From the NCBI RefSeq assembly GCF_003018235.1, contig NZ_CP027437.1: a stretch of 64,000 nucleotides of DNA; one strand, given 5' to 3'. How positions within the stretch are numbered: position 1 is the first letter of the stretch; each line of letters starts with the position of its first letter. Positions 1 through 64,000 of the stretch are shown in pieces. The stretch is from Escherichia coli. GTDB lineage: Bacteria; Pseudomonadota; Gammaproteobacteria; Enterobacterales; Enterobacteriaceae. The translations under genes and the position numbers were made by a program. The notes under the pieces are model-generated. The model was not told the origin of the DNA. It ran no database searches and saw only the letters and a list, made by a program, of their open reading frames with translations.

Positions 1-23
1 GCCCAGGCGTCAGGAGATAAAAG

Positions 24-959
24 ATGGCTAATCCGCTATATCAGAAACATATCATTTCCATAAACGACCTTAGTCGCGATGACCTTAATCTGGTGCTGGC
101 GACAGCGGCGAAACTGAAAGCAAACCCGCAACCAGAGCTGTTGAAGCACAAAGTCATTGCCAGCTGTTTCTTCGAAGCTTCTACCCGTACCCGCCTCTCT
201 TTCGAAACTTCCATGCACCGCCTGGGTGCCAGCGTGGTGGGCTTCTCCGACAGCGCCAATACATCACTGGGTAAAAAGGGCGAAACGCTGGCCGATACCA
301 TTTCGGTTATCAGCACTTACGTCGATGCGATAGTGATGCGTCATCCGCAGGAAGGTGCGGCGCGCCTGGCCACCGAATTTTCCGGCAATGTACCGGTACT
401 GAATGCCGGTGATGGCTCCAACCAACATCCGACGCAAACCTTGCTGGACTTATTCACCATTCAGGAAACCCAGGGGCGTCTGGACAATCTCCACGTCGCA
501 ATGGTTGGTGACCTGAAATATGGCCGCACCGTTCACTCCCTGACTCAGGCGTTAGCGAAGTTCGACGGCAACCGTTTTTACTTCATCGCGCCGGACGCGT
601 TGGCAATGCCGCAATACATCCTTGATATGCTCGATGAAAAAGGGATCGCCTGGAGTCTGCACAGCTCTATTGAAGAAGTGATGGCGGAAGTAGACATCCT
701 GTACATGACTCGCGTGCAAAAAGAGCGTCTGGACCCGTCCGAGTACGCCAACGTGAAAGCGCAGTTTGTTCTTCGCGCCAGCGATCTCCACAACGCCAAA
801 GCCAATATGAAAGTGCTGCATCCGCTGCCGCGTGTTGATGAGATTGCCACCGATGTTGATAAAACGCCGCACGCCTGGTACTTCCAGCAGGCAGGCAACG
901 GGATTTTCGCTCGCCAGGCGTTACTGGCACTGGTTCTGAATCGCGATCTGGTACTGTAA
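24..959 (+). CDS. pyrB: aspartate carbamoyltransferase catalytic subunit
   Basis: 311-aa ORF; carbamoyl-phosphate binding motif STRTR and HPLPR motif visible in translation; followed 12 bp later by pyrI. Confidence 0.95.
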
Positions 960-971
960 GGGGAAATAGAG

Positions 972-1433
972 ATGACACACGATAATAAATTGCAGGTTGA
1001 AGCTATTAAACGCGGCACGGTAATTGACCATATCCCCGCCCAGATCGGTTTTAAGCTGTTGAGTTTGTTCAAGCTGACCGAAACGGATCAGCGCATCACC
1101 ATTGGTCTGAACCTGCCTTCTGGCGAGATGGGCCGCAAAGATCTGATCAAAATCGAAAATACCTTTTTGAGTGAAGATCAAGTAGACCAACTGGCATTGT
1201 ATGCACCGCAAGCCACGGTTAACCGTATCGACAACTATGAAGTGGTGGGTAAATCGCGCCCAAGTCTGCCGGAGCGCATCGACAATGTGCTGGTCTGCCC
1301 GAACAGCAACTGTATCAGCCATGCCGAACCGGTTTCATCCAGCTTTGCCGTGCGAAAACGCGCCAATGACATCGCGCTCAAATGCAAATACTGTGAAAAA
1401 GAGTTTTCTCATAATGTGGTGCTGGCCAATTAA
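972..1433 (+). CDS. pyrI: aspartate carbamoyltransferase regulatory subunit
   Basis: 153-aa ORF immediately downstream of pyrB; C-terminal zinc-binding cysteines (CPNSNC...CKYC) visible. Confidence 0.95.
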
Positions 1434-1450
1434 TTGCGGTTGGTAATAAA

Positions 1451-1482
1451 AGTCTGGCTCCCTATAATGAGCCAGACTTTTT
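1451..1482 (+). terminator. intrinsic terminator after pyrBI (10-bp stem AGTCTGGCTC/GAGCCAGACT, then T-run)
   Basis: Perfect inverted repeat 1451-1460 / 1469-1478 followed by TTTTT; read directly from sequence. Confidence 0.55.
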
Positions 1483-1505
1483 ACCGCTGTAATAAAGGAG
1501 AAATC

Positions 1506-1892
1506 ATGAGCAAAACTATCGCGACGGAAAATGCACCGGCAGCTATCGGTCCTTACGTACAGGGCGTTGATCTGGGCAATATGATCATCACCTCCGGTCA
1601 GATCCCGGTAAATCCGAAAACGGGCGAAGTACCGGCAGACGTCGCTGCACAGGCACGTCAGTCGCTGGATAACGTAAAAGCGATCGTCGAAGCCGCAGGC
1701 CTGAAAGTGGGCGACATCGTTAAAACCACCGTGTTTGTGAAAGATCTGAACGACTTCGCAACCGTTAATGCTACCTACGAAGCCTTCTTCACCGAACACA
1801 ATGCCACCTTCCCGGCACGTTCTTGCGTTGAAGTTGCCCGTCTGCCGAAAGACGTGAAGATTGAGATCGAAGCGATCGCTGTTCGTCGCTAA
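1506..1892 (+). CDS. ridA: RidA (YjgF) enamine/imine deaminase
   Basis: 128-aa product starting MSKTIATENAPAAIGPY; ORF track start 1434 is an upstream in-frame extension; RBS AGGAG before the ATG at 1506. Confidence 0.9.
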   Translation: MSKTIATENAPAAIGPYVQGVDLGNMIITSGQIPVNPKTGEVPADVAAQARQSLDNVKAIVEAAGLKVGDIVKTTVFVKDLNDFATVNATYEAFFTEHNATFPARSCVEVARLPKDVKIEIEAIAVRR

Positions 1893-1950
1893 TCTTGACG
1901 GAAATCCGGGCTATCATGCCCGGATTAAGTCTGATGACAAAAGCAAAATC

Positions 1951-3259
<1,309 letters not shown>

Positions 3260-3284
3260 GTGATTCCTGCAATTTATTGAATTT

Positions 3285-3319
3285 GTAGGCCGGATTGGGC
3301 GTTTACGCCGCATCCGGCA
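3285..3319. repeat. REP palindrome (GTAGGCCGGATTGGGCGTTTACGCCGCATCCGGCA)
   Basis: Imperfect palindrome with GCCGGAT/ATCCGGC arms. Confidence 0.45.
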
Positions 3320-3377
3320 TGAACAAAGCTCACTTTGTCTGCAATCTGAATCCGGGCCACCATGCCCAGTTTATTCT

Positions 3378-6074
3378 TTACTGCCAGCCGTAACGACGGC
3401 TATAGAACCCTTTCACCAACTGGGTTAACGTCATATACCCTGCCAGAATCGCAACCAGCCACGGGAAATAGCTTAACGGCAGCGCCTGCAGCTGCAGATA
3501 ACTGGCCAGCGGTGAAAACGGCAATGCGATCCCGACAATCATCACGATCACGGTCATGATCATTAACGGCCACGATGCACAGCTCTGAATAAACGGTACA
3601 CGACGGGTGCGGATCATATGCACAATCAGCGTTTGCGACAGTAAGCCCACCACAAACCAGCCCGACTGGAACAGCGTTTGCGTTTCCGGCGTGTTGGCAT
3701 GGAATACCCACCACATCAGGCAAAACGTCAGAATATCGAAGATCGAGCTGATCGGTCCGAAGAAGATCATAAAGCGCCCCAGATCCGCCGGATTCCAACG
3801 CTGCGGCTTTTGAATTTGCTCATCGTCGACGTTATCAAACGGGATCGCCACCTGTGACACATCGTACAGCAGGTTCTGAATAAGCAAGTGTAACGGCAAC
3901 ATCGGCAGGAAGGGCAAGAAAGCACTCGCCACCAGCACGCTGAACACATTACCGAAGTTAGAGCTCGCCGTCATTTTGATGTATTTCAGCATGTTGGCGA
4001 AAGTGCGACGTCCCTCAATAACCCCCTCTTCCAGCACCATCAGGCTTTTTTCCAGCAGGATGATATCAGCCGCTTCACGGGCAATATCTACCGCGCCGTC
4101 CACAGAAATGCCGATATCCGCAGCACGTAAGGCGGGCGCATCATTTATACCATCGCCCATAAAGCCAACCACATGCCCTTCGCGCTTCAGTAAGGTCACA
4201 ATGCGTTCTTTATGCATCGGCGTCAGGCGAGCAAACAGCGTGGTGCGCTGTGCGAGATTTGCCAGTTCATCGTCAGATAGCGTTTCAATATCACTACCAA
4301 TGACCACCTCTCCCGCGTCCAGCCCCACTTCATGGCACACTTTCGCTGCAACTAACTCACTGTCGCCAGTAAGGATTTTTACGGTAATGCCACTCGCTTT
4401 TAATGCCTTCAGTGCCGGAGCAGTTGTCTCTTTTGGCGGATCAAGGAAAGCAATATATCCTTCGAGGATCAGGTCGGATTCATCCGCTCGCTGGTAATCG
4501 CCTTCACGCGCTGGCAGGTATTTCGTCGCCACCGCAACCACGCGCAGCCCCTGACGATTCAGCGTATCGGTAACCCGCTTAATCTTACGCAGCATGATGT
4601 CATCGAGTGGTACAATCTCGCCATTGTGACGCACCTGCGAACACACATTGAGGATTTCCTGCAATGCACCTTTGCAAACCAGCTGATGGTGCTCGGTATT
4701 TTCTGCCACTACCACCGACATCCGGCGACGCTCGAAATCAAACGGAATCTCATCAATTTTTTGCCAACGGCTGGCCAGCGAGCGCGCTGACTCTTCATCC
4801 GTACGTTCGAGCACCGCGGTATCAAGCAGGTTTTTAAGTCCGGTCTGGTAATGACTGTTCAACCACGCGCTATGCAGCACGCGTTCGCTGGTTTTACCGG
4901 AGATATCGGTATGATTCTCCAGCACAATTTTGTCCTGCGTCAGGGTGCCGGTTTTATCAGTGCACAGAATATCCATTGCGCCAAAGTTCTGAATGGCATC
5001 CAGATGCTTGACGATCACTTTCTGTTTCGACAGCTTTACTGCGCCGCGCGCCAGCGTCGAGGTAACAATCATCGGCAACATTTCTGGCGTTAAGCCTACC
5101 GCGACCGAAAGCGCAAACAGTGCCGCTTCCCACCAGTCACCTTTGGTGTAACCGTTGATAAGCAACACCACCGGAGCCATCACCAGCATAAAGCGAATCA
5201 GCAGCATACTGACGCGGCTGATCCCTTGCTGAAAGGCATTCGGCTCGCTTTCCTGCTCACTAACACGCCCCGCCAGTTGACCAAACCAAGTGTTGGCTCC
5301 TGTAGCAATCACCATTGCTTGTGCCGTGCCGCTCACCACGGTGGTGCCCATAAAACACAGGGTGTCGCACTCCAGCGGATTGCTGTGCTCCGGCTGGCGA
5401 GTGGTTGCAGCTTTTTCTACGGGCAGAGACTCGCCGGTTAACGACGCCTGAGCGACGAACAGATCCCGCGCCTGCAAGATACGTAAATCTGCCGGGATCA
5501 TATCTCCCGCCGCCAGTTTTATAATATCGCCGGGCACCAGCTGGTCGATCGGGATCTCCAGCCAGCCATTTTCGCCTTTGTCGTTAATTACGCGCAGCAC
5601 CGTCGCGGTATTGCTGACCATCGCTTTCAGGGCATCTGCCGCTTTAGTGGAACGTGCTTCCTGAATAAAGTTCAGCAACGTAGAAATAGCGACCATTAGC
5701 GCGATAACACCCGCGGCAAATAAATCTTCCGTGGCGTAAGAAATAGCGCCGAGAATGGTGAGTAAAATATTAAAGGGGTTGCGATAGCAGACCCATAAAT
5801 GAACCCACCACGGCGACGGTTGTTGTGCGGGTAATTTATTTTCACCATGTTGTTCGCGGGCAGATTCCACTTCCGCCTGATTTAATCCTTCCGGATGGGT
5901 GTCGAACGTTTTCCACAATTCTTCTTCGGGCATCACCGCCATTTTCAGGCAATGCGCACTTAAGGACGGCGGGACCGCCGTATTCACTGTCTGCTGCGCG
6001 CCAGGCAATGGATCGCGATGAACCAGACGGGAAGGTAAATGGCGAATGAACCGGGTAAAAATTTCTTTAAACAT
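3378..6074 (-). CDS. mgtA: Mg2+-importing P-type ATPase
   Basis: 898-aa ORF; P-type ATPase motifs DKTGTLT and GDGINDAPAL visible in translation. Confidence 0.95.
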   Translation of the reverse strand: MFKEIFTRFIRHLPSRLVHRDPLPGAQQTVNTAVPPSLSAHCLKMAVMPEEELWKTFDTHPEGLNQAEVESAREQHGENKLPAQQPSPWWVHLWVCYRNPFNILLTILGAISYATEDLFAAGVIALMVAISTLLNFIQEARSTKAADALKAMVSNTATVLRVINDKGENGWLEIPIDQLVPGDIIKLAAGDMIPADLRILQARDLFVAQASLTGESLPVEKAATTRQPEHSNPLECDTLCFMGTTVVSGTAQAMVIATGANTWFGQLAGRVSEQESEPNAFQQGISRVSMLLIRFMLVMAPVVLLINGYTKGDWWEAALFALSVAVGLTPEMLPMIVTSTLARGAVKLSKQKVIVKHLDAIQNFGAMDILCTDKTGTLTQDKIVLENHTDISGKTSERVLHSAWLNSHYQTGLKNLLDTAVLERTDEESARSLASRWQKIDEIPFDFERRRMSVVVAENTEHHQLVCKGALQEILNVCSQVRHNGEIVPLDDIMLRKIKRVTDTLNRQGLRVVAVATKYLPAREGDYQRADESDLILEGYIAFLDPPKETTAPALKALKASGITVKILTGDSELVAAKVCHEVGLDAGEVVIGSDIETLSDDELANLAQRTTLFARLTPMHKERIVTLLKREGHVVGFMGDGINDAPALRAADIGISVDGAVDIAREAADIILLEKSLMVLEEGVIEGRRTFANMLKYIKMTASSNFGNVFSVLVASAFLPFLPMLPLHLLIQNLLYDVSQVAIPFDNVDDEQIQKPQRWNPADLGRFMIFFGPISSIFDILTFCLMWWVFHANTPETQTLFQSGWFVVGLLSQTLIVHMIRTRRVPFIQSCASWPLMIMTVIVMIVGIALPFSPLASYLQLQALPLSYFPWLVAILAGYMTLTQLVKGFYSRRYGWQ

Positions 6075-6340
6075 AAGGAGTCCCTCCGCACTGTCTGAAA
6101 CAGTACAGAAATGTCTTCAGGCGTGGCGAAGCCTTACCTGAAGGTAATAAAGCTGAGCAGGGACGTTAAAACGTCACGGCCTTACGCATCCGGTAACGCC
6201 GTGAAAAGACGGGCTTACCGGAAAAGTTTTAATCTCCGTCGAGGGAGAGGCGTGGGATCAGGTTCCATATAACCTCCGGTAAGTGAAAAAAGCGCCGCAA
6301 ATAATAAGGAGAATCCAATAATATTCGTAGCATCTATGGC
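6075..6340 (-). promoter_or_regulatory. mgtA 5' leader (Mg2+/proline-responsive attenuator region)
   Basis: Long untranslated leader upstream of mgtA containing the mgtL leader ORF; extent approximate. Confidence 0.5.
6215..6268 (-). CDS. mgtL: mgtA leader peptide (17 aa, [17 protein letters not shown])
   Basis: Last 17 codons of the spurious 113-aa ORF 6215..6556; ATG at 6268-6266; proline-rich. Confidence 0.7.
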
Positions 6341-6452
6341 GATATAATACCTGCTGGCAACTAAACCAACGATAAACCAGACTTTACCCATTGCTGAATG
6401 CACGGGTAAAGTTAGGCTCAAATAATTAAACAACACGTTACGGGACAACAGG

Positions 6453-7400
6453 ATGCAAAATCGGCTGACCATCAAAGACATCGCGCGCTTAAGCGGCGTG
6501 GGGAAATCTACGGTTTCCCGGGTGCTGAATAACGAAAGCGGCGTGAGCCAGCGCACGCGCGAGCGTGTTGAAGCAGTGATGAATCAGCATGGATTTTCCC
6601 CTTCCCGCTCTGCGCGCGCTATGCGTGGGCAAAGCGATAAAGTGGTCGCCATCATTGTTACCCGTCTGGATTCGTTGTCAGAAAATCTCGCCGTTCAAAC
6701 CATGCTGCCAGCGTTCTATGAACAAGGTTACGATCCAATCATGATGGAAAGTCAGTTTTCCCCGCAATTAGTTGCCGAACATTTGGGGGTGCTGAAACGG
6801 CGTAATATCGACGGCGTAGTGCTGTTCGGTTTTACCGGCATAACAGAAGAAATGTTAGCCCACTGGCAGTCATCGCTGGTTCTGCTGGCGCGTGACGCAA
6901 AAGGCTTTGCTTCGGTCTGTTATGACGACGAAGGGGCAATCAAGATCCTGATGCAACGGCTGTATGACCAGGGACATCGTAATATCAGTTATCTCGGCGT
7001 GCCGCACAGTGACGTGACGACCGGTAAGCGACGTCACGAAGCCTACCTGGCGTTCTGCAAAGCGCATAAACTGCATCCCGTTGCCGCCCTGCCAGGCCTT
7101 GCTATGAAGCAAGGCTATGAGAACGTAGCAAAAGTGATTACGCCTGAAACTACCGCCTTACTGTGCGCAACCGACACGCTGGCACTTGGTGCAAGTAAAT
7201 ACCTGCAAGAGCAACGCATCGACACCTTGCAACTGGCGAGCGTCGGTAATACGCCGTTAATGAAATTCCTCCATCCGGAGATCGTCACCGTAGATCCTGG
7301 TTACGCCGAAGCTGGACGCCAGGCGGCCTGCCAGTTGATCGCGCAGGTAACCGGGCGCAGCGAACCGCAACAAATCATCATCCCCGCCACCCTGTCCTGA
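6453..7400 (+). CDS. treR: trehalose operon repressor (LacI family)
   Basis: 315-aa ORF; N-terminal HTH IKDIARLSGVGKSTVSRVLN. Confidence 0.9.
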   Translation: MQNRLTIKDIARLSGVGKSTVSRVLNNESGVSQRTRERVEAVMNQHGFSPSRSARAMRGQSDKVVAIIVTRLDSLSENLAVQTMLPAFYEQGYDPIMMESQFSPQLVAEHLGVLKRRNIDGVVLFGFTGITEEMLAHWQSSLVLLARDAKGFASVCYDDEGAIKILMQRLYDQGHRNISYLGVPHSDVTTGKRRHEAYLAFCKAHKLHPVAALPGLAMKQGYENVAKVITPETTALLCATDTLALGASKYLQEQRIDTLQLASVGNTPLMKFLHPEIVTVDPGYAEAGRQAACQLIAQVTGRSEPQQIIIPATLS

Positions 7401-7439
7401 TCGTTTCCTGAACGATAAATTGTGATCTTCGCTGCGTTT

Positions 7440-7453
7440 CGGGAACGTTCCCG
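7440..7453. promoter_or_regulatory. candidate TreR operator (perfect palindrome CGGGAACGTTCCCG)
   Basis: 14-bp perfect palindrome centred on CG, 65 bp upstream of treB; LacI-family operators are typically of this form. Confidence 0.4.
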
Positions 7454-7518
7454 TTTTTAAATTTTTCCGCGCAATATATTCTGCAGCCAACCAAAAATGT
7501 CATCTGCCATGGGGCTTT

Positions 7519-8940
7519 ATGATGAGCAAAATAAACCAAACGGATATCGATCGGTTGATTGAACTGGTCGGCGGGCGCGGCAATATTGCGACGGTGAGCC
7601 ACTGTATTACTCGCCTGCGCTTTGTCCTCAACCAACCGGCCAATGCCAGACCGAAAGAAATTGAGCAACTCCCCATGGTGAAAGGCTGTTTCACCAATGC
7701 CGGGCAATTTCAGGTGGTGATTGGCACCAACGTGGGTGATTACTATCAAGCACTGATTGCGTCAACCGGACAGGCGCAGGTTGATAAAGAGCAGGTAAAA
7801 AAAGCCGCACGGCAGAATATGAAATGGCATGAGCAGTTGATCTCTCATTTCGCGGAGATCTTCTTCCCGTTGCTGCCCGCGCTGATTAGCGGCGGTTTGA
7901 TCCTCGGGTTTCGCAATGTGATCGGCGATTTGCCCATGAGCAACGGTCAAACGCTGGCGCAAATGTACCCTTCCCTGCAAACGATCTACGATTTTCTGTG
8001 GTTGATCGGTGAAGCGATCTTCTTCTACCTGCCGGTCGGGATTTGCTGGTCAGCGGTGAAAAAAATGGGCGGCACGCCGATCCTTGGTATCGTGCTTGGC
8101 GTAACGCTGGTTTCTCCACAGCTGATGAACGCTTATCTGCTCGGGCAGCAGCTGCCAGAAGTGTGGGACTTTGGCATGTTCAGCATCGCCAAAGTGGGCT
8201 ATCAGGCGCAGGTGATCCCGGCACTGTTAGCCGGGCTGGCGCTGGGCGTTATTGAAACTCGCCTTAAACGCATCGTGCCGGATTACCTCTATCTGGTGGT
8301 GGTGCCCGTCTGTTCGCTGATCCTCGCGGTGTTCCTCGCCCATGCGCTGATTGGTCCGTTTGGTCGCATGATTGGCGATGGCGTTGCCTTTGCGGTACGT
8401 CACCTGATGACCGGCAGCTTTGCTCCGATTGGCGCGGCATTGTTTGGCTTCCTGTACGCCCCACTGGTGATCACCGGCGTACACCAGACCACGCTTGCTA
8501 TTGATTTGCAGATGATTCAAAGCATGGGTGGCACGCCAGTGTGGCCGCTGATTGCACTGTCGAATATCGCTCAGGGCTCCGCCGTGATAGGTATTATCAT
8601 TTCCAGCCGCAAGCACAATGAACGCGAGATCTCCGTGCCTGCCGCTATCTCCGCCTGGCTTGGAGTCACTGAGCCTGCTATGTACGGCATCAACCTGAAA
8701 TATCGCTTCCCGATGCTGTGCGCGATGATTGGTTCTGGTCTGGCAGGATTGCTATGCGGCCTGAACGGCGTTATGGCGAATGGCATCGGCGTAGGCGGCC
8801 TGCCGGGAATTCTCTCGATTCAACCGAGCTACTGGCAGGTGTTTGCGCTGGCAATGGCTATCGCCATCATCATCCCGATTGTACTCACCTCGTTTATCTA
8901 TCAGCGGAAATACCGCCTGGGCACGCTGGACATTGTTTAA
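7519..8940 (+). CDS. treB: PTS trehalose-specific EIIBC component
   Basis: 473-aa ORF; EIIB cysteine motif VSHCITRLR near the N-terminus; polytopic membrane domain. Confidence 0.9.
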   Translation: MMSKINQTDIDRLIELVGGRGNIATVSHCITRLRFVLNQPANARPKEIEQLPMVKGCFTNAGQFQVVIGTNVGDYYQALIASTGQAQVDKEQVKKAARQNMKWHEQLISHFAEIFFPLLPALISGGLILGFRNVIGDLPMSNGQTLAQMYPSLQTIYDFLWLIGEAIFFYLPVGICWSAVKKMGGTPILGIVLGVTLVSPQLMNAYLLGQQLPEVWDFGMFSIAKVGYQAQVIPALLAGLALGVIETRLKRIVPDYLYLVVVPVCSLILAVFLAHALIGPFGRMIGDGVAFAVRHLMTGSFAPIGAALFGFLYAPLVITGVHQTTLAIDLQMIQSMGGTPVWPLIALSNIAQGSAVIGIIISSRKHNEREISVPAAISAWLGVTEPAMYGINLKYRFPMLCAMIGSGLAGLLCGLNGVMANGIGVGGLPGILSIQPSYWQVFALAMAIAIIIPIVLTSFIYQRKYRLGTLDIV

Positions 8941-8989
8941 TTTTCTTCGGGGCGCAATTGCGCCCCCTCGCATTTGCAGGAATAACGTA

Positions 8990-10645
8990 ATGACTCATCT
9001 TCCCCACTGGTGGCAAAACGGCGTTATCTACCAGATTTATCCAAAAAGTTTTCAGGACACCACGGGTAGCGGCACCGGCGATTTACGTGGCGTTATCCAA
9101 CGCCTGGATTATCTGCATAAACTGGGCGTTGATGCCATCTGGCTAACCCCCTTTTATGTCTCTCCCCAGGTCGATAACGGTTACGACGTAGCGAATTATA
9201 CGGCGATTGATCCCACCTATGGCACGCTGGACGATTTTGACGAACTGGTGACACAGGCAAAATCGCGCGGGATTCGTATCATTCTCGATATGGTGTTTAA
9301 CCATACCTCTACCCAACATGCCTGGTTTCGCGAGGCGCTGAACAAAGCAAGCCCTTACCGCCAGTTTTATATCTGGCGCGATGGAGAACCAGAAACACCA
9401 CCGAACAACTGGCGTTCAAAATTTGGCGGTAGTGCGTGGCGCTGGCATGCGGAAAGCGAACAGTACTATTTGCATCTCTTTGCACCAGAACAGGCGGATC
9501 TCAACTGGGAGAATCCAGCGGTACGCGCAGAGCTGAAAAAAGTCTGTGAGTTCTGGGCCGATCGTGGGGTCGACGGGTTGCGCCTGGATGTGGTGAATCT
9601 GATCTCCAAAGATCCGCGTTACCCTGAAGACCAGGATGGCGACGGGCGTCGCTTCTACACCGACGGGCCACGAGCACACGAGTTTTTGCACGAGATGAAC
9701 CGCGATGTGTTTACGCCACGCGGGTTAATGACCGTAGGTGAAATGTCCTCCACCAGCCTTGAGCATTGCCAGCGATACGCGGCTCTGACAGGCAGTGAAT
9801 TGTCGATGACCTTTAATTTTCATCACCTGAAGGTCGATTATCCCGGTGGTGAGAAATGGACGCTGGCTAAACCTGACTTTGTGGCGTTGAAAACATTGTT
9901 CCGCCACTGGCAACAAGGAATGCACAACGTGGCATGGAATGCCTTGTTCTGGTGTAACCACGATCAGCCGCGCATTGTTTCTCGCTTTGGTGATGAAGGT
10001 GAATACCGCGTGCCTGCGGCAAAAATGCTGGCGATGGTGCTGCATGGCATGCAGGGAACGCCGTATATCTACCAGGGCGAAGAGATTGGCATGACCAACC
10101 CGCATTTCACGCGCATTACTGACTATCGCGACGTGGAGAGCCTCAATATGTTTGCCGAGCTGCGCAACGATGGGCGTGATGCCGACGAGTTATTGGCAAT
10201 CCTCGCCAGTAAATCCCGTGACAACAGTCGCACACCCATGCAATGGAGCAACGACGATAATGCCGGGTTTACGGCTGGCGAACCGTGGATTGGCCTGGGC
10301 GATAACTATCAACAAATCAACGTAGAAGCCGCGCTGGCCGATGAGTCCTCGGTGTTTTACACCTACCAAAAGTTAATCGCACTGCGTAAGCAAGAAGCCG
10401 TTCTGACATGGGGCGATTACCAGGATCTGCTGCCAAACAGCCCTGTATTGTGGTGCTATCGCCGTGAATGGAAGGGGCAAACCTTACTGGTCATTGCCAA
10501 CCTTAGCCGTGAGACCCAACCCTGGCAGCCAGGGAAAATGCTCGGCAACTGGCAGCTTGTGATGCATAACTACGAAGAAGCCTCACCACAACCCTGTGCC
10601 ATGACTTTACGGCCTTTTGAGGCTGTCTGGTGGTTACAGAAGTAA
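8990..10645 (+). CDS. treC: trehalose-6-phosphate hydrolase (GH13)
   Basis: 551-aa product from ATG 8990 (MTHLPHWWQNGVIYQIYPKSF); ORF-track start 8843 is an upstream extension overlapping treB. Confidence 0.9.
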   Translation: MTHLPHWWQNGVIYQIYPKSFQDTTGSGTGDLRGVIQRLDYLHKLGVDAIWLTPFYVSPQVDNGYDVANYTAIDPTYGTLDDFDELVTQAKSRGIRIILDMVFNHTSTQHAWFREALNKASPYRQFYIWRDGEPETPPNNWRSKFGGSAWRWHAESEQYYLHLFAPEQADLNWENPAVRAELKKVCEFWADRGVDGLRLDVVNLISKDPRYPEDQDGDGRRFYTDGPRAHEFLHEMNRDVFTPRGLMTVGEMSSTSLEHCQRYAALTGSELSMTFNFHHLKVDYPGGEKWTLAKPDFVALKTLFRHWQQGMHNVAWNALFWCNHDQPRIVSRFGDEGEYRVPAAKMLAMVLHGMQGTPYIYQGEEIGMTNPHFTRITDYRDVESLNMFAELRNDGRDADELLAILASKSRDNSRTPMQWSNDDNAGFTAGEPWIGLGDNYQQINVEAALADESSVFYTYQKLIALRKQEAVLTWGDYQDLLPNSPVLWCYRREWKGQTLLVIANLSRETQPWQPGKMLGNWQLVMHNYEEASPQPCAMTLRPFEAVWWLQK

Positions 10646-10788
10646 ATCTTCGCTAAGCCCCGGTAATGCCTGTCATTCCGGGGTTTTGCCTGTCAGTATG
10701 TTGTTTTTGTTGATTTTATAATCAAAAAATTCATTAAAAAATTTACATATCGCTGTAGCGCCCGTCATCCGTACGCTCTGCTTTTTAC

Positions 10789-10802
10789 TTTGAGCTACAT
10801 CA
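10789..10802. promoter_or_regulatory. candidate FNR site (TTGAGCTACATCAA)
   Basis: Matches TTGAT-N4-ATCAA with one mismatch, about 240 bp upstream of the anaerobic nrdD gene. Confidence 0.35.
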
Positions 10803-10829
10803 AAAAAAGTTCAAACATCCTTGATGCAA

Positions 10830-10877
10830 AGCACTATATATAGACTTTAAAATGCGTCCCAACCCAATATGTTGTAT
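10830..10877. promoter_or_regulatory. two candidate NrdR boxes (CACTATATATAG and CAATATGTTG)
   Basis: Palindromic AT-rich boxes about 31 bp apart upstream of nrdD; resemble NrdR-box consensus as recalled. Confidence 0.35.
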
Positions 10878-11038
10878 TAATCGACTATAATTGCTACTAC
10901 AGCTCCCCACGAAAAAGGTGCGGCGTTGTGGATAAGCGGATGGCGATTGCGGAAAGCACCGGAAAACGAAACAAAAAAACCGGAAAACGTCTTTCCCAAT
11001 TTCTGTGGATAACCTGTTCTTAAAAATATGGAGCGATC

Positions 11039-13177
11039 ATGACACCGCATGTGATGAAACGAGACGGCTGCAAAGTGCCGTTTAAATCAGAGCGCATCAA
11101 AGAAGCGATTCTGCGTGCAGCTAAAGCAGCGGAAGTCGATGATGCCGATTATTGCGCCACTGTTGCTGCGGTTGTCAGCGAGCAGATGCAGGGCCGCAAC
11201 CAGGTGGATATCAATGAGATCCAGACCGCAGTTGAAAACCAGCTGATGTCGGGTCCATACAAACAACTGGCTCGTGCTTACATCGAGTACCGTCACGATC
11301 GCGACATTGAACGTGAAAAACGCGGTCGCCTGAACCAGGAGATCCGTGGTCTGGTCGAGCAGACCAACTCCTCGTTACTCAACGAAAACGCCAACAAAGA
11401 CAGCAAGGTGATTCCAACCCAGCGCGACCTGCTGGCCGGGATCGTGGCTAAACACTATGCACGCCAGCACCTGCTGCCGCGTGACGTGGTGCAGGCACAT
11501 GAACGTGGTGATATTCACTATCACGATCTCGATTACTCACCGTTCTTCCCGATGTTCAACTGCATGTTGATCGACCTGAAAGGCATGCTGACCCAGGGCT
11601 TTAAAATGGGGAACGCCGAGATTGAACCGCCGAAGTCGATCTCTACGGCAACCGCGGTAACTGCGCAGATTATTGCCCAGGTCGCCAGCCATATTTATGG
11701 CGGCACCACCATTAACCGTATCGATGAAGTGCTGGCACCGTTTGTCACCGCCAGCTACAACAAACATCGCAAGACCGCAGAAGAGTGGAACATCCCGGAC
11801 GCCGAAGGCTACGCTAACTCTCGTACCATCAAAGAGTGCTACGATGCCTTCCAGTCGCTGGAGTACGAAGTAAACACCCTGCATACCGCCAACGGTCAAA
11901 CGCCGTTTGTAACCTTTGGTTTTGGTCTGGGCACCAGCTGGGAGTCGCGCCTGATTCAGGAATCGATCCTGCGTAACCGTATCGCCGGCCTCGGTAAAAA
12001 CCGTAAAACGGCGGTGTTCCCGAAACTGGTGTTTGCGATTCGCGATGGCCTGAACCATAAAAAAGGCGATCCGAACTACGACATCAAACAGCTGGCGCTG
12101 GAGTGCGCAAGCAAGCGCATGTATCCGGATATCCTGAACTACGATCAGGTAGTGAAAGTCACCGGTTCGTTTAAAACCCCGATGGGCTGCCGCAGCTTCC
12201 TCGGCGTGTGGGAAAATGAAAACGGCGAGCAGATCCACGATGGTCGTAACAACCTCGGCGTGATCAGCCTGAACCTGCCGCGTATTGCGCTGGAAGCAAA
12301 AGGCGATGAAGCCACCTTCTGGAAGCTGCTGGATGAACGTCTGGTGCTGGCACGTAAGGCGCTGATGACCCGTATCGCCCGTCTGGAAGGCGTGAAGGCA
12401 CGCGTAGCTCCTATCCTCTATATGGAAGGTGCTTGTGGCGTGCGTCTGAATGCTGACGATGATGTTTCTGAAATCTTCAAAAACGGTCGTGCATCTATTT
12501 CGCTGGGTTACATCGGCATCCACGAAACCATTAACGCGCTGTTCGGCGGCGAGCATGTTTATGACAACGAGCAGCTTCGCGCGAAAGGTATCGCGATTGT
12601 TGAACGTCTGCGTCAGGCAGTGGATCAGTGGAAAGAAGAAACGGGTTATGGTTTCAGTCTCTACAGCACGCCGAGTGAAAACCTGTGCGACCGCTTCTGC
12701 CGTCTCGATACCGCTGAGTTTGGCGTGGTGCCGGGCGTGACCGATAAAGGTTACTACACCAACAGTTTCCACCTTGATGTGGAGAAAAAGGTGAACCCGT
12801 ATGACAAGATCGACTTTGAAGCGCCTTACCCGCCGCTGGCGAACGGTGGTTTCATTTGCTACGGCGAGTATCCAAACATTCAGCACAACCTGAAGGCGCT
12901 GGAAGATGTCTGGGATTACAGCTATCAGCATGTACCGTATTACGGCACCAATACGCCGATCGATGAGTGCTACGAGTGTGGCTTTACTGGCGAGTTCGAG
13001 TGCACCAGCAAAGGCTTCACTTGCCCGAAATGTGGTAACCATGACGCCTCCCGTGTGTCGGTAACTCGCCGCGTGTGCGGATATTTAGGTAGCCCGGATG
13101 CACGTCCATTTAACGCCGGTAAGCAGGAAGAAGTTAAGCGCCGCGTTAAACATTTGGGGAATGGGCAGATAGGTTAA
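11039..13177 (+). CDS. nrdD: anaerobic ribonucleoside-triphosphate reductase
   Basis: 712-aa ORF; C-terminal glycyl-radical region and zinc-ribbon cysteines (CYECG...CPKCG) visible. Confidence 0.95.
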   Translation: MTPHVMKRDGCKVPFKSERIKEAILRAAKAAEVDDADYCATVAAVVSEQMQGRNQVDINEIQTAVENQLMSGPYKQLARAYIEYRHDRDIEREKRGRLNQEIRGLVEQTNSSLLNENANKDSKVIPTQRDLLAGIVAKHYARQHLLPRDVVQAHERGDIHYHDLDYSPFFPMFNCMLIDLKGMLTQGFKMGNAEIEPPKSISTATAVTAQIIAQVASHIYGGTTINRIDEVLAPFVTASYNKHRKTAEEWNIPDAEGYANSRTIKECYDAFQSLEYEVNTLHTANGQTPFVTFGFGLGTSWESRLIQESILRNRIAGLGKNRKTAVFPKLVFAIRDGLNHKKGDPNYDIKQLALECASKRMYPDILNYDQVVKVTGSFKTPMGCRSFLGVWENENGEQIHDGRNNLGVISLNLPRIALEAKGDEATFWKLLDERLVLARKALMTRIARLEGVKARVAPILYMEGACGVRLNADDDVSEIFKNGRASISLGYIGIHETINALFGGEHVYDNEQLRAKGIAIVERLRQAVDQWKEETGYGFSLYSTPSENLCDRFCRLDTAEFGVVPGVTDKGYYTNSFHLDVEKKVNPYDKIDFEAPYPPLANGGFICYGEYPNIQHNLKALEDVWDYSYQHVPYYGTNTPIDECYECGFTGEFECTSKGFTCPKCGNHDASRVSVTRRVCGYLGSPDARPFNAGKQEEVKRRVKHLGNGQIG

Positions 13178-13196
13178 TCCTTCCCCCTCACCCTAA

Positions 13197-13218
13197 CCCT
13201 CTCCCTCAAGGGAGAGGG
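13197..13218 (+). terminator. hairpin CCCTCTCCC-TCAA-GGGAGAGGG between nrdD and nrdG (no T-run)
   Basis: 9-bp perfect stem read from sequence; lacks a U-tract so probably a stability or attenuation element rather than a full terminator. Confidence 0.3.
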
Positions 13219-13361
13219 TACCGTTCCGTGCCCCTTCCTGATTCCCGACATAATGAATTGCCTCTGGCCAGTTGGTGTCGTCGCAAGGTGGCAAATGCGT
13301 AGCATCGGGGGACTTCGCCCGTACGCACCAGAGCAGTCATGGCGTCAATTGAGAATCGAAA

Positions 13362-13826
13362 ATGAACTTTCATCAGTACTATCCTGTCGACATCGTCAAC
13401 GGCCCCGGCACTCGCTGCACCCTGTTTGTCTCCGGGTGTGTTCATGAATGCCCCGGTTGCTATAACAAAAGCACCTGGCGGGTAAATTCCGGTCAGCCAT
13501 TTACCAAAGCAATGGAAGACCAGATCATTAACGATCTAAATGACACTCGCATCAAACGCCAGGGGATTTCCCTCTCCGGCGGCGATCCGCTGCATCCGCA
13601 AAACGTGCCGGATATTCTGAAACTGGTACAACGAATCCGCGCCGAATGTCCGGGTAAAGACATTTGGGTGTGGACAGGCTATAAACTCGACGAACTCAAC
13701 GCTGCGCAAATGCAGGTTGTTGATTTGATTAACGTACTGGTCGACGGCAAATTTGTGCAGGATTTAAAAGACCCTTCCCTGATCTGGCGCGGCAGCAGCA
13801 ATCAGGTGGTGCATCATTTGCGTTAG
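13362..13826 (+). CDS. nrdG: anaerobic ribonucleotide reductase activating protein (radical SAM)
   Basis: 154-aa ORF; cysteine cluster CTLFVSGCVHECPGC. Confidence 0.9.
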   Translation: MNFHQYYPVDIVNGPGTRCTLFVSGCVHECPGCYNKSTWRVNSGQPFTKAMEDQIINDLNDTRIKRQGISLSGGDPLHPQNVPDILKLVQRIRAECPGKDIWVWTGYKLDELNAAQMQVVDLINVLVDGKFVQDLKDPSLIWRGSSNQVVHHLR

Positions 13827-14117
13827 TCACTCATCCAGCCGTTTAGTCGCGTCTTCATAAACGGCTGAGTTCTCTCTCTTACCAATAGCTATCACCAACA
13901 CGAGCAACTCTTTATCGTTAACCTGATAAACCAGGCGATATCCCTGTGTGCGCAGCTTAATTTTGTAGCAGTCCGGTAAATCCCGCAGTTTAGCCGATGG
14001 ATTGCGCGGCCTTTTCAGCACATCCTCAAGCTTTTTTTTAAATTGTTCCCGGACTGTCACGCCCAGTTTTTGCCACTCTTTCAGCGCCCGCGGATCAAAC
14101 GCCAGCTCATAGTTCAT
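13827..14117 (-). CDS. RelE/ParE-family mRNA interferase toxin
   Basis: 96-aa product from ATG 14117 (MNYELAFDPRALKEWQKLG...CYKIKLRTQGYRLVYQV...IGKRE); about 60% identical by eye to K-12 RelE as recalled; overlaps the antitoxin stop by 11 nt. Confidence 0.8.
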   Translation of the reverse strand: MNYELAFDPRALKEWQKLGVTVREQFKKKLEDVLKRPRNPSAKLRDLPDCYKIKLRTQGYRLVYQVNDKELLVLVIAIGKRENSAVYEDATKRLDE

Positions 14118-14349
14118 CCAGTCGGACCTTAATGGCCTCTTGTGGGTTGGCCAGTCGTTCCCTGACAGTGCGTAACAAGGCTTCTTCACTATCACTGACA
14201 GTGAGCGTTTTTACCGGCATTCGTCCATTTTCCGCAACGTACTGAAACAGCAGTCGCACTGCTTCAGTAGGCGTGATATTTAATTTTTCCAGCACCGCAT
14301 AAGCCTCATTTTTCAGTTTGTCATCCAGGCGGACGTTAAGTGTGGCCAT
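14107..14349 (-). CDS. RelB/DinJ-family antitoxin
   Basis: 80-aa ORF MATLNVRLDDKLKNEAYAVLEKLNITPTEAVRLL...; strong resemblance to K-12 RelB as recalled; RBS GGAGG upstream. Confidence 0.8.
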   Translation of the reverse strand: MATLNVRLDDKLKNEAYAVLEKLNITPTEAVRLLFQYVAENGRMPVKTLTVSDSEEALLRTVRERLANPQEAIKVRLDEL

Positions 14350-14373
14350 TATGCCTCCGGTAATTATGAAAAG

Positions 14374-14406
14374 TGTAATGCATTATAGCATTACATATGC
14401 ATTACA
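14374..14406. promoter_or_regulatory. candidate RelB/RelE operator: three copies of TGTAATGC/GCATTACA
   Basis: TGTAATGC at 14374-14381, GCATTACA at 14388-14395 and 14399-14406 (direct repeats one helical turn apart), 25-57 bp upstream of the antitoxin ATG. Confidence 0.45.
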
Positions 14407-14507
14407 TTCATTTCTGGAAAACGCCTCGCAAAAATGAGGACGACACGCAGGAATATGCCGTGGTGAAGATAGATATTGCGGTGATTTTACGAAGGGAGAA
14501 GAAAGCG

Positions 14508-14533
14508 TTGGGCGGTAACGTTTCACCGCCCAA
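14508..14533 (-). terminator. hairpin TTGGGCGGT/ACCGCCCAA downstream of cybC
   Basis: 9-bp stem with 8-nt loop immediately after the cybC stop; U-rich tract on the minus-strand transcript is imperfect. Confidence 0.35.
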
Positions 14534-14540
14534 TAAGGAA

Positions 14541-14930
<390 letters not shown>

Positions 14931-14982
14931 TCACTTCCTTTTTTATTATGAAGATTTGGCGCGGCAGGTCGCGCCAGTTTTT

Positions 14983-16335
14983 TTACTGCCCGGCGATTTT
15001 CATCTCCGGCAACAGCACAGAACCACACTGTATATTACTGCGTGTTTCAATATCGTTACCGACGGTGACAATATTGCGCCACATATCTTTCAAATTACCT
15101 GCGATGGTGATTTCACTAACAGGATACTGAATTTCGCCATTCTCTACCCAGAAGCCCGCTGCACCACGGGAATAATCACCGGTAATGGCACTCACGCCCT
15201 GGCCCATCAGCTCCGTCACCACCAGCCCGGTGCCCATCTCTTTAAGCATTTGTTCGAAGCTTAGCCCTTGTCCGGCAATCCGCCAGTTGTGAATACCGCC
15301 CGCATGTCCGGTGCTTTTCAGCCCCAGTTTCCGCGCCGAGTAGCTGGTCAGCAGCCACTGAGTCAGGATGCCATCTTTGACGATATCGCGGCGCTCGGTG
15401 CGCACACCTTCGCTGTCGAATGGCGTCGACGCCAGCCCTTTCAGCAGATGCGGATGCTCTTCAATGGTCAGCCAGTCCGGCAGAATTTGTTTACCCAGCG
15501 AATCCAGCAGGAAGGTAGATTTACGGTAAACCGATCCACCCGCTATCGCCCCCACCAGATGGCCAAAAAGCCCGGTTGCCACTTCATTGGCAAAAATGAC
15601 CGGCGCTTTCATGGTGGAGAGTTTACGCGGTGACAGGCGCGATAAAGTACGGCGAGCACAGTCGGCCCCAACCCACTCTGGCGTTTGCAGATCGCTCATC
15701 GCACGACCAATGGTGTAGGCGTAATCACGCTCCATATCGCCATTTTCTTCAGCAATTACACAGCTGGAGAGCGAATGACGCGTAGAGCAGTAACCCTGCA
15801 ACATGCCGTGGCTGTTGCCAAAAACTTTGACACCGTAGTGGCTGTTAAAGCTGCCACCTTCGGTATTGGTGATGCGTTTGTCCGCCTGCAATGCTGCCTG
15901 TTCTGCGCGGGCCGCCAGTTCAATGGCTTCATCCGGGGAAACTTCCGCAGGGTGGAACAAGTCGAGATCCGGTGCGTCAAAGGCCAGCAGCTCTTTGTCT
16001 GCCACGCCGGCACAGGGATCTGGCGAGGTATAACGGGCAATATCCAGCGCCGCCTGTACGGTGCGGGCAATGGCCTGCGGGCTTAAATCGGTAGACGATG
16101 CGCTACCTTTACGGTTCTGGTGATAAACGGTGATCCCCAGCGCGCCATCGCTATTGAATTCAACATTCTCCACTTCACCATAACGCGTGCTTACGCTAAT
16201 GCCGGTGGTCTTGCTGACGGCAACTTCTGCACCGTCCGATTTGACTGAGGCCAACTCCAGCGCAGTGGAAACTGCTTCTTCCAGAATCTTGCGCTGCGCT
16301 TCAACTTGAGAGATTACTTTCATTGCAAGTGCCAT
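14983..16335 (-). CDS. pmbA: metalloprotease PmbA (TldE)
   Basis: 450-aa ORF recognised by similarity to PmbA/TldD family. Confidence 0.9.
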
Positions 16336-16428
16336 AATGTAGAGAGTTTCTCTGAAGTCTAACAGAGAACCGTTTTTCAGTGCGCATCTTAACTGGTAAC
16401 ATTAGCCTCTTTTTTTAAGGAGCCTGAG

Positions 16429-16980
16429 ATGACTAAGCAGCCCGAAGACTGGCTCGACGACGTTCCCGGTGATGACATCGAAGACGAAGACGATGAAATT
16501 ATCTGGGTCAGTAAAAGTGAAATTAAACGTGATGCCGAGGAGCTAAAACGCCTTGGCGCGGAAATTGTTGATCTGGGGAAAAACGCGCTGGATAAGATCC
16601 CGTTAGATGCGGATCTGCGCGCGGCTATTGAGCTCGCCCAGCGTATTAAGATGGAAGGTCGCCGCCGCCAGTTGCAGCTCATCGGTAAGATGCTGCGCCA
16701 GCGCGACGTAGAGCCTATTCGTCAGGCGCTGGATAAGCTGAAAAACCGTCACAACCAGCAGGTGGTGCTGTTCCATAAACTGGAAAACCTGCGCGATCGT
16801 CTGATCGACCAGGGTGATGACGCCATCGCTGAAGTATTGAATCTGTGGCCCGATGCCGATCGTCAGCAACTGCGTACTCTGATCCGTAACGCGAAGAAAG
16901 AGAAAGAAGGGAATAAGCCGCCGAAATCCGCACGCCAGATTTTCCAGTATCTGCGCGAGTTAGCGGAGAATGAAGGGTAA
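16429..16980 (+). CDS. yjgA: ribosome-associated protein YjgA (DUF615)
   Basis: 183-aa highly charged ORF, divergent from pmbA. Confidence 0.85.
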
Positions 16981-17007
16981 TTTTCGTTGTTGATGTGAGT
17001 ATGGTTT

Positions 17008-17037
17008 GCCGGATGCGGCGTAAACGCCTTATCCGGC
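17008..17037. repeat. REP palindrome (GCCGGATGCGGCGTAAACGCCTTATCCGGC)
   Basis: Canonical REP inverted repeat between yjgA and mpl. Confidence 0.5.
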
Positions 17038-17062
17038 AATGCTATATCATGCTGAAGCCGAA

Positions 17063-18436
17063 TTACTGCGCAGCTTCCGCCTTCTTCGCCAGTCCATCCA
17101 GCAGTTTCTGATGGATCCCACCAAAACCGCCGTTGCTCATCACCAGAATATGGTCGCCAGGCTGAGCGGTTTTCACCACCATATCTGCCAGCGTATCCAC
17201 ATCGCCACTCCAGTGTGCAGGCTGAACGCAGGCTTCTGCCACTTCTGCCACCTGCCATGGAATATGCGCCGGTTGCAGCAGGAAGACTTCATCGGCACGA
17301 CCTAATGAAGGTGCCAGATCGTCTTTGCAGATCCCCATTTTCATGGTATTCGAGCGCGGTTCCAGCACAGCAATAATGCGCGCCGTACCACCAACTTTGC
17401 CACGCAGCGCCGCCAGCGTTGCCAGAATCGCCGTCGGGTGATGGGCAAAATCGTCATATACCGTGACGCCATTCGCTTCACCACGCAACTCCAGACGGCG
17501 ACGAGCATTAATAAACGAACCCAGCGCGTTAGCGGCATCTGCCGGCGCTACACCAACATGGCGAGCCGCCGCAATCGCCATCAGGCCATTGTGCATATTA
17601 TGTTCGCCTACCAGCGACCATTTCACTTCGCCCACTTTTTCGCCATCCAGCAAGACTTCCCATTCGGAAGCATCGGTGGTCAGCTTTTTCGCCTGCCAGT
17701 GACCCTGCTCGCCCACCAGCTCCTGCTCGCTCCAGCAGCCCATCGCCATGGTCTGTTTCAGGTTGATGTCGTTTTCCGGCCAGATAATACGGCCCTGCCC
17801 CGGAACGATACGCACCAGATGGTGGAACTGTTTCTGGATCGCTTTCAGGTCGTCAAAGATATCGGCGTGATCGAACTCAAGGTTGTTGAGGATCAGCGTA
17901 CGCGGGCAGTAATGGACAAATTTAGAGCGTTTGTCGAAGAAGGCGCAGTCATACTCATCCGCTTCGATAACAAAGAAGTCGCTTTCGCCCAGACGCGCCG
18001 AGACCTCAAAGTTCCCCGGCACACCGCCGATCACAAATCCGGGTTTGTAACCGCACTGTTCCAGAATCCAGGTCGCCATTCCCGCTGTAGTCGTTTTACC
18101 GTGTGTACCGGCGACGGCCAGCACCCAACGGTCACGCAGTACAAAATCGTGCAGCCACTGCGGACCTGACATATAAGGGATGTTTTTTTCCAGTACCGCT
18201 TCCACACACGGATTTCCACGGGTCATGGCGTTGCCAATAATCACCAGATCCGGCTGCGGGTCGAGCTGGCTGGCATCGTAACCCTGAATCAGTTCAATGC
18301 CTTGCTTCTCAAGTAAGGTGCTCATCGGCGGATACACATTGGCGTCCGAACCCGTTACTTCATGGCCTAACTGGCGCGCCAGCATCGCCAGACCGCCCAT
18401 AAACGTGCCACAAATTCCTAAAATATGAATGCGCAT
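17063..18436 (-). CDS. mpl: UDP-N-acetylmuramate:L-alanyl-gamma-D-glutamyl-meso-DAP ligase
   Basis: 457-aa Mur ligase family ORF; P-loop GTHGKTT. Confidence 0.9.
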   Translation of the reverse strand: MRIHILGICGTFMGGLAMLARQLGHEVTGSDANVYPPMSTLLEKQGIELIQGYDASQLDPQPDLVIIGNAMTRGNPCVEAVLEKNIPYMSGPQWLHDFVLRDRWVLAVAGTHGKTTTAGMATWILEQCGYKPGFVIGGVPGNFEVSARLGESDFFVIEADEYDCAFFDKRSKFVHYCPRTLILNNLEFDHADIFDDLKAIQKQFHHLVRIVPGQGRIIWPENDINLKQTMAMGCWSEQELVGEQGHWQAKKLTTDASEWEVLLDGEKVGEVKWSLVGEHNMHNGLMAIAAARHVGVAPADAANALGSFINARRRLELRGEANGVTVYDDFAHHPTAILATLAALRGKVGGTARIIAVLEPRSNTMKMGICKDDLAPSLGRADEVFLLQPAHIPWQVAEVAEACVQPAHWSGDVDTLADMVVKTAQPGDHILVMSNGGFGGIHQKLLDGLAKKAEAAQ

Positions 18437-18611
18437 ACGTCACTATCCTTTTTTAATCTGCCGCTCATTTTACGCATATGTCGGGCAAGTGAGAAACGCA
18501 TTTCAGGATAATCCTTAATTTGCTGGCGCGATTCACCTGAGCGCAACATTGAGATTATTTGTTAAGATTGTTGCGGTCGCTTTACTCCATAAACATTGCA
18601 GGGAAAGTTTT

Positions 18612-19610
18612 ATGAAAACGTTAGGTGAATTTATTGTCGAAAAGCAGCACGAGTTTTCTCATGCTACCGGTGAGCTCACTGCTTTGCTGTCGGCAATAAA
18701 ACTGGGCGCCAAGATTATCCATCGCGATATCAACAAAGCAGGACTGGTTGATATCCTGGGTGCCAGCGGTGCTGAGAACGTGCAGGGCGAGGTTCAGCAG
18801 AAACTCGACTTGTTCGCTAATGAAAAACTGAAAGCCGCACTGAAAGCACGCGATATCGTTGCGGGCATTGCCTCTGAAGAAGAAGATGAGATTGTCGTCT
18901 TTGAAGGCTGTGAACACGCAAAATACGTGGTGCTGATGGACCCCCTGGATGGCTCGTCCAACATCGATGTTAACGTCTCTGTCGGTACCATTTTCTCCAT
19001 CTACCGCCGCGTTACGCCTGTCGGCACGCCGGTAACGGAAGAAGATTTCCTCCAGCCTGGTAACAAACAGGTTGCGGCAGGTTACGTGGTATACGGCTCC
19101 TCTACCATGCTGGTTTACACCACCGGATGCGGTGTTCACGCCTTTACTTACGATCCTTCGCTCGGCGTTTTCTGCCTGTGCCAGGAACGGATGCGCTTCC
19201 CGGAGAAAGGCAAAACCTACTCCATCAACGAAGGAAACTACATTAAGTTTCCGAACGGGGTGAAGAAGTACATTAAATTCTGCCAGGAAGAAGATAAGTC
19301 CACCAACCGCCCTTATACCTCACGTTATATCGGTTCACTGGTCGCGGATTTCCACCGTAACCTGCTGAAAGGCGGTATTTATCTCTACCCAAGCACCGCC
19401 AGCCACCCGGACGGTAAACTGCGTTTACTGTATGAGTGCAACCCGATGGCATTCCTGGCGGAACAAGCGGGCGGTAAAGCGAGCGATGGCAAAGAGCGTA
19501 TTCTGGATATCATCCCGGAAACCCTGCACCAGCGCCGTTCGTTCTTTGTCGGCAACGACCATATGGTTGAAGATGTCGAACGCTTTATCCGTGAGTTCCC
19601 GGACGCGTAA
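18612..19610 (+). CDS. fbp: fructose-1,6-bisphosphatase class I
   Basis: 332-aa product from [11 protein letters not shown]; ORF-track start 18549 is an upstream extension. Confidence 0.9.
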
Positions 19611-19642
19611 TCTCCTGCGCCTCTCCACACGGAGAGGCGTTT

Positions 19643-20638
19643 TTATCGCTGCGCAATATTGACTCTTGTCACTGGCGAACTCTGGCGATTCTCCCACAGC
19701 ACCGTTAATCCACGCTGTAATGCTATAAAAATAAACAACAAAATACCGATGGCGATTTTCGTCCACCATGAGCTCAGCGTGCCATCAAAGTTTATGTAAG
19801 TCTGAATCAGTCCCTGAATCGCCACGCCAAAAAGCGTTCCCAGCACCGTTCCTACCCCACCACTTAACAACGTACCACCAATCACCACCGACGCGATGGC
19901 GTCCAGTTCCACACCTACGCCCGCCAGCGCATATCCTGCCTGGGTATAAATCGAGAAGACAATTCCTGCCAGTGTCGCCAGTCCGGTAGAGAGCATATAA
20001 ATGCGAATTGTAGTGCTGCGAGTGGAAATCCCCATCAGGTTTGCCGACGTCGCGTTGCCGCCAATGGCGTATACCTGATTACCAAAACGGGTACGATGCG
20101 CGAGGAAAATGCCGATAACCACCACCGCCAGCATCAGCAGTCCCATCGCACTTAAGCGACCGCCGCCAGGGATTTTCCATGCAAGGCTTGAGAGCGTGTC
20201 ATAAACAGGATGATTTATCGGGATCGACTCTTCCGAAACGAGATAGCTGACGCCACGCAAAAAGAACATTCCCGCCAGAGTAATAATAAACGCCGGGATC
20301 TTCAGGGCGTCGATCAAAAGCCCCATAAATGCGCCGAAGGCACAGCCCATCACCAGCACTAGCGGAAACGCCAGCAACGGCGAGAGGCCGAAATCGCCAA
20401 TCACTTTTGCCAGAAACACGCCGGTAAAGGCGATCACCGAACCGACGGAGAGATCGATCCCACCGGAGAGGATCACAAAGGTCATGCCAACAGCGATGAT
20501 CCCAAGGAAAGCATTATCGGTCAGGATATTGCAGATCACTCTTGTAGAAGCGAAACCGGGAAACTGCGTCAGGCAGTAGAGATAGCCCAGCACAAAGACG
20601 CCGATGGTGATCATAAGCGGTAGGTTACGTTTTATCAC
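19643..20638 (-). CDS. yjfF: sugar ABC transporter permease
   Basis: 331-aa polytopic membrane ORF, last gene of the ytfQRT-yjfF cluster. Confidence 0.85.
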   Translation of the reverse strand: MIKRNLPLMITIGVFVLGYLYCLTQFPGFASTRVICNILTDNAFLGIIAVGMTFVILSGGIDLSVGSVIAFTGVFLAKVIGDFGLSPLLAFPLVLVMGCAFGAFMGLLIDALKIPAFIITLAGMFFLRGVSYLVSEESIPINHPVYDTLSSLAWKIPGGGRLSAMGLLMLAVVVIGIFLAHRTRFGNQVYAIGGNATSANLMGISTRSTTIRIYMLSTGLATLAGIVFSIYTQAGYALAGVGVELDAIASVVIGGTLLSGGVGTVLGTLFGVAIQGLIQTYINFDGTLSSWWTKIAIGILLFIFIALQRGLTVLWENRQSSPVTRVNIAQR

Positions 20639-21647
20639 GGCTACGCACTCCTTTAATCAGACTGATAAAGCGTTGCGACTGAACAATCAGCACGCAAAGC
20701 ACCACTACCGCTTTCACCACCTGGTTCATCTCTGGCGGAAAGCCCGAAAGCAAAATTCCGGTGTTCATTCCCTGAATAATCAGCGCCCCTACCACTGAGA
20801 GCAGCAGGTTAAAACGCCCGCCCATCAGCGATCCGCCGCCAATCACCACCGCAAGAATGGCGTCCAGCTCCAGCCATAATCCGGCGTTGTTGGCATCGGC
20901 ACCGCGAATATCCGCCGCCACGATAATGCCCGCAATCGCCGCACACAGCCCGCTCAACACGTAGGTGAGCATGACGATGATTCGCGTGTTGACTCCGGCA
21001 TTTTTTGCCGCCCGAATGTTGATACCAACGGCTTCGATAAACATCCCCAGCGCCGTTTTGCGGGTCAACAGCCAGAACAGGAGAAGCGTCAGCACCGCGA
21101 TAATGACCGGCGTTGGCAGGAACAATAGCGATCCGCTGCCAAACCATGAGAGATCCGGCGAGTTAAACGTGACGATCTGTCCGGAGGTGATCAGTTGCGC
21201 CACGCCGCGCCCGGCGACCATCAGGATCAGGGTGGCAACAAACGGCTGAATTTTGAGGATCGCTACCAGTATGCCGTTCCACAATCCCGCCAGGATGCCA
21301 GTGCCCAGGGCGCTTAACAAAACAATCGGCAGGCTGAATCCCGCGACCGTCATCGCAGCCGTTGTGGCTCCGGCGATAGCCATCACCGCCCCTACGGAGA
21401 GATCGATACCACCAGTGGCGATCACCAGCGTCATGCCAATCGCCAGTAACGCAACGGGAGCTGCACGGTTAAGGATGTCGATAGGGCTACCGAACAAACG
21501 CCCATCCTGAAGCACAACCTGCCAGAAATGCGGGGCCACCAGACTGTCGACCAGCAGCACCAGCAATAGCGCTACCAGTTGCGGCATTCCTGTTGGCCAG
21601 CGAAAGCGCCTTTTCGGCGGCGTAGTGTCCGGGAGAGATTGAGGCAT
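20625..21647 (-). CDS. ytfT: sugar ABC transporter permease
   Basis: 341-aa membrane product from the internal Met (MPQSLPDTTPP); overlaps yjfF. Confidence 0.8.
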   Translation of the reverse strand: MPQSLPDTTPPKRRFRWPTGMPQLVALLLVLLVDSLVAPHFWQVVLQDGRLFGSPIDILNRAAPVALLAIGMTLVIATGGIDLSVGAVMAIAGATTAAMTVAGFSLPIVLLSALGTGILAGLWNGILVAILKIQPFVATLILMVAGRGVAQLITSGQIVTFNSPDLSWFGSGSLLFLPTPVIIAVLTLLLFWLLTRKTALGMFIEAVGINIRAAKNAGVNTRIIVMLTYVLSGLCAAIAGIIVAADIRGADANNAGLWLELDAILAVVIGGGSLMGGRFNLLLSVVGALIIQGMNTGILLSGFPPEMNQVVKAVVVLCVLIVQSQRFISLIKGVRSRDKT

Positions 21648-21660
21648 CACACTGTTCTCC

Positions 21661-23163
21661 TTACGCCGCAATGGCGTTCATGATCGCCGGAACGGAAAGC
21701 TCTGCCAGCGGGATCTCCGCCACCTGTTTGCGATCGCGCATGATAATCACCCGGTCGGCATAGCCCACCAGCTCTTCCAGTTCAGAGGAGATCACCAGCA
21801 GCGCCAGACCATCAGCGCACAGCGTTTCAATCAGGCGGATGATCTCGGCATGCGCACCAACGTCAATGCCGCGCGTTGGCTCATCGAGGATCAGAAATTG
21901 CGGTCGGGTCAGTAGCCAACGTGAAAGCAACACTTTTTGCTGATTGCCGCCGGAGAGAAATTCAATCGGTTGTTCAGTTGAAGGTGTGCGAATGCCAAGC
22001 TGGCGGATAAAGCGTTGGGCAATCTCTTGCTGTTCTTTGCGGGAAATCGGTCGTAGCCAGCCGCGCTGGGCCTGGAGAGCGAGGATGATATTTTCCCGCA
22101 CCGAGGCGGCGGCGATAATGCCATCGGTTTTCCTGTCTTCCGGGCAGAAGCCAATGCCAAGAACCGAAGCCTGATGTGGCGAGCGTAGCGTTTGCGCTTT
22201 GCCTTTTATCAACGCCGTGCCGCTATCAGCAGGTTTGATACCGAAGATCACTTCGGCGGTTTCGGTACGTCCTGATCCCAGCAAGCCTGCCAGACCGACG
22301 ATCTCGCCGGGGCGTACTTCGAGATCAAACGGTGCGATCGTTCCTTTTTTGCCGTAATTTTTGAACGCGGCAACGGGTTTGTCGCTCAGCAATGTTCGTC
22401 CGGCACGCTGTAGCGCGTGGGTGTCCAGCTCGCGCCCCAGCATCATTTTTACCAGTTCGATCTGCGGTAGCTCGCGGGTTTCCCGACAGCCTACGAAACT
22501 GCCGTTGCGTAAGACGGTGATCCGATCGCTGACCTGATAGACCTGATCGAGAAAGTGAGTGACAAAGATCAGGCTGACGCCGCGATCGCGCAACTGACGC
22601 ATCAGGCCAAACAGTAACTCTACTTCCTGAGTGTCGAGGCTGGCGGTGGGTTCATCGAGGATCAGCACTTTGGCAGAGAGATCGATAGCCCGGCAAATGG
22701 CGACGATTTGCTGCATCGCGACTGAAAAGCGGTTGAGCGGTTCCCGCACGTCGAGAGAGAAACCGTAAGATGCCATCAGTTCGGTGGCGCGCTTTTCCAT
22801 CTCTTTACGGCGTAGAAGGCCGAAACGTTTGGGTTCGCGACCTATGAATAGATTATCAGCGACCGACATATTGGGTAGCAGGTTGACTTCCTGATAGACG
22901 GTGCCGATGCCGAGTTGTTGTGCGTGGGCGGTATTTTTCGGTGAGATAGTCTGGCCTTCCAGCCAGATGGTGCCACGATCGGCGTGGTAGACACCGGTTA
23001 ATGCTTTGATTAGCGTTGATTTTCCCGCCCCGTTTTCACCGAGCAGCGCCATAATTTCGCCACAGCGCAGGCTGAAATCAACGTTGTCTAACGCTTTGAC
23101 GCCGGGGAAAAATTTACTTAATCCTTCGGTGCGGAGGATTTCCTGGTGTTGGTTAGTATTCAT
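21661..23163 (-). CDS. ytfR: sugar ABC transporter ATP-binding protein (two ABC domains)
   Basis: 500-aa product from MNTNQHQEIL with RBS GGGGG upstream; Walker A GENGAGKST and a second ABC domain. Confidence 0.85.
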   Translation of the reverse strand: MNTNQHQEILRTEGLSKFFPGVKALDNVDFSLRCGEIMALLGENGAGKSTLIKALTGVYHADRGTIWLEGQTISPKNTAHAQQLGIGTVYQEVNLLPNMSVADNLFIGREPKRFGLLRRKEMEKRATELMASYGFSLDVREPLNRFSVAMQQIVAICRAIDLSAKVLILDEPTASLDTQEVELLFGLMRQLRDRGVSLIFVTHFLDQVYQVSDRITVLRNGSFVGCRETRELPQIELVKMMLGRELDTHALQRAGRTLLSDKPVAAFKNYGKKGTIAPFDLEVRPGEIVGLAGLLGSGRTETAEVIFGIKPADSGTALIKGKAQTLRSPHQASVLGIGFCPEDRKTDGIIAAASVRENIILALQAQRGWLRPISRKEQQEIAQRFIRQLGIRTPSTEQPIEFLSGGNQQKVLLSRWLLTRPQFLILDEPTRGIDVGAHAEIIRLIETLCADGLALLVISSELEELVGYADRVIIMRDRKQVAEIPLAELSVPAIMNAIAA

Positions 23164-23186
23164 AGTTTCCCCCGTTGTAAAGCGTG

Positions 23187-23290
23187 CGCCAGATAAGACA
23201 CAACTGCGTCGCATCAGGCATCTCGCACAACCGCCGGATGCGGCGTGAATGCCTTATCCGGCGGCCCACAAGTCGGCATCAGGCATTGAT
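23187..23290. repeat. BIME (cluster of REP palindromes)
   Basis: GCCAGATAAGACA...GCATCAGGC, GCCGGATGCGGCGTGAATGCCTTATCCGGC and GGCATCAGGCATTGATGCCC palindromes in tandem. Confidence 0.5.
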
Positions 23291-23295
23291 GCCCC

Positions 23296-24252
23296 TCAAT
23301 ACCCCATGTTTTTCTTCTTCTCTAACTCTTCTTTTGCGGTATCAGGCAGGTAAAGGGTGGACTTGGTCAGCGTCAGCTTTTCAGGCATGGTGCCGTCTTT
23401 TTTGTATTTCTCCAGCGCGTCGAAAGCAGGACCTGCCATGTTCGGCGTCAGTTCAACACTGGCGTTCGCTTCGCCATCAATCATCGCTTTGTAGATATCC
23501 GGTACGCCATCAATGGAACCCGTGAGGATATCTTTACCCGGCTTCAGGCCCGCTTCTTTAATTGCCTGAATTGCGCCAATCACCATGTCATCGTTATGGG
23601 CGTAAACCATGCAGATGTTTTTGCCGTTGTTTTCTGCTTTGATAAAGCTCTCCATGACTTCTTTGCCTTTACTGCGGGTGAAGTCACCTGACTGCGAGCG
23701 GATAATTTTGATGTTTGGCGCATTCTTAATGGCTTCGGCAAAGCCTTTCTTACGGTCAATGGCGACGCTGGCCCCAACAGTGCCCTGCAACTCCACCACG
23801 TTGCATGGTTTGCCATTCACTTCTTTTACCAGCCAGTCACCAATCAACTTGCCTTCGAGGATGTTGTCGGCGGTGACAGTGGTCATATAGAGAGATTTGT
23901 CTTTCACATCGATGGAACGGTCAAGCAAGAAGACCGGGATTTCGGCATCTTTCGCCTCTTTTAATACCGGCTCCCAACCCGTCGCTACCACCGGAGCGAT
24001 AAAGATCGCATCCACCCCTTGCGCGACGAAGGAACGTACCGCTTTAATCTGGTTTTCCTGCTTTTGCTGACCATCGGCAATTTTCAACGTAATTCCGCGC
24101 TTTTCGGCTTCACTTTTCGCCACATTGGTTTCTGCGGCGCGCCAGCCGGATTCCGATCCGACCTGCGAAAATCCAACGGTTAATGGAGCGGCCAACGCCA
24201 TAGACGACATGGCTGCCGAGACTGCAGAGACTACAAGTAAGCGTTTCCACAT
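23296..24252 (-). CDS. ytfQ: periplasmic sugar (galactofuranose)-binding protein
   Basis: 318-aa ORF with signal peptide; periplasmic binding protein fold. Confidence 0.9.
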   Translation of the reverse strand: MWKRLLVVSAVSAAMSSMALAAPLTVGFSQVGSESGWRAAETNVAKSEAEKRGITLKIADGQQKQENQIKAVRSFVAQGVDAIFIAPVVATGWEPVLKEAKDAEIPVFLLDRSIDVKDKSLYMTTVTADNILEGKLIGDWLVKEVNGKPCNVVELQGTVGASVAIDRKKGFAEAIKNAPNIKIIRSQSGDFTRSKGKEVMESFIKAENNGKNICMVYAHNDDMVIGAIQAIKEAGLKPGKDILTGSIDGVPDIYKAMIDGEANASVELTPNMAGPAFDALEKYKKDGTMPEKLTLTKSTLYLPDTAKEELEKKKNMGY

Positions 24253-24561
24253 AGGGTTGTCCTCGTCGGGGTAATTATTATTGGTGAAAAGATGTTCGCG
24301 AAAAAACTATAGACAATTCGTTATGTAACGGATTGCGTTACATCACACTTCAAAAAAGTAAATAAAACGTTAATCACAAGTTTGTAATCGCTTTCATCTC
24401 ACTATGAAAAATGCGGCTACGGTTATGGATTTTCCTGCTCTTTAAACCATCTTAAAACTGGCTAAAAAGGAAAATGAAGAAGAAAACAAGCGAAGACATT
24501 CGGCGCGAGTTGGCTATAATACTCGGCACTTGTTTGCCACATATTTTTAAAGGAAACAGAC

Positions 24562-25092
24562 ATGAGCTTACTCAACGTCCCTGCGGGTAAAGATCTGCCG
24601 GAAGACATCTACGTTGTTATTGAGATCCCGGCTAACGCAGATCCGATCAAATACGAAATCGACAAAGAGAGCGGCGCACTGTTCGTTGACCGCTTCATGT
24701 CCACCGCGATGTTCTATCCGTGCAACTACGGTTACATCAACCACACCCTGTCTCTGGACGGTGACCCGGTTGACGTACTGGTCCCGACTCCGTACCCGCT
24801 GCAGCCGGGTTCTGTGATCCGTTGCCGTCCGGTTGGCGTTCTGAAAATGACCGACGAAGCCGGTGAAGATGCGAAACTGGTTGCGGTTCCGCACAGCAAG
24901 CTGAGCAAAGAATACGATCACATTAAAGACGTTAACGATCTGCCTGAACTGCTGAAAGCACAGATCGCTCACTTCTTCGAGCACTACAAAGACCTCGAAA
25001 AAGGCAAGTGGGTGAAAGTTGAAGGCTGGGAAAACGCAGAAGCCGCTAAAGCTGAAATCGTTGCCTCCTTCGAGCGCGCAAAGAATAAATAA
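24562..25092 (+). CDS. ppa: inorganic pyrophosphatase
   Basis: 176-aa ORF; family I pyrophosphatase sequence. Confidence 0.95.
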
Positions 25093-25170
25093 GTTCTTCT
25101 AGCGTAATAACCCTGAACGCCGGGCTTCGGTTAGTAGGGGTTTTTTATGCCCGCGATAAATAAACACACC

Positions 25171-25521
25171 TTATTCCACCACCGCCTGCAAACGTAATAA
25201 CGCCTCTTCCACCACCTCACCCGCAGCCAGACCAATACGCTTTGCCAGCCGGGCGCGTAGATCCATCATCCGCACCTGATTCACCAGCACCACGCCGTGC
25301 ACATCGCCTTCTTCGCAATGTAAAGGAACGCTAAATCCGGCATAACGGGCAAAATTTCCGCCCTGCGTAATGGGGGCCACCAGCGTCATTCCCAGTTGAT
25401 TAAAGGCTTGAACGGAGAGCACAAGCGCAGGTCGACCAGCACCTTGCTGTTCATGGCCGCTTGCTGGATCAAAGCCAACCAGCACAATGTCTCCCCGTTC
25501 AAATTCACTTTTCTTTACCAT
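25171..25521 (-). CDS. chpB: MazF-family endoribonuclease toxin ChpB
   Basis: 116-aa ORF with PemK/MazF-like sequence, overlapping the upstream antitoxin by 7 nt. Confidence 0.85.
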   Translation of the reverse strand: MVKKSEFERGDIVLVGFDPASGHEQQGAGRPALVLSVQAFNQLGMTLVAPITQGGNFARYAGFSVPLHCEEGDVHGVVLVNQVRMMDLRARLAKRIGLAAGEVVEEALLRLQAVVE

Positions 25522-25766
25522 ATTTCGTCACCCGCAGGGGTGGATTTACCCCAGACATCCTGCTCGCTAAGTTCCGTGGCGTTCATGTCACACTGTGCCA
25601 GCAGTTCATCAAGCGAGTAGCGCCTGGAGATGGGTGTCAGAATCAGTTGATTGTTGCTCACTTGCGCCTCCACGCTCTGCCCCGGCCGTAAGTTAAGTTC
25701 TTTCATCACAACATTAGGAATGACCATACCTGAACTATTCCCCCATCTTTTTATGGTAATACGCAT
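25515..25766 (-). CDS. chpS: antitoxin ChpS (AbrB/MazE-like)
   Basis: 83-aa product from MRITIKRWGNSSGMVIP; start could be 2 codons upstream at 25772. Confidence 0.8.
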   Translation of the reverse strand: MRITIKRWGNSSGMVIPNVVMKELNLRPGQSVEAQVSNNQLILTPISRRYSLDELLAQCDMNATELSEQDVWGKSTPAGDEIW

Positions 25767-25977
25767 CTGCACCTCCTTAAGTTATACAAAGTATAACTCA
25801 CGGTGCTACAGGAAACGTTTTACCCCTGCGCATTTGTGAACGCCAGCAGAGTTTTTTATGCGTTAACAGATATGGAAAGCGGCTCGGAGAGAAAAGCAAA
25901 AGGTGAGGGAATTACAAAACAGAATGCGAGTCGTCTCGCAAAAAACAACGCCACCCGAAGGTGGCGTATGCATATGG

Positions 25978-26319
25978 TTACTTATCCCTGTCTAACCAGT
26001 CGCCGCTTTCAATTAGCTTTAATCCATCGACGGGTCGTTGATAAACGTACATCCATGCACTCCCGTACGGCGTCTGAATCAACTGGCGCGCGTATTCACC
26101 GCCCCTGGTGCGCAAGGCATCAAGTTCGGCCAGCGTGGCGTTGTCAATACGATAAACTTCACCGTGTACTGTTCCGTTCCCCGGAACTGCGCCTGGATAG
26201 TGGCCCAGGCTATACAACTGGTAGTTATCGATACTGAAATCGCCCAGTAACTGGGCATTGGTCATCCAGTGACTGTTGCCTTGTTTGTGGCGTAAACTGC
26301 CGTAGACAAATATTCGCAT
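25978..26319 (-). CDS. ytfP: gamma-glutamylcyclotransferase-family protein
   Basis: 113-aa ORF; AIG2-like YGSL motif. Confidence 0.8.
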   Translation of the reverse strand: MRIFVYGSLRHKQGNSHWMTNAQLLGDFSIDNYQLYSLGHYPGAVPGNGTVHGEVYRIDNATLAELDALRTRGGEYARQLIQTPYGSAWMYVYQRPVDGLKLIESGDWLDRDK

Positions 26320-26321
26320 TG

Positions 26322-31873
<5,552 letters not shown>

Positions 31874-32036
31874 TTAAACGGCTTAACAAAAATCCAGTAA
31901 TATGGATTAAAAAGCAGACTAAACCCCAAATATTTCTTATGTTTTACTTTAGACCTATTCACAGCGGTTATTGTGTGCAAATACGCCTCTTGTTACAACC
32001 TTAACCCCAATGACCGATTTTCGGGAGAGCGACACC

Positions 32037-32675
32037 ATGAGTTTATTTGATAAAAAGCATCTGGTTTCCCCCGCCGATGCCCTGCCTGGACGTAACACCC
32101 CGATGCCCGTAGCCACGCTGCATGCGGTCAACGGTCACTCAATGACCAATGTACCTGACGGAATGGAGATTGCCATTTTTGCGATGGGTTGTTTCTGGGG
32201 TGTGGAGCGACTGTTCTGGCAGTTACCCGGCGTTTACAGCACCGCCGCAGGCTATACCGGCGGCTATACGCCAAATCCGACTTATCGGGAAGTGTGCTCC
32301 GGTGATACGGGTCATGCCGAAGCGGTACGCATTGTTTACGATCCTTCCGTCATCAGCTATGAGCAGTTGCTACAGGTATTTTGGGAGAATCACGATCCCG
32401 CCCAGGGAATGCGTCAGGGCAATGACCACGGCACGCAGTATCGTTCAGCGATTTATCCGCTGACCCCAGAACAGGATGCCGCAGCTCGCGCCAGTCTGGA
32501 ACGTTTTCAGGCGGCGATGCTTGCCGCCGATGACGATCGTCGCATCACCACGGAAATCGCGAACGCCACACCGTTTTATTATGCCGAAGATGACCACCAG
32601 CAATATCTGCATAAAAACCCGTATGGTTACTGTGGAATTGGCGGAATTGGCGTCTGTCTGCCGCCGGAAGCATAG
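32037..32675 (+). CDS. msrA: peptide methionine sulfoxide reductase A
   Basis: 212-aa product from [10 protein letters not shown]; active-site GCFWG motif. Confidence 0.9.
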
Positions 32676-32721
32676 CGTTACGGGTACAAATGTAGATTGT
32701 TGATAAAGTGCTATTTGTCTA

Positions 32722-32820
32722 TGCCGGATGCGGCGTAAACGCCTTGCCAGGCCTACAAAATCGTCCAAAATCAATATATTGTGGGGACTGCGTAGGCCTG
32801 ATCGGCATAGCGCATCAGCC
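32722..32820. repeat. BIME (two REP palindromes)
   Basis: GCCGGATGCGGCGTAAACGCCTTGCCAGGCCTAC and GTAGGCCTGATCGGCATAGCGCATCAGCC. Confidence 0.5.
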
Positions 32821-32997
32821 AGTTTTTCATTTATCAGCAGTCTGAATTTTAACCCTCTGGCGGCTTTACAGTACCTTACGCTATACTAGCCACTGAAAAT
32901 GCCGGTTCACTTTCTTCGAATCGGCTTTCAATGTGTATTTCACACAAATTAATCAACTTCCCCTTCCGAGGATCTGGCCTGAAAGGTCGGATAAGAT

Positions 32998-34341
32998 ATG
33001 TTAAACAGTATTTTAGTCATACTCTGCTTGATCGCTGTAAGTGCGTTCTTCTCGATGTCCGAGATCTCGCTTGCCGCCTCACGCAAAATCAAACTTAAAC
33101 TGCTGGCTGATGAAGGCAATATAAATGCCCAACGCGTTCTGAATATGCAGGAAAATCCCGGCATGTTCTTTACCGTGGTCCAAATCGGTCTGAACGCAGT
33201 GGCGATTCTCGGCGGTATCGTCGGTGATGCGGCATTTTCTCCAGCTTTTCACAGCCTGTTCTCCCGCTATATGTCGGCAGAACTCTCTGAGCAACTGAGC
33301 TTTATTCTCTCTTTCTCGTTAGTGACTGGCATGTTTATCCTGTTTGCGGATTTAACCCCGAAACGCATCGGTATGATTGCGCCAGAAGCGGTGGCTTTGC
33401 GTATCATCAACCCGATGCGCTTCTGCCTGTACGTTTGCACCCCGCTGGTGTGGTTCTTCAACGGCCTGGCGAACATAATCTTCCGTATTTTCAAACTGCC
33501 AATGGTACGTAAAGATGACATCACTTCTGATGACATCTACGCGGTAGTGGAAGCCGGTGCGCTGGCGGGCGTGTTACGTAAACAGGAACACGAGCTGATT
33601 GAAAACGTCTTTGAGCTGGAATCCCGTACCGTTCCGTCGTCAATGACACCACGTGAAAACGTGATTTGGTTTGATCTCCACGAAGATGAGCAAAGTCTGA
33701 AGAATAAGGTGGCGGAACATCCGCACTCTAAGTTCCTCGTCTGTAATGAAGATATTGACCACATCATCGGCTATGTCGATTCTAAAGACCTGCTGAACCG
33801 CGTGCTGGCTAACCAAAGCCTGGCACTGAACAGCGGCGTACAAATTCGCAACACGCTGATTGTGCCGGATACGTTAACCCTTTCAGAAGCGTTGGAAAGT
33901 TTTAAAACCGCAGGTGAAGACTTCGCGGTGATCATGAACGAGTACGCGCTGGTAGTGGGGATCATCACCCTCAACGACGTGATGACCACGCTGATGGGCG
34001 ATCTGGTCGGTCAGGGGCTGGAAGAGCAGATTGTCGCCCGTGATGAGAACTCATGGCTGATTGACGGCGGCACCCCGATTGACGACGTCATGCGCGTGCT
34101 GGATATTGACGAGTTCCCGCAGTCGGGCAACTACGAAACCATCGGCGGCTTTATGATGTTTATGCTGCGTAAGATCCCGAAACGCACCGATTCGGTGAAA
34201 TTCGCCGGCTACAAATTTGAAGTGGTGGATATCGATAACTACCGCATCGACCAGCTGCTGGTGACCCGAATCGACAGCAAGGCCACCGCCCTTTCGCCAA
34301 AACTGCCTGACGCTAAAGATAAAGAAGAAAGCGTCGCGTAA
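32998..34341 (+). CDS. ytfL: HlyC/CorC-family inner membrane protein (CNNM/CBS domains)
   Basis: 447-aa ORF; N-terminal DUF21 membrane domain then CBS pair and CorC_HlyC C-terminus. Confidence 0.85.
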   Translation: MLNSILVILCLIAVSAFFSMSEISLAASRKIKLKLLADEGNINAQRVLNMQENPGMFFTVVQIGLNAVAILGGIVGDAAFSPAFHSLFSRYMSAELSEQLSFILSFSLVTGMFILFADLTPKRIGMIAPEAVALRIINPMRFCLYVCTPLVWFFNGLANIIFRIFKLPMVRKDDITSDDIYAVVEAGALAGVLRKQEHELIENVFELESRTVPSSMTPRENVIWFDLHEDEQSLKNKVAEHPHSKFLVCNEDIDHIIGYVDSKDLLNRVLANQSLALNSGVQIRNTLIVPDTLTLSEALESFKTAGEDFAVIMNEYALVVGIITLNDVMTTLMGDLVGQGLEEQIVARDENSWLIDGGTPIDDVMRVLDIDEFPQSGNYETIGGFMMFMLRKIPKRTDSVKFAGYKFEVVDIDNYRIDQLLVTRIDSKATALSPKLPDAKDKEESVA

Positions 34342-34402
34342 CCCCCAGAAACATCAACGGCTCCTGAATCAGGAGCCGTCTTATTACTGCATAGCACTTT
34401 GG

Positions 34403-34609
34403 TTAAGCCATCTCTGTTTGCAGACGCATAACCTGACGGTTAACTTCGGACATCACTGACAAATGCAGCTTATCCTTCACTTTTGGGATAAGAATCTTAC
34501 CCTTATCAAATTCAAAAGCGCCAACGTCCTTGATGTATAACCGTCCACGGAACAGGATCTTTACGTACTTCGCCACCTGAAGTGGGTTGTACCGTTGGAA
34601 AATTTTCAT
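34403..34609 (-). CDS. ytfK: small protein YtfK (DUF1107)
   Basis: 68-aa product from [19 protein letters not shown]; ORF-track start is an upstream extension. Confidence 0.7.
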
Positions 34610-34933
34610 TGTTATCTCCTGCTGAGTATTACGCCTGTGCGGTGCCACAATCGGCCCAACTATTATGAGGCGCAAATTTTAATGCTTAGTGACTATAGAC
34701 TATCCGGGCAATGTTTCCACCGCGTATAACTTTTTTTACCTAAAGGTTACAATTATTCAGAATTATCTTTTTACCGAAGCGCGGTCTTCAGTATAAGCAT
34801 TCATTTTTCATATGATTTGTGCGCTTGACCGCAAACTGGCATCACACTTGCGGGAAATTCGATAAATAGCACATATGATTAAAACTCAGACCCAAGTGGT
34901 CGGATCACCTGCATATCATAAGAAGGAAACACC

Positions 34934-35488
34934 ATGACCCTACGCAAGATTCTGGCACTCACCTGCCTGCTGTTGCCGATGATGGCTTCCGCACATCAGT
35001 TCGAAACCGGTCAGCGAGTGCCGCCGATTGGCATTACCGATCGGGGCGAGTTGGTGCTTGATAAAGATCAGTTTAGCTACAAAACCTGGAACAGCGCGCA
35101 GTTAGTGGGAAAAGTGCGAGTACTGCAACATATTGCTGGTCGCACCTCTGCAAAAGAGAAAAACGCGACGCTGATTGAAGCGATTAAATCAGCAAAGTTA
35201 CCGCACGATCGTTACCAGACCACCACCATTGTTAACACCGACGACGCAATTCCGGGTTCCGGCATGTTTGTGCGCAGCAGTCTGGAAAGTAATAAAAAGC
35301 TTTATCCCTGGTCGCAGTTTATTGTCGATAGCAATGGCGTCGCGCGCGGTGCCTGGCAGCTGGATGAAGAAAGTTCCGCTGTAGTGGTGCTGGATAAAGA
35401 CGGTCGCGTGCAATGGGCCAAAGACGGGGCGCTCACACAGGAAGAGGTGCAGCAAGTGATGGACCTGCTGCAAAAGTTGCTCAAATAA
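34934..35488 (+). CDS. ytfJ: periplasmic protein YtfJ
   Basis: 184-aa ORF with signal peptide. Confidence 0.8.
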   Translation: MTLRKILALTCLLLPMMASAHQFETGQRVPPIGITDRGELVLDKDQFSYKTWNSAQLVGKVRVLQHIAGRTSAKEKNATLIEAIKSAKLPHDRYQTTTIVNTDDAIPGSGMFVRSSLESNKKLYPWSQFIVDSNGVARGAWQLDEESSAVVVLDKDGRVQWAKDGALTQEEVQQVMDLLQKLLK

Positions 35489-35520
35489 TGGCAATAACAT
35501 AAATTCTGCAAAATAATTTT

Positions 35521-35547
35521 CCCCTATCGTTATCTATGGGATAGGGG
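35521..35547. terminator. bidirectional terminator hairpin (CCCCTATC/GATAGGGG) between convergent ytfJ and ytfI
   Basis: 8-bp stem flanked by A/T runs on both sides. Confidence 0.5.
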
Positions 35548-35576
35548 AATTAAGCCTCTGAGTTCTTACGCCGAAC

Positions 35577-36488
35577 TCATACTGGTAACGCTAGTTGCTT
35601 TTTTTTAAACGCCTCAATGGTCGATTTATATTTCTCGCAAATCTTTTCTTCGGTAATATCACTATCTGCGGCCAGATTCGCACTTACTATCGCATCCACT
35701 TGTTCGGCTAATTCGACTTGTTGGCAACCTGCATTAACCAGAAAATTATAAATAAGAGAGTAATCTTCATCCTTCAAAAAAACAGAGGAACCATTACGAA
35801 AACGTTCATCCCCTCCATAGATTTTAAGCGCAAAGCCCAAAGATTCTATGACTATGGCAAAATTATCATCAATTATTTTTTCGTAAATATACCATCCATC
35901 GCATTCTTTAATTCCACCTCCTGGAATTTGGAGGTCAAATTTACCCCGTTTTAATTTGCTTACTATATCCTCCAATAAGGCATAACCTAAAGACACGTCA
36001 CCAATCGCCTGGCGAATATAACCTTTAATCCTTTCCGGTATGTCAGACTGTTTTTTCTGCAGAATATCCCGGGCATACAATCTTCTGTTTTGTTCTAACG
36101 GAAACTCGCGGTTTTTGAAATCCATGAATGAGTTATACTTATTTATTGTTATGGGAATTTCTTCGTATTCAAACCCACTGCCTCGCAATGTCATTATATA
36201 TTCGGCACCGTTATCTTTAATGCTGAAACTGATAAGAAACTTATCCATGGCGTGAACATTTTCATTTTTTGATGAAAGCACCTGATAACTACTTTTATCA
36301 ATCTGAGTTGCGCAACGAAAGAACTCCCGCAAAGTTAACAGGCTATCATAATTCGAAATCCAATCTTTTTTCTTAAATGCATGCTGGATATTGTTAAAAA
36401 AATTGTTTGAATGTGTTTTTGTATGCGATGATTTTACGAATAACTCCACCGCACCAATAAAATTATTGTGTCTGATCCTGGGTAACAT
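35577..36488 (-). CDS. ytfI: uncharacterised protein (AT-rich gene)
   Basis: 303-aa ORF, markedly AT-rich relative to neighbours; no recognisable domain by eye. Confidence 0.65.
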   Translation of the reverse strand: MLPRIRHNNFIGAVELFVKSSHTKTHSNNFFNNIQHAFKKKDWISNYDSLLTLREFFRCATQIDKSSYQVLSSKNENVHAMDKFLISFSIKDNGAEYIMTLRGSGFEYEEIPITINKYNSFMDFKNREFPLEQNRRLYARDILQKKQSDIPERIKGYIRQAIGDVSLGYALLEDIVSKLKRGKFDLQIPGGGIKECDGWYIYEKIIDDNFAIVIESLGFALKIYGGDERFRNGSSVFLKDEDYSLIYNFLVNAGCQQVELAEQVDAIVSANLAADSDITEEKICEKYKSTIEAFKKKQLALPV

Positions 36489-36699
36489 ATGGCTACCTTA
36501 TTTTATTTGGTTATTTTATGTCGCCATTAAATATCTCATTATAGAAGTAAACTATCAAAAAACGCTCATTATTAAAATGTAACTTATTAGCAATTGAATT
36601 TTTGCACTTTAAATACAATCTCTTTTTATTTATAACTTTTTAGGTTGGGAGAAATCAGGATGGCAGAATCAGGAAATACACTGTTTCTGCCATCTGAAT

Positions 36700-37440
36700 T
36701 TAGTAAATAGACACTCTGAATCCCGGATTCAGGAACGACTCGCGCGGAGTGTAATCCAGCGGTTTACCCTGCCAGTCGTGAACGTGCGCTCCGGCAGCTG
36801 CGGCCACAGCATGTCCAGCGGCGGTGTCCCAAATATTCGTTGGTCCGAAGCGCGGGTACAGCTGCGCCTGCCCTTCCGCCACCAGGCAGAATTTCAGCGA
36901 AGAGCCGATGGACGTGGTCTGATGTTCGCCAAGCTGTTGCAGATACTCTTTCAGCTCCGCATCTGCATGGGAACGGCTGATAACCACCAGCGGCGGGCGC
37001 GCATCACGGACCTGAATCTGCTTGCGCACGCCGCACTCTTCTTTCCACGCTTTGCCTTCTGCCGCGCTGTACATTACGTTCATTACCGGCGCATACACCA
37101 CACCTAAAATCGGTTTGCCGTGGTCGATGAGCGCAATGTTAACGGTAAATTCGCCATTACGTTTAATAAACTCTTTAGTACCATCCAGCGGGTCTACCAG
37201 CCAGTAACGCTGCCAGTGCTGACGGACTTCCCAACCGGGAGGATCTTCTTCAGAAAGCACCGGAATATCCGGTGTCAGCGTACGTAAACCGTCCATGATA
37301 ACGGTGTGTGCGGCAATATCCGCTGCCGTTACCGGAGAATTGTCCGCTTTGCTGACGACGTCCATCGGTTTCGTCCCGTCGTAGACCTGCATAATGGCAT
37401 CGCCTGCATTCCGTGCAAGCTGGCATACTTGATCTAACAT
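36700..37440 (-). CDS. cysQ: 3'(2'),5'-bisphosphate nucleotidase
   Basis: 246-aa ORF; inositol monophosphatase family motifs DPLDGT and WDTAAG. Confidence 0.9.
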
Positions 37441-37629
37441 TTCTCCACCTCGTCTCTGTGAGCGGTGTTAACTTATTGTTTTACTTATACCCTATCGTTA
37501 ATGAATGCGCCAACTGTGATAGTGTCATCATTTTCAAAGCGTAAAATTGTGGCATTCTTCACTGTTCTATAAGTAAGACGTTTATTCTCTCTTTTCTTTC
37601 GTATTCCCGATGATAAAAGGATGTCCCTG

Positions 37630-39573
37630 ATGATTAAGTTTAGCGCAACGCTCCTGGCCACGCTGATTGCCGCCAGTGTGAATGCAGCGACGGTCGATCT
37701 GCGTATCATGGAAACCACTGATCTGCATAGCAACATGATGGATTTCGATTATTACAAAGACACCGCCACGGAAAAATTCGGACTGGTACGTACGGCAAGC
37801 CTGATTAACGATGCCCGCAATGAAGTGAAAAACAGCGTACTGGTGGATAACGGCGATTTGATTCAGGGGAGTCCGCTTGCAGATTACATGTCGGCGAAAG
37901 GTTTAAAAGCAGGCGATATTCATCCGGTCTATAAGGCATTAAATACGCTGGACTATACCGTCGGCACGCTTGGCAACCACGAGTTTAACTACGGTCTGGA
38001 TTACCTGAAAAATGCGCTGGCGGGAGCGAAATTCCCTTATGTAAATGCCAACGTCATTGACGCCAGAACCAAACAGCCAATGTTTACACCGTATTTAATT
38101 AAAGACACCGAAGTGGTCGATAAAGACGGAAAAAAACAGACGCTGAAGATTGGCTATATTGGCGTCGTGCCGCCGCAAATCATGGGCTGGGATAAAGCTA
38201 ATTTATCCGGGAAAGTGACGGTGAATGATATTACCGAAACCGTGCGCAAATACGTGCCTGAAATGCGCGAGAAAGGTGCCGATGTCGTTGTCGTTCTGGC
38301 GCATTCCGGGCTGTCTGCCGATCCGTATAAAGTGATGGCGGAAAACTCAGTTTATTACCTCAGTGAAATTCCGGGCGTTAACGCCATTATGTTTGGCCAT
38401 GCTCACGCCGTTTTCCCAGGTAAAGATTTTGCTGATATCGAAGGGGCTGATATCGCGAAAGGCACGCTGAATGGTGTTCCGGCGGTAATGCCAGGCATGT
38501 GGGGCGATCATCTTGGTGTGGTCGACTTACAACTCAGTAATGACAGCGGTAAATGGCAGGTGACGCAGGCGAAAGCGGAAGCAAGACCGATTTACGACAT
38601 CGCTAATAAAAAATCCCTCGCGGCGGAAGACAGCAAGCTGGTAGAAACACTCAAAGCCGATCACGATGCCACACGCCAGTTCGTCAGCAAGCCAATCGGT
38701 AAATCCGCCGACAATATGTATAGCTATCTGGCGCTAGTGCAAGACGATCCGACCGTGCAGGTAGTGAACAACGCGCAAAAAGCATATGTCGAGCATTACA
38801 TTCAGGGCGATCCGGATCTGGCAAAACTGCCGGTGCTTTCAGCTGCCGCACCGTTTAAAGTTGGTGGTCGCAAAAATGACCCGGCAAGCTATGTGGAGGT
38901 GGAAAAAGGCCAGTTGACCTTCCGTAATGCCGCCGATCTTTATCTCTACCCCAATACGCTGATTGTGGTGAAAGCCAGCGGTAAAGAGGTGAAAGAGTGG
39001 CTGGAGTGCTCCGCCGGACAGTTTAACCAGATTGATCCTAACAGCACGAAACCACAGTCACTCATCAACTGGGATGGTTTCCGCACCTATAACTTTGATG
39101 TTATTGATGGTGTGAATTATCAGATTGATGTTACCCAACCCGCCCGTTATGACGGCGAGTGCCAGATGATTAATGCCAATGCGGAAAGGATTAAGAACCT
39201 GACCTTTAATGGCAAACCGATTGATCCGAACGCCATGTTCCTCGTTGCCACCAATAACTATCGCGCTTACGGCGGCAAATTTGCCGGTACGGGCGACAGC
39301 CATATCGCTTTTGCTTCACCGGATGAGAACCGCTCGGTGCTGGCAGCGTGGATTGCTGATGAGTCGAAACGTGCGGGGGAAATTCACCCGGCGGCAGATA
39401 ACAACTGGCGTTTAGCACCAATAGCTGGCGATAAGAAACTGGATATCCGTTTCGAAACCTCTCCATCAGATAAAGCCGCGGCGTTTATTAAAGAGAAAGG
39501 GCAATATCCGATGAATAAAGTCGCGACCGATGATATCGGGTTTGCGATTTATCAGGTGGATTTGAGTAAGTAA
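37630..39573 (+). CDS. cpdB: 2',3'-cyclic-nucleotide 2'-phosphodiesterase / 3'-nucleotidase
   Basis: 647-aa product from [10 protein letters not shown] with signal peptide; metallophosphatase GNHEF motif. Confidence 0.9.
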
Positions 39574-39587
39574 TACACTTCTTTTTC

Positions 39588-39689
39588 GGCCTACAAATCA
39601 TCAACCGCATCCGACACTTTTGTCGGATGCGATGCTGGCGCATCTTATCCGTCCTACAAGTCATACACCGTAGGCCGCGCATCCTGCAG
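39588..39689. repeat. REP-like palindromes between cpdB and ytfH
   Basis: CGGCCTACAA...GCATCCGACA...TGTCGGATGC...GTAGGCCGCGCATCC inverted repeats. Confidence 0.4.
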
Positions 39690-40070
39690 TTACGCCGCAC
39701 GTTCATCCCGCACCGCCAACACCTCGGGCAAATTCAACTCAATCCAGTCCGCCAGTGCAGCAACCTTTTCGCTCACCTGCTCGCCCAGCGGCGTGAGGCT
39801 ATATTCCACATGCGGCGGCACCACCGGATACGCGATACGGTTAAGAAAACCATCCTGCTCTAGCGCCTGTAACGACTGCGCAAGCATCTTTTCACTCACC
39901 CCGCCCATTTTGCGCCGCAGGTCGCTAAAGCGATGAGTACCTTCGCGTAGCGCCACCAGAATCAACACCCCCCAACGGCTGGTGACGTGTTTCAAAACCT
40001 CGCGCGACGGACACTGTTCAGCGAAGAGATTTCCCTCTTTCAGTTGTTGCGACAGGCTAACCTGACTCAT
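39690..40070 (-). CDS. ytfH: HxlR-family transcriptional regulator
   Basis: 126-aa product from MSQVSLSQQLKEG; winged-helix HxlR-type sequence; ORF-track start is an upstream extension. Confidence 0.8.
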   Translation of the reverse strand: MSQVSLSQQLKEGNLFAEQCPSREVLKHVTSRWGVLILVALREGTHRFSDLRRKMGGVSEKMLAQSLQALEQDGFLNRIAYPVVPPHVEYSLTPLGEQVSEKVAALADWIELNLPEVLAVRDERAA

Positions 40071-40158
40071 CTCATACTTACCTTTTTGTACGTACTTACT
40101 AAAAGTAAGTTTAGGTGTTAGCGTATTTAAACACAAGACAAAACGATGGAGACTTCCC

Positions 40159-41019
40159 ATGATCGCTATTACTGGTGCCACTGGCCAACTTGGTCACTAT
40201 GTTATTGAATCCTTGATGAAAACGGTTCCTGCCAGCCAAATAGTGGCTATTGTTCGTAATCCGGCAAAAGCCCAGGCCCTGGCAGCACAAGGCATTACCG
40301 TGCGTCAGGCTGACTACGGCGATGAAGCCGCACTGACATCTGCACTTCAGGGAGTGGAAAAACTACTGCTGATCTCTTCCAGCGAAGTGGGTCAACGTGC
40401 CCCGCAGCATCGTAATGTTATTAATGCCGCAAAGGCGGCTGGCGTGAAATTTATCGCTTATACCAGCCTGCTACATGCAGATACCTCCCCGCTCGGCCTC
40501 GCCGATGAGCACATCGAGACGGAGAAAATGCTGGCTGATTCTGGCATCGTTTACACCCTGCTGCGCAACGGCTGGTACACCGAAAACTACCTCGCCAGCG
40601 CCCCGGCAGCACTGGAACACGGCGTATTTATCGGTGCGGCGGGCGATGGCAAAATCGCCTCAGCAACGCGGGCAGATTATGCGGCAGCTGCGGCACGCGT
40701 GATTAGCGAAGCCGGTCACGAAGGCAAGGTTTACGAACTGGCGGGCGATAGTGCCTGGACGTTGACACAGTTAGCGGCAGAGCTGACCAAACAGAGCGGA
40801 AAATCCGTTACCTATCAAAATCTGAGCGAAGCCGATTTCGCCGCGGCACTGAAAAGCGTCGGACTGCCCGACGGACTGGCGGATATGCTGGCGGATTCTG
40901 ACGTTGGCGCATCGAAAGGTGGTCTGTTTGATAACAGCAAAACGCTTAGCAAATTGATTGGCCGCCCAACGACAACGTTAGCCGAAAGCGTAAGCCATCT
41001 TTTTAATGTTAATAACTAG
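40159..41019 (+). CDS. qorB: NAD(P)H:quinone oxidoreductase (NmrA-like)
   Basis: 286-aa ORF; Rossmann GATGQLG at N-terminus; divergent from ytfH. Confidence 0.85.
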   Translation: MIAITGATGQLGHYVIESLMKTVPASQIVAIVRNPAKAQALAAQGITVRQADYGDEAALTSALQGVEKLLLISSSEVGQRAPQHRNVINAAKAAGVKFIAYTSLLHADTSPLGLADEHIETEKMLADSGIVYTLLRNGWYTENYLASAPAALEHGVFIGAAGDGKIASATRADYAAAAARVISEAGHEGKVYELAGDSAWTLTQLAAELTKQSGKSVTYQNLSEADFAAALKSVGLPDGLADMLADSDVGASKGGLFDNSKTLSKLIGRPTTTLAESVSHLFNVNN

Positions 41020-41118
41020 TTAATTAAAGTGGCATCCTCCCGCATCCTCTCTGATAATGACGGGATGCCGGGAGCAATCATATCTGCTTCCTGAACGTTT
41101 CTTCTGACAGACCAATGG

Positions 41119-42093
41119 ATGCCAGTAATGATTAGCGGCGTGCTGTACGCCCTGTTAGCAGGGTTGATGTGGGGGCTTATTTTTGTCGGGCCGTTGATCG
41201 TGCCGGAATACCCGGCGATGTTGCAGTCTATGGGGCGTTATCTGGCGTTAGGGTTAATTGCGCTGCCCATTGCCTGGCTGGGACGCGTGCGTCTGCGTCA
41301 GTTGGCGCGTCGCGACTGGCTTACCGCCTTGATGCTCACCATGATGGGCAACCTCATCTATTACTTCTGCCTTGCCAGTGCCATTCAACGTACTGGCGCG
41401 CCTGTTTCCACGATGATTATCGGCACCCTGCCGGTGGTCATTCCTGTCTTTGCCAATCTGCTTTATAGCCAGCGCGACGGCAAACTCGCGTGGGGAAAAC
41501 TCGCCCCGGCACTGATTTGTATTGGCATCGGCCTGGCGAGTGTGAATATTGCTGAGTTAAACCACGGACTCCCCGATTTTGACTGGGCACGTTATACCTC
41601 TGGCATCGTGCTGGCGTTAGTTTCCGTGGTCTGCTGGGCATGGTATGCCCTGCGCAACGCCCGCTGGCTGCGGGAAAATCCCGACAAACATCCGATGATG
41701 TGGGCGACGGCGCAGGCGCTGGTCACGCTGCCGGTTTCGCTTATCGGCTATCTCGTCGCTTGTTACTGGCTGAATACGCAAACGCCGGACTTCTCCCTAC
41801 CTTTTGGCCCCCGTCCGCTTGTATTTGTTAGCCTGATGATTGCGATAGCTGTGCTTTGCTCATGGGTTGGCGCACTCTGCTGGAACGTCGCCAGCCAGCG
41901 ATTACCGACAGTGATTCTCGGGCCGCTGATTGTTTTCGAAACGCTGGCAGGCTTGCTGTACACCTTTTTGTTACGCCAGCAAATGCCGCCGCTAATGACG
42001 CTAAGCGGTATCGCGCTGTTAGTGGTTGGCGTGGTCATTGCGGTCAGAGCAAAACCAGAAAAACCTTTAACTGAATCTGTCTCAGAAAGTTGA
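41119..42093 (+). CDS. ytfF: DMT-superfamily inner membrane transporter
   Basis: 324-aa polytopic membrane ORF. Confidence 0.8.
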   Translation: MPVMISGVLYALLAGLMWGLIFVGPLIVPEYPAMLQSMGRYLALGLIALPIAWLGRVRLRQLARRDWLTALMLTMMGNLIYYFCLASAIQRTGAPVSTMIIGTLPVVIPVFANLLYSQRDGKLAWGKLAPALICIGIGLASVNIAELNHGLPDFDWARYTSGIVLALVSVVCWAWYALRNARWLRENPDKHPMMWATAQALVTLPVSLIGYLVACYWLNTQTPDFSLPFGPRPLVFVSLMIAIAVLCSWVGALCWNVASQRLPTVILGPLIVFETLAGLLYTFLLRQQMPPLMTLSGIALLVVGVVIAVRAKPEKPLTESVSES

Positions 42094-42200
42094 CACGCTG
42101 GCAGTGAGTTAAATAAGCCTCTGCTACGTAAGGGTTATAGCTTTTGCCTTAAAGGTGCATTTAAAATGCATCTTATCTTATTAAGAATGAGGTATCAGCT

Positions 42201-42863
42201 ATGGCTTATCGCGACCAACCTTTAGGTGAACTGGCGCTCTCTATTCCTCGCGCTTCAGCTCTGTTTCGTAAATATGATATGGATTACTGCTGCGGCGGTA
42301 AGCAAACGCTGGCGCGTGCGGCGGCACGTAAAGAACTGGATGTTGAGGTCATTGAAGCTGAGCTGGCAAAGCTTGCTGAACAACCGATTGAGAAAGACTG
42401 GCGTAGCGCCCCGCTGGCAGAAATCATCGACCATATCATCGTGCGCTACCACGATCGTCACCGCGAGCAACTGCCGGAGCTGATCCTGCAAGCGACTAAA
42501 GTCGAACGCGTTCACGCCGACAAACCGAGCGTGCCAAAAGGGCTGACAAAATACCTGACTATGCTGCATGAAGAGCTTTCCAGCCACATGATGAAAGAAG
42601 AGCAGATCCTCTTCCCGATGATCAAACAAGGCATGGGCAGCCAGGCAATGGGACCAATCAGCGTGATGGAAAGCGAGCACGATGAAGCGGGCGAACTGCT
42701 GGAAGTGATTAAACACACCACCAATAACGTCACACCGCCGCCAGAAGCCTGCACCACCTGGAAAGCGATGTATAACGGTATTAATGAACTGATTGATGAC
42801 CTGATGGATCACATCAGTCTGGAAAACAATGTACTGTTCCCACGCGCCCTGGCGGGTGAGTGA
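42201..42863 (+). CDS. ytfE: iron-sulfur cluster repair di-iron protein (RIC)
   Basis: 220-aa ORF; hemerythrin-like histidine/glutamate ligands. Confidence 0.9.
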
Positions 42864-42870
42864 TCTAAAA

Positions 42871-42895
42871 GCTGGATGGCATTGCGCCATCCAGC
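42871..42895. terminator. bidirectional terminator hairpin (GCTGGATGGC/GCCATCCAGC) between convergent ytfE and cycA
   Basis: 10-bp perfect stem, 5-nt loop. Confidence 0.5.
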
Positions 42896-42907
42896 ATGAT
42901 AATGCGG

Positions 42908-44320
42908 TTATTTCCGCAGTTCAGCAGCCCGCTTCTTACCAATAAACAACCAGCCCAGCCCCAGAGCGATAAACCACAGCGGGGTAACCAGCAGCGCCTG
43001 GCGGGTATCATCTTCCAGTGTCAGCAGCACGACCACGAACACAAAGAATGCCATACATACCCAGCACATCAGCTTGCCGAGCGGCATCTTGTAGATTGAT
43101 TTCTCATGCAGGTGCGGACGCTGTTTGCGATACACCAGGTACGAGCAAAGGATAATCGTCCAGACGAACATAAACAGAATCGCGGAAACGGTCGTGATCA
43201 TCGTGAACGCACCAATCACGCTGGGATTCACATACAGCATCACCACGCCGCCGAGCAGGCAGATGCAGGAGAAGGTCAGCCCTTTCGCGGGTACGGCGCG
43301 CTTAGAGAGTTTAGCGAACGCTTTCGGTGCCACACCTTCCTGCGCCAGACCAAACAGCATACGACTGGTAGAGAAGACGCCGCTGTTAGCGGAAGAAGCG
43401 GCAGAGGTCAGCACCACAAAGTTAATCACGCTGGCGGCAGCAGGCAGACCCACCAACACGAACAGTTCAACAAACGGGCTTTTCTCCGGGACTACCGAAC
43501 TCCACGGCGTCACGGACATAATCACAATTAGCGCGAAGACGTAGAACATAATGATACGGATCGGAATGGAGTTAATCGCGCGTGGCAGTGATTTCTCTGG
43601 ATCTTTGGTTTCCGCAGCTGTTGTACCTACCAGCTCAATCCCTACGAAAGCGAAAACCGCTATCTGGAATCCGGCAAAGAAGCCACTTAAACCTTTCGGG
43701 AACCAGCCGCCATCATTCCACAAATGCGCGAATGACGCTTCCACACCGGTCGGTGACTGAAAGTGCATCGCCACCATGACCAGGCCGACGACAATCAGCG
43801 ACACAATGGCGACGATTTTGATCATCGCAAACCAGAACTCCATCTCACCGAACATTTTCACGGTGGCGAGGTTGAGCGTCAGCAGCAGCACTATCACCGC
43901 CAGCGAGGCGACCCAGTCGGAGAGATCGGGGAACCAGAACTGAGCATAAGCCGTGATCGCCACCACGTCTGCCATACCGGTTACAACCCAGCAGAACCAG
44001 TAGGTCCAGCCGGTGAAATATCCTGCCCACGGCCCGAGTAAATCGGAAGCGAAGTCACTAAAAGATTTGTATTCCAGATTCGAAAGCAGCAATTCCCCCA
44101 TTGCCCGCATCACGAAAAAGAGCATAAAACCGATGATCATATAAACGAAAATGATCGACGGCCCGGCAAGGCTAATCGTTTTGCCGGACCCCATAAACAA
44201 CCCCGTACCAATGGCACCGCCAATGGCAATAAGCTGAATATGTCGGTTTGTGAGATTGCGCCGTAGCGACTGTTCAGCCGGAGCCTGATCATCGGCAACG
44301 ACTTTTACCTGATCTACCAT
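42908..44320 (-). CDS. cycA: D-serine/D-alanine/glycine transporter (APC family)
   Basis: 470-aa amino-acid permease ORF. Confidence 0.9.
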   Translation of the reverse strand: MVDQVKVVADDQAPAEQSLRRNLTNRHIQLIAIGGAIGTGLFMGSGKTISLAGPSIIFVYMIIGFMLFFVMRAMGELLLSNLEYKSFSDFASDLLGPWAGYFTGWTYWFCWVVTGMADVVAITAYAQFWFPDLSDWVASLAVIVLLLTLNLATVKMFGEMEFWFAMIKIVAIVSLIVVGLVMVAMHFQSPTGVEASFAHLWNDGGWFPKGLSGFFAGFQIAVFAFVGIELVGTTAAETKDPEKSLPRAINSIPIRIIMFYVFALIVIMSVTPWSSVVPEKSPFVELFVLVGLPAAASVINFVVLTSAASSANSGVFSTSRMLFGLAQEGVAPKAFAKLSKRAVPAKGLTFSCICLLGGVVMLYVNPSVIGAFTMITTVSAILFMFVWTIILCSYLVYRKQRPHLHEKSIYKMPLGKLMCWVCMAFFVFVVVLLTLEDDTRQALLVTPLWFIALGLGWLFIGKKRAAELRK

Positions 44321-44628
44321 GTTTTTTTCTTCCTGTACCTGTCTGTGTTGTTCAGGCTCTACGGCCTTTAGTCAGTCTATGATACGACGAATCTGTATCG
44401 GGACTCATCGATATTAGGTAACAATACGCGGGATGAATACTAAGATTTAGATCTAATGTTAATTTTATGTTTAAAGTGAGTGTCATATCACGGTGATAAC
44501 GCGAAACAGCTCACAAAAATACACGCTTACGGGGTCTTTGCAACACAAAATAGCGCCGTTTGGCAAACTGAAGGGTTTATTGCTGAATGTCTGCTCCCCT
44601 CTGGTTCGAGGGGAACAGAATGCGCTGC

Positions 44629-45249
44629 TTAGAGGATTTCCAGCAGTTCGACTTCAAACACCAGGGTGCTGAACGGAGGGATGGACGCGCCTGCGCCACG
44701 CTCGCCATATGCCAGTTCCTGCGGGATAGTCAGTTCCCATTTAGAACCTACCGGCATCAGAGTCAGTGCTTCAATCCAGCCAGGGATCACGCCGTTAACC
44801 GGGAATTCAGCTGGCTCGCCGCGAGCGACGGAGCTGTCAAACACGGTGCCGTCGATCAGTTTTCCGGTGTAATGAACACGAACGCGGTCGGTACGTGCCG
44901 GAATTGCGCCTTCGCCCTGGTTGATCACGCGGAATTGCAGGCCAGATTCGGTGCTATTCACACCTTCTTTTTTGGCGTTTTCTTCCAGGTATTTCACACC
45001 TTCAGCAGCCATCGCCTGGAAACGCTGACGACGAACGGCATCGGCGCGTTCGTGGATTTCACGCAGCGCGCGGTGCACCACATCAACCGGAACAGCCGGA
45101 TGTTTGCCTTCCAGCGCATCAGCAATGCCTGCAACCAGTGCTTCTGGCAGCAGCCCTTCCAGGCCAGATTCACTCAGTTGTTGCCCTACCTGCAAACCAA
45201 TGCCGTAGCTTGCTTGCGCTTCGATGGTGTCAAAAGTTGGGGTGGTCAT
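44629..45249 (-). CDS. fklB: FKBP-type peptidyl-prolyl cis-trans isomerase
   Basis: 206-aa product from [12 protein letters not shown]; ORF-track start is an upstream extension. Confidence 0.9.
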
Positions 45250-45466
45250 CGTATTTCCTTTCTTAGGGTATAAAGTAGCGGGCAGCATATCAGCCACACT
45301 TCTTTGGGTAAAACTTTGTCGCGGGAATGATGACAAATCCCGGGGAAAAAGAAACAATAGCAATATCCCGTATGAATATAATAAAGGCGGGTTTACCACG
45401 GACATCATAGCGTTAGCTTATTCATAGGCTATGATTGAGGAACAAGACGCGGAGCAGGAGGAAACC

Positions 45467-46105
45467 ATGCCCGGGCGCTTTGAACTAAAACCAACCCTGG
45501 AGAAAGTCTGGCACGCGCCGGACAATTTTCGCTTCATGGACCCGCTGCCGCCGATGCATCGTCGGGGGATCATTATTGCCGCCATTGTATTGGTGGTCGG
45601 ATTTCTGCTTCCATCTGATGATACGCCCAACGCGCCGGTGGTGACGCGTGAAGCGCAGTTAGATATTCAGTCGCAATCACAACCGCCGACAGAAGAACAG
45701 CTGCGGGCGCAATTAGTCACCCCACAAAATGATCCTGATCAGGTGGCTCCGGTCGCTCCAGAACCTATACAGGAAGGCCAGCCAGAAGAGCAGCCGCAAA
45801 CTACCCAAACGCAACCATTCCAGCCAGATAGCGGAATTGATAATCAATGGCGCTCTTACCGTGTCGAACCCGGTAAAACGATGGCGCAGCTGTTCCGCGA
45901 CCACGGACTGCCCGCTACCGATGTCTATGCAATGGCGCAGGTAGAAGGCGCGGATAAGCCGCTGAGTAATTTGCAAAACGGGCAGATGGTGAAAATCCGC
46001 CAGAACGCCAGCGGCGTGGTGACGGGCTTAACCATTGATACGGGGAATAATCAACAGGTCCTGTTTACCCGCCAGTCGGATGGCAGTTTTATTCGTGCGC
46101 GGTAG
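45467..46105 (+). CDS. ytfB: OapA/LysM-domain protein YtfB
   Basis: 212-aa product from [13 protein letters not shown]; transmembrane segment then Pro/Gln-rich linker and C-terminal OapA-like domain. Confidence 0.8.
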
Positions 46106-46544
46106 TAGATGAAGGGTCAACCAAAAGCCAGCTAAGGAGCGTCTCTTTGATGACCTTACGTCTGGCTTCCAGTGCCTGGGGGGAAACCATACTGATATGA
46201 TAAACCAGGCCAAGCGTATGCTGGTTGATCAAATAATATCCCCCAAGCGCAGCAATATTAATATACACCTGCAATGGGTCGATATCTGGCTTAAAAATAT
46301 TGTGTTTCTTCCCTTCATCCAATAAGGATTCCATTAACTGCAAGTGCGCATGATTAATTTCTAAGAGACGCTGTGATTTTGCATAATGCACACCTTTACT
46401 TTGGTTTTCACTATGCACAATTTTTAAAAACCAGGGATTAGCAATATAATAACCCCAGGTAAAATCGATGATTTTTTCAATGGCTTTTTGTGGCTGGTTA
46501 ACCTGCTGATTAACGAACGCACCGATACCGACAGCGTAGAATAA
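46089..46544 (-). pseudogene. ytfA: TetR-family regulator remnant (C-terminal domain only, no start codon, no HTH)
   Basis: Reading frame runs open from a stop at 46545-46547 with no ATG; GTG at 46418 is the only candidate start; product lacks the N-terminal HTH. Confidence 0.6.
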
Positions 46545-46767
46545 TTACATACCGCACAACAAGAATGTATGGTGTAAGGCGTTGTCAGTCATCTCCCTCC
46601 CTGGGTGCATCGTTATATCCGTGATGAGCGATTTTTGATATTAATATCTTTTACTATCCGCTATTTTCACCACTTCAGAAAACAAACTTATTTTTATTAA
46701 TATCAACTCTTTTTCTTTGAACATTCAACTGCGATATTTGTAAAAATATTAAACAGGCAACAATAAA

Positions 46768-47562
46768 ATGACATTACCAACAACTATTTATTCATTTCCT
46801 GCATATTCACCCCGTTTTTCGTCCACCGACAAACCAGTAAAATTAAAATTTCATCAATACGCACGCGCTACATTACTTTCAAATCGTGGAAGAGACCATA
46901 ATTGCGATGGCAGACATACTGTTGAGATCCACAAACTAGATCTCTCAGACTGGCAAGCATTCAATAAGTTAGCGACGAGGTGTAATACTTACGATGGAAT
47001 AACAATGAATGGTGATAATTCTTTTGGATGGAACCATGAAGCTACATTAGATAATATTCACGCCCAGAAATACAATAAAGCTTACGCGGGTGCGAGGTTA
47101 ACCGCAGAACTGAAATATTTATTGCAAGATGTCGAATCCTTCGAACCCAACAGTAAATACACAATACACGAGGTTGTTTTGGGTCCAGGTTATGGTACTC
47201 CAGACTATACCGGCCAAACGATAGGATACGTTGTAACCCTTCCTGCCCAAATGCCTAATTGCTGGTCATCTGAACTACCAACAATCGATCTTTATATCGA
47301 CCAACTTCGCACTGTTACAGGCGTTTCTAATGCCCTCGGATTCATCATTGCTGCATTGCTAAACGCGTATTCTGATTTACCCCATGATTTGAAAATTGGT
47401 CTGCGTTCCTTATCAAGTTCAGCAGCAATCTACTCGGGTTTGGGTTTCGAACGAGTGCCACAGGACCGAGACATAAGGTGCGATCATATGCATCTAACGC
47501 CAGCAAACCATCCTGAATTATGGACACAGGAGAATGGTGAATGGATCTACTTGCGAAACTAA
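46768..47562 (+). CDS. yjfZ: uncharacterised protein (AT-rich gene)
   Basis: 264-aa ORF in an AT-rich block; no recognisable domain by eye. Confidence 0.7.
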   Translation: MTLPTTIYSFPAYSPRFSSTDKPVKLKFHQYARATLLSNRGRDHNCDGRHTVEIHKLDLSDWQAFNKLATRCNTYDGITMNGDNSFGWNHEATLDNIHAQKYNKAYAGARLTAELKYLLQDVESFEPNSKYTIHEVVLGPGYGTPDYTGQTIGYVVTLPAQMPNCWSSELPTIDLYIDQLRTVTGVSNALGFIIAALLNAYSDLPHDLKIGLRSLSSSAAIYSGLGFERVPQDRDIRCDHMHLTPANHPELWTQENGEWIYLRN

Positions 47563-47587
47563 TACCTGACGAAAAATAGAAAGCAAA

Positions 47588-47612
47588 ACGCCGACCAATG
47601 GTCGGCGTTTTT
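47588..47612. terminator. bidirectional intrinsic terminator between yjfZ and rplI (ACGCCGACC-AATG-GGTCGGCGT then TTTT)
   Basis: 9-bp stem flanked by A-run upstream and T-run downstream. Confidence 0.6.
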
Positions 47613-47632
47613 ACGTCTCGTTGAATAACGAA

Positions 47633-48094
<462 letters not shown>

Positions 48095-48123
48095 TCAAAG
48101 TCGTATTAATGGACCGTGACCGA

Positions 48124-48670
<547 letters not shown>

Positions 48671-48676
48671 CAGAAA

Positions 48677-49190
<514 letters not shown>

Positions 49191-49398
49191 TAAACTCAAG
49201 GCCAGCCGACAAATAAATCTCATCTTTCACCAAATCGTACTAACACGCTGATTTGAAGTTCATCACACTTCATCATGGTGTTTTTTTGAACAACTGCATC
49301 AGAAATGGTCACCATCAACTTCTTTATCATTGATTAAAATTAAATCAGAAGATCATCACAGAGGAGAGCACACAAAGTCAGCCGTTGAGGAGGTATCT

Positions 49399-49674
49399 AT
49401 GTTCAGTCGTGTTTTAGCCCTTCTGGCTGTGCTTTTGCTAAGTGCAAATACATGGGCAGCCATTGAAATTAATAACCACCAGGCCAGAAATATGGACGAT
49501 GTGCAAAGCTTAGGCGTGATTTATATCAACCATAACTTCGCCACTGAAAGTGAAGCACGTCAGGCATTAAATGAAGAGACAGATGCGCAGGGCGCAACGT
49601 ACTACCACGTGATTCTGATGCGGGAACCGGGAAGTAACGGCAATATGCACGCCAGCGCGGATATTTATCGCTAG
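49399..49674 (+). CDS. yjfY: DUF1471 (BhsA/YdgH-like) small secreted protein
   Basis: 91-aa product from MFSRVLALLAVLLLSANTWA (signal peptide). Confidence 0.8.
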   Translation: MFSRVLALLAVLLLSANTWAAIEINNHQARNMDDVQSLGVIYINHNFATESEARQALNEETDAQGATYYHVILMREPGSNGNMHASADIYR

Positions 49675-49802
49675 CACCAGGTATAACCAACGAAACATTG
49701 CCATAGTTTGCTTTGCCCCCTTCGCAGGGGGCTTTTTTTGAAAAACGGCTGCGGAATTAGACCAGTTATCTCCCGAAGAAGGAAATTTCCGCAGCGCGTG
49801 TT

Positions 49803-50489
49803 TTACTTCTGCCCGTAATAAGCGTTGGGACCATGCTTACGCATGAAGTGTTTATTCATCAGGAAGCTGTCGATGTGATTCAGTTGTGGGTTAATGCCGC
49901 GGGCAATCCACGCCATTTTTGCCACTTCTTCCATCACCACCGCGTTATGCACCGCATCGTGAGCATCTTTCCCCCAGGCGAACGGCCCGTGCTGGTACAC
50001 CACAATCCCCGGTGTATGCAGCGGCTCGGCGTTGCCCAGCGTTTCGATAATCACTTTGCCGGTGTTCAGTTCGTACTCACCCTGCACCTCTTCTTCGCTT
50101 AATCCGCGCGTACACGGGATATCACCAAAGAAGTAGTCGGCGTGCGTAGTGCCTAACGCCGGGATCGCCAGCCCCGCCTGCGCCCATGCGGTAGCATGAG
50201 TGGAGTGGGTATGGACAATACCACCAAGCGACGGATAACGACGGTAGAGTTCAAGATGCGTCGCGGTGTCGGAAGACGGACGATATTCCCCTTCCACCAC
50301 CTTGCCGCTCATATCGACCACTACCATATCGTCTGCTTTCATGGTTTCGTAGGCGACACCGCTGGGCTTGATCACCACCAGCCCGCGTTCGCGGTCAATG
50401 GCACTGACGTTGCCCCAGGTAAAGGTCACCAGCCCGTAGCGCGGCAGATCCATGTTGGCTTCAAACACCTGCTGTTTTAGCTTTTGCAT
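49803..50489 (-). CDS. ulaF: L-ribulose-5-phosphate 4-epimerase
   Basis: 228-aa product from [15 protein letters not shown]; class II aldolase/adducin fold. Confidence 0.9.
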
Positions 50490-51343
50490 TATGCCGCCTC
50501 CACCATGCCCGCTTTCGCCATGCGCGCTTTCACCCAATCACGCGCTTTCGCCACTTCTGCCGCCGGGTCTTCCGCCGTTTCGCTCCACATCTCAATCAGG
50601 TACGGCCCGCAATAGCCACTCTGTTTGAGCGTTTCGAAGCAACGTTCGAAATCCACTACGCCTTCGCCAAATGGCACATTTTTGAAGACGCCTGGTTTGG
50701 TGTCTTTCACATGCACCGCGACGATATGCCCAATTCCGGCCTGCAATTCCATCTGCACGTCGTTGTCCCACGCCGACAGGTTGCCGATATCCGGGTAGAG
50801 CTGGAACCACGGATTGTTGAGATAGTGCGCGTAGCCCAGCGCCTTGCTGATGGAGTTCATCAACGGATAATCCATGATCTCCATCGCCAGCGTCACCTGC
50901 GCGCGGCTTGCCATCTCAACGCTCTCTTTCAGGCCGTCACGGAAACGACGACGCGTTTCGTTATTGGCTTCCTGATAGTAAACGTCATAGCCCGCCAGCT
51001 GGATCACGCGAATGCCGACGTCCTGGGCGAACTGGATAGCTTTACGCATAATCTCCAGCCCCTGCGCCCGCACCGCGTCATCTTCGCTACCCAGCGGGAA
51101 ACGACGATGAGCAGAAAGGCACATAGACGGTACACGCACGCCGGTTTCAACAATCGCATTCACCAGCGCCAGACGCTGCTCGCGGCTCCAGTCGAGGCGC
51201 GACAGGCGATCGTCAGTTTCATCTACCGACATCTCGACAAAATCGAAGCCTAACGTTTTTGCCAGTTGCAGCCGTTCCAGCCAGCACTCCCCGGCGGGGA
51301 GCGCTTTTTCATAGATGCCAAGCGGGATTTGTTTGGACAACAT
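50489..51343 (-). CDS. ulaE: L-ribulose-5-phosphate 3-epimerase
   Basis: 284-aa xylose-isomerase-like TIM-barrel ORF. Confidence 0.9.
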
Positions 51344-51352
51344 ATCCGCTCC

Positions 51353-52003
51353 TTAGCCCCACAGTTCGGCGATGGAACGTTTGAACTGACGCGCGGCTTC
51401 AACCGGAGAAGCGGCATCACGGATACTACGGCCCGCGATAAAGACGTGAATCGGAATGCCTTTGAACAGCGGCAGATCTTCCAGCGCCAGGCCACCGGTG
51501 ACGGTGACTTTGAAGCCCATATCGGAAAGACGTTTGATCGCGGTAATGTCCGCTTCGCCCCACGCCACGCCAGCGGCCTGTGCGTCACGGCTGCGGTGAT
51601 AAACCACCTGCTGAATACCTGCGTCGCGCCACTGTTGCGCCTGTTCCCAGGTCCAGTAGCCAGTCAGTTCGATCTGCACGTCGCCGTTAAACTCTTTTGC
51701 CACGTCCAGCGCGCCTTTGGCGGTGTTGATATCCGCACAGCAAATCACGGTCACCCAGTCAGCGTTGGCTTCGAAGCACATACGCGAAAGGATTTTGCCT
51801 GCATCGGCAATTTTGGCGTCTGCCAGCACGATTTTGTGCGGGTAAAGCGCTTTCAGATCGCGAACCGCACGCACGCCTTCGCCCACGCACAGAATGGTAC
51901 CCACTTCGATAATGTCGACTTCTTCGGCAATCAGGCGAGTGGTTTCATAGGCGCTATCCATAGTCTGGTTGTCCAGCGCGACCTGCAACATCGGTAATGA
52001 CAT
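51353..52003 (-). CDS. ulaD: 3-keto-L-gulonate-6-phosphate decarboxylase
   Basis: 216-aa product from [16 protein letters not shown]; ORF-track start is an upstream extension. Confidence 0.9.
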
Positions 52004-52016
52004 TTTCAATTCCTTC

Positions 52017-52481
52017 TTAAGCTGCCGCGTTGGTGCGGTCAATGAGATCCAGTACTTCCTGCTCGGTACGGCAGGCACGTAAACGGTCGAAATTCTCTTC
52101 ATCTTCAAACAGATTGACGATCTGCATGATGCCCACTTCCTGGTGAGTGTTGGCATCGACCGCCGCCATGGTGATGAGGATATCCACCGGATCGTTATCT
52201 TCGTGGTTGAACTCCAGCGGCTTTTTCAACGTTACCAGAGAGAAACCGGTTTTCTTAACGCCCTCTTCCGGGCGACCGTGCGGCATTGCCAGGCCTGGTG
52301 CGATAACGAAATAAGGACCAAACTGTTCAACGCCATCCAGAATCGCCTGGTAGTAACGCGGCTCTACCACATCTGCCGCTACCAGCAGGTCAACACCGAT
52401 TTTCACCGCTTCCTGCCAGGTATTTGCTTCGGCCTGCAGGCGGATAGATTTATTTTCAGCCAGCGAATCACGTAATTTCAT
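52017..52481 (-). CDS. ulaC: PTS ascorbate-specific EIIA
   Basis: 154-aa ORF. Confidence 0.9.
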
Positions 52482-52490
52482 GGCGCGTCC

Positions 52491-52796
52491 TTACTTCACA
52501 TCCTGCGGGAAATGCGCTTTGATCACTTCCAGCAGTTTCGGGCCAAAGTCAGCAGGAGAGAGCATGTTGCGCACGCCAACCACATATTTGTTGCCGGTCA
52601 CGGTGATTTCGCCCGCAATGTGCGTAGAAGCGATGATGATATCCGCGCCGCTCAACTCGCTTTTGTATTCGCCAACCGCGCAGCTGTTTACCGTGTGGTC
52701 AATGTTTGATTGGGTTAAAAACTGGTCCACTTTCATTTTCATGATCATGGAACTGCCTTGTCCGTTGCCACACACAGCCAGAATACGTACGGTCAT
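52491..52796 (-). CDS. ulaB: PTS ascorbate-specific EIIB
   Basis: 101-aa product [16 protein letters not shown] with phospho-cysteine motif. Confidence 0.9.
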
Positions 52797-52811
52797 AATC
52801 AAAACTCCTTA

Positions 52812-54266
<1,455 letters not shown>

Positions 54267-54563
54267 TCACTCTAATTTTCAAAAGTAATCACAACAAGAT
54301 TATTTATGATTAAATGTGACGCGACCCGCAAATAATTCCACATGGATAGAGTGGGATTCACACAACGAAATAATTATTCATTTAAATTCATTTAGTTAAT
54401 TGAATTACACATTCCATTAAATCTTTCCACACTCAAAATAAACAACAACTTCCCTGGCAAAAAGTCAAAAAATGGTCATTGCCTTCCTGAAAAAATAGTG
54501 TCAGGATTAATCAAAACCAATCACATGTTGATTCGAATTGAACTATCATGAAGGTAAATGGCG

Positions 54564-55628
54564 ATGAGTAAAGTGAAAAGTATCACCCGAGAATCCTGGA
54601 TCCTGAGCACTTTCCCGGAGTGGGGTAGCTGGTTGAATGAAGAAATTGAACAAGAACAGGTCGCCCCTGGCACATTTGCGATGTGGTGGCTAGGCTGCAC
54701 CGGGATCTGGTTGAAATCAGAAGGTGGCACCAACGTTTGCGTTGATTTCTGGTGCGGCACTGGCAAACAAAGTCACGGTAACCCGTTAATGAAACAGGGT
54801 CACCAGATGCAGCGCATGGCTGGCGTGAAAAAACTGCAGCCAAACCTGCGCACCACCCCGTTTGTTCTTGATCCGTTTGCGATTCGCCAGATCGACGCGG
54901 TACTGGCGACTCACGATCACAACGATCATATCGACGTTAACGTCGCTGCTGCCGTGATGCAGAACTGTGCTGATGACGTACCATTCATTGGACCGAAAAC
55001 CTGCGTTGATTTGTGGATTGGCTGGGGCGTACCGAAAGAGCGTTGCATCGTGGTCAAACCGGGCGATGTTGTAAAAGTGAAAGACATTGAAATTCATGCG
55101 CTTGACGCTTTCGACCGTACTGCACTGATCACCCTACCTGCCGATCAAAAAGCGGCTGGCGTACTGCCAGATGGCATGGACGATCGCGCAGTAAACTACC
55201 TGTTCAAAACCCCTGGCGGTTCCCTGTATCACAGTGGCGATTCCCACTACTCTAACTATTATGCGAAGCACGGTAACGAACATCAGATCGATGTGGCGTT
55301 AGGCTCGTACGGAGAGAACCCGCGCGGTATTACCGACAAAATGACCAGCGCCGATATGCTGCGTATGGGTGAAGCCCTGAATGCGAAAGTGGTTATCCCG
55401 TTCCACCACGACATCTGGTCAAACTTCCAGGCCGATCCGCAAGAAATCCGCGTGCTGTGGGAGATGAAAAAAGATCGTCTGAAGTATGGCTTCAAGCCGT
55501 TTATCTGGCAGGTGGGCGGCAAATTTACCTGGCCGTTGGATAAAGACAACTTCGAGTACCACTATCCGCGTGGTTTCGATGATTGCTTCACTATTGAACC
55601 GGATCTGCCGTTCAAGTCATTCCTGTAA
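54564..55628 (+). CDS. ulaG: L-ascorbate-6-phosphate lactonase (metallo-beta-lactamase fold)
   Basis: 354-aa product from [12 protein letters not shown]; HDHNDH metal-binding motif. Confidence 0.9.
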
Positions 55629-55641
55629 TCTGTCGTTTATA

Positions 55642-55675
55642 CCGGATAGCGTGGAGTAGTTCGCGCTATCCGGCG
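55642..55675 (+). terminator. hairpin CCGGATAGCG/CGCTATCCGG after ulaG
   Basis: 10-bp perfect stem about 15 bp after the ulaG stop; no clear T-run. Confidence 0.35.
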
Positions 55676-55735
55676 TAGTATTTCCTGGCTATTTCAAATA
55701 TCATCTAAAAAAATCAAATTTTATCGGAATAGCTC

Positions 55736-56491
55736 ATGACTGAAGCACAAAGACATCAAATCCTCCTGGAAATGCTCGCACAATTGGGCTTTGTGACCGT
55801 TGAGAAAGTCGTTGAGCGTCTGGGAATTTCGCCTGCCACTGCGCGACGCGATATCAATAAACTTGACGAAAGCGGCAAACTGAAAAAAGTGCGCAATGGC
55901 GCAGAAGCTATTACCCAGCAGCGCCCACGCTGGACGCCGATGAATCTGCATCAGGCGCAGAATCACGATGAAAAAGTACGTATTGCTAAAGCGGCCTCGC
56001 AGCTGGTTAATCCGGGCGAAAGCGTAGTCATCAACTGCGGCTCCACCGCGTTTCTGCTTGGGCGGGAAATGTGTGGCAAGCCAGTGCAAATCATCACTAA
56101 TTATCTACCGCTGGCAAATTACCTGATCGATCAGGAGCATGACAGCGTGATCATTATGGGCGGACAATACAACAAAAGTCAGTCCATCACTTTAAGCCCG
56201 CAAGGCAGCGAAAACAGTCTCTATGCCGGGCACTGGATGTTTACCAGCGGCAAAGGGCTGACAGCAGAAGGGTTGTATAAAACCGATATGCTGACGGCAA
56301 TGGCAGAGCAGAAGATGCTAAGCGTGGTAGGGAAACTGGTGGTACTGGTTGATAGCAGTAAGATTGGCGAACGCGCGGGAATGCTTTTTAGCCGTGCCGA
56401 TCAAATCGATATGCTGATCACCGGCAAAAATGCTAACCCGGAAATCCTGCAACAACTGGAAGCGCAAGGGGTCAGCATTCTGCGTGTTTAA
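55736..56491 (+). CDS. ulaR: DeoR-family repressor of the ula operon
   Basis: 251-aa ORF with N-terminal HTH and DeoR C-terminal sugar-phosphate domain. Confidence 0.9.
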
Positions 56492-57237
56492 AGATGCTGG
56501 CGGAAAAATGTCACGGCAGCATCTAACGCCTCAGGCGTAATGCGGTGACGCACGCCTGGCTGCCATGAACAGGTTAGCAGTTTATCTCGTCCCGTCTCGC
56601 TTAAGGCCTGCTGCAAACGTAGTGATTCGTCGGCAGGCACGACGTCATCGTCAAGGCCATGCCACAGCAGTAGAGGTCTGTCACCAAGTTGTTCCAGGTG
56701 GTTTGTCGCTTCCCACTCTGCCAGCGGCGCGACAATGTTATTGAATTCATTCTGCTGTGCTGCCGTTTCAGGTATCAGCGGTGGAAACAGTGAACGGGCG
56801 AGCGATGTAAAATAGCCCGATCCCATCATGCTGGCGGTACATTTCACCGTGGGGTGGCGAGCGGTAATTCCCAGTGCCGTCATCGCGCCCATCGACGCGC
56901 CACCGACTGCCAGACGGTCATCACGCAGCCAGTTTTCTTCGGCTATTGCCGCACGTAAGGTAGTGAATTCCTGCATACTTTGTAGCAAGATTTGCCAGAA
57001 TTGATTTAACCGCCGCGCTGCGTCGCCACTAAAACGGCTACCGTGATCGGGCGCATCCGGCATGATCACCCGCAAACCAGCCTGCGCCAGCGCAACGGCA
57101 AAATAGCTATACACCAGACTGGACGAAGTAAAGCCGTGATAAAAAATCACACACGGTAACGGGGTATCTTTTTGCCCGACAGGATAAGCATGAAGAACGG
57201 GAATATCTGCCAGCTCGCGTGATTCTATTTCAATCAT
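56488..57237 (-). CDS. yjfP: alpha/beta-hydrolase esterase
   Basis: 249-aa ORF with GASMG nucleophile-elbow motif. Confidence 0.85.
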
Positions 57238-57418
57238 CTGTCTCTCCTTTTTGTCTGGTATGACATGAAGAAATCCTTAGCACAAGTTTCTGCTGGCGGT
57301 ATTAGTTCATAATGTTGAGATGTGGGTTACGCTTTCGTCACGTTTTCATTCGAAAATCGCGTACCAGGTAACAATTCGGGAACATTCCCCCAAAGTTAAA
57401 TTAATAAGGCACTACACT

Positions 57419-57748
57419 ATGGTTAGCAGGAAACGTAATAGCGTTATTTACCGGTTTGCCAGTTTATTATTGGTGTTGATGTTAAGTGCCTGTAGCGCAC
57501 TGCAAGGTACGCCACAGCCAGCACCGCCAGTAACCGACCATCCGCAAGAGATTCGCCGCGACCAGACGCAAGGGTTACAGCGAATAGGTAGCGTAAGCAC
57601 GATGGTTCGGGGTTCTCCGGATGACGCATTAGCAGAAATCAGAGCGAAAGCTGTCGCTGCAAAAGCTGATTATTACGTTGTCGTCATGGTGGACGAAACC
57701 ATCGTGACAGGACAGTGGTATTCACAAGCCATTTTGTACCGTAAATAA
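57419..57748 (+). CDS. bsmA: lipoprotein BsmA (DUF1471)
   Basis: 109-aa product from MVSRKRNSVIYRFASLLLVLMLSAC (lipobox). Confidence 0.8.
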   Translation: MVSRKRNSVIYRFASLLLVLMLSACSALQGTPQPAPPVTDHPQEIRRDQTQGLQRIGSVSTMVRGSPDDALAEIRAKAVAAKADYYVVVMVDETIVTGQWYSQAILYRK

Positions 57749-57896
57749 ATCAGACAACTTACATAGTCAGCTTTACATTGCTTTGCGTCCCTATGCGTTT
57801 ACCTGTGCACAATAAATTACCGGCTGGAAGCTCGGGCGTTTATTACCGCGATGGAATGCCCTGCAACATGTGGGGAAACGAAAAATGGAGCTGACG

Positions 57897-58172
57897 ATGA
57901 AACAATTACTTGCCTCACCCTCGCTGCAATTAGTGACTTATCCTGCGAGCGCCACGGCACAGTCTGCAGAATTCGCCAGTGCTGACTGCGTGACGGGCCT
58001 GAATGAAATAGGTCAGATCTCAGTTAGCAATATTTCAGGGGATCCGCAGGACGTGGAACGTATCGTGGCGTTAAAGGCCGATGAACAAGGTGCGTCATGG
58101 TACCGCATTATTACCATGTACGAAGACCAGCAGCCTGATAACTGGCGCGTACAGGCGATACTGTATGCATGA
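57897..58172 (+). CDS. yjfN: DUF1471 small periplasmic protein
   Basis: 91-aa product from MKQLLASPSLQLVTYPASA; same C-terminal pattern (ILYA) as yjfY and bsmA. Confidence 0.75.
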   Translation: MKQLLASPSLQLVTYPASATAQSAEFASADCVTGLNEIGQISVSNISGDPQDVERIVALKADEQGASWYRIITMYEDQQPDNWRVQAILYA

Positions 58173-58197
58173 GTATCATCTACAGCAAATGAACAAT

Positions 58198-58231
58198 GCC
58201 GGATGCGGCGCGAGCGCCTTGTCCGGCCTAT
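58198..58231. repeat. REP palindrome (GCCGGATGCGGCGCGAGCGCCTTGTCCGGCCTAT)
   Basis: Canonical REP inverted repeat between yjfN and aidB. Confidence 0.5.
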
Positions 58232-58288
58232 AATTTTCACATATTTCATTGAGTTAATTGAAACCAGCGTTGCATCAGTCGTATACGC

Positions 58289-59914
58289 TTACACACACAC
58301 TCCCCCCGTCGCCCGCAGCAATAAATCATTCTGGATCTGCTCTGACAACCGTACGCCGCCGCGCGTATCTAACATCACCTGACACCACGCCTGCGCCATT
58401 GGCGGAGAGGCATATTTCAACATTTGCGCACCGCAGCCCAGCAGGAATAGCTGATGAGTAATCTCTCGCCCCAGTTCTTCAGCAGGCTTACGCAGCTGCT
58501 GCTGTAAACGACGAACCGCGCGATCAAAATAGCGATCCTGCCCTTTCACTTCCACAAATGCTTCCGACAATAAGTCGTATACACCCGCTTGCTTATTGAG
58601 AACGCGCAGCACATCCAGGCACATAATATTACCGGAACCTTCCCAAATACTGTTTACCGGCATCTCCCGGTAAAGCCGCGGCAGCTCGCTCTCCTCGCAA
58701 TAACCAATGCCGCCCAGCACCTCCATCGCTTCGGCCACAAACGGCATACCTCGTTTGCAGATCACAAATTTCGCCGCAGGCGTAAATAAACGCGCCCACA
58801 GGGCTTCTTTGGCATCGGCACGCCGGTCCCACGCTCGCGCAAGACGAAACAGCAACGCCGTTTGCCCTTCAAGCTGAAGTGCCATGCGACTTAAGACATG
58901 ACGCATAAGGGGCTGTTGGATCAATGGATTACCAAAAACATGGCGTTGATGTGCATGATAAATCGCCAGCGAAAATGCACGGCGCATCATGGCATGGCTA
59001 CCCAGGGCGCAATCAAAACGCGTCATCCCCCCCATTTTCAGGATCAGACGAATTCCTTCCCCTTCCTGCCCCAACAACCAGCCAATGGCATCCTGAAACT
59101 CCACTTCGCAGCTGGCGTTAGAGCGATTACCCAGCTTATCTTTCAGCCGCTCGAGGCGAATCGCGTTGCGTTGCCCGTCAGGCAAAAAGCGCGGCACAAA
59201 AAAGCAGGACAAACCGCCCGTAGTCTGCGCCAGCACCAGATGCGCATCGCTTTGCGGCACCGAGAAAAACCATTTATGCCCCACCAGCCGATAAGAGCCA
59301 TCTTCCAGACGCTCTGCGCGGGTGGTGTTGCTCATGACATCGGAACCGCCCTGCTTTTCCGTCATTCCCATGCCAATCAACAAACCGCGTTTTTGCCCAC
59401 CTGGCAATAAGTGAGAATCGTAGCGATCGCTCAACAGCGGCGTGGTCCAGTCCTGAAACGGCGTGGGTAACATCTGTAACAACAATGGCGTGGCGGCAAA
59501 GGTCATGGTTATCGGACATAACGACCCTGCCTCAACCTGTGCGTGCAACATAAAACGCGCTGCGCGCGCCACAAATGCGCCGGAGCGAGCGTCTTCTTCC
59601 CAGGCAAGATTGTGCACCCGGTTGGTACATAGCGCCTGCATCAGCAAGTGCCAGGCGGGGTGAAAACGCACATCGTCCAGATGGCGTCCTTGCGCATCGT
59701 AGCGCAATAATTCAGGCGGATTCACATTCGCCAGCCGCCCCAGTTCAAGGGATTCAGCCGTTCCTAACTGCTGACCAATACTGGCTAGAAAATCGCTATC
59801 CCAGCCAGCACCTTCACGCGTTACCGCTTCGCAGAGCGCGCCATCAGACAGGTATAAGTTGCTGTTATTTAATGGTATAGGTTGATTAAAAACGGTGTGA
59901 GTTTGCCAGTGCAC
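58289..59914 (-). CDS. aidB: acyl-CoA dehydrogenase-like adaptive-response protein AidB
   Basis: 541-aa product from a GTG start (VHWQTHTVFNQ); acyl-CoA dehydrogenase fold. Confidence 0.85.
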   Translation of the reverse strand: MHWQTHTVFNQPIPLNNSNLYLSDGALCEAVTREGAGWDSDFLASIGQQLGTAESLELGRLANVNPPELLRYDAQGRHLDDVRFHPAWHLLMQALCTNRVHNLAWEEDARSGAFVARAARFMLHAQVEAGSLCPITMTFAATPLLLQMLPTPFQDWTTPLLSDRYDSHLLPGGQKRGLLIGMGMTEKQGGSDVMSNTTRAERLEDGSYRLVGHKWFFSVPQSDAHLVLAQTTGGLSCFFVPRFLPDGQRNAIRLERLKDKLGNRSNASCEVEFQDAIGWLLGQEGEGIRLILKMGGMTRFDCALGSHAMMRRAFSLAIYHAHQRHVFGNPLIQQPLMRHVLSRMALQLEGQTALLFRLARAWDRRADAKEALWARLFTPAAKFVICKRGMPFVAEAMEVLGGIGYCEESELPRLYREMPVNSIWEGSGNIMCLDVLRVLNKQAGVYDLLSEAFVEVKGQDRYFDRAVRRLQQQLRKPAEELGREITHQLFLLGCGAQMLKYASPPMAQAWCQVMLDTRGGVRLSEQIQNDLLLRATGGVCV

Positions 59915-59997
59915 TGTGTCTCCCTCCATCAATGGCAGTCACCCTTAGTATGGTCACTGCCATGGATTCCTGACAGAAAGAGATTGCTAAAACATTC

Positions 59998-61161
59998 TTA
60001 TCCAGCAATGTAATGCGGAACGAAACGTGAGGTGTCTTTGGTGATCAGCGTGTTATCTTCACGGATCCCCATTCCGCACGCTTCATCATCGACAATCCAG
60101 CTACCGATGAGTGTGTAGCTATCGCCAAATCGCGGCAGAGGTTGAAACGCCTGGTAGATCATCGGTTCATCGGCGTAATCACCATCAGCGTGGTCAACGA
60201 CGTTATTCTGACCGTCGAAAATGGTGACATTGCCGCCTTCGCGCGAGTAGATCGGTTTACGCACATAGCTTTCGCCAGCGGCAATCTGCGGTTTTTCGCC
60301 CTCAAACCAGGATGCAAGAAGGTTAGGATGACCAGGGAAGAAGCGCCAAAGCAGTGGCATTAGCCCTTTATTACTCAAGATACTTTTCCATAACGGCTCC
60401 ACCCATTGCTCGCGACGCTTGCGCAGCAGCGGACCGTTATCGTCACGCATCATCCACTCTAGCGGATACAGCTTAAATGCACGCTGGATGACATTATCAT
60501 CAAGATCGGTCAGTACACCGCCGACGCCCAAACCGAGATCTTCAATGTAGATAAACCGCGACTCCTGCCCTGCCTGCTGGGCGCAGTCCTGCAAATACAG
60601 CACGGTAGTCCTGTCTTCATCGGTGTCCTGACAGCAGCAAAAATAAAACGGTTCCCGACTGTAAAGCTCGCTAAAGCGTGAAATCAGGCGTTCCTGAATA
60701 GCATTGTACTGATCGGCATCACGCGGAATAATGCCGCTGCGCCGGGCATCTTCCAGCCACAGCCACTGGAAATAAGCCGATTCATACAACGAGGTTGGCG
60801 TATCGGCGTTGTACTCCAGCAGCTTCACCGGCGCATTGCCACACCAGGCAAAATCCATCCGGCCATACAGCGAAGGATCGCGTGCGCGCCAGCTTTCGGC
60901 GATCACATCCCAGTACAACGGAGGGATCGCCAGTTGCGTCAGGATTTCTTCGTCTTTAACCGCGCGATCCACCACCTCAAGGCACATCTGATGCAGTTCC
61001 GCAGTCGGTTTTTCGATCTGCTCTTCAATCTGGCGCAGGGTAAAGCGGTAAGCCCGACTCTCATCCCAATAGATTTCATTGTCGATGATATGAAAGTCGA
61101 AACCGTTGTCAGCGGCGATCTGGTCCAGATCCCGCCGTACAGGAACGTTGTGTCTCAGCAT
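59998..61161 (-). CDS. yjfC: glutathionylspermidine synthase-like ATP-grasp protein
   Basis: 387-aa product from MLRHNVPVRRD. Confidence 0.85.
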   Translation of the reverse strand: MLRHNVPVRRDLDQIAADNGFDFHIIDNEIYWDESRAYRFTLRQIEEQIEKPTAELHQMCLEVVDRAVKDEEILTQLAIPPLYWDVIAESWRARDPSLYGRMDFAWCGNAPVKLLEYNADTPTSLYESAYFQWLWLEDARRSGIIPRDADQYNAIQERLISRFSELYSREPFYFCCCQDTDEDRTTVLYLQDCAQQAGQESRFIYIEDLGLGVGGVLTDLDDNVIQRAFKLYPLEWMMRDDNGPLLRKRREQWVEPLWKSILSNKGLMPLLWRFFPGHPNLLASWFEGEKPQIAAGESYVRKPIYSREGGNVTIFDGQNNVVDHADGDYADEPMIYQAFQPLPRFGDSYTLIGSWIVDDEACGMGIREDNTLITKDTSRFVPHYIAG

Positions 61162-61163
61162 GA

Positions 61164-61802
61164 TTAGCCTCCCCAATGCCCACGGGCGCTGGAAGAACGA
61201 CCATAGCCGCCGCGAGAAACGGTTGACGCTTTTTTGGTGGTAAAGCCGCCCGAAGAGTAAGACTCTTTTTTGCCAGAACCGGAGCGCCAGGAGTAATCAC
61301 CGGAAGTGTTGCGCCAGACGGGGCGCGAAGCAAAAGAGGAACCGCCGCTGTTATAAACAAACTGCTCATCGCGATCTTTACGAATAACCCGGCTTAACAA
61401 AAATCCAGAAACGACCGGGATCCAACTCTGTTCAACGTTGTCGTAGTAACAATTTTCATACTTAGACTGGCAATTCTGCTGAGTCATATTCTTCGGAACA
61501 TCGGCATAAAACGCCGCTTTAGCGTTGTTCCAGCCATGAGCACAGATATCTGAATTATTACCGTCATCAATACAATCCTGCACAGTCGAGTAAAACGTTC
61601 CGTCGCCGTCGTTATCGACATCGCCACTATCGCCACAACCTTTCAATACGAAAAAAGCGGCTCCGCCCATTAGCGCCAACGTTAAGTATTTTTGTGCGTA
61701 GCGATTGCGACGCGGTTCAAAAGGATTATTCGGTCTGCCAATGCGACTGATCGCTCCGTGACCAATTTTACTGTTATTTCTTGATTTGCGTTTTCTGGCC
61801 AT
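61164..61802 (-). CDS. yjfM: uncharacterised protein (DUF1190)
   Basis: 212-aa ORF with Gly/Ser-rich C-terminus. Confidence 0.75.
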   Translation of the reverse strand: MARKRKSRNNSKIGHGAISRIGRPNNPFEPRRNRYAQKYLTLALMGGAAFFVLKGCGDSGDVDNDGDGTFYSTVQDCIDDGNNSDICAHGWNNAKAAFYADVPKNMTQQNCQSKYENCYYDNVEQSWIPVVSGFLLSRVIRKDRDEQFVYNSGGSSFASRPVWRNTSGDYSWRSGSGKKESYSSGGFTTKKASTVSRGGYGRSSSARGHWGG

Positions 61803-61811
61803 GATCGTCCA

Positions 61812-62210
61812 TTACCATGTCATACAAGCTGCGTTAAAAATACCACCAGCCAGTGCGGCGGTTCCCATAAACATTCCTGCTGCGGTATTGTGATTAATAA
61901 TTTTTTCGCTTAATGCGGGCATATAAAGTCTGACGCCAGCAAAAACGAGTAACTGAATCACCAGTGCGATCCCGCCCCAGGCAAAATAGTCTGGAATACT
62001 CACCGCATTGATTGCCGCACTGGATAAGGGGATCACGTAACCCAACAATGTACCGCTGAACGCCAGTGACGCCGCGGTATTATTGTTTTTGATTAACTGC
62101 CATTCGTTGTGCGGTGTAATTTTAGAATAGATAAACAGAAAAATAATCACCATAGCCACGCCAATAAAAAAATAGGCACTAAAGGCAAGAAGAGAATCCA
62201 GTATATGCAT
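61812..62210 (-). CDS. yjfL: DUF350 inner membrane protein
   Basis: 132-aa hydrophobic product from MHILDSLLAFSAYFFIG. Confidence 0.75.
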   Translation of the reverse strand: MHILDSLLAFSAYFFIGVAMVIIFLFIYSKITPHNEWQLIKNNNTAASLAFSGTLLGYVIPLSSAAINAVSIPDYFAWGGIALVIQLLVFAGVRLYMPALSEKIINHNTAAGMFMGTAALAGGIFNAACMTW

Positions 62211-62227
62211 TGTAAACGTCCTTGTAA

Positions 62228-62887
62228 TTAACCAATAATATGAAGTGATGTCAGCGGGATATCGACACCCAACGCGCGCGAAAATAACCACTCTGGCTCG
62301 CCGAGATCGTTAAAAGATTCCTCACCATTTAGCAGCAAATATTCGTAAGTATCTTCGGTTACTTGCCGTTGGTAGCCCATGGTAAAATTATGAACCTCCC
62401 ATTTGGCATGGTTTTGATTTTCTACTTTTTCCAGCATGTAGACGGGTTCGATATTTCCCGGTTCTTCGCTGTTAAAAAATCGCTGCCAGCGTTTTTCCTG
62501 CCAGTTTAAGGTCATTGCCCCTATCGCTTTGGCGTTGATCGTCTCGCGCCAGTGACTCTCTTTACTAATACCGTAGCTCTCTTCATAGACAAAGAGCTTG
62601 ATATCATCAATGTCATCAATATTTTCGCCGCCGGTGGTATTGATTTGCAGAAATTCATCGCCCGAAGTGTAGTAGCGGAAAATCTGGCTACCGCCGCCCA
62701 GATCGATGCGGCTGACGGCGGCTACCGTAAATTCCTCACCCGGCAGCGCAATCAGCAATTCATCTTCCAGCAAACGAAACGCTAACGTGTCGAGCGTAAA
62801 ACCACTATTGAGATGCAGACCCAGCGGACCGCGAGCGATAGCAGGCTTATTATCCTTGCCAAACAGACGCTGGAAAAAACCAGACAT
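62228..62887 (-). CDS. yjfK: uncharacterised protein (DUF2491)
   Basis: 219-aa ORF. Confidence 0.75.
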   Translation of the reverse strand: MSGFFQRLFGKDNKPAIARGPLGLHLNSGFTLDTLAFRLLEDELLIALPGEEFTVAAVSRIDLGGGSQIFRYYTSGDEFLQINTTGGENIDDIDDIKLFVYEESYGISKESHWRETINAKAIGAMTLNWQEKRWQRFFNSEEPGNIEPVYMLEKVENQNHAKWEVHNFTMGYQRQVTEDTYEYLLLNGEESFNDLGEPEWLFSRALGVDIPLTSLHIIG

Positions 62888-62937
62888 ATTTTATCCTTAA
62901 AATAGTTGCCAGCCTTGCAGTGAGGCTGGCAAAAAAA

Positions 62938-63636
62938 TTACTCGCCCTGTTGGCGTTGCAGTCTTGCTAATACATCCTGGGCGCTACTTTTATTGCTACC
63001 GCCTATTCCGGCTTCCGCCAGCTTTTCATCAAGATCGCGACCGTCTGCGACTTTTTCCAACTGTGCAGCAGCATCCAGACGAGCCTGACGTTCGGCCTGA
63101 CGCGTTTGCAGGCGTTTTAAGGATTCTGCCGCTGTCGAAACGCTGGAAGATGCGCCAACGGTAGAGGTCGTTACAGCCTGTTGTGCACGCTGCATGGCTT
63201 CAGTGGCTTTAACGACTTCCATTTGCTGCTCAAACTGAGCGATACGCTGCGCTGTCGCTGTAACTGCTTTTTCCACGCCATCACGAGAGACTTCCAGATT
63301 CGACAACACTTGCTCTTCAGCGGTAATGAGATTCTCGAGGCGCGCGATTTCTTCAGCAACTTCGTTAATCAACGACGGATTAACGTTCTTGCTTAACGCT
63401 TTCAGCGCACGAGCTTCCAGACTGGCTTTGCGCTCACGTAAATCTTTCAGCTTATCGTGACTTAATTTCACCCGCGCCAGCAGATCAACGCGAGATTTTC
63501 CGGCTTTATCGAGTTCAGCTTTAGCGTCACGAATATGCTGTTCCAGCATGCGCACGCCCTGGGTTTCTTCAATGGATTCTTCCGCCTGGGAGATAAACGA
63601 TTTCCCCAGCGTAAATAAACTTTTTAAAATTCCCAT
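62938..63636 (-). CDS. yjfJ: PspA/IM30 (ESCRT-III-like) family protein
   Basis: 232-aa coiled-coil ORF with PspA-like heptad pattern. Confidence 0.8.
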   Translation of the reverse strand: MGILKSLFTLGKSFISQAEESIEETQGVRMLEQHIRDAKAELDKAGKSRVDLLARVKLSHDKLKDLRERKASLEARALKALSKNVNPSLINEVAEEIARLENLITAEEQVLSNLEVSRDGVEKAVTATAQRIAQFEQQMEVVKATEAMQRAQQAVTTSTVGASSSVSTAAESLKRLQTRQAERQARLDAAAQLEKVADGRDLDEKLAEAGIGGSNKSSAQDVLARLQRQQGE

Positions 63637-63654
63637 AAATACCCGTCCTTGTAA

Positions 63655-64000
63655 TTAGTGTGAATATTCTTCTGTAATTTCAGCCAGATCCAATGCGTTA
63701 TCTACCAGCGAGGTTATCTCAAGCAGGATATCTTCAAGAGAAGATTTAAGCGATAACGCCCCGAAAACAATGTAATACTCTTCCTGTTGTACGCTGGAGA
63801 TCCCTACCGATGACAACGGCATCATCTTCTGATTTCTTAATAAGAAGGTATTAAATTCATCTGGATTGCTGATACTACTCACCGGACAAATAAAGGTTTC
63901 GATAATCATTTGGCGGGAAGTAAAAAGAATATTGATTTGCAAATCGCCATAATCATTCATTTTAATAATTAATGCGTTCTCGCTATTTGTTACATCAATA
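63655..64000 (-). CDS. yjfI: uncharacterised protein (DUF2170), 5' end beyond window
   Basis: Reading frame is open through the window edge at 64000; the Met at 63960 is probably internal. Confidence 0.7.
   Translation of the reverse strand, partial: IDVTNSENALIIKMNDYGDLQINILFTSRQMIIETFICPVSSISNPDEFNTFLLRNQKMMPLSSVGISSVQQEEYYIVFGALSLKSSLEDILLEITSLVDNALDLAEITEEYSH

Follow-up and report, generated by a model that had tools for sequence, protein, structure and literature searches.

The spacer between pyrI and ridA of Escherichia coli was found to carry two signals on the same nucleotides. The likely explanation is that a constitutive sigma-70 promoter of ridA is nested in a leaky 3' hairpin of pyrBI, with the TATAAT hexamer of the promoter lying in the hairpin loop. 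The two overlapping signals would be read in different molecules, the promoter in DNA and the hairpin in RNA. The components are already known: an ordinary sigma-70 promoter (in RegulonDB, according to a flag in a published Table S2) and an ordinary operon-end stem-loop.

The window, i.e. the whole stretch of 64,000 nucleotides that was analysed (contig NZ_CP027437.1, assembly GCF_003018235.1), starts with pyrB-pyrI-ridA on the plus strand (1–1900), as identified from the list of open reading frames and the annotation of matching E. coli genomes. pyrB occupies 24–959 (+), and pyrI, for the regulatory subunit of aspartate carbamoyltransferase, occupies 972–1433 (+), with its TAA stop codon at 1431–1433. 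ridA (yjgF), for 2-iminobutanoate/2-iminopropanoate deaminase, spans 1506–1892 (+) with its ATG at 1506. The 72-bp spacer between pyrI and ridA (1434–1505) is 100% identical to that of E. coli K-12 MG1655, so that data obtained in K-12 apply directly to the window. MG1655 coordinates (U00096.3) equal 4472419 minus the window coordinate. A 78-bp segment with the spacer was identical in 5394 of 5424 complete E. coli genomes.

The hairpin consists of a 5' arm, AGTCTGGCTC (1451–1460), and a 3' arm, GAGCCAGACT (1469–1478), which form a perfect 10-bp inverted repeat, exactly as the sequence-only reading had it. Pairing of A1448–1450 with T1479–1481 extends the stem to 13 bp. The arms enclose the loop CCTATAAT (1461–1468), of which 1463–1468 is TATAAT. 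The earlier placement of this hexamer in the loop was correct, but the loop is 8 nt long, not the 9 nt of CCTATAATG; the latter was too long because G1469, the first base of the 3' arm, had been counted twice. The stem is followed by a run of five T (1478–1482), a candidate U-tract for pyrBI transcripts. The distance of 25 bp given earlier between this structure and the start of ridA needs correction: the hairpin with its T-run ends 23 nt upstream of the ATG, and the hexamer 37 nt upstream.

Folding of the core hairpin gave −20.1 kcal/mol (z −9.0), and none of 200 shuffled sequences folded as well. The whole spacer gave −31.2 kcal/mol (z −6.5). The stem is the longest perfect one with a loop of 3–10 nt in the 64-kb window, and its stability and G+C content are those expected of an intrinsic terminator. 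For any particular 8-nt loop, the chance of containing TATAAT is about 5e-4. The window has 16 TATAAT, counting both strands, and some 11 different perfect hairpins with stems of 9 bp or longer. The coincidence is unlikely within the window and unremarkable genome-wide. A search of Rfam with the hairpin and the lineage-specific insertions described below matched no family. A DNA cruciform at the palindrome was also considered and dropped; its arms are short, and nothing was found in its support.

As a promoter, the same sequence reads as follows. The −35 hexamer TTGGTA (1440–1445; 4/6 matches to TTGACA) lies 17 bp, the optimal spacing, upstream of the −10 hexamer TATAAT (1463–1468), a perfect consensus. 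The 5' arm lies within the promoter spacer, and the 3' arm doubles as the discriminator and start region. The combined match is 10/12, which by itself is not significant: the window contained 4 such matches, against 8.5 ± 3 in shuffled sequences. Since the pattern is within chance, promoter function rests on the conservation of the hexamer and on a published start site. An extended −10 element was rejected for the loci with GTGTATAAT, in which the TG is one position out of the TGn register.

The start site was taken from the literature, where it is listed in older coordinates. The offset from U00096.2 to U00096.3 was presumed to be +1977, a value that agrees with the difference in genome length. 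The same offset places the mgtA start site of the table in PMC4681348 about 264 nt before mgtA. In that study, Romero et al. (2014) applied dRNA-seq together with global RNA-seq to BW25113, with U00096.2 as the reference. Table S2 of the study contains the entry RVS_(I)-4468968 (4468967–4468968), of class I (TAP-enriched and at the leading edge of transcription), and marks it YES for overlap with RegulonDB. This single table entry, with its RegulonDB flag, places the ridA start on the minus strand of MG1655 at U00096.3 4470945/4470944, which is A1474/G1475 on the plus strand of the window. This is 6–7 nt past TATAAT and 31–32 nt ahead of the ATG, and agrees with the earlier prediction of a start about 7 bp past the hexamer. 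The promoter thus shows the features of the sigma-70 class: a −10 element near TATAAT, a −35 element within 16–18 bp, selectively conserved hexamers and, from Romero et al. (2014), a 5'-triphosphate end within 6–8 nt past the −10 element.

The leader of ridA is 31–32 nt long (1474–1505), with the Shine-Dalgarno sequence AAGGAG at 1495–1500, and the T5 run occupies positions +4/+5 to +8/+9 of the mRNA. Folding of 1474–1530, which represents the leader started from the promoter, gave −3.2 kcal/mol (z +1.6), indicating an unstructured RNA. With its start inside the 3' arm, the mRNA made from this promoter never carries the hairpin.

To follow the hexamer across the family, 80 pyrI loci from different species of Enterobacteriaceae were collected. 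ridA follows pyrI in 76 of them. TATAAT was exact in 74 of the 76, and the other two, both from Atlantibacter, had TATACT. In every locus without extra sequence downstream of the hexamer, the distance to the ATG was 34–46 nt. The hexamer was kept where the upstream half of the spacer was unrelated (e.g. L007, L056, L062, L074, L077, L080 and L081), where an insertion of about 125 bp splits the loop just 5' of TATAAT (L012, L014, L016 and L042), and where the hairpin was lost.

Among 73 distinct anchored sequences, the hexamer and the following G formed seven consecutive positions of at least 0.97 conservation. As a neutral baseline, 60 four-fold degenerate sites of pyrI had a mean frequency of the commonest base of 0.70, and only 2 of the 60 reached 0.97. 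The TTGG of the −35 element was conserved in 82–93% of the 73 sequences. The information content was 1.8–2.0 bits per position in the hexamer, compared with at most 1.54 at the −35 element and at most 1.2 in the arms and the initial transcribed region.

These results bear on the alternative that TATAAT arose in the loop by chance and that all expression of ridA comes from pyrBI read-through. Consensus matches were not above the shuffled expectation in the window, and loops are free to be A+T-rich, as this alternative would have it. On the other hand, a primary start is published 6–7 nt downstream, and 74 of 76 loci keep the hexamer unchanged (neutral baseline 0.70), including loci that have lost the hairpin. 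We consider the chance origin extremely improbable. Expression of ridA by read-through alone, which would have counted against the sequence-only reading, is at odds with the published start at 1474/1475. That reading had embedded the ridA promoter in the upstream hairpin, and this part of it was borne out: the −10 element is the loop TATAAT, the −35 element is TTGGTA, the start is published and the hexamer is conserved in 74 of 76 loci.

Several lineages differed around the promoter. Several genomes of Citrobacter and relatives carry the insertion of about 125 bp (about 1990–2115 in the coordinates of those loci). GTGTATAATG is left in place, but the TTGGTA −35 element is no longer correctly spaced. 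The insert resembles a small palindromic repeat, presumably ERIC-like; in Rfam its only match was V_AS5, below threshold (27 bits; gathering score 96). In Klebsiella and Raoultella (L008, L025, L030, L051, L054, L055 and L063), 60–100 extra nt lie between the promoter and ridA. In Salmonella and some Citrobacter (L010, L033, L046 and L073), a new 10-bp hairpin, AGGCTGCATC/GATGCAGCCT, is present past the −10 element, inside the ridA leader. Neither the extra Klebsiella/Raoultella sequence nor the leader hairpin matched any Rfam entry.

The arms behaved differently from the hexamer. They varied at about the rate of the four-fold degenerate pyrI sites (commonest base 0.44–0.78), yet stayed complementary. 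The pairs found across genera included, besides AGTCTGGCTC/GAGCCAGACT, CCCGGCT/GGCCGGG, GCCTGCC/GGCAGGC, CCGCGCT/GGCGCGG, GTCCCGCTC/GGGCGGGAC and TCCCCC/GGGGGA. A palindromic protein operator around the −10 element was rejected on the same observation, that the arms differ in sequence between genera yet remain complementary.

RNAalifold on 47 spacers returned no consensus structure. This was attributed to a one-nucleotide shift of register between Escherichia and the other genera and to degraded stems in about 30% of the loci. Explicit counting of pairs and a permutation test with swapped arms were relied on instead. In an alignment of 54 sequences, 74.5% of the cells were paired in the native register, and 27–55% when the partner was slid. 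The covariation score was 0.26, against 0.16 in shuffles, none of 500 shuffles reached it, and double changes were found in 6 of 8 pairs. Native pairs of arms outdid swaps between species (permutation p < 2e-4).

By folding, a helix of at least 6 pairs around a fully unpaired hexamer was present in 54 of the 76 loci. The hairpin was lacking in about 30% of the loci, including those of Salmonella and Kluyvera, and the relatives of Escherichia represented by L003, L004 and L006 had uncompensated mismatches in the stem. Judged from these comparisons, the invariant part is the hexamer, and the hairpin is common, selected and dispensable.

The next question was the activity of the hairpin as a terminator of pyrBI, the role originally assigned to it. 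The stem-loop and the T-run are present as claimed, but efficient termination was not borne out, in view of the short T-run, the lack of a dominant 3' end and the co-repression of yjgF. Past the stem, E. coli has UUUU(U)ACCG. These 4–5 U compare with the norm for terminators of a U-rich stretch of about 7–9 nt, and some of them are taken up in A-U pairs. Outside Escherichia, only a few loci have the T-run; most genera lack it and have, for example, AACATTCT after the stem. A consensus terminator scan called no plus-strand terminator at the hairpin, probably because A-U pairing absorbs the T-run.

The Term-seq data of Adams et al. (2021) give some 1000 dominant 3' ends for each of three conditions, LB at OD 0.4, LB at OD 2.0 and M63. 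No dominant 3' end was listed in the pyrI-ridA spacer (MG1655 44709xx) in the three conditions, a weak negative from one dataset. Among these dominant ends, therefore, there was no mapped 3' end of the kind that identifies an intrinsic terminator. The 3' end of ridA itself was listed in all three conditions, at MG1655 4470490/1. This dominant end falls at a hairpin, AATCCGGGC/GCCCGGATT (1903–1929; −20.4 kcal/mol), with no T-run after the stem; the end may be processed or Rho-derived and protected by the stem.

On accumulation of UTP and CTP, yjgF was strongly down-regulated along with pyrB, pyrI, carA and upp (PMC3903281). This indicates substantial read-through, as the simplest explanation of the co-repression with pyrBI. 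Taking these results together, we regard the hairpin as a leaky terminator and/or the 3' hairpin of the pyrBI mRNA, and lean slightly towards a real termination activity.

Alternatively, the hairpin might not be a terminator but a structure that protects or processes the 3' end of the pyrBI mRNA, as an exonuclease stop or as an RNase III target in a 24-bp helix (1434–1492), with the T-run being incidental. This longer helix comes from a possible outer pairing of 1434–1446 with 1481–1492, which joins the −35 region to the conserved TTACCGCTGTAA of the ridA leader and would lengthen the stem of the read-through RNA to about 24 bp. Across 47 species, 77.6% of the cells of the outer helix were paired, in nearly invariant sequence with few compensatory changes. 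Because the paired positions are almost entirely invariant, the pairing is not demonstrated by this number. Most genera keep the stem without a U-tract, and the dominant 3' end of ridA lies at a hairpin that also lacks one, while none was called at the pyrI hairpin. These points fit a protecting structure. However, the E. coli stem with its U4–5 fits the pattern of an intrinsic terminator, and a protected end would be expected in Term-seq when pyrBI is expressed (M63), where none is listed. A purely protecting or processing role was therefore considered unlikely.

The palindrome could also serve mainly as a bidirectional terminator, stopping antisense transcription from the mgtA/ridA side before it reaches pyrI. 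The minus-strand hairpin (−25.2 kcal/mol) has UUUUAUUACC after its stem, and on the plus strand an A-tract precedes the stem; the minus strand reads the hairpin and then TTTTATTACC. Antisense transcripts do exist. In the Rho/bicyclomycin table of Adams et al., a Rho-dependent signal lies antisense to the 3' end of pyrI, at MG1655 4470998 (+), which is about 1421 on the minus strand of the window. But this signal is beyond the hairpin, so that the antisense transcripts cross the stem. Furthermore, the G.U pairs of the plus strand in other genera are C.A mismatches on the minus strand, and only Escherichia has the flanking runs of A and T. We regard a mainly bidirectional function as quite improbable.

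The arrangement that we favor, a ridA promoter nested in a leaky hairpin, would work as follows. On DNA, sigma-70 holoenzyme would read TTGGTA and the TATAAT encoded in the loop and start at A1474/G1475, giving expression of ridA independent of pyrimidine control. On RNA, only transcripts from the pyrBI promoters would contain both arms and form the stem-loop of 10–13 bp (−20 kcal/mol), followed by U4–5 in Escherichia. We infer that the stem-loop acts on this RNA as a partial, leaky intrinsic terminator and/or as a hairpin protecting the 3' end. Transcripts that read through would carry ridA, which would thereby follow pyrBI regulation. Nesting of the two signals would be possible because the constrained hexamers are unpaired, one upstream of the stem and the other in the loop, and the arms are made up of spacer and discriminator, which are under loose constraint. 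Termination activity, its extent, and the lack of any regulatory coupling other than ordinary polymerase traffic are presumed in this scheme, which otherwise builds on the hairpin, promoter elements, conservation and arm covariation observed above and on the published start site.

A tighter coupling had been proposed in the sequence-only reading, namely that the ridA promoter is occluded on read-through from pyrBI and exposed on termination, or the reverse. The promoter and the hairpin do overlap physically, the ridA mRNA does track pyrBI, and tandem units are well known to interfere with each other's transcription. However, a hairpin in RNA cannot hide a −10 element in DNA. The predicted release point, at about 1482–1486, is past the −10 element and +1, so that terminating and non-terminating polymerases would both cross the promoter, and any interference would depend on the upstream flux, not on the decision to terminate. 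Read-through mRNA also explains the co-regulation with pyrBI more simply. Such coupling was judged highly unlikely.

A more elaborate possibility is that the hairpin with the −10 element in its loop is a bifunctional module selected in Enterobacteriaceae, and not a by-product of compaction. On the read-through RNA, mostly without U-tract, it would be an element for processing, stability or tuning of translation, to which the T5 of Escherichia would add termination strength and UTP-sensitive initiation. If this were true, the hairpin would set the amount of RidA made under pyrimidine control versus constitutively. We give this idea only a small chance.

The UTP-sensitive part of this idea has known counterparts. 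The ridA promoter resembles those of pyrBI, carAB, upp and codBA in having a T5 early in the transcript and in belonging to a gene that tracks pyrimidines. It differs in that four non-U nucleotides precede the T5 and that the tract is not conserved outside Escherichia; read-through is the simpler explanation. The introduction of PMC12709180 places the T-tract of UTP-sensitive reiterative-initiation promoters within roughly the first 2–6 nt; ridA is not mentioned in the main text of that paper.

Compared with housekeeping sigma-70 promoters of the RegulonDB type, the ridA promoter is alike in its 17-bp spacing, its perfect TATAAT, the start 6–7 nt on and the G after the hexamer. Its only peculiarity is that spacer and discriminator are complementary to each other. 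Similarly, the hairpin resembles Rho-independent terminators of E. coli in its G+C-containing stem of 10–13 bp, its 8-nt loop, the T-run and the preceding A-run. It departs from them in its U-tract of 4–5 U only, which is absent from most of the orthologous hairpins, and in the leakiness implied by the co-regulation of ridA.

Shared boundaries of this kind are known in E. coli. The frd terminator/ampC attenuator and the rpsO terminator/pnp promoter each combine, in one intergenic region, the 3' hairpin of the upstream unit with the promoter of the next. In frd/ampC the hairpin comes after the promoter, so that it is part of the ampC transcripts and acts as an attenuator. The pyrI-ridA region is like both in sharing the boundary and in a downstream gene fed by its own and by read-through transcription. 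Unlike the ampC transcript, the ridA transcript starts inside the 3' arm and is without the hairpin. In a limited literature search, no paper was found that describes a start site inside the 3' arm of an upstream hairpin.

For the annotation of this locus, ridA possesses a promoter of its own, rather than being just the terminal gene of pyrLBI. Leakage past a weak 3' hairpin is the best reading of the response of ridA to pyrimidines. Beyond annotation, the matter is small. The arrangement suggests a candidate design rule for compact synthetic terminator-promoter junctions, with the hexamers unpaired and the spacer and discriminator as arms. It also calls for caution with predictors of terminators and promoters that treat the two signals as exclusive.

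Downstream of ridA, the similarity of the window to MG1655 stops directly after a REP-like palindrome (1951–1976). Between ridA and mgtA, the window contains a copy of IS621, which is absent from MG1655, at 1977–3260 (extent approximate). IS621 belongs to the IS110 family, which has a recombinase guided by a bridge RNA. The open reading frame at 2170–3150 (+) matches PDB entry 8wt6_A, 'IS621 transposase', with an E value of 3e-218.

Follow-up and report, generated by a model that had tools for sequence, protein, structure and literature searches.

The mgtA leader of an Escherichia coli chromosome: the 17-codon reading frame mgtL, its competing RNA stems and their conservation across Enterobacterales

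The DNA upstream of mgtA in the sequence analyzed here, a 64,000-nucleotide stretch of an Escherichia coli chromosome (hereafter the window), is near certainly the mgtA leader of this species with its 17-codon leader ORF, mgtL, and we found no evidence contradicting this identification. It is also highly probable that the identification holds together with a switch coupled to mgtL translation, in which two stem-loops, A and B, compete with an alternative stem, C. The element is already known in full and nothing in it is new: it is the same as the mgtL/mgtA leader of E. coli K-12 (Rfam family RF01056), with identical peptide, transcribed leader, and gene context. The treBC-treR genes are divergent from mgtL-mgtA, as they are in K-12, and the MgtA ORF matches the TIGR01524 equivalog with 1607 bits (cutoff 611). 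The features of the locus are collected in Table 1.

Table 1. Features of the mgtA leader region, in window coordinates
Feature	Position	Strand	Basis or remark
mgtA, Mg2+-importing P-type ATPase, the regulated gene	3378..6074	-	898-aa ORF; RefSeq annotation
mgtA 5′ leader, ~263 nt	6075..6337	-	5′ end inferred from promoter
mgtA Shine-Dalgarno GGAGGG	6082..6087	-	sequence
Small hairpin GACGU-UUUA-ACGUC	6162..6175	-	just after stem B
RF01056 (Magnesium-II) match, stem-loop A enclosing mgtL plus stem-loop B	6168..6283	-	Rfam covariance model
Stem-loop B, "high Mg2+ / mgtL fully translated" conformer	6176..6202	-	Rfam structure; arms ACGGCGUUAC / GUAAGGCCGU
Alternative stem C	6190..6221	-	6221..6209 (A 3′ arm and beyond) pairs with 6202..6190 (B 5′ arm)
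Stem-loop A	6214..6283	-	Rfam structure, MFE fold; two small inner hairpins
mgtL, 17 codons plus stop	6215..6268	-	sequence; RefSeq CDS "mgtA regulatory leader peptide MgtL", WP_001387276.1
113-aa ORF, not a gene	6215..6556	-	mechanical ORF list; GTG start at 6556
mgtL Shine-Dalgarno GGAGG	6273..6277	-	4 nt before ATG; within stem A 5′ arm
-10 hexamer TATTAT, PhoP-activated promoter	6344..6349	-	sequence only; 12 nt downstream of PhoP box
PhoP box (predicted), direct repeat GGTTTA-TCGTT-GGTTTA, -35 position of mgtA promoter	6362..6378	-	pattern match
treR	6453..7400	+	315-aa ORF, TIGR02405 equivalog match

Direct reading of the minus strand gives mgtL an ATG at 6268..6266 and a taa stop at 6217..6215, with the codons atg gaa cct gat ccc acg cct ctc cct cga cgg aga tta aaa ctt ttc cgg between them, and places its ATG 194 nt upstream of the mgtA ATG on the same strand. 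The columns of its Shine-Dalgarno sequence are at least 90% conserved in the leader alignment A1, described below. At 17 aa, the peptide falls under the 20-residue minimum of the NCBIfam scan; the doubled peptide was scanned instead and had no match, and since that scan is uninformative the name MgtL is taken from the PGAP annotation. A preliminary description of this DNA had recognized mgtL, its exact peptide, its start at ATG 6268 and its place in the mgtA leader, all of which the sequence and the RefSeq CDS bear out.

Nearly every complete E. coli genome (5425 of 5426) carries the region 5900..6600, in many cases at 100% identity, and the RefSeq features lying under these matches are treR, mgtA, and a 54-nt CDS, mgtL, at the offset of 6268..6215. 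We sampled the annotation of 60 records, taken at even steps down the full E. coli match ranking, and found the mgtL CDS correctly annotated by RefSeq/PGAP in all 59 full-length matches. The K-12 genome carries the same MgtL accession as the window and, over 6100..6400, differs from it by one base, C6357, in the promoter spacer, leaving the transcribed leader identical. The preliminary description had also held that mgtL is hidden and that automated callers either miss or over-extend it. This claim fails for the NCBI pipeline, because the sampled RefSeq genomes and K-12 have the 54-nt CDS correctly annotated, so that mgtL already stands in the public record. Ab initio callers that apply a minimum gene length may still miss or over-extend it.

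The 60th sampled record, NZ_CP178558.1 (E. coli GCU-H1), has lost mgtL-mgtA through an IS1-associated deletion and is the only matching complete E. coli genome without most of the leader. Here (locus L083, 3001..3781), the treR-mgtA intergenic region runs directly into an IS1 copy once 68 nt of the query have been matched, and mgtL, mgtA, and part of ridA are absent, making it a natural mgtA deletion strain. Relative to K-12, the strain studied here does not differ in the element itself but has IS621 downstream of mgtA, outside the leader. There, a 326-aa ORF at 2170..3150 (+), named "IS110-like element IS621 family transposase" in matching genomes, lies between the mgtA 3′ end (3378) and ridA. 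Among 5426 complete E. coli genomes, 295 have an insertion at this ridA-mgtA intergenic site (at least 80% coverage of 1500..3500), and the site is empty in others, for instance NZ_CP033635.1. Elsewhere in the window, four Rfam matches exceed their thresholds: the ES239 sRNA at 37507..37629 (-) with 151.9 bits, the RpsF leader at 49070..49154 (-) with 110.1 bits, and STnc450 at 32879..32936 (+) with 77.2 bits are above their gathering scores, and naRNA4/CssrE at 23187..23263 (-), with 61.6 bits, is barely over its threshold of 59.5.

The 113-aa ORF whose last 17 codons are the MgtL peptide is an artefact of mechanical stop-to-stop ORF listing. The reading in which it is a true protein-coding gene, with mgtL merely its C terminus, has in its favor only an open stretch of 113 codons beginning with a GTG, and the occurrence in some Citrobacter of a comparably long one, of up to 107 codons. 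However, its GTG lies ~220 nt upstream of the point where mgtA transcription is inferred to begin, the frame takes in the PhoP box, the -10 hexamer, and that point itself, and it overlaps the first 104 nt of treR in antisense. In a family scan, the best match to the ORF (E=0.022) scored 14.9 bits where the cutoff is 200, and the ORF is unannotated in every sampled RefSeq genome. Moreover, the stretch left open in frame upstream of the mgtL ATG is anything from 0 to 107 codons long across 40 species, and in most other Enterobacterales species it reaches back no more than 0-30 codons from this ATG, yet mgtL is always kept. On the strength of the missing family match, the missing RefSeq annotation and the unconserved extension, we rejected the ORF as a gene, a reading that is now hardly conceivable; the earlier judgment that it is spurious and overlaps the start of treR (6453, +) thus stands. 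An over-extension of the same kind affects treC, listed mechanically at 8843..10645 (+) with a TTG start and 600 aa, overlapping the end of treB (7519..8940); the RefSeq treC is 1656 nt long (551 aa).

The sequence upstream of the leader has the features of a PhoP-activated promoter, namely a (T/G)GTTTA-N5-(T/G)GTTTA repeat at about -35 and a -10 hexamer ~12 nt downstream. The predicted PhoP box reads GGTTTATCGTTGGTTTA (6378..6362), and the pattern KGTTTAN5KGTTTA has this single match in the 64 kb window and 0 matches in 100 shuffles. A sigma-70 promoter scan of 5900..6600 returned no match and no -35 hexamer, which would be expected of an activator (PhoP)-dependent promoter; the promoter was recognized by its PhoP box. 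In E. coli, mgtA is under PhoQ/PhoP control (PMC11552253). From the position of the -10 hexamer, we infer that mgtA transcription starts near A6337. The PhoP box, the -10 hexamer, and this inferred start agree with the original assignment of the interval 6075..6340 to the mgtA leader, and the correspondence is far better than chance would give. An intrinsic-terminator scan of 5900..6600 found no such pattern in the leader; its one hit, at chance level, is inside treR and antisense. At the other end of the leader, the GGAG of the mgtA Shine-Dalgarno sequence (within GGAGGGACUCC, 6075..6090, minus strand) has CUCC, its complement, immediately after it and right ahead of the AUG, and the pair could, judging from these letters, form a tiny hairpin over the mgtA ribosome-binding site.

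The leader RNA matches RF01056, the family of the Mg2+-responsive mgtA leader, over model positions 1-115 of 115, untruncated, scoring 125.8 bits where the gathering score is 40 (E=1.3e-26); up to E=1, Rfam has no other match in 5500..7000. In stem A, the 5′ arm (6283..6273, CUUACCGGAGG) carries the mgtL Shine-Dalgarno sequence, and the 3′ arm (6224..6214, UUUCCGGUAAG) carries the mgtL stop codon UAA. Stem C excludes both A and B. Folded as a whole, the leader (6338..6060) reaches -88 kcal/mol, a z of -3.99 relative to dinucleotide shuffles, and its MFE structure has A and B. However, the unconstrained MFE flips between A+B and C with the length of RNA folded, so that thermodynamic prediction alone cannot choose between them. 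The nascent leader (6337..6150) was also folded with a ribosome footprint masked: with the footprint at the mgtL stop, stem B folds, while with the footprint at codon 4, stem C folds. These masked folds reproduce the published logic, in which full translation leads to A/B and an early stall or drop-off leads to C.

The conservation of these stems was assessed on a MAFFT alignment of leaders from 38 species (A1), which was not fitted to any structure, using as control the same stems with their partners slid. Stems A and B together with the three small hairpins are 88% paired, with changes on both sides in 15 of 34 pairs, compared with 37-47% paired after a shift of the 3′ partners by 1-3 columns. 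Stem A by itself has 89% of cells paired across the 38 species but is mostly invariant, and covariation therefore says little about it. Stem B is 92% paired, with compensatory changes in 7 of its 10 pairs, and the small hairpin that follows it (6175..6162) is 80% paired, with compensatory changes in all five of its pairs (5/5). For the alternative stem C, 81% of cells are paired and both-side changes occur in 8 of 13 pairs, against 18-42% paired in the slid controls. Since A+B and C are both paired well above their slid controls, selection keeps both competing conformations. The preliminary description had proposed that an alignment of enterobacterial mgtA leaders would confirm conserved alternative stem-loops; A, B, and C are indeed all conserved, with compensatory changes.

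The peptide was compared over a wider set of loci, obtained by scanning the first 400 residues of MgtA against species-representative genomes. This gave 80 loci, 40 of them from Enterobacterales, ranging from Escherichia and Citrobacter to Serratia, Yersinia, Rahnella, Rouxiella, and Acerihabitans, with no Salmonella locus among them. Every one of the 40 Enterobacterales loci has an mgtL-like ORF of 11-17 codons at a distance of 154-309 nt upstream of mgtA; it begins M-[D/E]-P-[D/A/V/I]-P, the consensus being M-[D/E]-P-D-P-T-P. Codon 2 encodes Asp in most species and Glu in E. coli. Pro3 and Pro5 are invariant in all 38 aligned leaders (38/38), their codons varying among CCC, CCT, CCA, and CCG, and over codons 2-7 of these leaders the mean column entropy is 0.28 at codon positions 1 and 2 alike and 0.95 at position 3. 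This codon-periodic pattern is what selection on the MgtL peptide leaves behind, and it lends indirect support to mgtL being translated and inversely controlling mgtA. The C-terminal half of MgtL varies freely, and the nucleotides there are constrained as RNA stems. No mgtL-like ORF is present in any of the ~40 loci from outside Enterobacterales (Pseudomonas, beta-proteobacteria, and unclassified MAGs), nor did these loci have any other consistent, conserved short ORF preceded by a Shine-Dalgarno sequence upstream of mgtA. In six Pseudomonas loci (L045, L047, L057, L063, L066, and L072), a frame beginning "MPLSR..." recurs ~240 nt upstream of the MgtA match; it has no Shine-Dalgarno sequence by a simple filter, and may for this reason be conserved RNA rather than a peptide.

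Among the Enterobacterales, a Cedecea-like Enterobacter sp. (locus L028) and the Rouxiella, Rahnella, Serratia, Yersinia, and Acerihabitans loci (L031-L038) have the mgtL-like ORF ~190-290 nt upstream of mgtA. In the latter, Yersiniaceae-type group (L031-L038), mgtL is shortened to 11-16 codons, and the two Yersinia have GTG starts. The leaders of all these loci align with stems A, B, and C, yet RF01056 stays under its gathering score in every one of them. The mgtA leader family is broader than the RF01056 threshold detects.

In the proposed mechanism, the PhoP-activated promoter and the 5′ leader, with transcription starting near 6337, would act as a translation-coupled attenuator of mgtA, and the leader RNA would adopt one of two mutually exclusive folds, either stem-loop A, whose 5′ arm holds the Shine-Dalgarno sequence and whose 3′ arm holds the stop codon, beside stem-loop B, or else stem C. 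Where cytoplasmic Mg2+ (and proline supply) suffices, mgtL would be translated through all 17 codons, and the ribosome at the mgtL stop would cover the 3′ arm of A, allowing stem B to form; pyrimidine-rich flanks would then be exposed, and transcription would stop before mgtA. At low Mg2+, the ribosome would stall or fall off within the first six codons (M-E-P-D-P-T), and the freed 3′ arm of A would pair with the 5′ arm of B into stem C, letting RNA polymerase read into mgtA. The parts of the switch, their conservation and covariation, and the folding under modelled footprints come from the present analysis; the response to Mg2+ and proline, the translation of mgtL, the drop-off at EPDP, and the Rho dependence (in Salmonella) come from the literature.

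That mgtL translation and Mg2+-dependent folding control read-through into mgtA is the model published by Cromie 2006, Park 2010, Zhao 2011, and Gall 2016, as cited in PMC11552253 and PMC12360218. In the published model of A/B versus C, both the prolines and the acidic residues of mgtL matter (PMC11552253), full translation of mgtL favors A/B and premature termination, and an early stall or drop-off favors C and read-through (PMC11552253, PMC12360218). In E. coli, translation is cut short within MEPDPT by the N-terminal EPDP motif when Mg2+ is low, a case of intrinsic ribosome destabilisation (IRD) (bioRxiv 10.1101/2021.02.02.429294), and IRD at MEPDPT is stronger in the absence of bL31 (bioRxiv 10.1101/2021.02.02.429294; PMC11552253). 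Direct evidence on mgtL translation and its inverse control of mgtA comes from yfp fusions in E. coli, toeprinting, and peptidyl-tRNA formed in the PURE system (PMC11282234; bioRxiv 10.1101/2021.02.02.429294), and a toeprint was obtained on mgtL with Pro3 in the P site (PMC11282234). EttA counteracts the drop-off at EPDP in E. coli, and in ΔettA bacteria, mgtL-yfp and mgtA-yfp fusions shift in opposite directions (PMC11282234). The preliminary description had attributed control of read-through to translation of the proline codons together with Mg2+-dependent folding. This agrees with the published model as far as it goes, but the wording in terms of prolines only is incomplete, since the acidic residues of EPDP matter equally in E. 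coli.

Both direct sensing of Mg2+ by the RNA and sensing by way of mgtL translation are under discussion (PMC11552253). One rival reading is that the leader is a pure, directly Mg2+-binding riboswitch, for whose Mg2+ sensing mgtL is dispensable and serves only the sensing of proline or osmotic conditions. The element was first proposed to work in this manner (Cromie 2006, as cited in PMC11552253), Rfam files RF01056 as a riboswitch aptamer, and Mg2+-dependent folding alone modulated Rho termination in vitro (Hollands 2012, as described in PMC11552253). However, a codon-periodic MgtL N terminus in 38 species would be needless if the RNA alone mattered, although proline sensing could also explain it. 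Two published results weigh further against direct binding: loss of bL31 raises MgtA 13-fold through mgtL translation (PMC11552253), and the E2Q/D4N substitutions alter the dependence on EttA, in that the ΔettA difference is gone for the mgtL fusion, and abolish detectable expression of the mgtA reporter (PMC11282234). We consider the purely direct riboswitch quite improbable, and prefer the switch coupled to mgtL translation.

The terminal step of this switch in E. coli is disputed, as the literature on Rho at mgtA conflicts. A Rho-dependent step was shown in Salmonella (Hollands 2012, as cited in PMC11552253 and PMC12360218). In E. coli, mgtA had a Rho termination score of 1.0 by ChIP-qPCR with a rho R66S mutant, for which its authors allowed that either the mechanism differs in E. 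coli or the R66S allele is uninformative (PMC5499598). A 2025 review of Rho repeats this caution, saying of the mechanism that it "may not be conserved in E. coli" (PMC12360218). Adams et al. mapped 3′ ends in the E. coli mgtA 5′ UTR and list mgtA as consistent with known Rho regulation (PMC7815308). Within the leader, two windows are C-rich and G-poor, 6267..6238 (C14/G5) and 6167..6138 (C10/G4), composition alone being weak evidence; together with the lack of an intrinsic-terminator pattern, they would fit a Rho-dependent step without proving it.

These data bear on the alternative that the E. coli leader stops transcription, or reduces the mRNA, by a route other than Rho, such as pausing or arrest of RNA polymerase, cleavage by an RNase, or translational occlusion of mgtA, with the upstream switch as in Salmonella. 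The score of 1.0, obtained although RNA polymerase occupancy fell along mgtA (PMC5499598), speaks for such a route, as do the doubts of the 2025 review, but the R66S allele is only partially defective (PMC5499598), the E. coli EttA study reads its data with a Rho terminator (PMC11282234), and the 3′ ends listed by Adams et al. count against it, as do the C-rich, G-poor stretches and the fact that all stems are common to E. coli and Salmonella-type leaders. This alternative is rather doubtful. It is likewise unlikely, when taken as one combined statement, that the switch of mgtL and stems A, B, and C is conserved while its output in E. coli is not Rho termination and some other mechanism lowers mgtA transcription or mRNA. 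The possibility of a non-Rho output is a point raised by the literature rather than one revealed by the sequence.

The mgtA leader and MgtL of Salmonella enterica have the same architecture as the element described here, with a PhoP promoter, mgtL in stem A, and B versus C, and belong to the same Rfam family, and the related Enterobacteriaceae among the loci compared here keep every stem; they differ in that Rho dependence was demonstrated in Salmonella, whereas none was detected by ChIP in E. coli (PMC5499598, PMC12360218). The leader that precedes corA in E. coli and Salmonella, with its uORF corL, is built in a comparable manner, with A/B versus C/D folds, the uORF in stem A, and a Rho-dependent terminator (PMC11552253). 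Unlike mgtL, however, corL precedes another gene, encodes another peptide with one conserved proline and a UUG start, and is not under PhoP control; it is outside this window. As with the classical amino-acid attenuators trpL, hisL, and pheL, and with tnaC, the position of the ribosome on the short leader ORF mgtL selects the RNA fold and hence whether transcription continues. The trp and his attenuators rely on intrinsic terminators, whereas the mgtA leader has no such pattern, and in tnaC a Trp-arrested ribosome shields a rut site, whereas in mgtL, Mg2+ and proline are sensed by stalling or destabilisation at the N terminus.

The mgtL/mgtA leader has been studied since 2006-2010, is present in Rfam, EcoCyc, and RefSeq, and is conserved in essentially every E. 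coli genome. It therefore serves here as a positive control, showing that a 17-codon regulatory ORF can be recovered from raw sequence even though it is buried in a 113-aa artefact, and that codon periodicity, covariation of competing stems, and folding under modelled ribosome footprints recover the published architecture of the leader.

Follow-up and report, generated by a model that had tools for sequence, protein, structure and literature searches.

The perfect palindrome CGGGAACGTTCCCG in the treR–treB spacer of Escherichia coli is, with high confidence, the operator of the repressor TreR, which would occlude the CRP-activated treBC promoter from this site until released by trehalose-6-phosphate. 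It is almost certainly the TreR binding site that has already been described; the switch is of the textbook type and the feature is a known one. It is noted that the basis of this reading is split: the sequence, the position, the conservation and the co-occurrence with treR come from the present analysis, and the binding of TreR and the identity of the inducer come from the literature.

The site lies in a 64-kb window, i.e., the whole stretch of E. coli DNA that was analysed, in which the gene order is mgtA–treR–treB–treC–nrdD, with mgtA and mgtL upstream of treR on the opposite strand and nrdD downstream of treC (Table 1). The stop codon TGA of treR occupies 7398–7400. In the comparison with NCBIfam, the treR product gives 590.7 bits with TIGR02405 (cutoff 357), the treB product 973.8 bits with NF008236 and the treC product 881.7 bits with TIGR02403, the scores for TreR, PTS-IIBC-Tre and TreC all being far above the equivalog cut-offs, and the RefSeq annotation, which was taken from near-identical E. 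coli genomes, agrees on the three genes. A 2.6-kb stretch of the locus is matched in 5425 of 5426 complete E. coli genomes, and the 125-bp treR–treB intergenic stretch has at least 99% identity in 5171 of 5417 E. coli genomes and 100% identity in the O16:H48 (K-12-type) strains. From this identity of the spacer together with the gene context it follows that the sequence is the well-studied treBC control region of E. coli.

Two further observations on the locus are recorded here. In the HB101 record (match H23), similarity to the treR–treB spacer begins only at window position 7435, which falls between CRP site and operator, and the spacer is matched at another place in the record as well. This pattern suggests that the treB promoter of HB101 has undergone a rearrangement or an insertion. 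The Rfam scan of positions 6000–9100 returned the Mg2+ riboswitch of the mgtA leader alone, a known element that served as the positive control, and the treR–treB spacer was without any match.

Table 1. Features of the treR–treBC region, numbered from the first base of the window
Feature	Position	Strand	Description	Basis
Mg2+ riboswitch, mgtA leader	6168–6283	−	mgtL annotated nearby	Rfam RF01056, 125.8 bits
treR	6453–7400	+	LacI-family trehalose operon repressor, 315 aa	ORF listing, NCBIfam, RefSeq
Inverted repeat ATCGTT-N5-AACGAT	7400–7416		First base is the last base of the treR stop codon	
Predicted CRP site (22-mer frame)	7418–7439		Left half TGTGA at 7421–7425; centre 7428.5, at about −61.5	
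Predicted TreR operator CGGGAACGTTCCCG	7440–7453		Core GGGAACGTTCCC at 7441–7452; centre 7446.5	
Putative weak −35, TTTTTA	7454–7459	+	Abuts the operator; 17 bp upstream of the −10	Position of the −10
Putative −10, TATTCT	7477–7482	+	Family pattern TAnnCT	
Putative transcription start	7489–7490	+	Family pattern CA, A at 7490	Position of the −10 and conserved CAG
treB	7519–8940	+	PTS trehalose transporter subunit IIBC	ORF listing, NCBIfam, RefSeq
treC	8990–10645	+	Trehalose-6-phosphate hydrolase, second gene of the regulated operon	NCBIfam, RefSeq

The palindrome and its conservation

The initial annotation had pointed out a perfect 14-bp palindrome centred on CG, and this is present at 7440–7453. 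The palindrome is even (CGGGAAC followed by GTTCCCG, with the central CG at 7446/7447), its centre is 72 bp upstream of the treB ATG (7519), and the exact 14-mer occurs once only in the window. By itself a 14-bp palindrome is without statistical significance in the window, where six perfect palindromes of at least 14 bp are observed and 4.9 ± 2.1 are expected from Markov-1 simulations; the expected count in the 118-bp treR–treB intergenic region is about 0.009. Since the length alone is unremarkable, the significance must rest on the position and the conservation.

The conservation was determined with one genome per species, which gave 80 treB loci from more than 25 genera of the Enterobacteriaceae with TreB 86–97% identical; the upstream regions, anchored on the palindrome motif, align without a gap from about 7416 to about 7491. 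The core GGGAACGTTCCC is invariant in all 80 loci, which have distinct upstream regions, and the neighbouring columns have less than 0.5 bit. At the two outer positions, 7440 is C in 78 loci, while 71 loci have A at 7453, 8 have G and one has T, the outer pair in most genera thus being C…A (71/80). What all loci share is therefore the 12-bp core; E. coli and a few others have the perfect 14-mer. The surroundings of the core are also constant: TGTGATC (7421–7427) is invariant in 80/80 loci, exactly 20 bp upstream of the core, TTT (7437–7439) is kept in 79/80 and TTTT (7454–7457) in 73–80/80, and the −10 pattern TAnnCT stands 24–29 bp downstream of the operator with a fixed, gapless spacing in the 80 loci. 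Salmonella has the same operator/CRP/promoter module. The distance from the operator centre to the treB start is 61–149 bp in these loci, with one at 203 bp, and the Enterobacter loci that have a 1.8-kb insertion between treR and the promoter still keep the operator. With the core unchanged in all 80 loci and the flanks diverged, a chance origin of the palindrome is ruled out.

The Enterobacter insertion (L040, 637–2440; also in L032 and L074) is an observation in its own right: about 1.8 kb between treR and the treB promoter, it holds an Hcp-like gene (type VI secretion tube) and, on the opposite strand, a gene of 230 aa, and its breakpoint is just upstream of the CRP site, leaving the promoter module intact.

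The motif was also followed to more distant repressors. The search for TreR homologues gave only relatives of at least 85% identity, and the distant orthologues were obtained from a cluster-representative search. On four contigs, TreR proteins of 49, 47, 45 and 41% identity adjoin treB (L084–L087), and the spacers hold TGGGAACGTTCCCA, GGGAACGTTCCC, two near-copies and TGGGAACGTTCCCA, respectively, all four contigs thus having palindromes of the TGGGAACGTTCCCA type between treR and treB. In L085 and L086, TGTGA is exactly 20 bp upstream of the operator core, as in E. coli, and L085 has a near-consensus CRP site, TGTGA-TATTGA-TCTCA, at the same distance to the operator. A LacI paralogue of 43% identity that is away from treB (L089) has another palindrome, TGTAAACGTTTACA, and is without the TreR motif. 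Judged by these contigs, the motif travels with treR–treB. As expected of a TreR(1) operator, treB orthologues have the motif conserved in their upstream regions, in company with treR. The proposal of the initial annotation that the palindrome is the TreR operator is therefore supported by its place between treR and treB, by the core being kept in 80/80 loci and in Salmonella, and by its recurrence with TreR proteins of 41–49% identity.

Of the remaining contigs, L088 was discarded for being too short and L083 for being a C-to-T converted assembly. The latter (Logan SRR18107613) looks like a treR–treB locus of the Klebsiella/Raoultella type in which every C is read as T, for example TTTTGGGAATGTTTTT where TTTCGGGAACGTTCCC is expected; the reads assembled here had apparently been bisulfite-converted, and the contig's 'protein' had become a cluster representative at 52% identity.

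It could still be argued that the palindrome arose in the spacer by chance, or that it serves some other DNA-binding protein. In the window, perfect 14-bp palindromes occur as often as random sequence would give, and the motif is not unique to TreR, the identical consensus TGGGAACGTTCCCA having been predicted for CebR2 of Streptomyces scabiei, an unrelated LacI-family regulator (PMC9953190). However, besides the invariance across the 80 loci and the co-occurrence with treR–treB down to 41% TreR identity, the treR–treBC locus has no further match with up to one mismatch to the 14-mer or up to two mismatches to the 12-bp core. Chance, or another protein, is thus extremely improbable as the explanation.

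Far from the locus, the window contains GGGAACATTCCC at 57378–57389, in the intergenic region between yjfP (−) and bsmA (+), with one mismatch to the TreR core and the centre CA, not CG; about 0.14 one-mismatch core matches are expected per window, and GGGAACATTCCC may be due to chance.

Another possibility to be considered is that the palindrome acts mainly in RNA, as the stem-loop of a Rho-independent terminator of treR (CGGGA-ACGU-UCCCG and then UUUUU), with the binding of TreR being secondary. A terminator scan indeed flags 7440–7453 together with TTTTTAAATT, where T5 follows the palindrome; the palindrome is 40 bp downstream of the treR stop with the conserved TTTT behind it, and its RNA fold has −7.0 kcal/mol. 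However, the stem has 5 pairs only, with z of −1.6 and 17 of 200 shuffles as good, and 72 of the 80 loci have C·A or C·U in place of the outer C-G pair, so that 4 pairs and a 4-nt loop remain. No compensatory or wobble change in the palindrome is found among the 80 loci, the bases of the supposed loop being invariant, and invariance even at the centre is the pattern expected for the recognition of DNA bases by a protein. Moreover, the operator is kept where treR is 1.8 kb off behind convergent genes (Enterobacter), no T-run follows the site in the distant L086 and L087, and the conserved T-run coincides with the putative −35. Thus, despite the pattern match, the palindrome has neither the stable GC-rich stem nor the covariation of a Rho-independent terminator, and a terminator as its main function is very improbable; a minor, secondary role as treR terminator may exist in E. 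coli.

The opposite pattern is seen in the treB–treC spacer, where an 18-bp perfect palindrome, GGGGCGCAATTGCGCCCC, at 8949–8966 forms a GC-rich hairpin of −17.7 kcal/mol. Of 81 loci, 77 have an equivalent hairpin, in which the loop varies and the stem shows compensatory changes (variants GGGGCCA/TGGCCCC and GGGGTGC/GCACCCC), and such a variable loop with compensation means selection on the RNA structure, opposite to what is found for the TreR palindrome. The treB–treC hairpin is probably an intra-operon RNA element, for instance a partial terminator or a stabiliser of the mRNA, by which the treB:treC ratio is set.

Promoter architecture and the mode of repression

In a class I CRP-dependent promoter, TGTGA-N6-TCACA is located near −61.5, near −71.5 or helical turns further upstream. 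The suggestion in the initial annotation that the TGTGA upstream of the palindrome could belong to a CRP site gains weight from the invariance of TGTGATC at a fixed spacing and from TGTGA-N6-TCTCA in L085. The left half, TGTGA, is perfect and invariant, and the right half, CTGCG, is poor, with 1/5 matches in E. coli and 4/5 in L085. Within the 22-mer it is also seen that TCGC (7429–7432) is kept in 67–78 of the 80 loci despite its mismatch to the CRP consensus.

The −10, the −35 and the start are assigned from conservation and not from mapped 5′ ends. Among the 80 loci the −10 positions T7477, A7478, C7481 and T7482 are kept in 77, 80, 66 and 80, respectively, and each position of CAG (7489–7491) is kept in 59. 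A scan for a consensus sigma-70 promoter found none in the treB promoter region, and this fits an activator-dependent promoter. With the start near 7490, the TreR operator would be centred at about −43.5 and the CRP site at about −61.5, the latter placement depending on the putative start at 7490.

Based on this geometry, we infer that TreR represses by a steric mechanism. One TreR dimer would bind two GGGAAC half-sites that face each other across the central CG. The operator would be wedged between the class-I-type CRP site (about −61.5) and the weak −35 starting at the next base, and the dimer would also contact a few extra base pairs on each side, covering the DNA from the CRP site to the −35. 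With the operator at this position of a −61.5-type CRP promoter, bound TreR would take the DNA that is needed by the alpha C-terminal domain and sigma region 4 of RNA polymerase, keeping treBC off by occlusion or anti-activation. After TreB has imported trehalose and given rise to trehalose-6-phosphate, the affinity of TreR for the operator would be lowered and the promoter would become free, with the freed promoter still requiring cAMP-CRP.

Horlacher and Boos (1997, J Biol Chem 272:13026) reportedly found TreR to bind tightly to a palindrome lying just upstream of the treB −35, and in E. coli K-12 the same work reportedly showed the binding of TreR to the operator and the lowering of the affinity by trehalose-6-phosphate. 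This reported geometry is the same as the geometry found at 7440–7453. Consistent with the proposed switch, treBC is repressed by TreR when trehalose-6-phosphate is lacking and activated when glucose is lacking (PMC3938415). According to a passage of bioRxiv 10.1101/2025.04.02.646877, which cites Horlacher & Boos 1997, trehalose stabilises TreR on operator DNA. In the papers covered by the search on the treB promoter and its footprint, no printed TreR operator was found, and a text search for the operator sequence had the paper on CebR2 of Streptomyces (PMC9953190) as its sole match.

The junction of the CRP 22-mer and the TreR operator has zero gap and is free of indels from E. coli to lineages with 45–47% TreR identity. 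As an alternative to simple occlusion of the polymerase by TreR, this rigid junction could reflect an interaction between TreR and CRP on the DNA, giving CytR-like anti-activation or mutual exclusion, with the 14-mer and T5 of E. coli also acting as a weak treR terminator, i.e., with roles in both DNA and RNA; to this combined proposal we give a small chance. Anti-activation by CytR with CRP operates at deoP2 and related promoters. As with CytR at deoP2, the present case has a LacI-family repressor at a CRP-dependent promoter, with the repressor site adjoining the CRP site upstream of the −35. By contrast, CytR requires protein contact with CRP and binds loosely spaced half-sites poorly when alone, whereas the TreR palindrome is perfect and contiguous. 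TreR is reported to bind tightly on its own, and we know of no contact between TreR and CRP.

The upstream inverted repeat and a second operator

The initial annotation had also noted an inverted repeat at 7401–7415 that shares GAACG with the palindrome. Like the TGTGA at 7421–7425, this repeat is present (TCGTT-TCCTG-AACGA), and it extends to 7400–7416, overlapping the treR stop; it is probably irrelevant to TreR, the repeat being limited to Escherichia/Citrobacter, GAACG being lost within these, and the half-sites being everted. Its fold has −5.0 kcal/mol, with z of −3.8 on a 25-nt stretch and −1.3 in a 34-nt context. The repeat is absent in Salmonella. Within Escherichia/Citrobacter, 2 of its 6 pairs have compensatory changes (T:A becoming C:G at one, and C:G becoming T:A once at another), and GAACG has become GAGCG in most Citrobacter. 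As GAACG is lost through compensatory changes, the repeat is not a base-specific half-site for TreR; it is probably a small hairpin restricted to this clade and not a TreR operator. A conserved hairpin behind the treR stop as a terminator, an idea taken from Leclercia and Silvania, was rejected, z being below −2 in 2 of 76 loci; in these 76 loci, where the treR stop and TGTGATC are separated by 17–32 nt, this interval shows neither a conserved hairpin (mean z −0.14) nor a conserved sequence.

These results bear on the proposal that the inverted repeat at 7400–7416, or CTGATCGTTTCC at 7397–7408, is an auxiliary TreR operator which forms a loop around CRP together with the main one. According to PMC3505978, RegulonDB has two TreR operator sites at treBC, and a TreR chimera acts as if looping. 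CTGATCGTTTCC matches the operator at 8 of 12 positions, with a central CG and 5/6 in the right half-site, and it is 44 bp from the main operator, while in the distant locus L086 two TreR-type sites stand at a distance of 46 bp. On the other hand, a match with up to four mismatches is expected by chance 0.24–0.48 times per 200 bp, and the search for a second TreR site in 6000–7600, including the treR promoter region, gave 4-mismatch matches only, at chance frequency, with no convincing counterpart of the second RegulonDB site. As for the repeat, 5 bp separate its arms and the TreR-like half-sites in them face away from each other, making it unusable by a LacI-type dimer, its sequence is not conserved beyond Escherichia/Citrobacter, and the compensatory substitutions that destroy GAACG point to a hairpin and not to a base-specific protein site. 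In addition, the TreR regulon of the Enterobacteriales in RegPrecise has 8 sites in 8 genomes, one each (PMC4052901 supplement), and the second site of L086 is downstream of the first, not upstream. An auxiliary operator in the upstream region is therefore unlikely.

In L086 itself (2744–2896; TreR 45% identical), the two TreR-type sites are TGGGAACGATTCCA and TGGGAACGTTACCA, the first of which is located 20 bp after TGTGA; this locus may represent a two-operator variant of the switch.

Relation to known systems and significance

The palindrome can be compared with described systems. Compared with the TreR operator of E. coli K-12 (RegulonDB; RegPrecise TreR(1)), the locus is the same and the sequence is the same as judged by the O16:H48 spacer identity; the LacI-family repressor, trehalose-6-phosphate as inducer and the dependence on CRP are shared, and there is no substantive difference. 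LacI-family operators are, as a rule, even palindromes with a central CG, typically 30–140 bp from the start codon (PMC4052901). The site has the even palindrome, the central CG, the position and the cognate treR at the locus, as operators of the LacI/GalR family have. Placement 30–140 bp upstream beside the regulator gene, an even palindrome with a central CG and binding of a dimer are shared with lacO, the PurR box, the RbsR site and the CcpA cre (Ravcheev et al. 2014, PMC4052901), whereas the GGGAAC half-site sets TreR apart from generic LacI/GalR operators. The position also differs from that of lacO1, which at +11 blocks the polymerase downstream of the start, while the TreR site at about −43.5 would lie between the activator and the −35.

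The predicted CebR2 operator (PMC9953190) has an identical 14-nt consensus, and CebR2 is likewise a LacI-family regulator of an uptake cluster for disaccharides or oligosaccharides. It differs from TreR in the phylum, the orthologous group, the effector (cello-oligosaccharides) and the transporter (ABC, versus the PTS of tre). The likeness of the two sites is probably due to a shared recognition code of the LacI family and not to a common descent of the sites.

Finally, we note that work of the 1990s had already characterised the TreR/treBC switch of E. coli, that RegulonDB and RegPrecise contain it, and that there is little new here as a discovery. The initial annotation, which had picked the operator and the CRP half-site from the raw sequence, is validated. 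What is added is descriptive, namely that the part of the operator common to all loci is a 12-bp core, its outer pair being C…A in most genera, and that the spacing of CRP site, TreR operator and −10 is free of indels across the Enterobacteriaceae. This comparative description of the promoter could be of use in designing trehalose-responsive synthetic promoters or TreR-based biosensors.

Follow-up and report, generated by a model that had tools for sequence, protein, structure and literature searches.

A conserved, uridine-poor RNA hairpin between treB and treC as the probable 3' end of the treB message in Escherichia coli

Main finding

The spacer separating treB from treC in Escherichia coli encodes an RNA hairpin on the + strand that very probably forms the 3' end of treB RNA. 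Its stem was conserved and displayed covariation throughout the Enterobacteriaceae recovered, published maps place an in vivo RNA end 5 nt downstream of it, and treB-only transcripts coexist with treB-treC transcripts. The reading that we prefer, with a probability of about 0.55, is that the hairpin blocks 3'-to-5' exonucleases and leaves a stable treB 3' end.

Position and sequence of the element

All positions refer to the window, i.e. the whole 64,000-nt stretch of E. coli DNA analysed. The features of the tre region are the following.

6453-7400, + strand: treR (ORF list).
7519-8940, + strand: treB, coding for the PTS trehalose transporter IIBC (ORF list; RefSeq annotation of matching E. 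coli genomes).
8941-8948, + strand: U-rich linker TTTTCTTC, from the treB stop codon to the hairpin (sequence).
8949-8966, + strand: RNA hairpin, with 5' arm GGGGCGC (8949-8955), loop AATT (8956-8959) and 3' arm GCGCCCC (8960-8966).
8967-8971, + strand: single-stranded tail CUCGC, 5 nt, with the published in vivo RNA 3' end at 8971.
8970-8974, + strand: GC↓AUU, a match to the RNase E core RN↓WUU, with a predicted cut (arrow) between 8971 and 8972.
8978-8981, + strand: treC Shine-Dalgarno sequence AGGA, 11 nt 3' of the stem and 8 nt before the ATG.
8990-10645, + strand: treC, coding for trehalose-6-phosphate hydrolase (ORF list, translation), expressed via read-through of the hairpin.
10658-10687, + strand: operon-end terminator CCCCGG...CCGGGG followed by TTTT, used as comparator (sequence; Term-seq; SMRT-Cappable-seq).

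A preliminary description had reported a perfect 18-nt palindrome devoid of a U-tract in the treB-treC spacer, and this was confirmed at 8949-8966. Inspection of the sequence showed GGGGCGCAATTGCGCCCC to be a perfect inverted repeat with arms of 9 nt and a spacer of 0, and what follows it, CTCGCATTTG, contains no T-run. A gap of 8 nt separates the treB stop codon (TAA, 8938-8940) from the palindrome, and one of 23 nt the palindrome from the treC ATG at 8990. The stop-to-stem linker, 8 nt in the window, ranged from 5 to 15 nt in relatives, and its positions 8946-8947 were T in 94% and 86% of 78 species, respectively.

The element lies in the treB-treC spacer of the E. coli chromosome, and 5425 of 5426 complete E. 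coli genomes matched the region. Within these ~5400 genomes, the 90-nt region was 97.8-100% identical and occurred at a median of one place per genome; in the window, the element was single-copy even with three mismatches allowed. The earlier statement that it is not REP-like was thus correct, REP/BIME elements being defined by many dispersed copies of a ~35-nt imperfect palindrome consensus, as opposed to a single copy here. One of the ~5400 genomes, that of strain SL124 (NZ_CM194971.1; locus L081, 1501-1575), displayed a 16-nt deletion, TTGCGCCCCCTCGCAT, aligned to window positions 8958-8973, which removes the 3' arm of the hairpin together with the mapped 3' end. Short TTGC repeats flank this deletion, which amounts to a natural knock-out unless it is an error of assembly.

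Palindromes of this size can arise by chance. Of 200 dinucleotide-preserving shuffles of the 64-kb window, 57 contained one or more perfect palindromes of at least 18 nt, so the statistics of an 18-nt palindrome are no argument for function. The reality of the hairpin rests instead on its conservation and on the published mapping of transcript ends.

RNA fold and conservation of the stem

At the RNA level, RNAfold predicted a 7-bp stem made exclusively of G/C pairs with the 4-nt loop AAUU (-15.0 kcal/mol). The preliminary description had proposed a 9-bp stem without loop; this holds for the DNA, where the 9-nt arms adjoin with no spacer, whereas RNA allows only the 7-bp stem and 4-nt loop.

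TreC was used to scan genomes, one for each species, and 80 Enterobacteriaceae loci were recovered, 77 of which had a treB-treC spacer of ~39-57 nt. The protein search returned close relatives alone, and the conservation figures given here cover Enterobacteriaceae. A hairpin was found at the same place in all 77 spacers, nearly always as GGGGCGC-N4-GCGCCCC with a predicted energy of ~-15 kcal/mol. The loop was variable among species (AATT, AGTT, CGTT, ATTT, CATT, GCTG, GAAA and others). Since the loop varies while the 7-bp stem is kept, the perfect palindrome is incidental: on the sequences compared, its perfection is owed to the AATT loop that this E. coli lineage happens to share with a few others.

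Pairing itself was strongly conserved. Among 75 distinct sequences, 99.2% of the pair cells held standard pairs and four of the seven pairs displayed compensatory changes on both sides, as illustrated by GGGGTGC/GCACCCC in two Citrobacter and by different stems in Buttiauxella and Franconibacter. None of 500 shuffles reached the observed values of pairing and covariation, controls slid along the alignment were only 53-73% paired, and the RNAalifold consensus was the same helix. Two single-side changes (loci L002 and L062) created G-U wobbles, which pair only as + strand RNA. Conservation of the stem also contrasted with that of its surroundings, as seen from the identity to the window in the 78-species comparison:

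Stem positions: 98%.
Loop positions: 59%.
Four-fold degenerate sites in the last 60 treB codons: 51%.

By contrast, the hairpins found 3' of treC differed freely in sequence between genera. Downstream of the stem, the Shine-Dalgarno positions 8978-8980 were invariant and position 8981 was conserved in 97% of the 78-species alignment, with a spacing of 11 nt between stem and AGG in 49 of the 78 species. Within the loop, positions 8958-8959 were T in 87% and 81% of the 78 species, while its first two bases varied freely; this preference for T at the last two loop bases is left unexplained by the pairing model.

Other identities were considered for the element. An extended helix joining the upstream UUCUU to the Shine-Dalgarno AGGAA, which would sequester the latter, was predicted neither by the single-sequence fold nor by RNAalifold. 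Rfam families gave no match at 8900-9000 with E-values up to 10, the only real match in 6000-11500 being the mgtA magnesium riboswitch.

Published transcript ends

Mapping of the 3' ends of tre transcripts had been proposed as a check, and Term-seq data of strain MG1655 published by Adams et al. (2021, eLife 10:e62438; Supplementary file 1) provide it. They include a 3' end at 4464728 (minus strand; 425,606 reads, LB at OD 0.4) classed as the primary 3' end of treB, for which the listed string is GCACGCTGGACATTGTTTAATTTTCTTCGGGGCGCAATTGCGCCCCCTCG[C]ATTCGCAGGA. In the strings of that file, position 51 corresponds to the 3'-terminal nucleotide, as checked on the CCA end of a tRNA-Leu and on the U-tail of SgrS. 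The treB RNA ends in ...GCGCCCC-CUCGC; this dominant treB end lies 5 nt past the stem, at window position 8971. For comparison, the end at the treC terminator (4463010, same strand) collected 64,109 reads (Adams et al. 2021). The treB end had 6.6 times more reads, so that the hairpin end holds 87% of the Term-seq reads combined over the hairpin and the treC terminator. All entries for treB and treC in that Supplementary file 1 are confined to the LB OD 0.4 sheet, and treB is undiscussed in the text of the article.

Five more 3' ends internal to the treB ORF were recorded in the same LB OD 0.4 data (Adams et al. 2021), between MG1655 positions 4465154 and 4466176 (window ~7520-8550). For three of them, Supplementary file 3 gives Rho scores below 1 and low intrinsic-terminator scores. 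These internal ends look like intermediates of decay or processing.

The second data set was obtained by SMRT-Cappable-seq, which captures full-length 5'-triphosphate transcripts (Yan et al. 2018, Nat Commun 9:3676). A single start site at 4466210 (8155 reads) leads there to two called ends, i.e. a treB-only end at 4464727 (514 reads) and a treB-treC end at 4463009 (1148 reads), both flagged as novel, that is, absent from the EcoCyc terminators. No treC-only transcript is listed in that study. The co-transcription of treB and treC assumed earlier is thereby supported, treB-treC transcripts arising from a single start site.

Estimating read-through required attention to column order. The M9 sheet of Yan et al. 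(2018) gives passing-through reads, then reads within 50 bp downstream, and this order was confirmed on its prs-dauA row, where 71/(73+71+11) = 46% agrees with the text of the paper. Applied to the treB row, the M9 order is impossible, because only 54 reads would pass through although the operon end is reached by 1148 reads that share this start site. From this conflict we infer, on internal consistency, that the sheet with the treB rows has these two columns in exchanged order. With the columns so exchanged, 6108 of 6676 transcripts (~91%) would read through the hairpin; ~8% of the primary full-length transcripts end at it. Users of Supplementary Data 1 of Yan et al. (2018) should check rows 4464727 and 4463009, whose column order is apparently opposite to that of the M9 header.

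Uridine content of the tail

The tail of the E. coli hairpin, CUCGCAUUUG, has one T in its first 5 nt and three in its first 8 nt, which is not a U-tract, and the K-12 tail CUCGCAUUCG is even poorer in U than that of the window. A consensus terminator scan of the window did not call the site, the best allowed tail window containing 4 T for a threshold of 5. The E. coli element displays the GC-rich stem-loop of a canonical intrinsic terminator but not its U-tract of ~7-8 nt, and the earlier view that it is no standard intrinsic terminator was therefore borne out in this species by both the tail and the silent scan.

Relatives formed a graded series. By a lenient criterion of 5 T or more within an 8-nt stretch 3' of the stem, 28 of the 78 species qualified; most others had 4 T. 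T-rich tails after the same stem were found in Klebsiella (CCTTTTTTGT), Kosakonia (TTCTTTTTTG) and Trabulsiella (CTTTTTTAG). The tail of Salmonella diarizonae, AACGCACU, has 1 T in 8 nt with the stem kept, and conservation of the stem thus does not hinge on a U-tract. Judging from such tails, the hairpin is probably also a leaky intrinsic terminator in the relatives endowed with T-rich tracts (Klebsiella, Kosakonia, Trabulsiella and others).

Five Kosakonia-like loci (L046, L056, L058, L059 and L062) combined the shortest stop-to-stem distance (5 nt) with the best post-stem T-tracts. In such loci, a stronger terminator may be kept in check by the terminating ribosome; shared ancestry could account for the combination equally well.

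Proposed mechanism

In the preferred reading, polymerase starting at the treB promoter would transcribe treB and treC as one unit and, just past the treB stop codon, the RNA would fold into the 7-bp G/C hairpin of ~-15 kcal/mol. Because there is no U-tract in E. coli, most polymerases would read on into treC. The bicistronic RNA would later be cut or terminated downstream, one candidate cut being the RNase E-like GC↓AUU located 5 nt past the stem, although cuts deeper in treC are also possible. PNPase and RNase II would then degrade the RNA 3'-to-5' back to the hairpin and stall there, yielding a stable treB-only mRNA that ends 5 nt past the stem, and the treB segment would outlast the treC segment. 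Message levels of transporter and hydrolase would thus be uncoupled. The nucleases named, the respective shares of termination and processing, and an effect on the TreB:TreC ratio are inferred parts of this scheme.

U-less stem-loops are known to stop PNPase and RNase II and thereby to set the 3' ends found at steady state, and such stems can turn into intrinsic terminators merely by gaining uridines (Dar and Sorek 2018, NAR 46:6797). The E. coli element has the traits of such protective 3' stem-loops, namely a stable stem, a Term-seq end at +5 and a tail low in U. The published read counts point in the same direction: a read-through of ~91%, with the columns taken as swapped, would make the hairpin far leakier than the Term-seq ratio suggests, a gap to be expected if stable products of processing make up most of the ends seen at steady state.

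The candidate cut deserves caution. RN↓WUU is the core motif of RNase E (Chao et al. 2017), and the cut predicted from it coincides exactly with the mapped 3' end, in a GC↓AUU linker that is unpaired in the centroid fold. An RN↓WUU match between stem and Shine-Dalgarno was present in 48 of the 78 species, leaving 5 nt after the stem in 43 of them; yet this 5-nt motif is of low information and a chance match is expected about once in 64. An RNase E site requires the core motif to be unpaired where the end is mapped, as predicted here, and the coincidence is suggestive only of a possible RNase E cut. Searches by gene name returned no entries for treB or treC in the TIER-seq supplements, nor in the TERMITe supplement.

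Alternative explanations

Exonuclease barrier and weak intrinsic termination are non-exclusive routes. As an account of the E. coli element, a leaky, non-canonical intrinsic terminator or attenuator is the main rival, possible but less likely: the hairpin would release some polymerases a few nt downstream in spite of its poor U-tract, perhaps with the assistance of NusA or NusG, and would set the treB:treC transcription ratio directly. A GC-rich 7-bp stem with a tetraloop is typical of terminators, and the same stem carries T-rich tails in many relatives, 28 of the 78 species passing the tail threshold. The treB-only end was moreover called on 5'-triphosphate primary transcripts (Yan et al. 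2018), while the lack of a listed Rho region and the switch of mechanism by U content described by Dar and Sorek (2018) are consistent with this reading. Two of these points count against the barrier model as well, since 5'-triphosphate transcripts ending at the hairpin fit some genuine termination and, judging from the tails, termination may be an ancestral function or one that is still partly exerted. Against the leaky terminator stand the E. coli tail, with one U in its first 5 nt and fewer still in K-12, the failed terminator scan, the stem retained by S. diarizonae above 1 T in 8 nt, and a read-through that is apparently ~91% (columns assumed swapped). Intrinsic-terminator ends usually lie 7-9 nt past the stem, and the mapped end, at +5 and outside U residues, is shorter than that. 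The preliminary description had hesitated between a stability or processing element and a partial attenuator; the Term-seq end and the two isoforms support a role at the RNA level, either as stabiliser or as weak terminator.

Rho-dependent termination early in treC, for instance upon poor translation of treC, followed by exonucleolytic trimming to the hairpin, is unlikely. U-less 3' stem-loops are a class for which this route has been demonstrated (Dar and Sorek 2018), but no bicyclomycin-sensitive Rho region is listed at 4463xxx-4465xxx (Adams et al. 2021, Supplementary file 2, for which the authors caution of under-calling). Rho termination followed by trimming thus finds no support in that list, and the downstream cut of the barrier model would then come from an endonuclease or from ordinary decay. 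Furthermore, the treC start with its strong Shine-Dalgarno, the ATG being 23 nt past the stem, leaves scant untranslated RNA for the loading of Rho. It is very unlikely that the hairpin serves mainly treC, either as a 5' stem-loop stabilising a processed treC mRNA or as a structure of the standby region tuning treC translation. Stem-loops at the 5' end do stabilise mRNAs, the case of ompA being established, the 11-nt spacing to the Shine-Dalgarno recurs in 49 of the 78 species, and the U-rich upstream linker contains AA↓UUU, which resembles RN↓WUU. However, the abundant end puts the hairpin at the 3' end of treB RNA and not at the 5' end of treC RNA, and neither RNAfold nor RNAalifold predicted pairing with the Shine-Dalgarno.

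The least probable reading, to which we give next to no weight, is a DNA palindrome that binds a dimeric protein or that arose by chance and has no function. The inverted repeat is indeed perfect, and palindromes of such length arose in 57 of the 200 shuffles; yet an identity of 98% in the stem versus 51% at neutral sites rules chance out. As for the binding site proposed among the earlier options, it was unsupported: the centre of the palindrome is not conserved, no promoter-like site lies near 8949-8966, the RNA 3' end was mapped right at the stem, and the wobble variants (T, G-to-T) break the symmetry of the DNA while keeping G-U pairs in a + strand RNA stem. Finally, the hairpin-capped 3' piece of treB might itself be a stable regulatory RNA, i.e. 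a 3'-end-derived sRNA or a sponge; its near-invariant GGGGCGC/GCGCCCC stem would then be maintained through recognition by a specific RNA-binding protein, for instance one of the ProQ type that binds U-less 3' hairpins. This would fit the very high number of Term-seq reads, and it would also fit a stem whose sequence is conserved well in excess of what pairing requires; nothing tested speaks directly for it, and we regard it as a long shot. If true, a regulatory RNA from the treB 3' end would link trehalose uptake to other targets.

Comparison with known systems

The exonuclease barrier that we favour brings the element closest to the class of Dar and Sorek (2018), with which it shares a GC-rich stem of terminator-like stability, a precise 3' end a few nt downstream and a low uridine content; switching by U content, described by these authors, is visible here among the 78 species. 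Rho-dependent transcripts, at the ends of genes, served to define their class, whereas the treB-treC stem is internal to an operon, 23 nt before a start codon, with no Rho region listed, and its dependence on exonucleases is proposed here.

RNase E intercistronic sites (Chao et al. 2017) resemble the present one by a mapped end at GC↓AUU and a single-stranded linker beside a stable stem, but the treB-treC site is known by a short motif that may match by chance. Leaky internal terminators and attenuators, such as the read-through ends of Yan et al. (2018), likewise have two isoforms from one start with a hairpin at the boundary, and relatives display T-tracts; the E. coli copy differs in lacking the defining U-tract and in having its end at +5, outside a U run.

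A further parallel is the malE-malF spacer. Its REP hairpins are reportedly intercistronic stabilisers responsible for differential expression within the operon, and both systems have in common an intercistronic hairpin, accumulation of the upstream segment and a proposed barrier to 3'-to-5' exonucleases. Unlike these, the treB-treC element is not a REP/BIME but a single-copy element of 18 nt with another sequence, vertically inherited with its operon.

Other hairpins and elements in the window

A second U-less hairpin was observed 3' of ridA (TCCGGGCTATCATGCCCGGA, 1905-1924, + strand), followed by TTAAGTCTGA up to ~1934. It has no U-tract and coincides with a strong Term-seq end at 4470491 (188,006 reads; Adams et al. 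2021).

The treR-treB spacer contains a perfect 14-nt palindrome, CGGGAACGTTCCCG, at 7440-7453 (+ strand), followed by TTTTT and called terminator-like by the scan. Transferred coordinates put the treB transcription start (K-12 4466210) at window ~7489, and the palindrome ~36-49 nt before it. Possible roles are those of treR terminator and of operator for TreR (LacI-type), alone or together.

mgtA and its magnesium riboswitch occupy the - strand of the window, the riboswitch being intact in the mgtA leader at 6168-6283 (Rfam RF01056, 125.8 bits). Between ridA and mgtA, within ~1930-3370, an ORF of 326 aa (2170-3150, + strand) carries the IS110-family transposase domains PF01548 and PF02371. 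K-12 coordinate arithmetic suggests ~1.26 kb of extra DNA at ridA-mgtA relative to MG1655. The ORF presumably resembles that of IS621, an element with a bridge-RNA recombinase.

Novelty and significance

A full-text literature search found nothing specific on the hairpin itself. The treB 3' end is already present, uncommented, in two published tables; its conservation, its covariation and the tail series were not found described. The element is small and of a familiar type, and with its end already tabulated the gain is modest.

For the organism, the finding means that a hairpin internal to an operon splits one transcription unit: the transporter message ends there, and the enzyme message is made via read-through. 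Annotations and expression models of the treBC operon should include the treB-only isoform. For the family, the tails found on the same stem across 78 Enterobacteriaceae species, from U-poor to true U-tracts, make up a natural series in which the ease of interconversion between protective stem-loop and intrinsic terminator may be tested.

Follow-up and report, generated by a model that had tools for sequence, protein, structure and literature searches.

The closest described system is the E. coli K-12 nrdDG promoter, nrdDp (Boston and Atlung, 2003; Torrents et al., 2007; Roca et al., 2008; Rozman Grinberg et al., 2025), which drives the class III (anaerobic) ribonucleotide reductase operon, whose enzyme is oxygen-sensitive. 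A 2023 structural study of FNR used a 54-bp E. coli nrdDG oligonucleotide, TACTTTGAGCTACATCAAAAAAAGCTCAAACATCCTTGATGCAAAGCACTATAT, with a pair of FNR motifs centred at -33.5 (site 1) and -64.5 (site 2); affinity was higher for site 2 than for site 1, from which one canonical triad is absent, and SAXS placed FNR on both sites. These positions relative to the transcription start trace to Roca et al. (2008) and Boston and Atlung (2003), as quoted in the structural study, which also relays from Roca et al. (2008) a mutational hierarchy with site 2 dominant over site 1. Genome-wide work in K-12 found the same promoter: Myers et al. (2013) list an nrdD site, TTGATGTAGCTCAA, at 4460919 as bound in vivo, report an nrdD ChIP-seq peak with its summit at 4460925, and list nrdD (expression ratio 0.36) and nrdG (0.27) as affected by FNR.

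Two further regulators have been described at nrdDG. Rozman Grinberg et al. (2025) reported two NrdR boxes of 16 bp each, separated by a linker of 15 bp; in their microscale thermophoresis NrdR bound a 57-bp nrdDG fragment with a KD of 160 ± 37 nM in the presence of ATP plus dATP and 152 nM with ADP plus dATP, while ATP alone gave no binding and a control promoter was left unbound. The E. coli nrdHIEF and nrdAB operators share this architecture, with two 16-bp palindromic boxes, a central AT and a 15-bp linker, and have similar affinity for NrdR-ATP-dATP (113-160 nM over these operators and nrdDG); they differ in being co-regulated by Fur/IscR or DnaA/H-NS instead of FNR, and the functional box pair of nrdAB lies downstream of its promoter. 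In Salmonella Typhimurium the orthologous nrdDG promoter has two NrdR boxes 31-32 bp apart together with FNR boxes, and its box 1 overlaps an FNR site, an overlap that Panosa et al. (2010) remarked upon and put forward as a point of competition; mutation of the NrdR boxes altered expression of their nrdDG reporter, which they described as promoter repression by NrdR. Salmonella is another genus, and our comparison with it is made through that paper, the 80 loci analysed below containing no Salmonella. The third regulator is DnaA: ChIP-seq published in Microbiology in 2024 assigned to nrdD a region occupied by DnaA at 4462739, where coverage was 62-fold that of the control, and tabulated the double DnaA box TTAAGAACAggTTATCCACA there; such sites had been predicted earlier, and the genome has only 32 perfect DnaA boxes.

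We analysed a 64-kb stretch of E. coli DNA (the window), in which an earlier note, made from the letters and their open reading frames, had read positions 10789-10877 as the control region of nrdDG. This region is almost certainly the published nrdDG promoter, situated between treC and nrdD in the E. coli treR-treB-treC / nrdD-nrdG locus. We here give its elements base by base, compare them across the Enterobacterales, and weigh other ways in which they might be read.

The treC-nrdD intergenic region

The reading frames around the region identify the locus. The list of open reading frames gives products of 315, 473 and 600 amino acids, followed on the plus strand by products of 712 and 154 amino acids; in a strain identical over a 406-bp query (bases 10640-11045), the RefSeq-annotated neighbors are treR, treB, treC, nrdD and nrdG. 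Of 5426 complete E. coli genomes, 5425 have the same 406 bp, every time between treC and nrdD. Locus and elements are shared with K-12: the FNR sites, NrdR boxes, -10 hexamer, start region and both DnaA boxes are the same base for base, and the promoter core has a single difference, T10811 in place of C, in the spacer between the FNR sites. A few further changes lie in a far-upstream AT-rich stretch and in the leader, and hit no recognized motif.

To follow these elements across the order we collected 80 Enterobacterales loci, using the N-terminal part of NrdD as the query, and analyzed the 450 bp 5′ of each start codon. Conservation values, in the table and below, are means for the window base over 49 aligned Enterobacteriaceae sequences, no two of them identical and the window among them. 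Overall the motif columns reach 0.85-0.98, and the leader outside its conserved features only 0.38-0.55.

Table 1. Elements of the nrdDG promoter and leader, in window coordinates, with positions relative to the published transcription start.
Feature	Coordinates	Strand	Remarks
FNR site 2, TTGAGCTACATCAA	10790-10803	+	centre -64.5; high affinity; anaerobic activation depends on this site
FNR site 1, TTGATGCAAAGCAC	10821-10834	+	centre -33.5; lower affinity; boosts expression only with site 2 occupied
NrdR box 1, GCACTATATATAGACT	10831-10846	.	core palindrome 10834-10843; -30 to -15
-10 hexamer of nrdDp, TAAAAT	10848-10853	+	placed from the published site positions; in the 15-bp NrdR linker
Transcription start, +1	10861	+	implied by -64.5/-33.5 as quoted from the published mapping; NC_000913.3 4462838
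NrdR box 2, ACCCAATATGTTGTAT	10862-10877	.	core 10865-10874; +2 to +17
Conserved block, TAATCGACTATAAT	10878-10891	+	adjoins NrdR box 2; family consensus TWATCGWCTAYWAT; conservation 0.78-0.81
Distal DnaA box, TTATCCACA	10927-10935	-	perfect 9-mer; +67 to +75; conserved across Enterobacteriaceae
Direct repeat, AAAGCACCGGAAAACG / AAAAAACCGGAAAACG	10953-10989	+	contains CCGGAAAACG; period 21
Proximal double DnaA box, TTAAGAACAggTTATCCACA	11004-11023	-	perfect box 11004-11012; +144 to +163
Shine-Dalgarno GGAG and nrdD start codon ATG	11030-11033; 11039-11041	+	conservation 0.91
Regulated operon nrdDG	11039-13826	+	nrdD 11039-13177, nrdG 13362-13826; open reading frames and RefSeq annotation

Tandem FNR sites and paired NrdR boxes

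The earlier note had proposed a single FNR site at 10789-10802, matching TTGAT-N4-ATCAA at nine of ten positions. The nine-of-ten match is real and is the published site 2, one base further along than proposed; site 1, which matches the same consensus at eight of ten positions, had been overlooked. The 54-mer of the structural study is found in the window with T10811 for C as its one substitution. In NC_000913.3 the 14-mer of site 2 occupies 4462896-4462909, shifted by 1977 bp from the coordinates of Myers et al. (2013). Once this shift is applied, the centre of site 2 coincides with the FNR ChIP-seq summit. We take the 1977 bp to be the difference in length between two versions of the K-12 reference. 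The published matrix score of the site (15.68; Myers et al., 2013) is among the highest listed for K-12, and so clearly not below the genomic background.

Both sites, at their fixed offset of 31 bp, are kept in nearly all of the 49 Enterobacteriaceae sequences, with a conservation of 0.98 for ATCAA of site 2 and likewise for TTGAT of site 1. Site 1 is mostly a better TTGATGCAAATCAC in this family: most Enterobacteriaceae other than Escherichia have the stronger half-site ATCAC, where E. coli has AGCAC. More distant genera do not have site 1, and many distant Enterobacterales have a single FNR-like site. From these alignments site 1 appears to be confined to the Enterobacteriaceae among the loci sampled. 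FNR activates canonically from -41.5 and from -61.5 or -71.5; the distances found here, -33.5 and -64.5, differ from these and are unusual for activation by FNR.

Downstream of the FNR sites, the paired NrdR boxes that had been proposed from the letters are borne out, both of them lying inside the published NrdR-binding 57-mer, which is identical to window 10826-10882. The first palindrome was placed correctly, with CACTATATATAG at 10832-10843 enclosing the perfect 10-bp palindrome CTATATATAG; the second, CAATATGTTG, is present 31 bp from the first, start to start, as had been said, one base downstream of the 10864-10873 given for it, and has one departure from a perfect palindrome. Setting 16-bp boxes on these two palindromes gives centres at 10838.5 and 10869.5, 31 bp apart, with a linker of 15 bp, and puts the pair 162-208 bp 5′ of the nrdD ATG. 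Box 1 overlaps FNR site 1 by 4 bp (GCAC, 10831-10834, the right half of the FNR site). The boxes had also been said to overlap a likely -10; instead, they flank it on either side. Their conservation in Enterobacteriaceae is 0.80-0.85, and a box pair stands 5′ of nrdD in all 81 sequences (the window and the 80 Enterobacterales loci), with 68 pairs spaced at 31 bp and the other 13 at 32 bp.

Motifs of this kind invite the objection that they are chance matches in AT-rich intergenic DNA and that nrdDG is regulated elsewhere. Single FNR matches are indeed not rare: the 64-kb window contains seven with one mismatch against 2.64 expected. The NrdR core CWATATRTWG is enriched, with six matches against 0.76 expected, among them isolated cores at 32772 and 35126. 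The arrangements, in contrast, are unique in the window. FNR-like 14-mers in tandem at exactly 31 bp have a single occurrence, and 100 shuffles produced none; NrdR cores paired at 31 bp occur at this locus only, against 0.05 expected. Spacing and sequence are moreover conserved across genera, and the objection is already refuted by published binding and ChIP data that put both proteins on these exact sequences, so that we give it practically no credence. Elsewhere in the window we treated three further matches, one to FNR (35058) and two to the NrdR core (32772 and 35126), as chance occurrences: each is isolated and unpaired, and those at 35058 and 35126 lie at or near ytfJ, with no intergenic features around them.

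It could also be argued that the AT-rich palindromes are mainly sites for H-NS or another nucleoid protein, or plain promoter elements, with NrdR secondary. H-NS is named beside Fnr as an nrdDG promoter-binding factor in the discussion of the 2025 NrdR study, and CTATATATAG resembles a -10-like TATA run. Binding of NrdR to the identical 57-mer is, however, specific, nanomolar and dependent on nucleotide effectors; the 31-32 bp spacing of the boxes is kept order-wide, which a nucleoid protein would not need; and in Salmonella mutations in the boxes change the expression of nrdDG. We therefore regard this reading as highly improbable, and treat the palindromes as NrdR boxes in what follows.

Start site and the conserved block downstream of it

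We positioned the start by arithmetic, setting the FNR centres (10796.5 and 10827.5) at -64.5 and -33.5. The start so quoted lies close to the motifs, which span -64.5 to +17, and gives a leader of 178 nt (10861-11038), near the roughly 190 nt that had been estimated. An 87-bp fragment ending at this start is among the promoters listed as anaerobically induced, though it is weak. The -10 hexamer is TAAAAT, TAGAAT or TAACAT in all 50 Enterobacteriaceae sequences (conservation 0.95), and in distant Enterobacterales a -10-like hexamer likewise lies within the linker of the NrdR boxes. Our consensus scan for sigma-70 promoters returned no plus-strand match, and one chance-level match on the minus strand; the lack of a plus-strand match is expected of an activator-dependent promoter, and the scan is thus uninformative.

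Immediately after NrdR box 2 lies a further conserved block, within which a TAnnnT hexamer (10886-10891) is kept in 46 of 50 Enterobacteriaceae. The hexamer is TATAAT in the window, and its middle positions vary over the family (TATTAT, TACAAT, TACTAT, TATAAT). A single-promoter model with FNR and NrdR leaves this hexamer unexplained.

One explanation would be a second promoter: the main FNR-dependent start would lie about 37 nt further downstream, near 10898, with TATAAT at 10886-10891 as its -10, or both promoters would operate. The FNR sites would then stand at about -71 and -102, with NrdR box 2 lying over the -35 region. An FNR dimer centred at -71.5 is on the known class I activating face. 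A conserved TAnnnT with a variable middle is what a -10 element would be expected to show; the block exceeds the remaining leader (0.38-0.55) in conservation; and the isolated 87-bp fragment is weak. That same fragment, which ends before the hexamer, is nevertheless among the anaerobically induced promoters, and the published start, as quoted, is the one that gives -33.5 and -64.5. The proposed second promoter has no recognizable -35, nor did the consensus scan find a promoter on its strand; distant Enterobacterales keep their -10-like hexamer in the NrdR linker, as the upstream promoter does; and a DnaA box that has decayed is an alternative reading of the block. We favor the published start at 10861, on the strength of the 87-bp fragment, the published mapping and the order-wide -10 in the NrdR linker, and consider a main or additional start near 10898 unlikely.

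The suggestion of a decayed DnaA box comes from the position of the block in other genera. At this position Yersinia, Serratia, Pectobacterium, Dickeya, Edwardsiella, Hafnia paralvei, Budvicia and Morganella have a perfect double DnaA box, TTATCCACA-nnn-TCATCCACA; a third perfect box, some 55 bp further downstream, has the opposite orientation. The block of E. coli agrees with TTATCCACA at six of nine positions. The block might thus be an undescribed functional element, either the -10 of a second promoter with the FNR sites at class I distances or a low-affinity remnant of a double DnaA box, TTATCCACAnnnTCATCCACA, although we hold even this broader proposal to be rather doubtful. Were the remnant reading true, NrdR and DnaA operators would have been contiguous ancestrally, and the DnaA sites would have moved deeper into the leader in the Enterobacteriaceae.

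DnaA boxes in the nrdD leader and the regulation of nrdDG

The leader downstream of the published start carries conserved DnaA boxes, which were absent from the earlier note. Perfect TTATCCACA boxes occur just twice in the 64-kb window, both times in the nrdD leader, and the perfect box of the proximal pair has its partner, TTAAGAACA, 2 bp off. The two leader 9-mers have a conservation of 0.94, against 0.38-0.39 for the rest of the leader. The DnaA ChIP-seq peak at 4462739 corresponds to window position 10960, between the two perfect boxes. In combining a perfect box with a weaker one 2-3 bp away, nrdD resembles nrdA, purH, polA, datA and DARS from the same 2024 study; it differs from these in that its boxes lie in the transcribed leader, at +67 and +144, and in that a second perfect box stands 77 bp upstream of the double box. 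Across the Enterobacterales DnaA boxes are found upstream of nrdD, but rearranged. A 2025 study reported that NrdD protein is raised on deletion of DARS2, which would fit repression by DnaA-ATP; that DnaA acts in this direction is our inference.

Other features of the leader are less telling. The direct repeat that had been noted, CCGGAAAACG at 10959-10968 and 10980-10989, is present as described and extends to 16-mers (10953-10968 and 10974-10989) that are 88% identical. Among the loci compared it occurs in E. coli and E. albertii only, within the part of the leader that is conserved least; we accordingly rejected it as a regulatory site. A riboswitch or attenuator found no support either. 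An Rfam scan of the leader at E ≤ 1 gave no match; folding of the leader against shuffles showed no excess stability (MFE z -0.87); and RNAalifold returned zero consensus pairs, both on 45 leaders and on the 41-sequence stretch 5′ of the distal DnaA box. Folded singly, many species form a local hairpin terminating in UGUGG, part of the DnaA box (mean z -1.8 against mononucleotide shuffles). Its pairs are out of register between species and its 5′ arm is a low-information CWACA motif, and we claim no structure. Upstream of the leader, at 10675-10742, Rfam gave a non-significant match to STnc410 (16 bits against a threshold of 50).

We conclude, with high confidence, that the region is a sigma-70 promoter and operator of nrdDG that is activated by FNR, repressed by NrdR and followed by a leader bound by DnaA. 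For this exact sequence the literature documents FNR at both sites, NrdR at the box pair, the effect of FNR on expression and DnaA occupancy, and describes nrdD expression as dependent on both FNR and NrdR. Without oxygen, [4Fe-4S]-FNR dimers occupy the two sites on the same face of the helix, 31 bp apart. Site 2, of high affinity, is necessary and sufficient for activation, and the degenerate site 1 adds a boost only once site 2 is filled; the dimers bring RNA polymerase to a promoter with a good -10, TAAAAT, but no usable -35. NrdR, a Zn-ribbon/ATP-cone protein, is the repressor, with boxes that bracket the -10 and the start. Given this placement and the 4-bp overlap of box 1 with FNR site 1, NrdR, once bound, should block access of polymerase as well as competing with FNR for site 1; we infer both this steric mode of repression and the competition from the layout of the sites. 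Expression of nrdDG should then be limited to anaerobic conditions without surplus dATP. DnaA, on the two perfect boxes of the 178-nt leader in vivo, would link the operon to the initiation of replication.

The nrdDG promoter region is already known in detail, its FNR, NrdR and DnaA inputs all having been published for this exact sequence, and as a promoter it is nothing new. The composite operator was recognizable from sequence alone; our analysis adds a base-accurate map that includes FNR site 1 and the DnaA boxes, and a comparative picture over 80 Enterobacterales loci. What the map brings together is a single promoter at which E. coli would integrate oxygen through FNR, the balance of dATP and ATP through NrdR, and the status of the replication initiator through DnaA.

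DnaA boxes in the nrdD leader

The E. coli nrdD leader (178 nt) contains two perfect DnaA boxes in identical orientation, spaced 77 bp apart; no further perfect box occurs in the 64-kb window. DnaA binds here in cells: a 2024 ChIP-seq study found DnaA at the nrdD leader, with a peak that maps to window position 10960. Leader length varies, being 72 nt in Escherichia sp. ESNIH1 and Pseudescherichia vulneris against ~178 nt; in these two genomes the pair of FNR sites and the pair of NrdR boxes upstream of nrdD are retained, and the distal DnaA box is missing. The short leader lacking this box points to an insertion or deletion of ~100 bp.

Outside the Enterobacteriaceae, the other Enterobacterales compared (L051-L081) have a perfect double DnaA box, TTATCCACAnnnTCATCCACA, immediately adjoining NrdR box 2, for example in Yersinia pestis (L058), Serratia plymuthica (L073) and Pectobacterium (L064). 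A third perfect box lies ~55 bp downstream of the double box in the opposite orientation, and the whole arrangement falls ~30-140 bp upstream of nrdD. Between the double and third boxes is an inner GC-rich hairpin (arms, for example, CGCAGC..GCTGCG, CCGCAG..CTGCGG and CTGTAAC..GTTACGG), whose arms show compensatory changes as judged by eye.

Features in and around the treC-nrdD intergenic region, and isolated motif matches elsewhere in the window
Feature	Position	Strand	Sequence or remark
Hairpin 3' of treC	10658-10687
STnc410 match	10675-10742		Rfam scan
Block upstream of FNR site 2	10782-10789		TTTTTAC
FNR site 1, right half	10830-10834		AGCAC
Conserved block directly 3' of NrdR box 2	10878-10891		TAATCGACTATAAT; family consensus TWATCGWCTAYWAT
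Perfect DnaA box, nrdD leader	10927-10935	minus	TTATCCACA
Perfect DnaA box, nrdD leader	within 11004-11023	minus	TTATCCACA
RelE-family toxin / RelB-DinJ antitoxin pair	13827-14349	minus	annotation transfer
NrdR-core-like string	32772-32781		CAATATATTG; isolated, unpaired
FNR-like site	35058-35071		TTGATAAAGATCAG; isolated
NrdR-core-like string	35126-35135		CAATATGTTG; isolated, unpaired

Flanking genes and isolated motif matches

The GC-rich hairpin 13 bp past the treC stop codon (CCCCGG..CCGGGG, with an inner AATG/CATT stem, then TTTT) is probably the treC intrinsic terminator; a simple scan overlooked it because of a bulge. In the AT-rich stretch 3' of this terminator, STnc410, an sRNA family of enterobacteria, was matched weakly and without significance: the score was 16.2 bits, where the gathering score is 50 (E 0.58). 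At the other end of the operon, a toxin-antitoxin pair directly adjoins the nrdG stop codon (13826) and is convergent with nrdG; its annotation was transferred from a strain that has the 406-bp promoter query without a mismatch, the positions being placed through the coordinate offset and agreeing with ORFs in the window. The FNR-like and NrdR-core-like matches elsewhere in the window are unpaired, and no intergenic features were seen in the stretch around 35058 and 35126, at or near ytfJ; we treated these matches as chance.

FNR sites and the block beyond NrdR box 2

The right half of FNR site 1 is weaker in E. coli than the ATCAC of most Enterobacteriaceae, and in two divergent Escherichia genomes (E69 and SCPM-O-B-8794) TTAAT replaces TTGAT. 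Because of these changes, FNR site 1 seems to be decaying in the E. coli/Escherichia lineage. Directly upstream of FNR site 2, the TTTTTAC block is 0.90 conserved across the Enterobacteriaceae, more than predicted for a position outside the FNR consensus; it may be a flank that aids FNR binding or DNA bending. The block abutting NrdR box 2 contains a hexamer whose TAnnnT pattern is kept in 46 of 50 Enterobacteriaceae sequences; the block may act as a second -10 element or be a DnaA box that has decayed.

Follow-up and report, generated by a model that had tools for sequence, protein, structure and literature searches.

RelE is a ribosome-dependent mRNA endonuclease, and RelB is its antitoxin. 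The reference pair of E. coli K-12 resides in the Qin prophage, and its structures have been solved (4FXE, 4V7J/4V7K). Chromosomal modules have also been listed elsewhere in the enteric bacteria, including STM4449-STM4450 of Salmonella Typhimurium (PMC8708949; a table in the retracted PMC3868539), and modules of the RelE/StbE type are carried by IncI2, IncF, IncX and small mobilisable plasmids. The window, a 64,000-nucleotide stretch of E. coli DNA analysed here, contains a pair of this kind at a core chromosomal site, in the gene order treC-nrdD-nrdG-relE-relB-cybC-pmbA-yjgA-mpl-fbp. The pair is already annotated as relBE by PGAP, and our literature search on nrdG/relE/cybC found nothing relevant. 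We consider it probable that this is an ancient, vertically inherited relBE operon behind nrdDG, one that has been lost many times and that carries the stop signal of nrdDG on the antisense strand of relE.

The relBE operon and its junction with nrdG

The features of the locus are as follows (coordinates in the window, strand, description).

13362..13826, + strand, nrdG, anaerobic ribonucleotide reductase activase, 154 aa (ORF list; Pfam Fer4_12, E=1e-56; PGAP)
13824..13829, no strand, junction of nrdG TAG and relE TCA, gap 0 here and also in L003, L006 and L007
13827..14117, - strand, relE-type toxin gene, 96 aa (phmmer E=2e-35; Pfam ParE_toxin, PF05016, E=7e-15)
13831..13838, no strand, 8-bp direct repeat TCATCCAG, copy 1 (sequence)
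13836..13867, + strand, predicted hairpin in the nrdG sense, 10-bp stem 13836-13845/13858-13867 with a 12-nt loop, in relE codons 84-94
13868..13880, + strand, pyrimidine/T-rich tract AGTTCTCTCTCTT 3' of the hairpin, antisense of relE codons 80-84 (K R E N S)
14107-14117, - strand, 11-nt relE/relB overlap, relB 3' end over relE start (sequence)
14107..14349, - strand, relB-type antitoxin gene, 80 aa (Pfam RelB, E=6e-16; ORF list)
14114..14121, no strand, 8-bp direct repeat TCATCCAG, copy 2 (sequence)
14374..14405, - strand, putative relBE promoter/operator region, TGTAATGC repeats direct and inverted around TATAAT (sequence; palindrome flagged by a scan)
14412..14434, no strand, right edge of the conserved module, ttctggaaaacgcctcGCAaaaa (by-eye alignment across 15 loci)
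14508..14533, - strand, terminator-like hairpin of cybC, part of the haplotype that bears the toxin-antitoxin (TA) pair (-18 kcal/mol, z=-4.0)
14541..14927, - strand, cybC, cytochrome b562 (Pfam E=2.5e-33)

The toxin matches the solved E. coli RelE (4v7k/4fxe; phmmer E=2e-35) and is colinear with it over residues 1-94. The true start of relE is the ATG at 14117, giving a protein of 96 aa, and a RelB-family antitoxin gene (Pfam RelB, E=6e-16) lies directly upstream in the same operon. The five active-site residues of the RelE-ribosome structure, in K-12 numbering (K52, K54, R61, R81 and Y87), are all retained in the toxin, where the alignment shows cyKiKl, gyRl, gkRe and avY. Upstream of relB, the palindrome AGATGTAATGCTATAATGCATTACATCT is found in Trabulsiella and Citrobacter, and the same palindrome is present in all TA+ loci examined; its TGTAAT-type half-sites presumably resemble K-12 relO. 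Because of the RelE match, the RelB Pfam domain, the gene overlap and the operator palindrome, we identify the pair from its sequence as an intact chromosomal relBE type II toxin-antitoxin operon, an already known kind of system, which is probably autoregulated at the predicted palindromic operator. An Rfam search of positions 13000-15200 returned nothing beyond one chance CRISPR-DR match (E=0.97).

The final codons of nrdG read CGT TAG, with the TAG at 13824-13826 closing the 154-aa ORF of the plus strand (13362-13826), and the TCA at 13827-13829 is the reverse complement of the TGA that closes the minus-strand 96-aa relE ORF (junction letters CAT CAT TTG CGT TAG / TCA CTC ATC CAG). An earlier note on this DNA had described nrdG and the toxin gene as tail-to-tail with zero intergenic bases, and this is borne out: the two stop codons adjoin, and the PGAP annotation of CFSAN018748, a strain that is 100% identical over 13300-14560, contains the same touching CDS pair. 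In 25 other species that carry a relE gene or a relE 3' end, the gap between the two stops ranges from -4 to +9 nt (observed values -4, 0, 3, 4, 5, 6, 8 and 9 nt), with 3 nt being the commonest (12 loci). The Escherichia relE studied here carries two additional C-terminal codons (Asp-Glu). On this comparison, the zero gap in Escherichia is one form of a spacing that spans -4 to +9 nt across the family, and not a chance oddity of one genome.

Distribution and age of the arrangement

The nrdG 3' regions were compared, with and without the pair, in the best 80 Enterobacteriaceae species representatives from the NrdG search. The module or a remnant of it is present in 34 of these species, representing 10 genera, and about 47 of the 80 have no detectable trace of relBE. 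An intact convergent relB-relE pair lies directly after nrdG at 20 loci, a damaged relE with an intact relB at 5, an orphan relB at 2 and remnants at about 7; a toxin gene without its antitoxin was found at none of the 80 nrdG loci. Intact copies occur in Citrobacter, Salmonella, Kluyvera, Enterobacter, Trabulsiella, Klebsiella pneumoniae, Kosakonia, Silvania and Pseudocitrobacter. Among the remnants, C. sedlakii retains 18 nt of relB and T. guamensis 49 nt from the relB 3' end, and the 3' end of relE survives in K. oxytoca, C. amalonaticus S646 and a MAG. Outside Escherichia the right flank is conserved as well, the next gene being a convergent PRD/EIIA/HTH regulator (Pfam) whose stop codon, counted from the nrdG stop, is at exactly +598 in the TA+ genomes of at least 5 genera and between +2 and +49 in genomes that are TA-minus. 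The right edge of the module in the window, ttctggaaaacgcctcGCAaaaa, can be aligned with ttctggataacgcctcTCAaaaac, which in other genera is the stop of the PRD-regulator gene next to relB, and a census of neighbours found cybC as the right-hand neighbour in Escherichia only. The spacers of the TA-minus genomes fall into at least 6 unrelated sequence types, as expected from independent deletions. The TA-minus spacers of Citrobacter have about 20 nt in common with the module's right end, a similarity that by itself is ambiguous as to gain or loss.

Sequence divergence follows the same pattern. DNA distances for relB correlate with those for nrdG (Mantel r=0.59, p~5e-4), and the DNA divergence of relB (0.205) is at least that of nrdG (0.175). 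We also considered whether the toxin had been replaced in Escherichia, where its identity to homologues is 59-74% as compared to 79-91% for the antitoxin, and rejected this idea, as RelE diverges more than RelB in all genera.

All six Escherichia representatives retain relBE-derived sequence at the locus. E. albertii and E. whittamii carry decayed toxins, and two further Escherichia species (L008 and L009) have lost the toxin alone. In a third (L005), the whole module was lost between TTGCGG microhomologies, which created a new TGA stop for nrdG; the right-flank hairpin (14508..14533) is kept in this species, which lost relBE. The toxin-only loss corresponds to a 283-bp deletion between the two copies of TCATCCAG that removes exactly relE plus the hairpin described below; its product, an orphan 79-aa antitoxin gene abutting nrdG, is seen in O145, L008 and L009. 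Within E. coli itself, a survey of 5426 complete genomes found the short nrdG/cybC junction of the K-12 type in 4971 (92%), relE DNA in 393 (7%) and relB DNA in 454, so that approximately 61 genomes have the antitoxin only. Some 61 E. coli genomes, together with two other Escherichia species, thus still carry the 283-bp-deletion allele. The two principal E. coli alleles measure 44 bp and about 710 bp, respectively, and the boundary between them falls inside the last codon of nrdG. In K-12, nrdG ends CGA TGA and is followed by the 44-bp spacer, which contains a different hairpin of its own (-19.5 and -23.3 kcal/mol on the two strands); homology to the window restarts at AGGAATTAACG, next to the cybC stop.

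The earlier note had suggested that the abutment fits the insertion of an acquired module exactly where nrdG ends, and in its strongest form this would be a mobile relBE cassette that arrived recently and brought a new stop codon to nrdG. Several observations speak for such an event: relE is found in only 7% of complete E. coli genomes, the last codon, the stop and the spacer of K-12 all differ from those of the window with a polymorphism boundary inside the last nrdG codon, and modules of the relBE type are common on plasmids. The wider comparison contradicts it. The same layout with the same left and right junctions recurs in at least 10 genera, with a divergence that tracks nrdG; the other sampled Escherichia species all retain relBE-derived DNA at the locus; and the genomes that lack the pair carry remnants or microhomology deletion scars. 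A recently inserted cassette would be restricted to a recent clade and face empty sites in the outgroups, and what was found is a module or remnant in 34 of 80 species, all six Escherichia representatives among them. No integrase, IS or repeat boundaries were seen between nrdG and cybC, and the plasmid search returned no near-identical donor, its best homologue having 67% amino-acid identity; the sole 100% match in that search was a 4.9-Mb chromosome filed as a plasmid. Recent insertion is therefore already contradicted, and we regard it as extremely unlikely. The note had itself named, as an observation that would refute insertion, the same abutment in genomes where the pair is clearly ancestral, and this is what the comparison of nrdG 3' regions shows.

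We conclude, by parsimony and from the remnants rather than from a reconciled tree, that relBE behind nrdG is ancestral and inherited, and that its absence from K-12-type E. coli is derived. The operon would already have stood immediately behind nrdDG before the core genera of the Enterobacteriaceae split, to be passed on vertically and lost many times, and K-12-type E. coli would be among the losers, having the 44-bp spacer with its different hairpin instead. The case is a cautionary one, as a patchily distributed TA pair set against a housekeeping gene looks inserted, yet here it appears to be ancestral, and it is the familiar K-12 layout that seems to be derived.

A hairpin and T-rich tract within the 3' end of relE

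The earlier note also held that there is no terminator between the two genes. Inspection of the nrdG-sense strand argues otherwise, as a conserved hairpin followed by a T/pyrimidine tract, together a predicted terminator, is located in 20 of 21 linked relE genes. In the window the two elements (13836-13880) lie 10-55 nt beyond the nrdG stop, inside relE codons 80-94. The hairpin starts 10 nt past the stop, with a minimum free energy (MFE) of -14.6 kcal/mol (z=-4.1, 0/200 shuffles). When 28 loci are aligned, the core stem forms in nearly every sequence (about 98% of cells paired), and its 8 bp are retained in 20 of the 21 nrdG-linked relE genes. Eight relE genes located elsewhere (7 plasmid copies and a second chromosomal copy) are without the hairpin, the equivalent segment folding at 0 to -7 kcal/mol as compared to a mean of -14.9 for the linked genes. 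The 10 nt after the stem contain a mean of 5.2 T residues across the 28 loci and 5 in the window.

Escherichia provides the weakest example of this element, its loop being long and its U tract poor. The window tract, TGAGTTCTCT, has 5 T in 10 nt and follows a 12-nt loop, and it is not called by a simple terminator scan; other genera have GATTTTTCTCG at this point, and the scan calls a plus-strand terminator at the same element in C. amalonaticus and S. diarizonae (L033 and L014). Since the scan made no call on the window hairpin, we relied upon folding, comparative and codon evidence. Three remnants (L034, L074 and L083) retain exactly this 3' end of relE, and in one of them (L074) a new stem stands in place of the old one, before the same T tract. 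In two stem pairs both partners have changed, from GC to AU twice and from UA to CG four times, a covariation that amounts to few independent events, essentially in Kosakonia lineages, and whose shuffle controls ignore relatedness. The hairpin is not indispensable, because the 283-bp-deletion allele lacks it yet persists.

The stem overlaps conserved residues of the toxin (A-V-Y and K-R-L), and part of its conservation is therefore a protein constraint. The contribution of RNA was examined through codon usage in the 21 intact nrdG-linked relE genes. Arg93 is encoded by CGG, a non-preferred codon, in 20 of 21 genes, and six codons are in use at each of four other invariant arginine sites. Ala85 is GCC in 17 of 18 genes, Val86 is GTT or GTC only and never GTA or GTG, and AAG at Lys92 is found only together with a compensating change of Val86 to Ala (GCT). 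Ranked by third-base entropy, the stem sites Arg93, Ala85 and Val86 take positions 2, 3 and 5 of 36 comparable sites (P~0.0014), and the remaining low-entropy sites are the preferred codon CTG. At Arg81, the A-ending codons CGA and AGA are used in 15 of 21 genes. The pairing is also strand-biased: 164 of 168 core cells are paired in the nrdG sense versus 148 of 168 in the relE sense, the mean stem MFE is -14.9 kcal/mol versus -11.6, and the cells that discriminate between the strands are G·U in the nrdG sense (C·A in the relE sense) in 16 of 16 cases, with none opposite. Frozen synonymous sites, the 16:0 G·U ratio, compensatory changes and control relE genes without the hairpin thus make up, at the level of sequence comparison, the signature of RNA-level selection on the nrdG-sense strand.

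Two other explanations of the hairpin deserve consideration. It might have no RNA function at all and be a by-product of conserved residues (A-V-Y ... K-R-L) and shared ancestry, with the two operons simply reading into each other. The stem does encode conserved residues, including the catalytic Y87, the compensatory events are few and the shuffle statistics are inflated by related sequences, and an orphan-antitoxin allele exists without the hairpin. We nevertheless judge this account highly unlikely, as four-fold sites within the stem are frozen on CGG while the same amino acids vary freely elsewhere in the gene, Val86 avoids GTA and GTG, the Lys92 AAG codon occurs only with its compensating partner, relE homologues that have the K-R or V-Y motifs but are located elsewhere form no hairpin, and in L074 the T tract stayed the same while a new stem took the place of the old. 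Alternatively, the hairpin could serve the relBE mRNA, either by stabilising its 3' end or by terminating transcription in both directions, so that relBE transcripts would end at or near the relE stop. It also folds in the relE sense (-14.2 kcal/mol, z=-2.8), in many genera a CTAAA just upstream on the plus strand would give a short U run in that sense, and no other intrinsic terminator for relBE was found within 265 nt. This role is doubtful given the strand bias in G·U pairs and in MFE, and because it is the nrdG-sense side that has the T-rich tract (5.2 versus 3.7 T per 10 nt), the relE-sense tail in Escherichia (UGGAUGAGUGA) is not U-rich, and a terminator placed before the gene's own stop codon would produce a non-stop mRNA.

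The reading that we prefer remains that of a stop signal for nrdDG. The relBE locus is squeezed in, with hardly any DNA to spare, between nrdG and the convergent gene that follows and, because there is no intergenic room, the nrdDG stop signal would be written inside relE, as the hairpin at 13836-13867 and the T/pyrimidine tract antisense to the last ~15 codons of relE. If nrdDG transcripts end at this embedded element, the 3' UTR of nrdDG would be antisense to the last ~15-18 codons of relE, and the nrdDG mRNA would end in about 45-55 nt that are complementary to the tail of the relE coding sequence. We infer that such an overlap, about 45-55 nt in length, is obligatory. In the opposite direction, the terminator scan found no intrinsic terminator for relBE within 265 nt downstream, and relBE transcripts would run antisense into nrdG, where they are probably ended by Rho. 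A parallel exists in K-12, in which a Rho termination region has been mapped antisense to nrdG for transcripts arriving from the same side (PMC7815308, supplementary file 2); this Rho region is the only entry at nrdG in the K-12 3'-end tables. A literature search for Term-seq or 3'-end maps of Salmonella or other TA+ enterics found none. The note's proposal of transcriptional collision or antisense overlap thus survives in part. The genes are convergent and have zero intergenic bases, some antisense overlap of the transcript 3' ends would be unavoidable, and such overlap is plausible in a limited form that is bounded by the predicted terminator.

It is tempting to view the abutment as a regulatory device, in which strong FNR-driven anaerobic transcription of nrdDG collides with or is antisense to relE and thereby couples toxin:antitoxin expression to oxygen. 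The linkage to nrdG does persist across at least 10 genera, also in those with a different right-hand neighbour (Escherichia, Kosakonia and L071), and an nrdDG transcript that ended at the hairpin would have an obligatory complementarity of at least 45 nt. However, inheritance explains the linkage equally well, the module is frequently lost (no trace in about 47 of 80 species; absent in 92% of E. coli genomes), and a conserved terminator would limit, not promote, interference; we consider a regulatory role improbable. A related possibility, to which we give some credence but still consider unlikely, is that a selfish TA locus has become entrenched because the 3' end of its toxin gene was co-opted as the transcription terminator of nrdDG. 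Were this true, the dual-coded element would constrain the codon choice of relE and explain why decaying copies keep that end, and the 3' overlap would couple anaerobic nrdDG expression to the fate of the relE mRNA. Returning to the embedded stop signal, the locus offers a testable case of a coding sequence that carries its neighbour's likely terminator on the antisense strand, with a measurable synonymous constraint. As such, it bears on how transcription terminates in compact convergent gene pairs, on the persistence of decaying TA fragments and on the interpretation of codon usage.

Comparison with known systems

The nrdG-linked pair resembles the K-12 RelB/RelE system in having a toxin that is colinear over 94 residues with the same five residues, a Pfam RelB antitoxin, and an antitoxin gene that comes first and overlaps the toxin gene. 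It differs in that the toxin is only ~60% identical to K-12 RelE and in that the locus is in the core chromosome behind nrdG, whereas the K-12 pair is located in a prophage. A K-12-like relE on plasmid pKOXM1B (SEVYSEAVKRI) is without the hairpin (MFE -2.2), unlike nrdG-linked relE. The plasmid RelE/StbE-type modules belong to the same toxin family (53-67% identity), but none is a near-identical donor, they have no hairpin, and several use antitoxins of the Phd/YefM type rather than the RelB type.

Counterparts are found in S. enterica subsp. diarizonae and arizonae, where the orthologous pair also stands directly after nrdG, with RelB 89% and RelE 72-74% identical. By locus-tag order, STM4449 and STM4450 would likewise be the genes adjoining nrdG in LT2. 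The Salmonella pair differs from the one described here in having a 9-nt gap instead of 0, a toxin that ends in KRL instead of KRLDE, and a PRD regulator instead of cybC as its right-hand neighbour.

With respect to termination, the predicted element resembles the bidirectional or overlapping terminators of other convergent genes, as a hairpin and a U-rich tract are located just past the stop codon with little or no spacer (compare the 44-bp spacer of K-12). Unlike those terminators, the whole predicted element lies inside the coding sequence of the partner gene, where it would constrain synonymous sites, and its wobble pairs are biased to one strand, the nrdG sense, and lack bidirectional symmetry. 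The locus is a known kind of TA system, and no new kind, in an ancient and very compact setting, and it carries a likely dual-coded terminator.

Deletion of relE and of the whole module

The toxin gene alone has been removed in some genomes by a precise 283-bp deletion between two TCATCCAG repeats, which leaves a 79-aa orphan RelB ending in ...VRLDE that once more abuts nrdG with 0 bases between the two genes. This allele is carried by E. coli O145 and by ~61 E. coli genomes (relB is found in 454, as compared to 393 for relE), as well as by two further Escherichia species, and a similar event has removed relE in Trabulsiella guamensis. The entire relBE module is deleted in Escherichia sp. MOD1-EC7003, in this case between TTGCG(G) microhomologies; here nrdG now ends at a different stop, a TGA supplied by sequence found in the window upstream of the relB promoter, and the hairpin on the cybC side is retained. 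The sites concerned are as follows.

Window 13831-13838 and 14114-14121: TCATCCAG repeats bounding the relE deletion
L002 2464-2480, L008, L009 and L020 (compared nrdG loci): relE deletion or the similar event
L005 3960-4025 (MOD1-EC7003 locus), compared with window 13818-13823 and 14476-14484: deletion of the module

Divergence and decay of relE and relB

Across the nrdG loci L011-L080, relE diverges faster than relB in every genus comparison, with a mean DNA p-distance of 0.30 for relE versus 0.205 for relB; against the proteins of the window, the toxins are 59-74% identical and the antitoxins 79-91%. The toxin is always the first to decay: seven loci contain an intact antitoxin and a damaged or absent toxin, and the reverse case, an intact toxin with a damaged or absent antitoxin, occurs at none of L011-L080.

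Two individual database matches deserve comment. In E. coli O158:H23 (NZ_CP076709.1, match H80), relE matches in two separate places, the first at 52% coverage, a pattern that suggests a break in the toxin gene, such as an insertion would cause. The only 100% 'plasmid' match to the toxin, NZ_CP134663.1 (H41/H116), is a 4.9-Mb E. coli record that PLSDB lists among its plasmids but that is evidently a chromosome.

Regions flanking nrdG and relBE

Between nrdD and nrdG, the window has a spacer of 184 bp, K-12 one of 157 bp and O145 one of 189 bp; the three spacers are mostly non-homologous to one another. Those of K-12 and O145 contain REP-like GCCGGATGCG...CCGGCCTAC units, and that of the window contains a CCCTCTCCCTCAAGGGAGAGGG palindrome and a stretch that can be aligned to an ERIC-like element of E. 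whittamii and Salmonella. A weak Rfam match to CRISPR-DR57 at 13173-13221 (E=0.97) was dismissed as chance.

Outside Escherichia, nrdG(-relBE) is followed by a convergent gene for a PRD/EIIA/HTH regulator of ~620 aa (L010-L083). This regulator is lost in Escherichia; in the window cybC takes the next position instead, and ~20 nt at 14412-14434 align with the boundary at the regulator's stop. The annotated cybC of the MG1655 record (L001 3011-3376) has 121 codons, as compared to the full 128 aa in the window (14541-14927), and the two differ at the 5' end.

13178-13361: nrdD-nrdG spacer, 184 bp
14440-14461 and 14508-14533, minus strand: two tandem terminator-like hairpins that separate the relB promoter from the stop codon of cybC

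The tandem hairpins may shield the promoter of relBE against transcription reading through from cybC. In MG1655, a Rho termination region has been mapped inside nrdG, antisense to it, at K-12 coordinate 4460186 (+) (PMC7815308, supplementary file 2), and transcripts from the cybC side therefore already enter nrdG in genomes that lack relBE.

Follow-up and report, generated by a model that had tools for sequence, protein, structure and literature searches.

The relBE pair of Salmonella enterica with the locus tags STM4449-STM4450, equal to SL1344_4379-4380, was described and called relBE by Silva-Herzog et al. (2015; PMC4669091), and further papers also give STM4449-STM4450 as a relBE locus in S. 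Typhimurium. Arabinose-induced expression of this Salmonella relE arrested or delayed growth and co-expression of the antitoxin lessened the effect, while relE induction also raised ciprofloxacin tolerance in a dose-dependent manner and the gene itself was induced approximately 5-fold in macrophages (PMC4669091). Lobato-Marquez et al. (2015; PMC4366850) named SL4379-SL4380 relBE2ST and found RelE2ST functional in a toxicity assay. A retracted paper (PMC3868539) placed STM4450 among putative toxins that barely reduced the growth of E. coli. Because of the retraction this paper was given no weight, and the order in a table of PMC4669091, which lists toxins first and writes the pair as "4449 4450", suggests that STM4450 may instead be the antitoxin.

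The RelBE pair of Escherichia coli K-12 (b1563-b1564) is located in the Qin cryptic prophage. Five residues of its toxin, K52, K54, R61, R81 and Y87, are those which we take to be catalytic or mRNA-contacting in the RelE-ribosome structures (PDB 4v7j, 4v7k), and they set RelE, which cleaves mRNA, apart from ParE, which poisons gyrase. RelE/StbE-type modules of the RelE/ParE family are carried as addiction modules on plasmids, for instance those of Edwardsiella, Plesiomonas and E. albertii. Finally, a toxin-antitoxin (TA) system, ccdO157, was reportedly found by Mine and colleagues in 2009 (a study cited in PMC7167474) on the chromosome of some E. coli between folA and apaH, with a short spacer in its place in K-12 and with decay states. 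It belongs to an unrelated family, with the gyrase poison CcdB as toxin.

The pair studied here lies in a 64,000-nt stretch of E. coli DNA (the window) and is very probably a chromosomal type II RelBE TA module, orthologous to STM4449-STM4450 of Salmonella. The pair is already known, being RefSeq-annotated in hundreds of genomes and having a characterised Salmonella orthologue, and is real but ordinary. A literature search on the nrdG-adjacent copy of E. coli found no experiment or paper, only generic surveys of TA modules. The locus is made up of the following genes and bounding element:

14107..14349, minus strand: relB-like antitoxin gene, an 80-aa ORF starting MATLNVRLDDKLKNEAYAVLEKL (RefSeq WP_000212715.1)

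13827..14117, minus strand: relE-like toxin gene, a 96-aa ORF with its ATG at 14117 (RefSeq WP_001105433.1)

14508..14533, minus strand: terminator-like hairpin 3' of cybC, called by a terminator scan, with 11 pairs (6 G-C) followed by a T-rich tail

The antitoxin gene is upstream of the toxin gene, with 11 nt (14107-14117) common to both, and a GGAGG Shine-Dalgarno sequence precedes relB at 14358-14354. The 96-aa toxin begins MNYELAFDPRALKEWQKLG and ends IGKRENSAVYEDATKRLDE (...KRLDE), and its stop codon ends at 13827. When called mechanically, the toxin ORF runs up to a GTG at 14195 and codes for 122 aa. This longer form was dropped, as it is the 96-aa form whose full length aligns with K-12 RelE and which matches PGAP; the RefSeq/PGAP annotation of identical DNA calls the 96-aa toxin and gives product names at family level. 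nrdG and relE are convergent and their stop codons abut directly (13826/13827). On the other side, cybC is an intact 128-aa ORF (14541..14927, minus strand), and the hairpin at 14508..14533 bounds the relBE cassette at this side. Overall, the layout was that of a type II TA operon with the antitoxin first, overlapping genes, small proteins and one extended -10 upstream.

The antitoxin matched the NCBIfam RelB/DinJ equivalog NF008412 with 130.1 bits (cut-off 96), TIGR02384 with 73.8 bits (cut-off 45.65) and Pfam PF04221 RelB with an E-value of 6.5e-16 across residues 1-76. Its best structural match in the PDB was RelB chain 4fxe_A, and 2k29 (RelB N-terminal domain) was also matched. This protein is predicted to bind DNA through an N-terminal ribbon-helix-helix domain and the toxin through a C-terminal tail. 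The toxin scored 29.9 bits against TIGR02385 RelE_StbE (cut-off 27.9) and an E-value of 7.6e-15 against Pfam PF05016, and a phmmer search of the PDB showed the RelE chains 4v7k and 4fxe as best matches with an E-value of approximately 1e-35 over residues 1-94. BLASTP against the K-12 relBE reference, taken from NC_000913.3, showed 48% identity over the full length for RelB (E 5e-28) and 65% identity, gap-free and end to end, for RelE (E 2e-44). Given the BLASTP E-values, the NCBIfam scores and the Pfam matches, the homology is far beyond chance. In the ungapped alignment, K52, K54, R61, R81 and Y87 were all identical to K-12 RelE, and none of the five varied among the six sequences aligned (those of K-12 RelE, the window, two further Escherichia alleles, Salmonella and Citrobacter). 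Because the family matches go together with the retention of these five residues, the toxin is classed from its sequence as a RelE-type mRNA interferase and not a ParE-type gyrase poison, and it is predicted to be a ribosome-dependent mRNA endonuclease.

The preliminary description of this DNA had reported two overlapping minus-strand ORFs of 80 and 96 aa, homologous to K-12 RelB and RelE and roughly 60% identical to them, and had proposed a distinct paralogue. The ORFs were seen both in the ORF list and in the raw sequence, and the homology, extending to the RelB/DinJ and RelE/ParE families, was borne out by the BLASTP, NCBIfam, Pfam and PDB matches. The estimate of identity was fair in view of the 48% (RelB) and 65% (RelE) given by BLASTP and, with these values and a locus of its own, the pair is indeed a paralogue separate from the Qin-prophage relBE.

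In comparison with K-12 RelBE, the window pair has the same families, lengths and architecture, but it is located in a core intergenic region and not in a prophage, and its genes overlap by 11 nt instead of 1 nt. Cross-neutralisation between the two systems is uncertain because RelB identity is only 48%. The toxins of the plasmid RelE/StbE-type modules are 67% identical to the window toxin, whereas the window pair is chromosomal. The ccdO157 system resembles the present pair in being a TA system in a core intergenic region with loss and decay, although it differs in family and in toxin type. The Salmonella pair is a positional orthologue: there too, relBE and nrdG converge and adjoin, the two genes of the pair overlap by 11 nt, operator and -10 are identical to those of the window, and the identities are 89% for RelB and 73% for RelE. 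It differs in that the E. coli RelE is longer by two residues at the C-terminus (96 vs 94 aa), and in that a PTS-regulator/KDGP-aldolase/SelA-like cluster stands between relB and cybC in Salmonella while the E. coli relB faces cybC directly. The link to STM4449-STM4450 was based on the locus tags in the papers, on the peptide encoded by a primer and on nrdG-adjacent contigs of other Salmonella subspecies. The published relE forward primer (PMC4669091) translates to MTYELEFDP, the same nine residues with which the nrdG-adjacent Salmonella RelE begins, and the published relB primer from the same paper matches the Salmonella relB start with 2 mismatches. The relE primer had no match at ≤3 mismatches in the retrieved Salmonella loci because these came from other Salmonella lineages.

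The DNA 5' of relB reads ATGTAATGCATATGTAATGCTATAATGCATTACA on the minus strand, and the following elements were identified there:

14374..14406, minus strand: operator-like repeats from a repeat search, direct TGTAATGC at 14406-14399 and 14395-14388 and inverted GCATTACA at 14381-14374

14382..14390, minus strand: extended -10 TGCTATAAT, read from the sequence, with TG at 14390-14389 and TATAAT at 14387-14382

14412..14427, minus strand: conserved upstream block GAGGCGTTTTCCAGAA, from alignments across six genera

The operator-like repeats lie on both sides of the -10 element and partly cover it. As -35, only a weak TGAATG (14410-14405) is present, and a sigma-70 consensus scan over 13700-15000 called no promoter, the -35 being below its threshold. 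Since that scan made no call, the promoter assignment rests on the extended -10 and on conservation. The operator/-10 block and GAGGCGTTTTCCAGAA hardly varied among Escherichia, Salmonella, Citrobacter, Enterobacter, Trabulsiella and Pseudocitrobacter, whereas the adjacent DNA diverges, and TATAAT was identical in five of the six genera. Conservation of the block against diverging flanks is good evidence that it is the promoter and operator of relBE. The GAGGCGTTTTCCAGAA block could be an upstream promoter element or the binding site of another factor. RelB presumably binds the repeats, which have the TGTAAT half-site in common with K-12 relO (TTGTAATGACATTTGTAATTACAA). The K-12 operator is a contiguous TGTAATTACA palindrome, whereas the window repeats are spaced around the -10.

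At the opposite end of the pair, a further element was found within the toxin gene:

13836..13867, no strand assigned: 10-bp inverted repeat CAGCCGTTTA / TAAACGGCTG within the 3' end of relE, from a repeat search

This inverted repeat lies 10 nt beyond the nrdG stop codon and, on the nrdG-sense strand, is followed by the CT-rich TTCTCTCTCTT. The predicted fold energy of this putative hairpin is -15.6 kcal/mol. Its stem sequence was invariant, synonymous positions included, in 7 sequences from 6 genera, and a covariation test of the same set showed only invariant pairs or changes on one side, with no covariation. The Rfam scan of the whole window gave nothing at or near the relBE locus. No terminator was visible in the gap between nrdG and relE, which leaves no room for one, and the hairpin could, speculatively, serve as the nrdDG terminator. 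With a gap of ≤9 bp, no intergenic terminator, and an invariant hairpin and CT-rich tract inside relE, a functional role of the nrdDG-relBE convergence was considered, in which the nrdDG terminator would lie inside relE and read-through or collision would modulate relBE by antisense or transcriptional interference. We regard such coupling as quite improbable. The nrdDG operon is induced anaerobically and, if true, the coupling would tie RelE activity to anaerobiosis and dNTP supply.

Contigs of Escherichia sp. MOD1, Salmonella, Citrobacter, Enterobacter, Trabulsiella and Pseudocitrobacter showed relB-relE convergent with nrdG and abutting it. The gap between the nrdG stop codon and relE was ≤9 bp across the six genera, or a slight overlap in Pseudocitrobacter, with nrdD beyond, and the 11-nt relB/relE overlap was common to all six. 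The other flank was a PRD/PTS-EIIA regulator in the five other genera as opposed to cybC in E. coli. In the protein database, toxins at 96-99% identity came from Escherichia where the source was named, and the next tier, at 70-77% identity, included proteins named Citrobacter, Salmonella and Enterobacter. Five non-Escherichia toxins whose contigs were read were 70-74% identical and all adjoin nrdG in the same orientation; these nrdG-adjacent toxins are closer to the window toxin than K-12 RelE (65%) or the plasmid copies (67%). RelB had 89-91% identity with its orthologues in Salmonella and Citrobacter, with residues 1-48 differing at one position only (E21D, in Citrobacter). Between E. coli and Salmonella, dN/dS was 0.10 for relE, 0.03 for relB and 0.04 for nrdG, and dS was saturated at approximately 2.1 for relE and relB and was approximately 1.35 for nrdG. 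Within E. coli, dN/dS was 0.16 for relE and 0 for relB. The window and Escherichia sp. MOD1 relE differ by 4 non-synonymous and 3 synonymous changes, and these small numbers give a dN/dS of 0.39.

A tblastn search with the toxin found no plasmid copy above 67% identity apart from one misfiled chromosome, and no phage copy above 69%. The single 100% "plasmid" match was rejected, being a 4.9-Mb record of a chromosome filed among plasmids. No flanking repeats, integrase, IS or tRNA were found around the pair. A mobile origin was rejected, with plasmid and phage relatives no closer than 67-69% and all places in E. coli chromosomal. In view of the six-genus synteny, the saturated dS and the lack of a close plasmid or phage relative, the simplest reading is that the locus is old, vertically transmitted and under purifying selection, and was lost by most E. 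coli. In addition, the 434 bp of relB and the relB-cybC spacer had only 2 differing positions among the window, MRY15-117 and the cryptic-clade Escherichia sp. MOD1-EC5457, while nucleotide identity for MOD1 was 92.8% in pmbA and 94.1% in cybC. Near-identity of the 434 bp next to a pmbA of only 92.8% points to an additional spread of the occupied allele among Escherichia lineages through homologous recombination.

A search of 5,426 complete E. coli genomes showed some part of the pair in 454, always at the same site, and the pair at ≥80% of its length, counted as a full pair and with both ORFs full length, in 389. The places numbered 456, all of them chromosomal and normally one per genome. 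The toxin segment was present in 393 genomes, which leaves 61 with antitoxin DNA and no toxin DNA. The nrdG-cybC interval was found in 5,425 genomes, and 4,971 of these, K-12 among them, were without the pair. The length of their short allele was uniform in every sampled row, approximately 896 bp against 1,566 bp in the window. Proportionally, about 7% of genomes have the intact pair, about 1% have no toxin DNA, a few carry toxin pseudogenes and about 92% have the short replacement allele. A strain named ST38 was among the carriers of the pair, and ST38 belongs to phylogroup D according to PMC10790755.

In K-12, the nrdG and cybC stop codons are separated by a 44-bp spacer that has a strong hairpin and is unrelated to the window sequence. 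Because of this unrelated spacer, the short allele is read as a replacement of the whole intergenic region and not as a clean internal deletion. Three decay states were also seen. In O145 strains, relE was lost between two CATCCAG microhomologies, which exist because both proteins end in RLDE, leaving a 79-aa orphan antitoxin that abuts nrdG. The 61 toxin-less genomes apparently carry an orphan antitoxin, and an intact orphan was seen in the one genome examined (O145). In strain SCPM-O-B-9504 the toxin was frameshifted and the antitoxin mostly deleted, and in an O158:H23 strain the toxin was split and matched in two places. Since most E. coli are without the module and several decay states occur, the module is under weak or lineage-dependent selection in this species.

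These counts and the comparison of the interval across genomes agree with the earlier view of the pair as accessory in E. coli (454/5,426 with any part, 389/5,426 full). It had also been stated that K-12 has no such pair at this position and annotates cybC as a pseudogene, whereas cybC is intact in the window. Inspection of the K-12 nrdG-cybC interval showed no TA pair there, MG1655 does annotate cybC (b4236) as a pseudogene, and the 128-aa ORF of the window is intact as stated. The combination of the two features, which had been taken as informative, proved coincidental. The K-12 cybC gene has lost 26 bp, and with them its start codon and ribosome-binding site; this lesion is at the pmbA-proximal, far end of cybC, approximately 370 bp from the TA site. 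In the sampled pair-less genomes outside K-12-derived strains, cybC was matched through its start codon and annotated as cytochrome b562. A link between the K-12 cybC pseudogene and the loss of the pair was rejected, as the distinct site of the lesion and the retention of cybC in the sampled pair-less genomes make the two events independent. The proposal that K-12 may carry a deletion stands in part: orthologues beside nrdG in five other genera argue for a loss, but a simple deletion specific to K-12 does not fit with the 4,971 pair-less genomes and the replacement spacer.

By analogy with K-12 RelBE, relB and relE would be co-transcribed from the extended -10 promoter, and RelB dimers and RelB-RelE complexes would bind the TGTAATGC repeats over the -10 and repress the operon. 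The C-terminal tail of RelB would wrap around RelE and neutralise it. Once the labile RelB is depleted, free RelE would enter the ribosomal A site and cleave mRNA by means of K52, K54, R61, R81 and Y87, and this cleavage would stop translation and growth reversibly. Toxicity, mRNA cleavage, autoregulation and a physiological role of the E. coli copy are presumed from the same analogy. In Enterobacteriaceae the module would have stood beside nrdDG for a long time, by vertical inheritance, and it is now being lost in E. coli.

An origin by recent horizontal insertion between nrdG and cybC in some lineages, with the short K-12-type allele as the ancestral state, would account for a pair present in only 454 of the 5,426 genomes, for a 434-bp segment that is nearly identical across Escherichia lineages despite the diverged MOD1 pmbA and cybC, and for a short allele that does not derive from the long one by simple deletion. 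The same gene order, 11-nt overlap, operator and nrdG abutment in six genera, however, speak for an ancestral locus, as do an E. coli-Salmonella dS that is saturated and at least that of nrdG, and the absence of flanking repeats, integrase, IS, tRNA and any plasmid or phage relative closer than 69%; within-genus exchange by recombination through the core flanks fits an ancestral locus as well. Recent insertion is consequently considered very unlikely. Somewhat less improbable, though still unlikely, is that the E. coli locus has lost its function and is decaying neutrally, with ORFs that are still open but a toxin that is inactive or not expressed. Absence of the pair from 92% of genomes and the decay states in O145, SCPM-O-B-9504 and O158:H23, as in ccdO157, would suit a relic, but 389 genomes have two full-length ORFs, none of the catalytic residues is altered in the six-sequence RelE alignment, dN/dS within E. 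coli is 0.16 (relE) and 0 (relB), and the promoter/operator matches the cross-genus consensus. The orphan antitoxin kept after toxin loss in O145 is also what is expected if antitoxin-only loss is not tolerated, and a tolerance of toxin loss but not of antitoxin-only loss would imply an active toxin.

According to the general literature, some chromosomal TA modules protect against phage, and the main role of the pair might accordingly be sought in anti-phage defence by abortive infection and not in addiction or stress response. RelE-like and RelB-like families are also present in PHROGs. PADLOC, however, did not match the antitoxin at all and matched the toxin only with a CARF_RelE domain below threshold (E 0.0027), the locus is outside any defence island with nrdDG, cybC and pmbA as neighbours, and its stable cross-genus synteny is atypical of defence genes, so that we hold a defence role to be very unlikely.

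Read as an old RelBE module lost by most E. coli, the locus is mildly unusual in two aspects only, its long-conserved synteny and its decay series in E. coli. The absence of the pair and the cybC pseudogene of K-12, which could be taken as a single event, are corrected here to separate ones. A chromosomal TA module without mobile-element association has kept its nrdDG neighbour, its operator and purifying selection in at least six enterobacterial genera, and this conserved relBE-nrdG locus runs counter to the view of TA modules as purely mobile accessory DNA. Finally, the series of states present at one site in E. coli, from the intact pair through orphan antitoxin and toxin pseudogene to the replaced allele, is usable for the study of module loss.

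At the nrdG-adjacent relBE loci of Salmonella, Citrobacter, Enterobacter, Trabulsiella and Pseudocitrobacter (loci L004, L005 and L007, compared over 1-3190, and L014-L017, compared over 1-2691), a gene for a large Mga/PRD/PTS-EIIA-type regulator lay upstream of relB. This regulator adjoined KDGP-aldolase/SelA-like or lactonase-like genes in these five non-Escherichia genera. Unlike these genera, E. coli lacked the regulator and the KDGP-aldolase/SelA-like and lactonase-like genes, and relB directly faced cybC.

K-12 cybC was a pseudogene owing to a 26-bp deletion around position 2375 of the K-12 locus (L002), equivalent to 14909-14934 in the window, by which the gene lost its start codon and first six codons as well as the region of its ribosome-binding site. 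The relBE site has no connection with this deletion. Between pmbA and cybC, an additional element of approximately 128 bp, which may be a repetitive intergenic element, was observed in K-12 (spacer at L002, 2376-2553) and in O145 RM11626-C1 (spacer at L003, 2783-2965). Locus comparison showed that this element was missing in the window (spacer 14928-14982) and in MRY15-117, where the cybC-pmbA spacer was 55 bp compared to approximately 180 bp in K-12 and O145.

An orphan RelB antitoxin was also observed in E. coli O145 RM11626-C1 (L003, 1966-2205). The loss of relE in O145 was an exact excision between two CATCCAG microhomologies, and the remaining antitoxin was 79 aa long with a C-terminal RLDE and a stop codon taken from relE. 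Antitoxin DNA without toxin DNA was found in a total of 61 E. coli genomes, where the intact orphan-antitoxin ORF was confirmed in O145 RM11626-C1 only and the others were scored by DNA presence or absence.

One hairpin was located wholly within the relE coding region:

13836-13880, nrdG-sense strand: hairpin with a 10-bp stem, then TTCTCTCTCTT

The stem nucleotides were unchanged across six genera, synonymous positions included, and the invariant stem showed zero covariation in this alignment. The hairpin is a possible nrdDG terminator. Elsewhere in the window, five Rfam matches were identified:

6168-6283, minus strand: Magnesium-II riboswitch
23187-23263, minus strand: naRNA4
32879-32936, plus strand: STnc450 sRNA
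37507-37629, minus strand: ES239 sRNA
49070-49154, minus strand: RpsF leader

These are usual enterobacterial chromosome features with no bearing on the relBE pair.

Finally, relB and the relB-cybC spacer (window 14107-14540, 434 bp) had only 2 differences among the window strain, MRY15-117 (L009) and the cryptic-clade Escherichia sp. MOD1-EC5457 (L011), while the cybC and pmbA flanks diverged by 2-7% in the same comparison, which suggests that this 434-bp segment is a recombination tract common to separate lineages.
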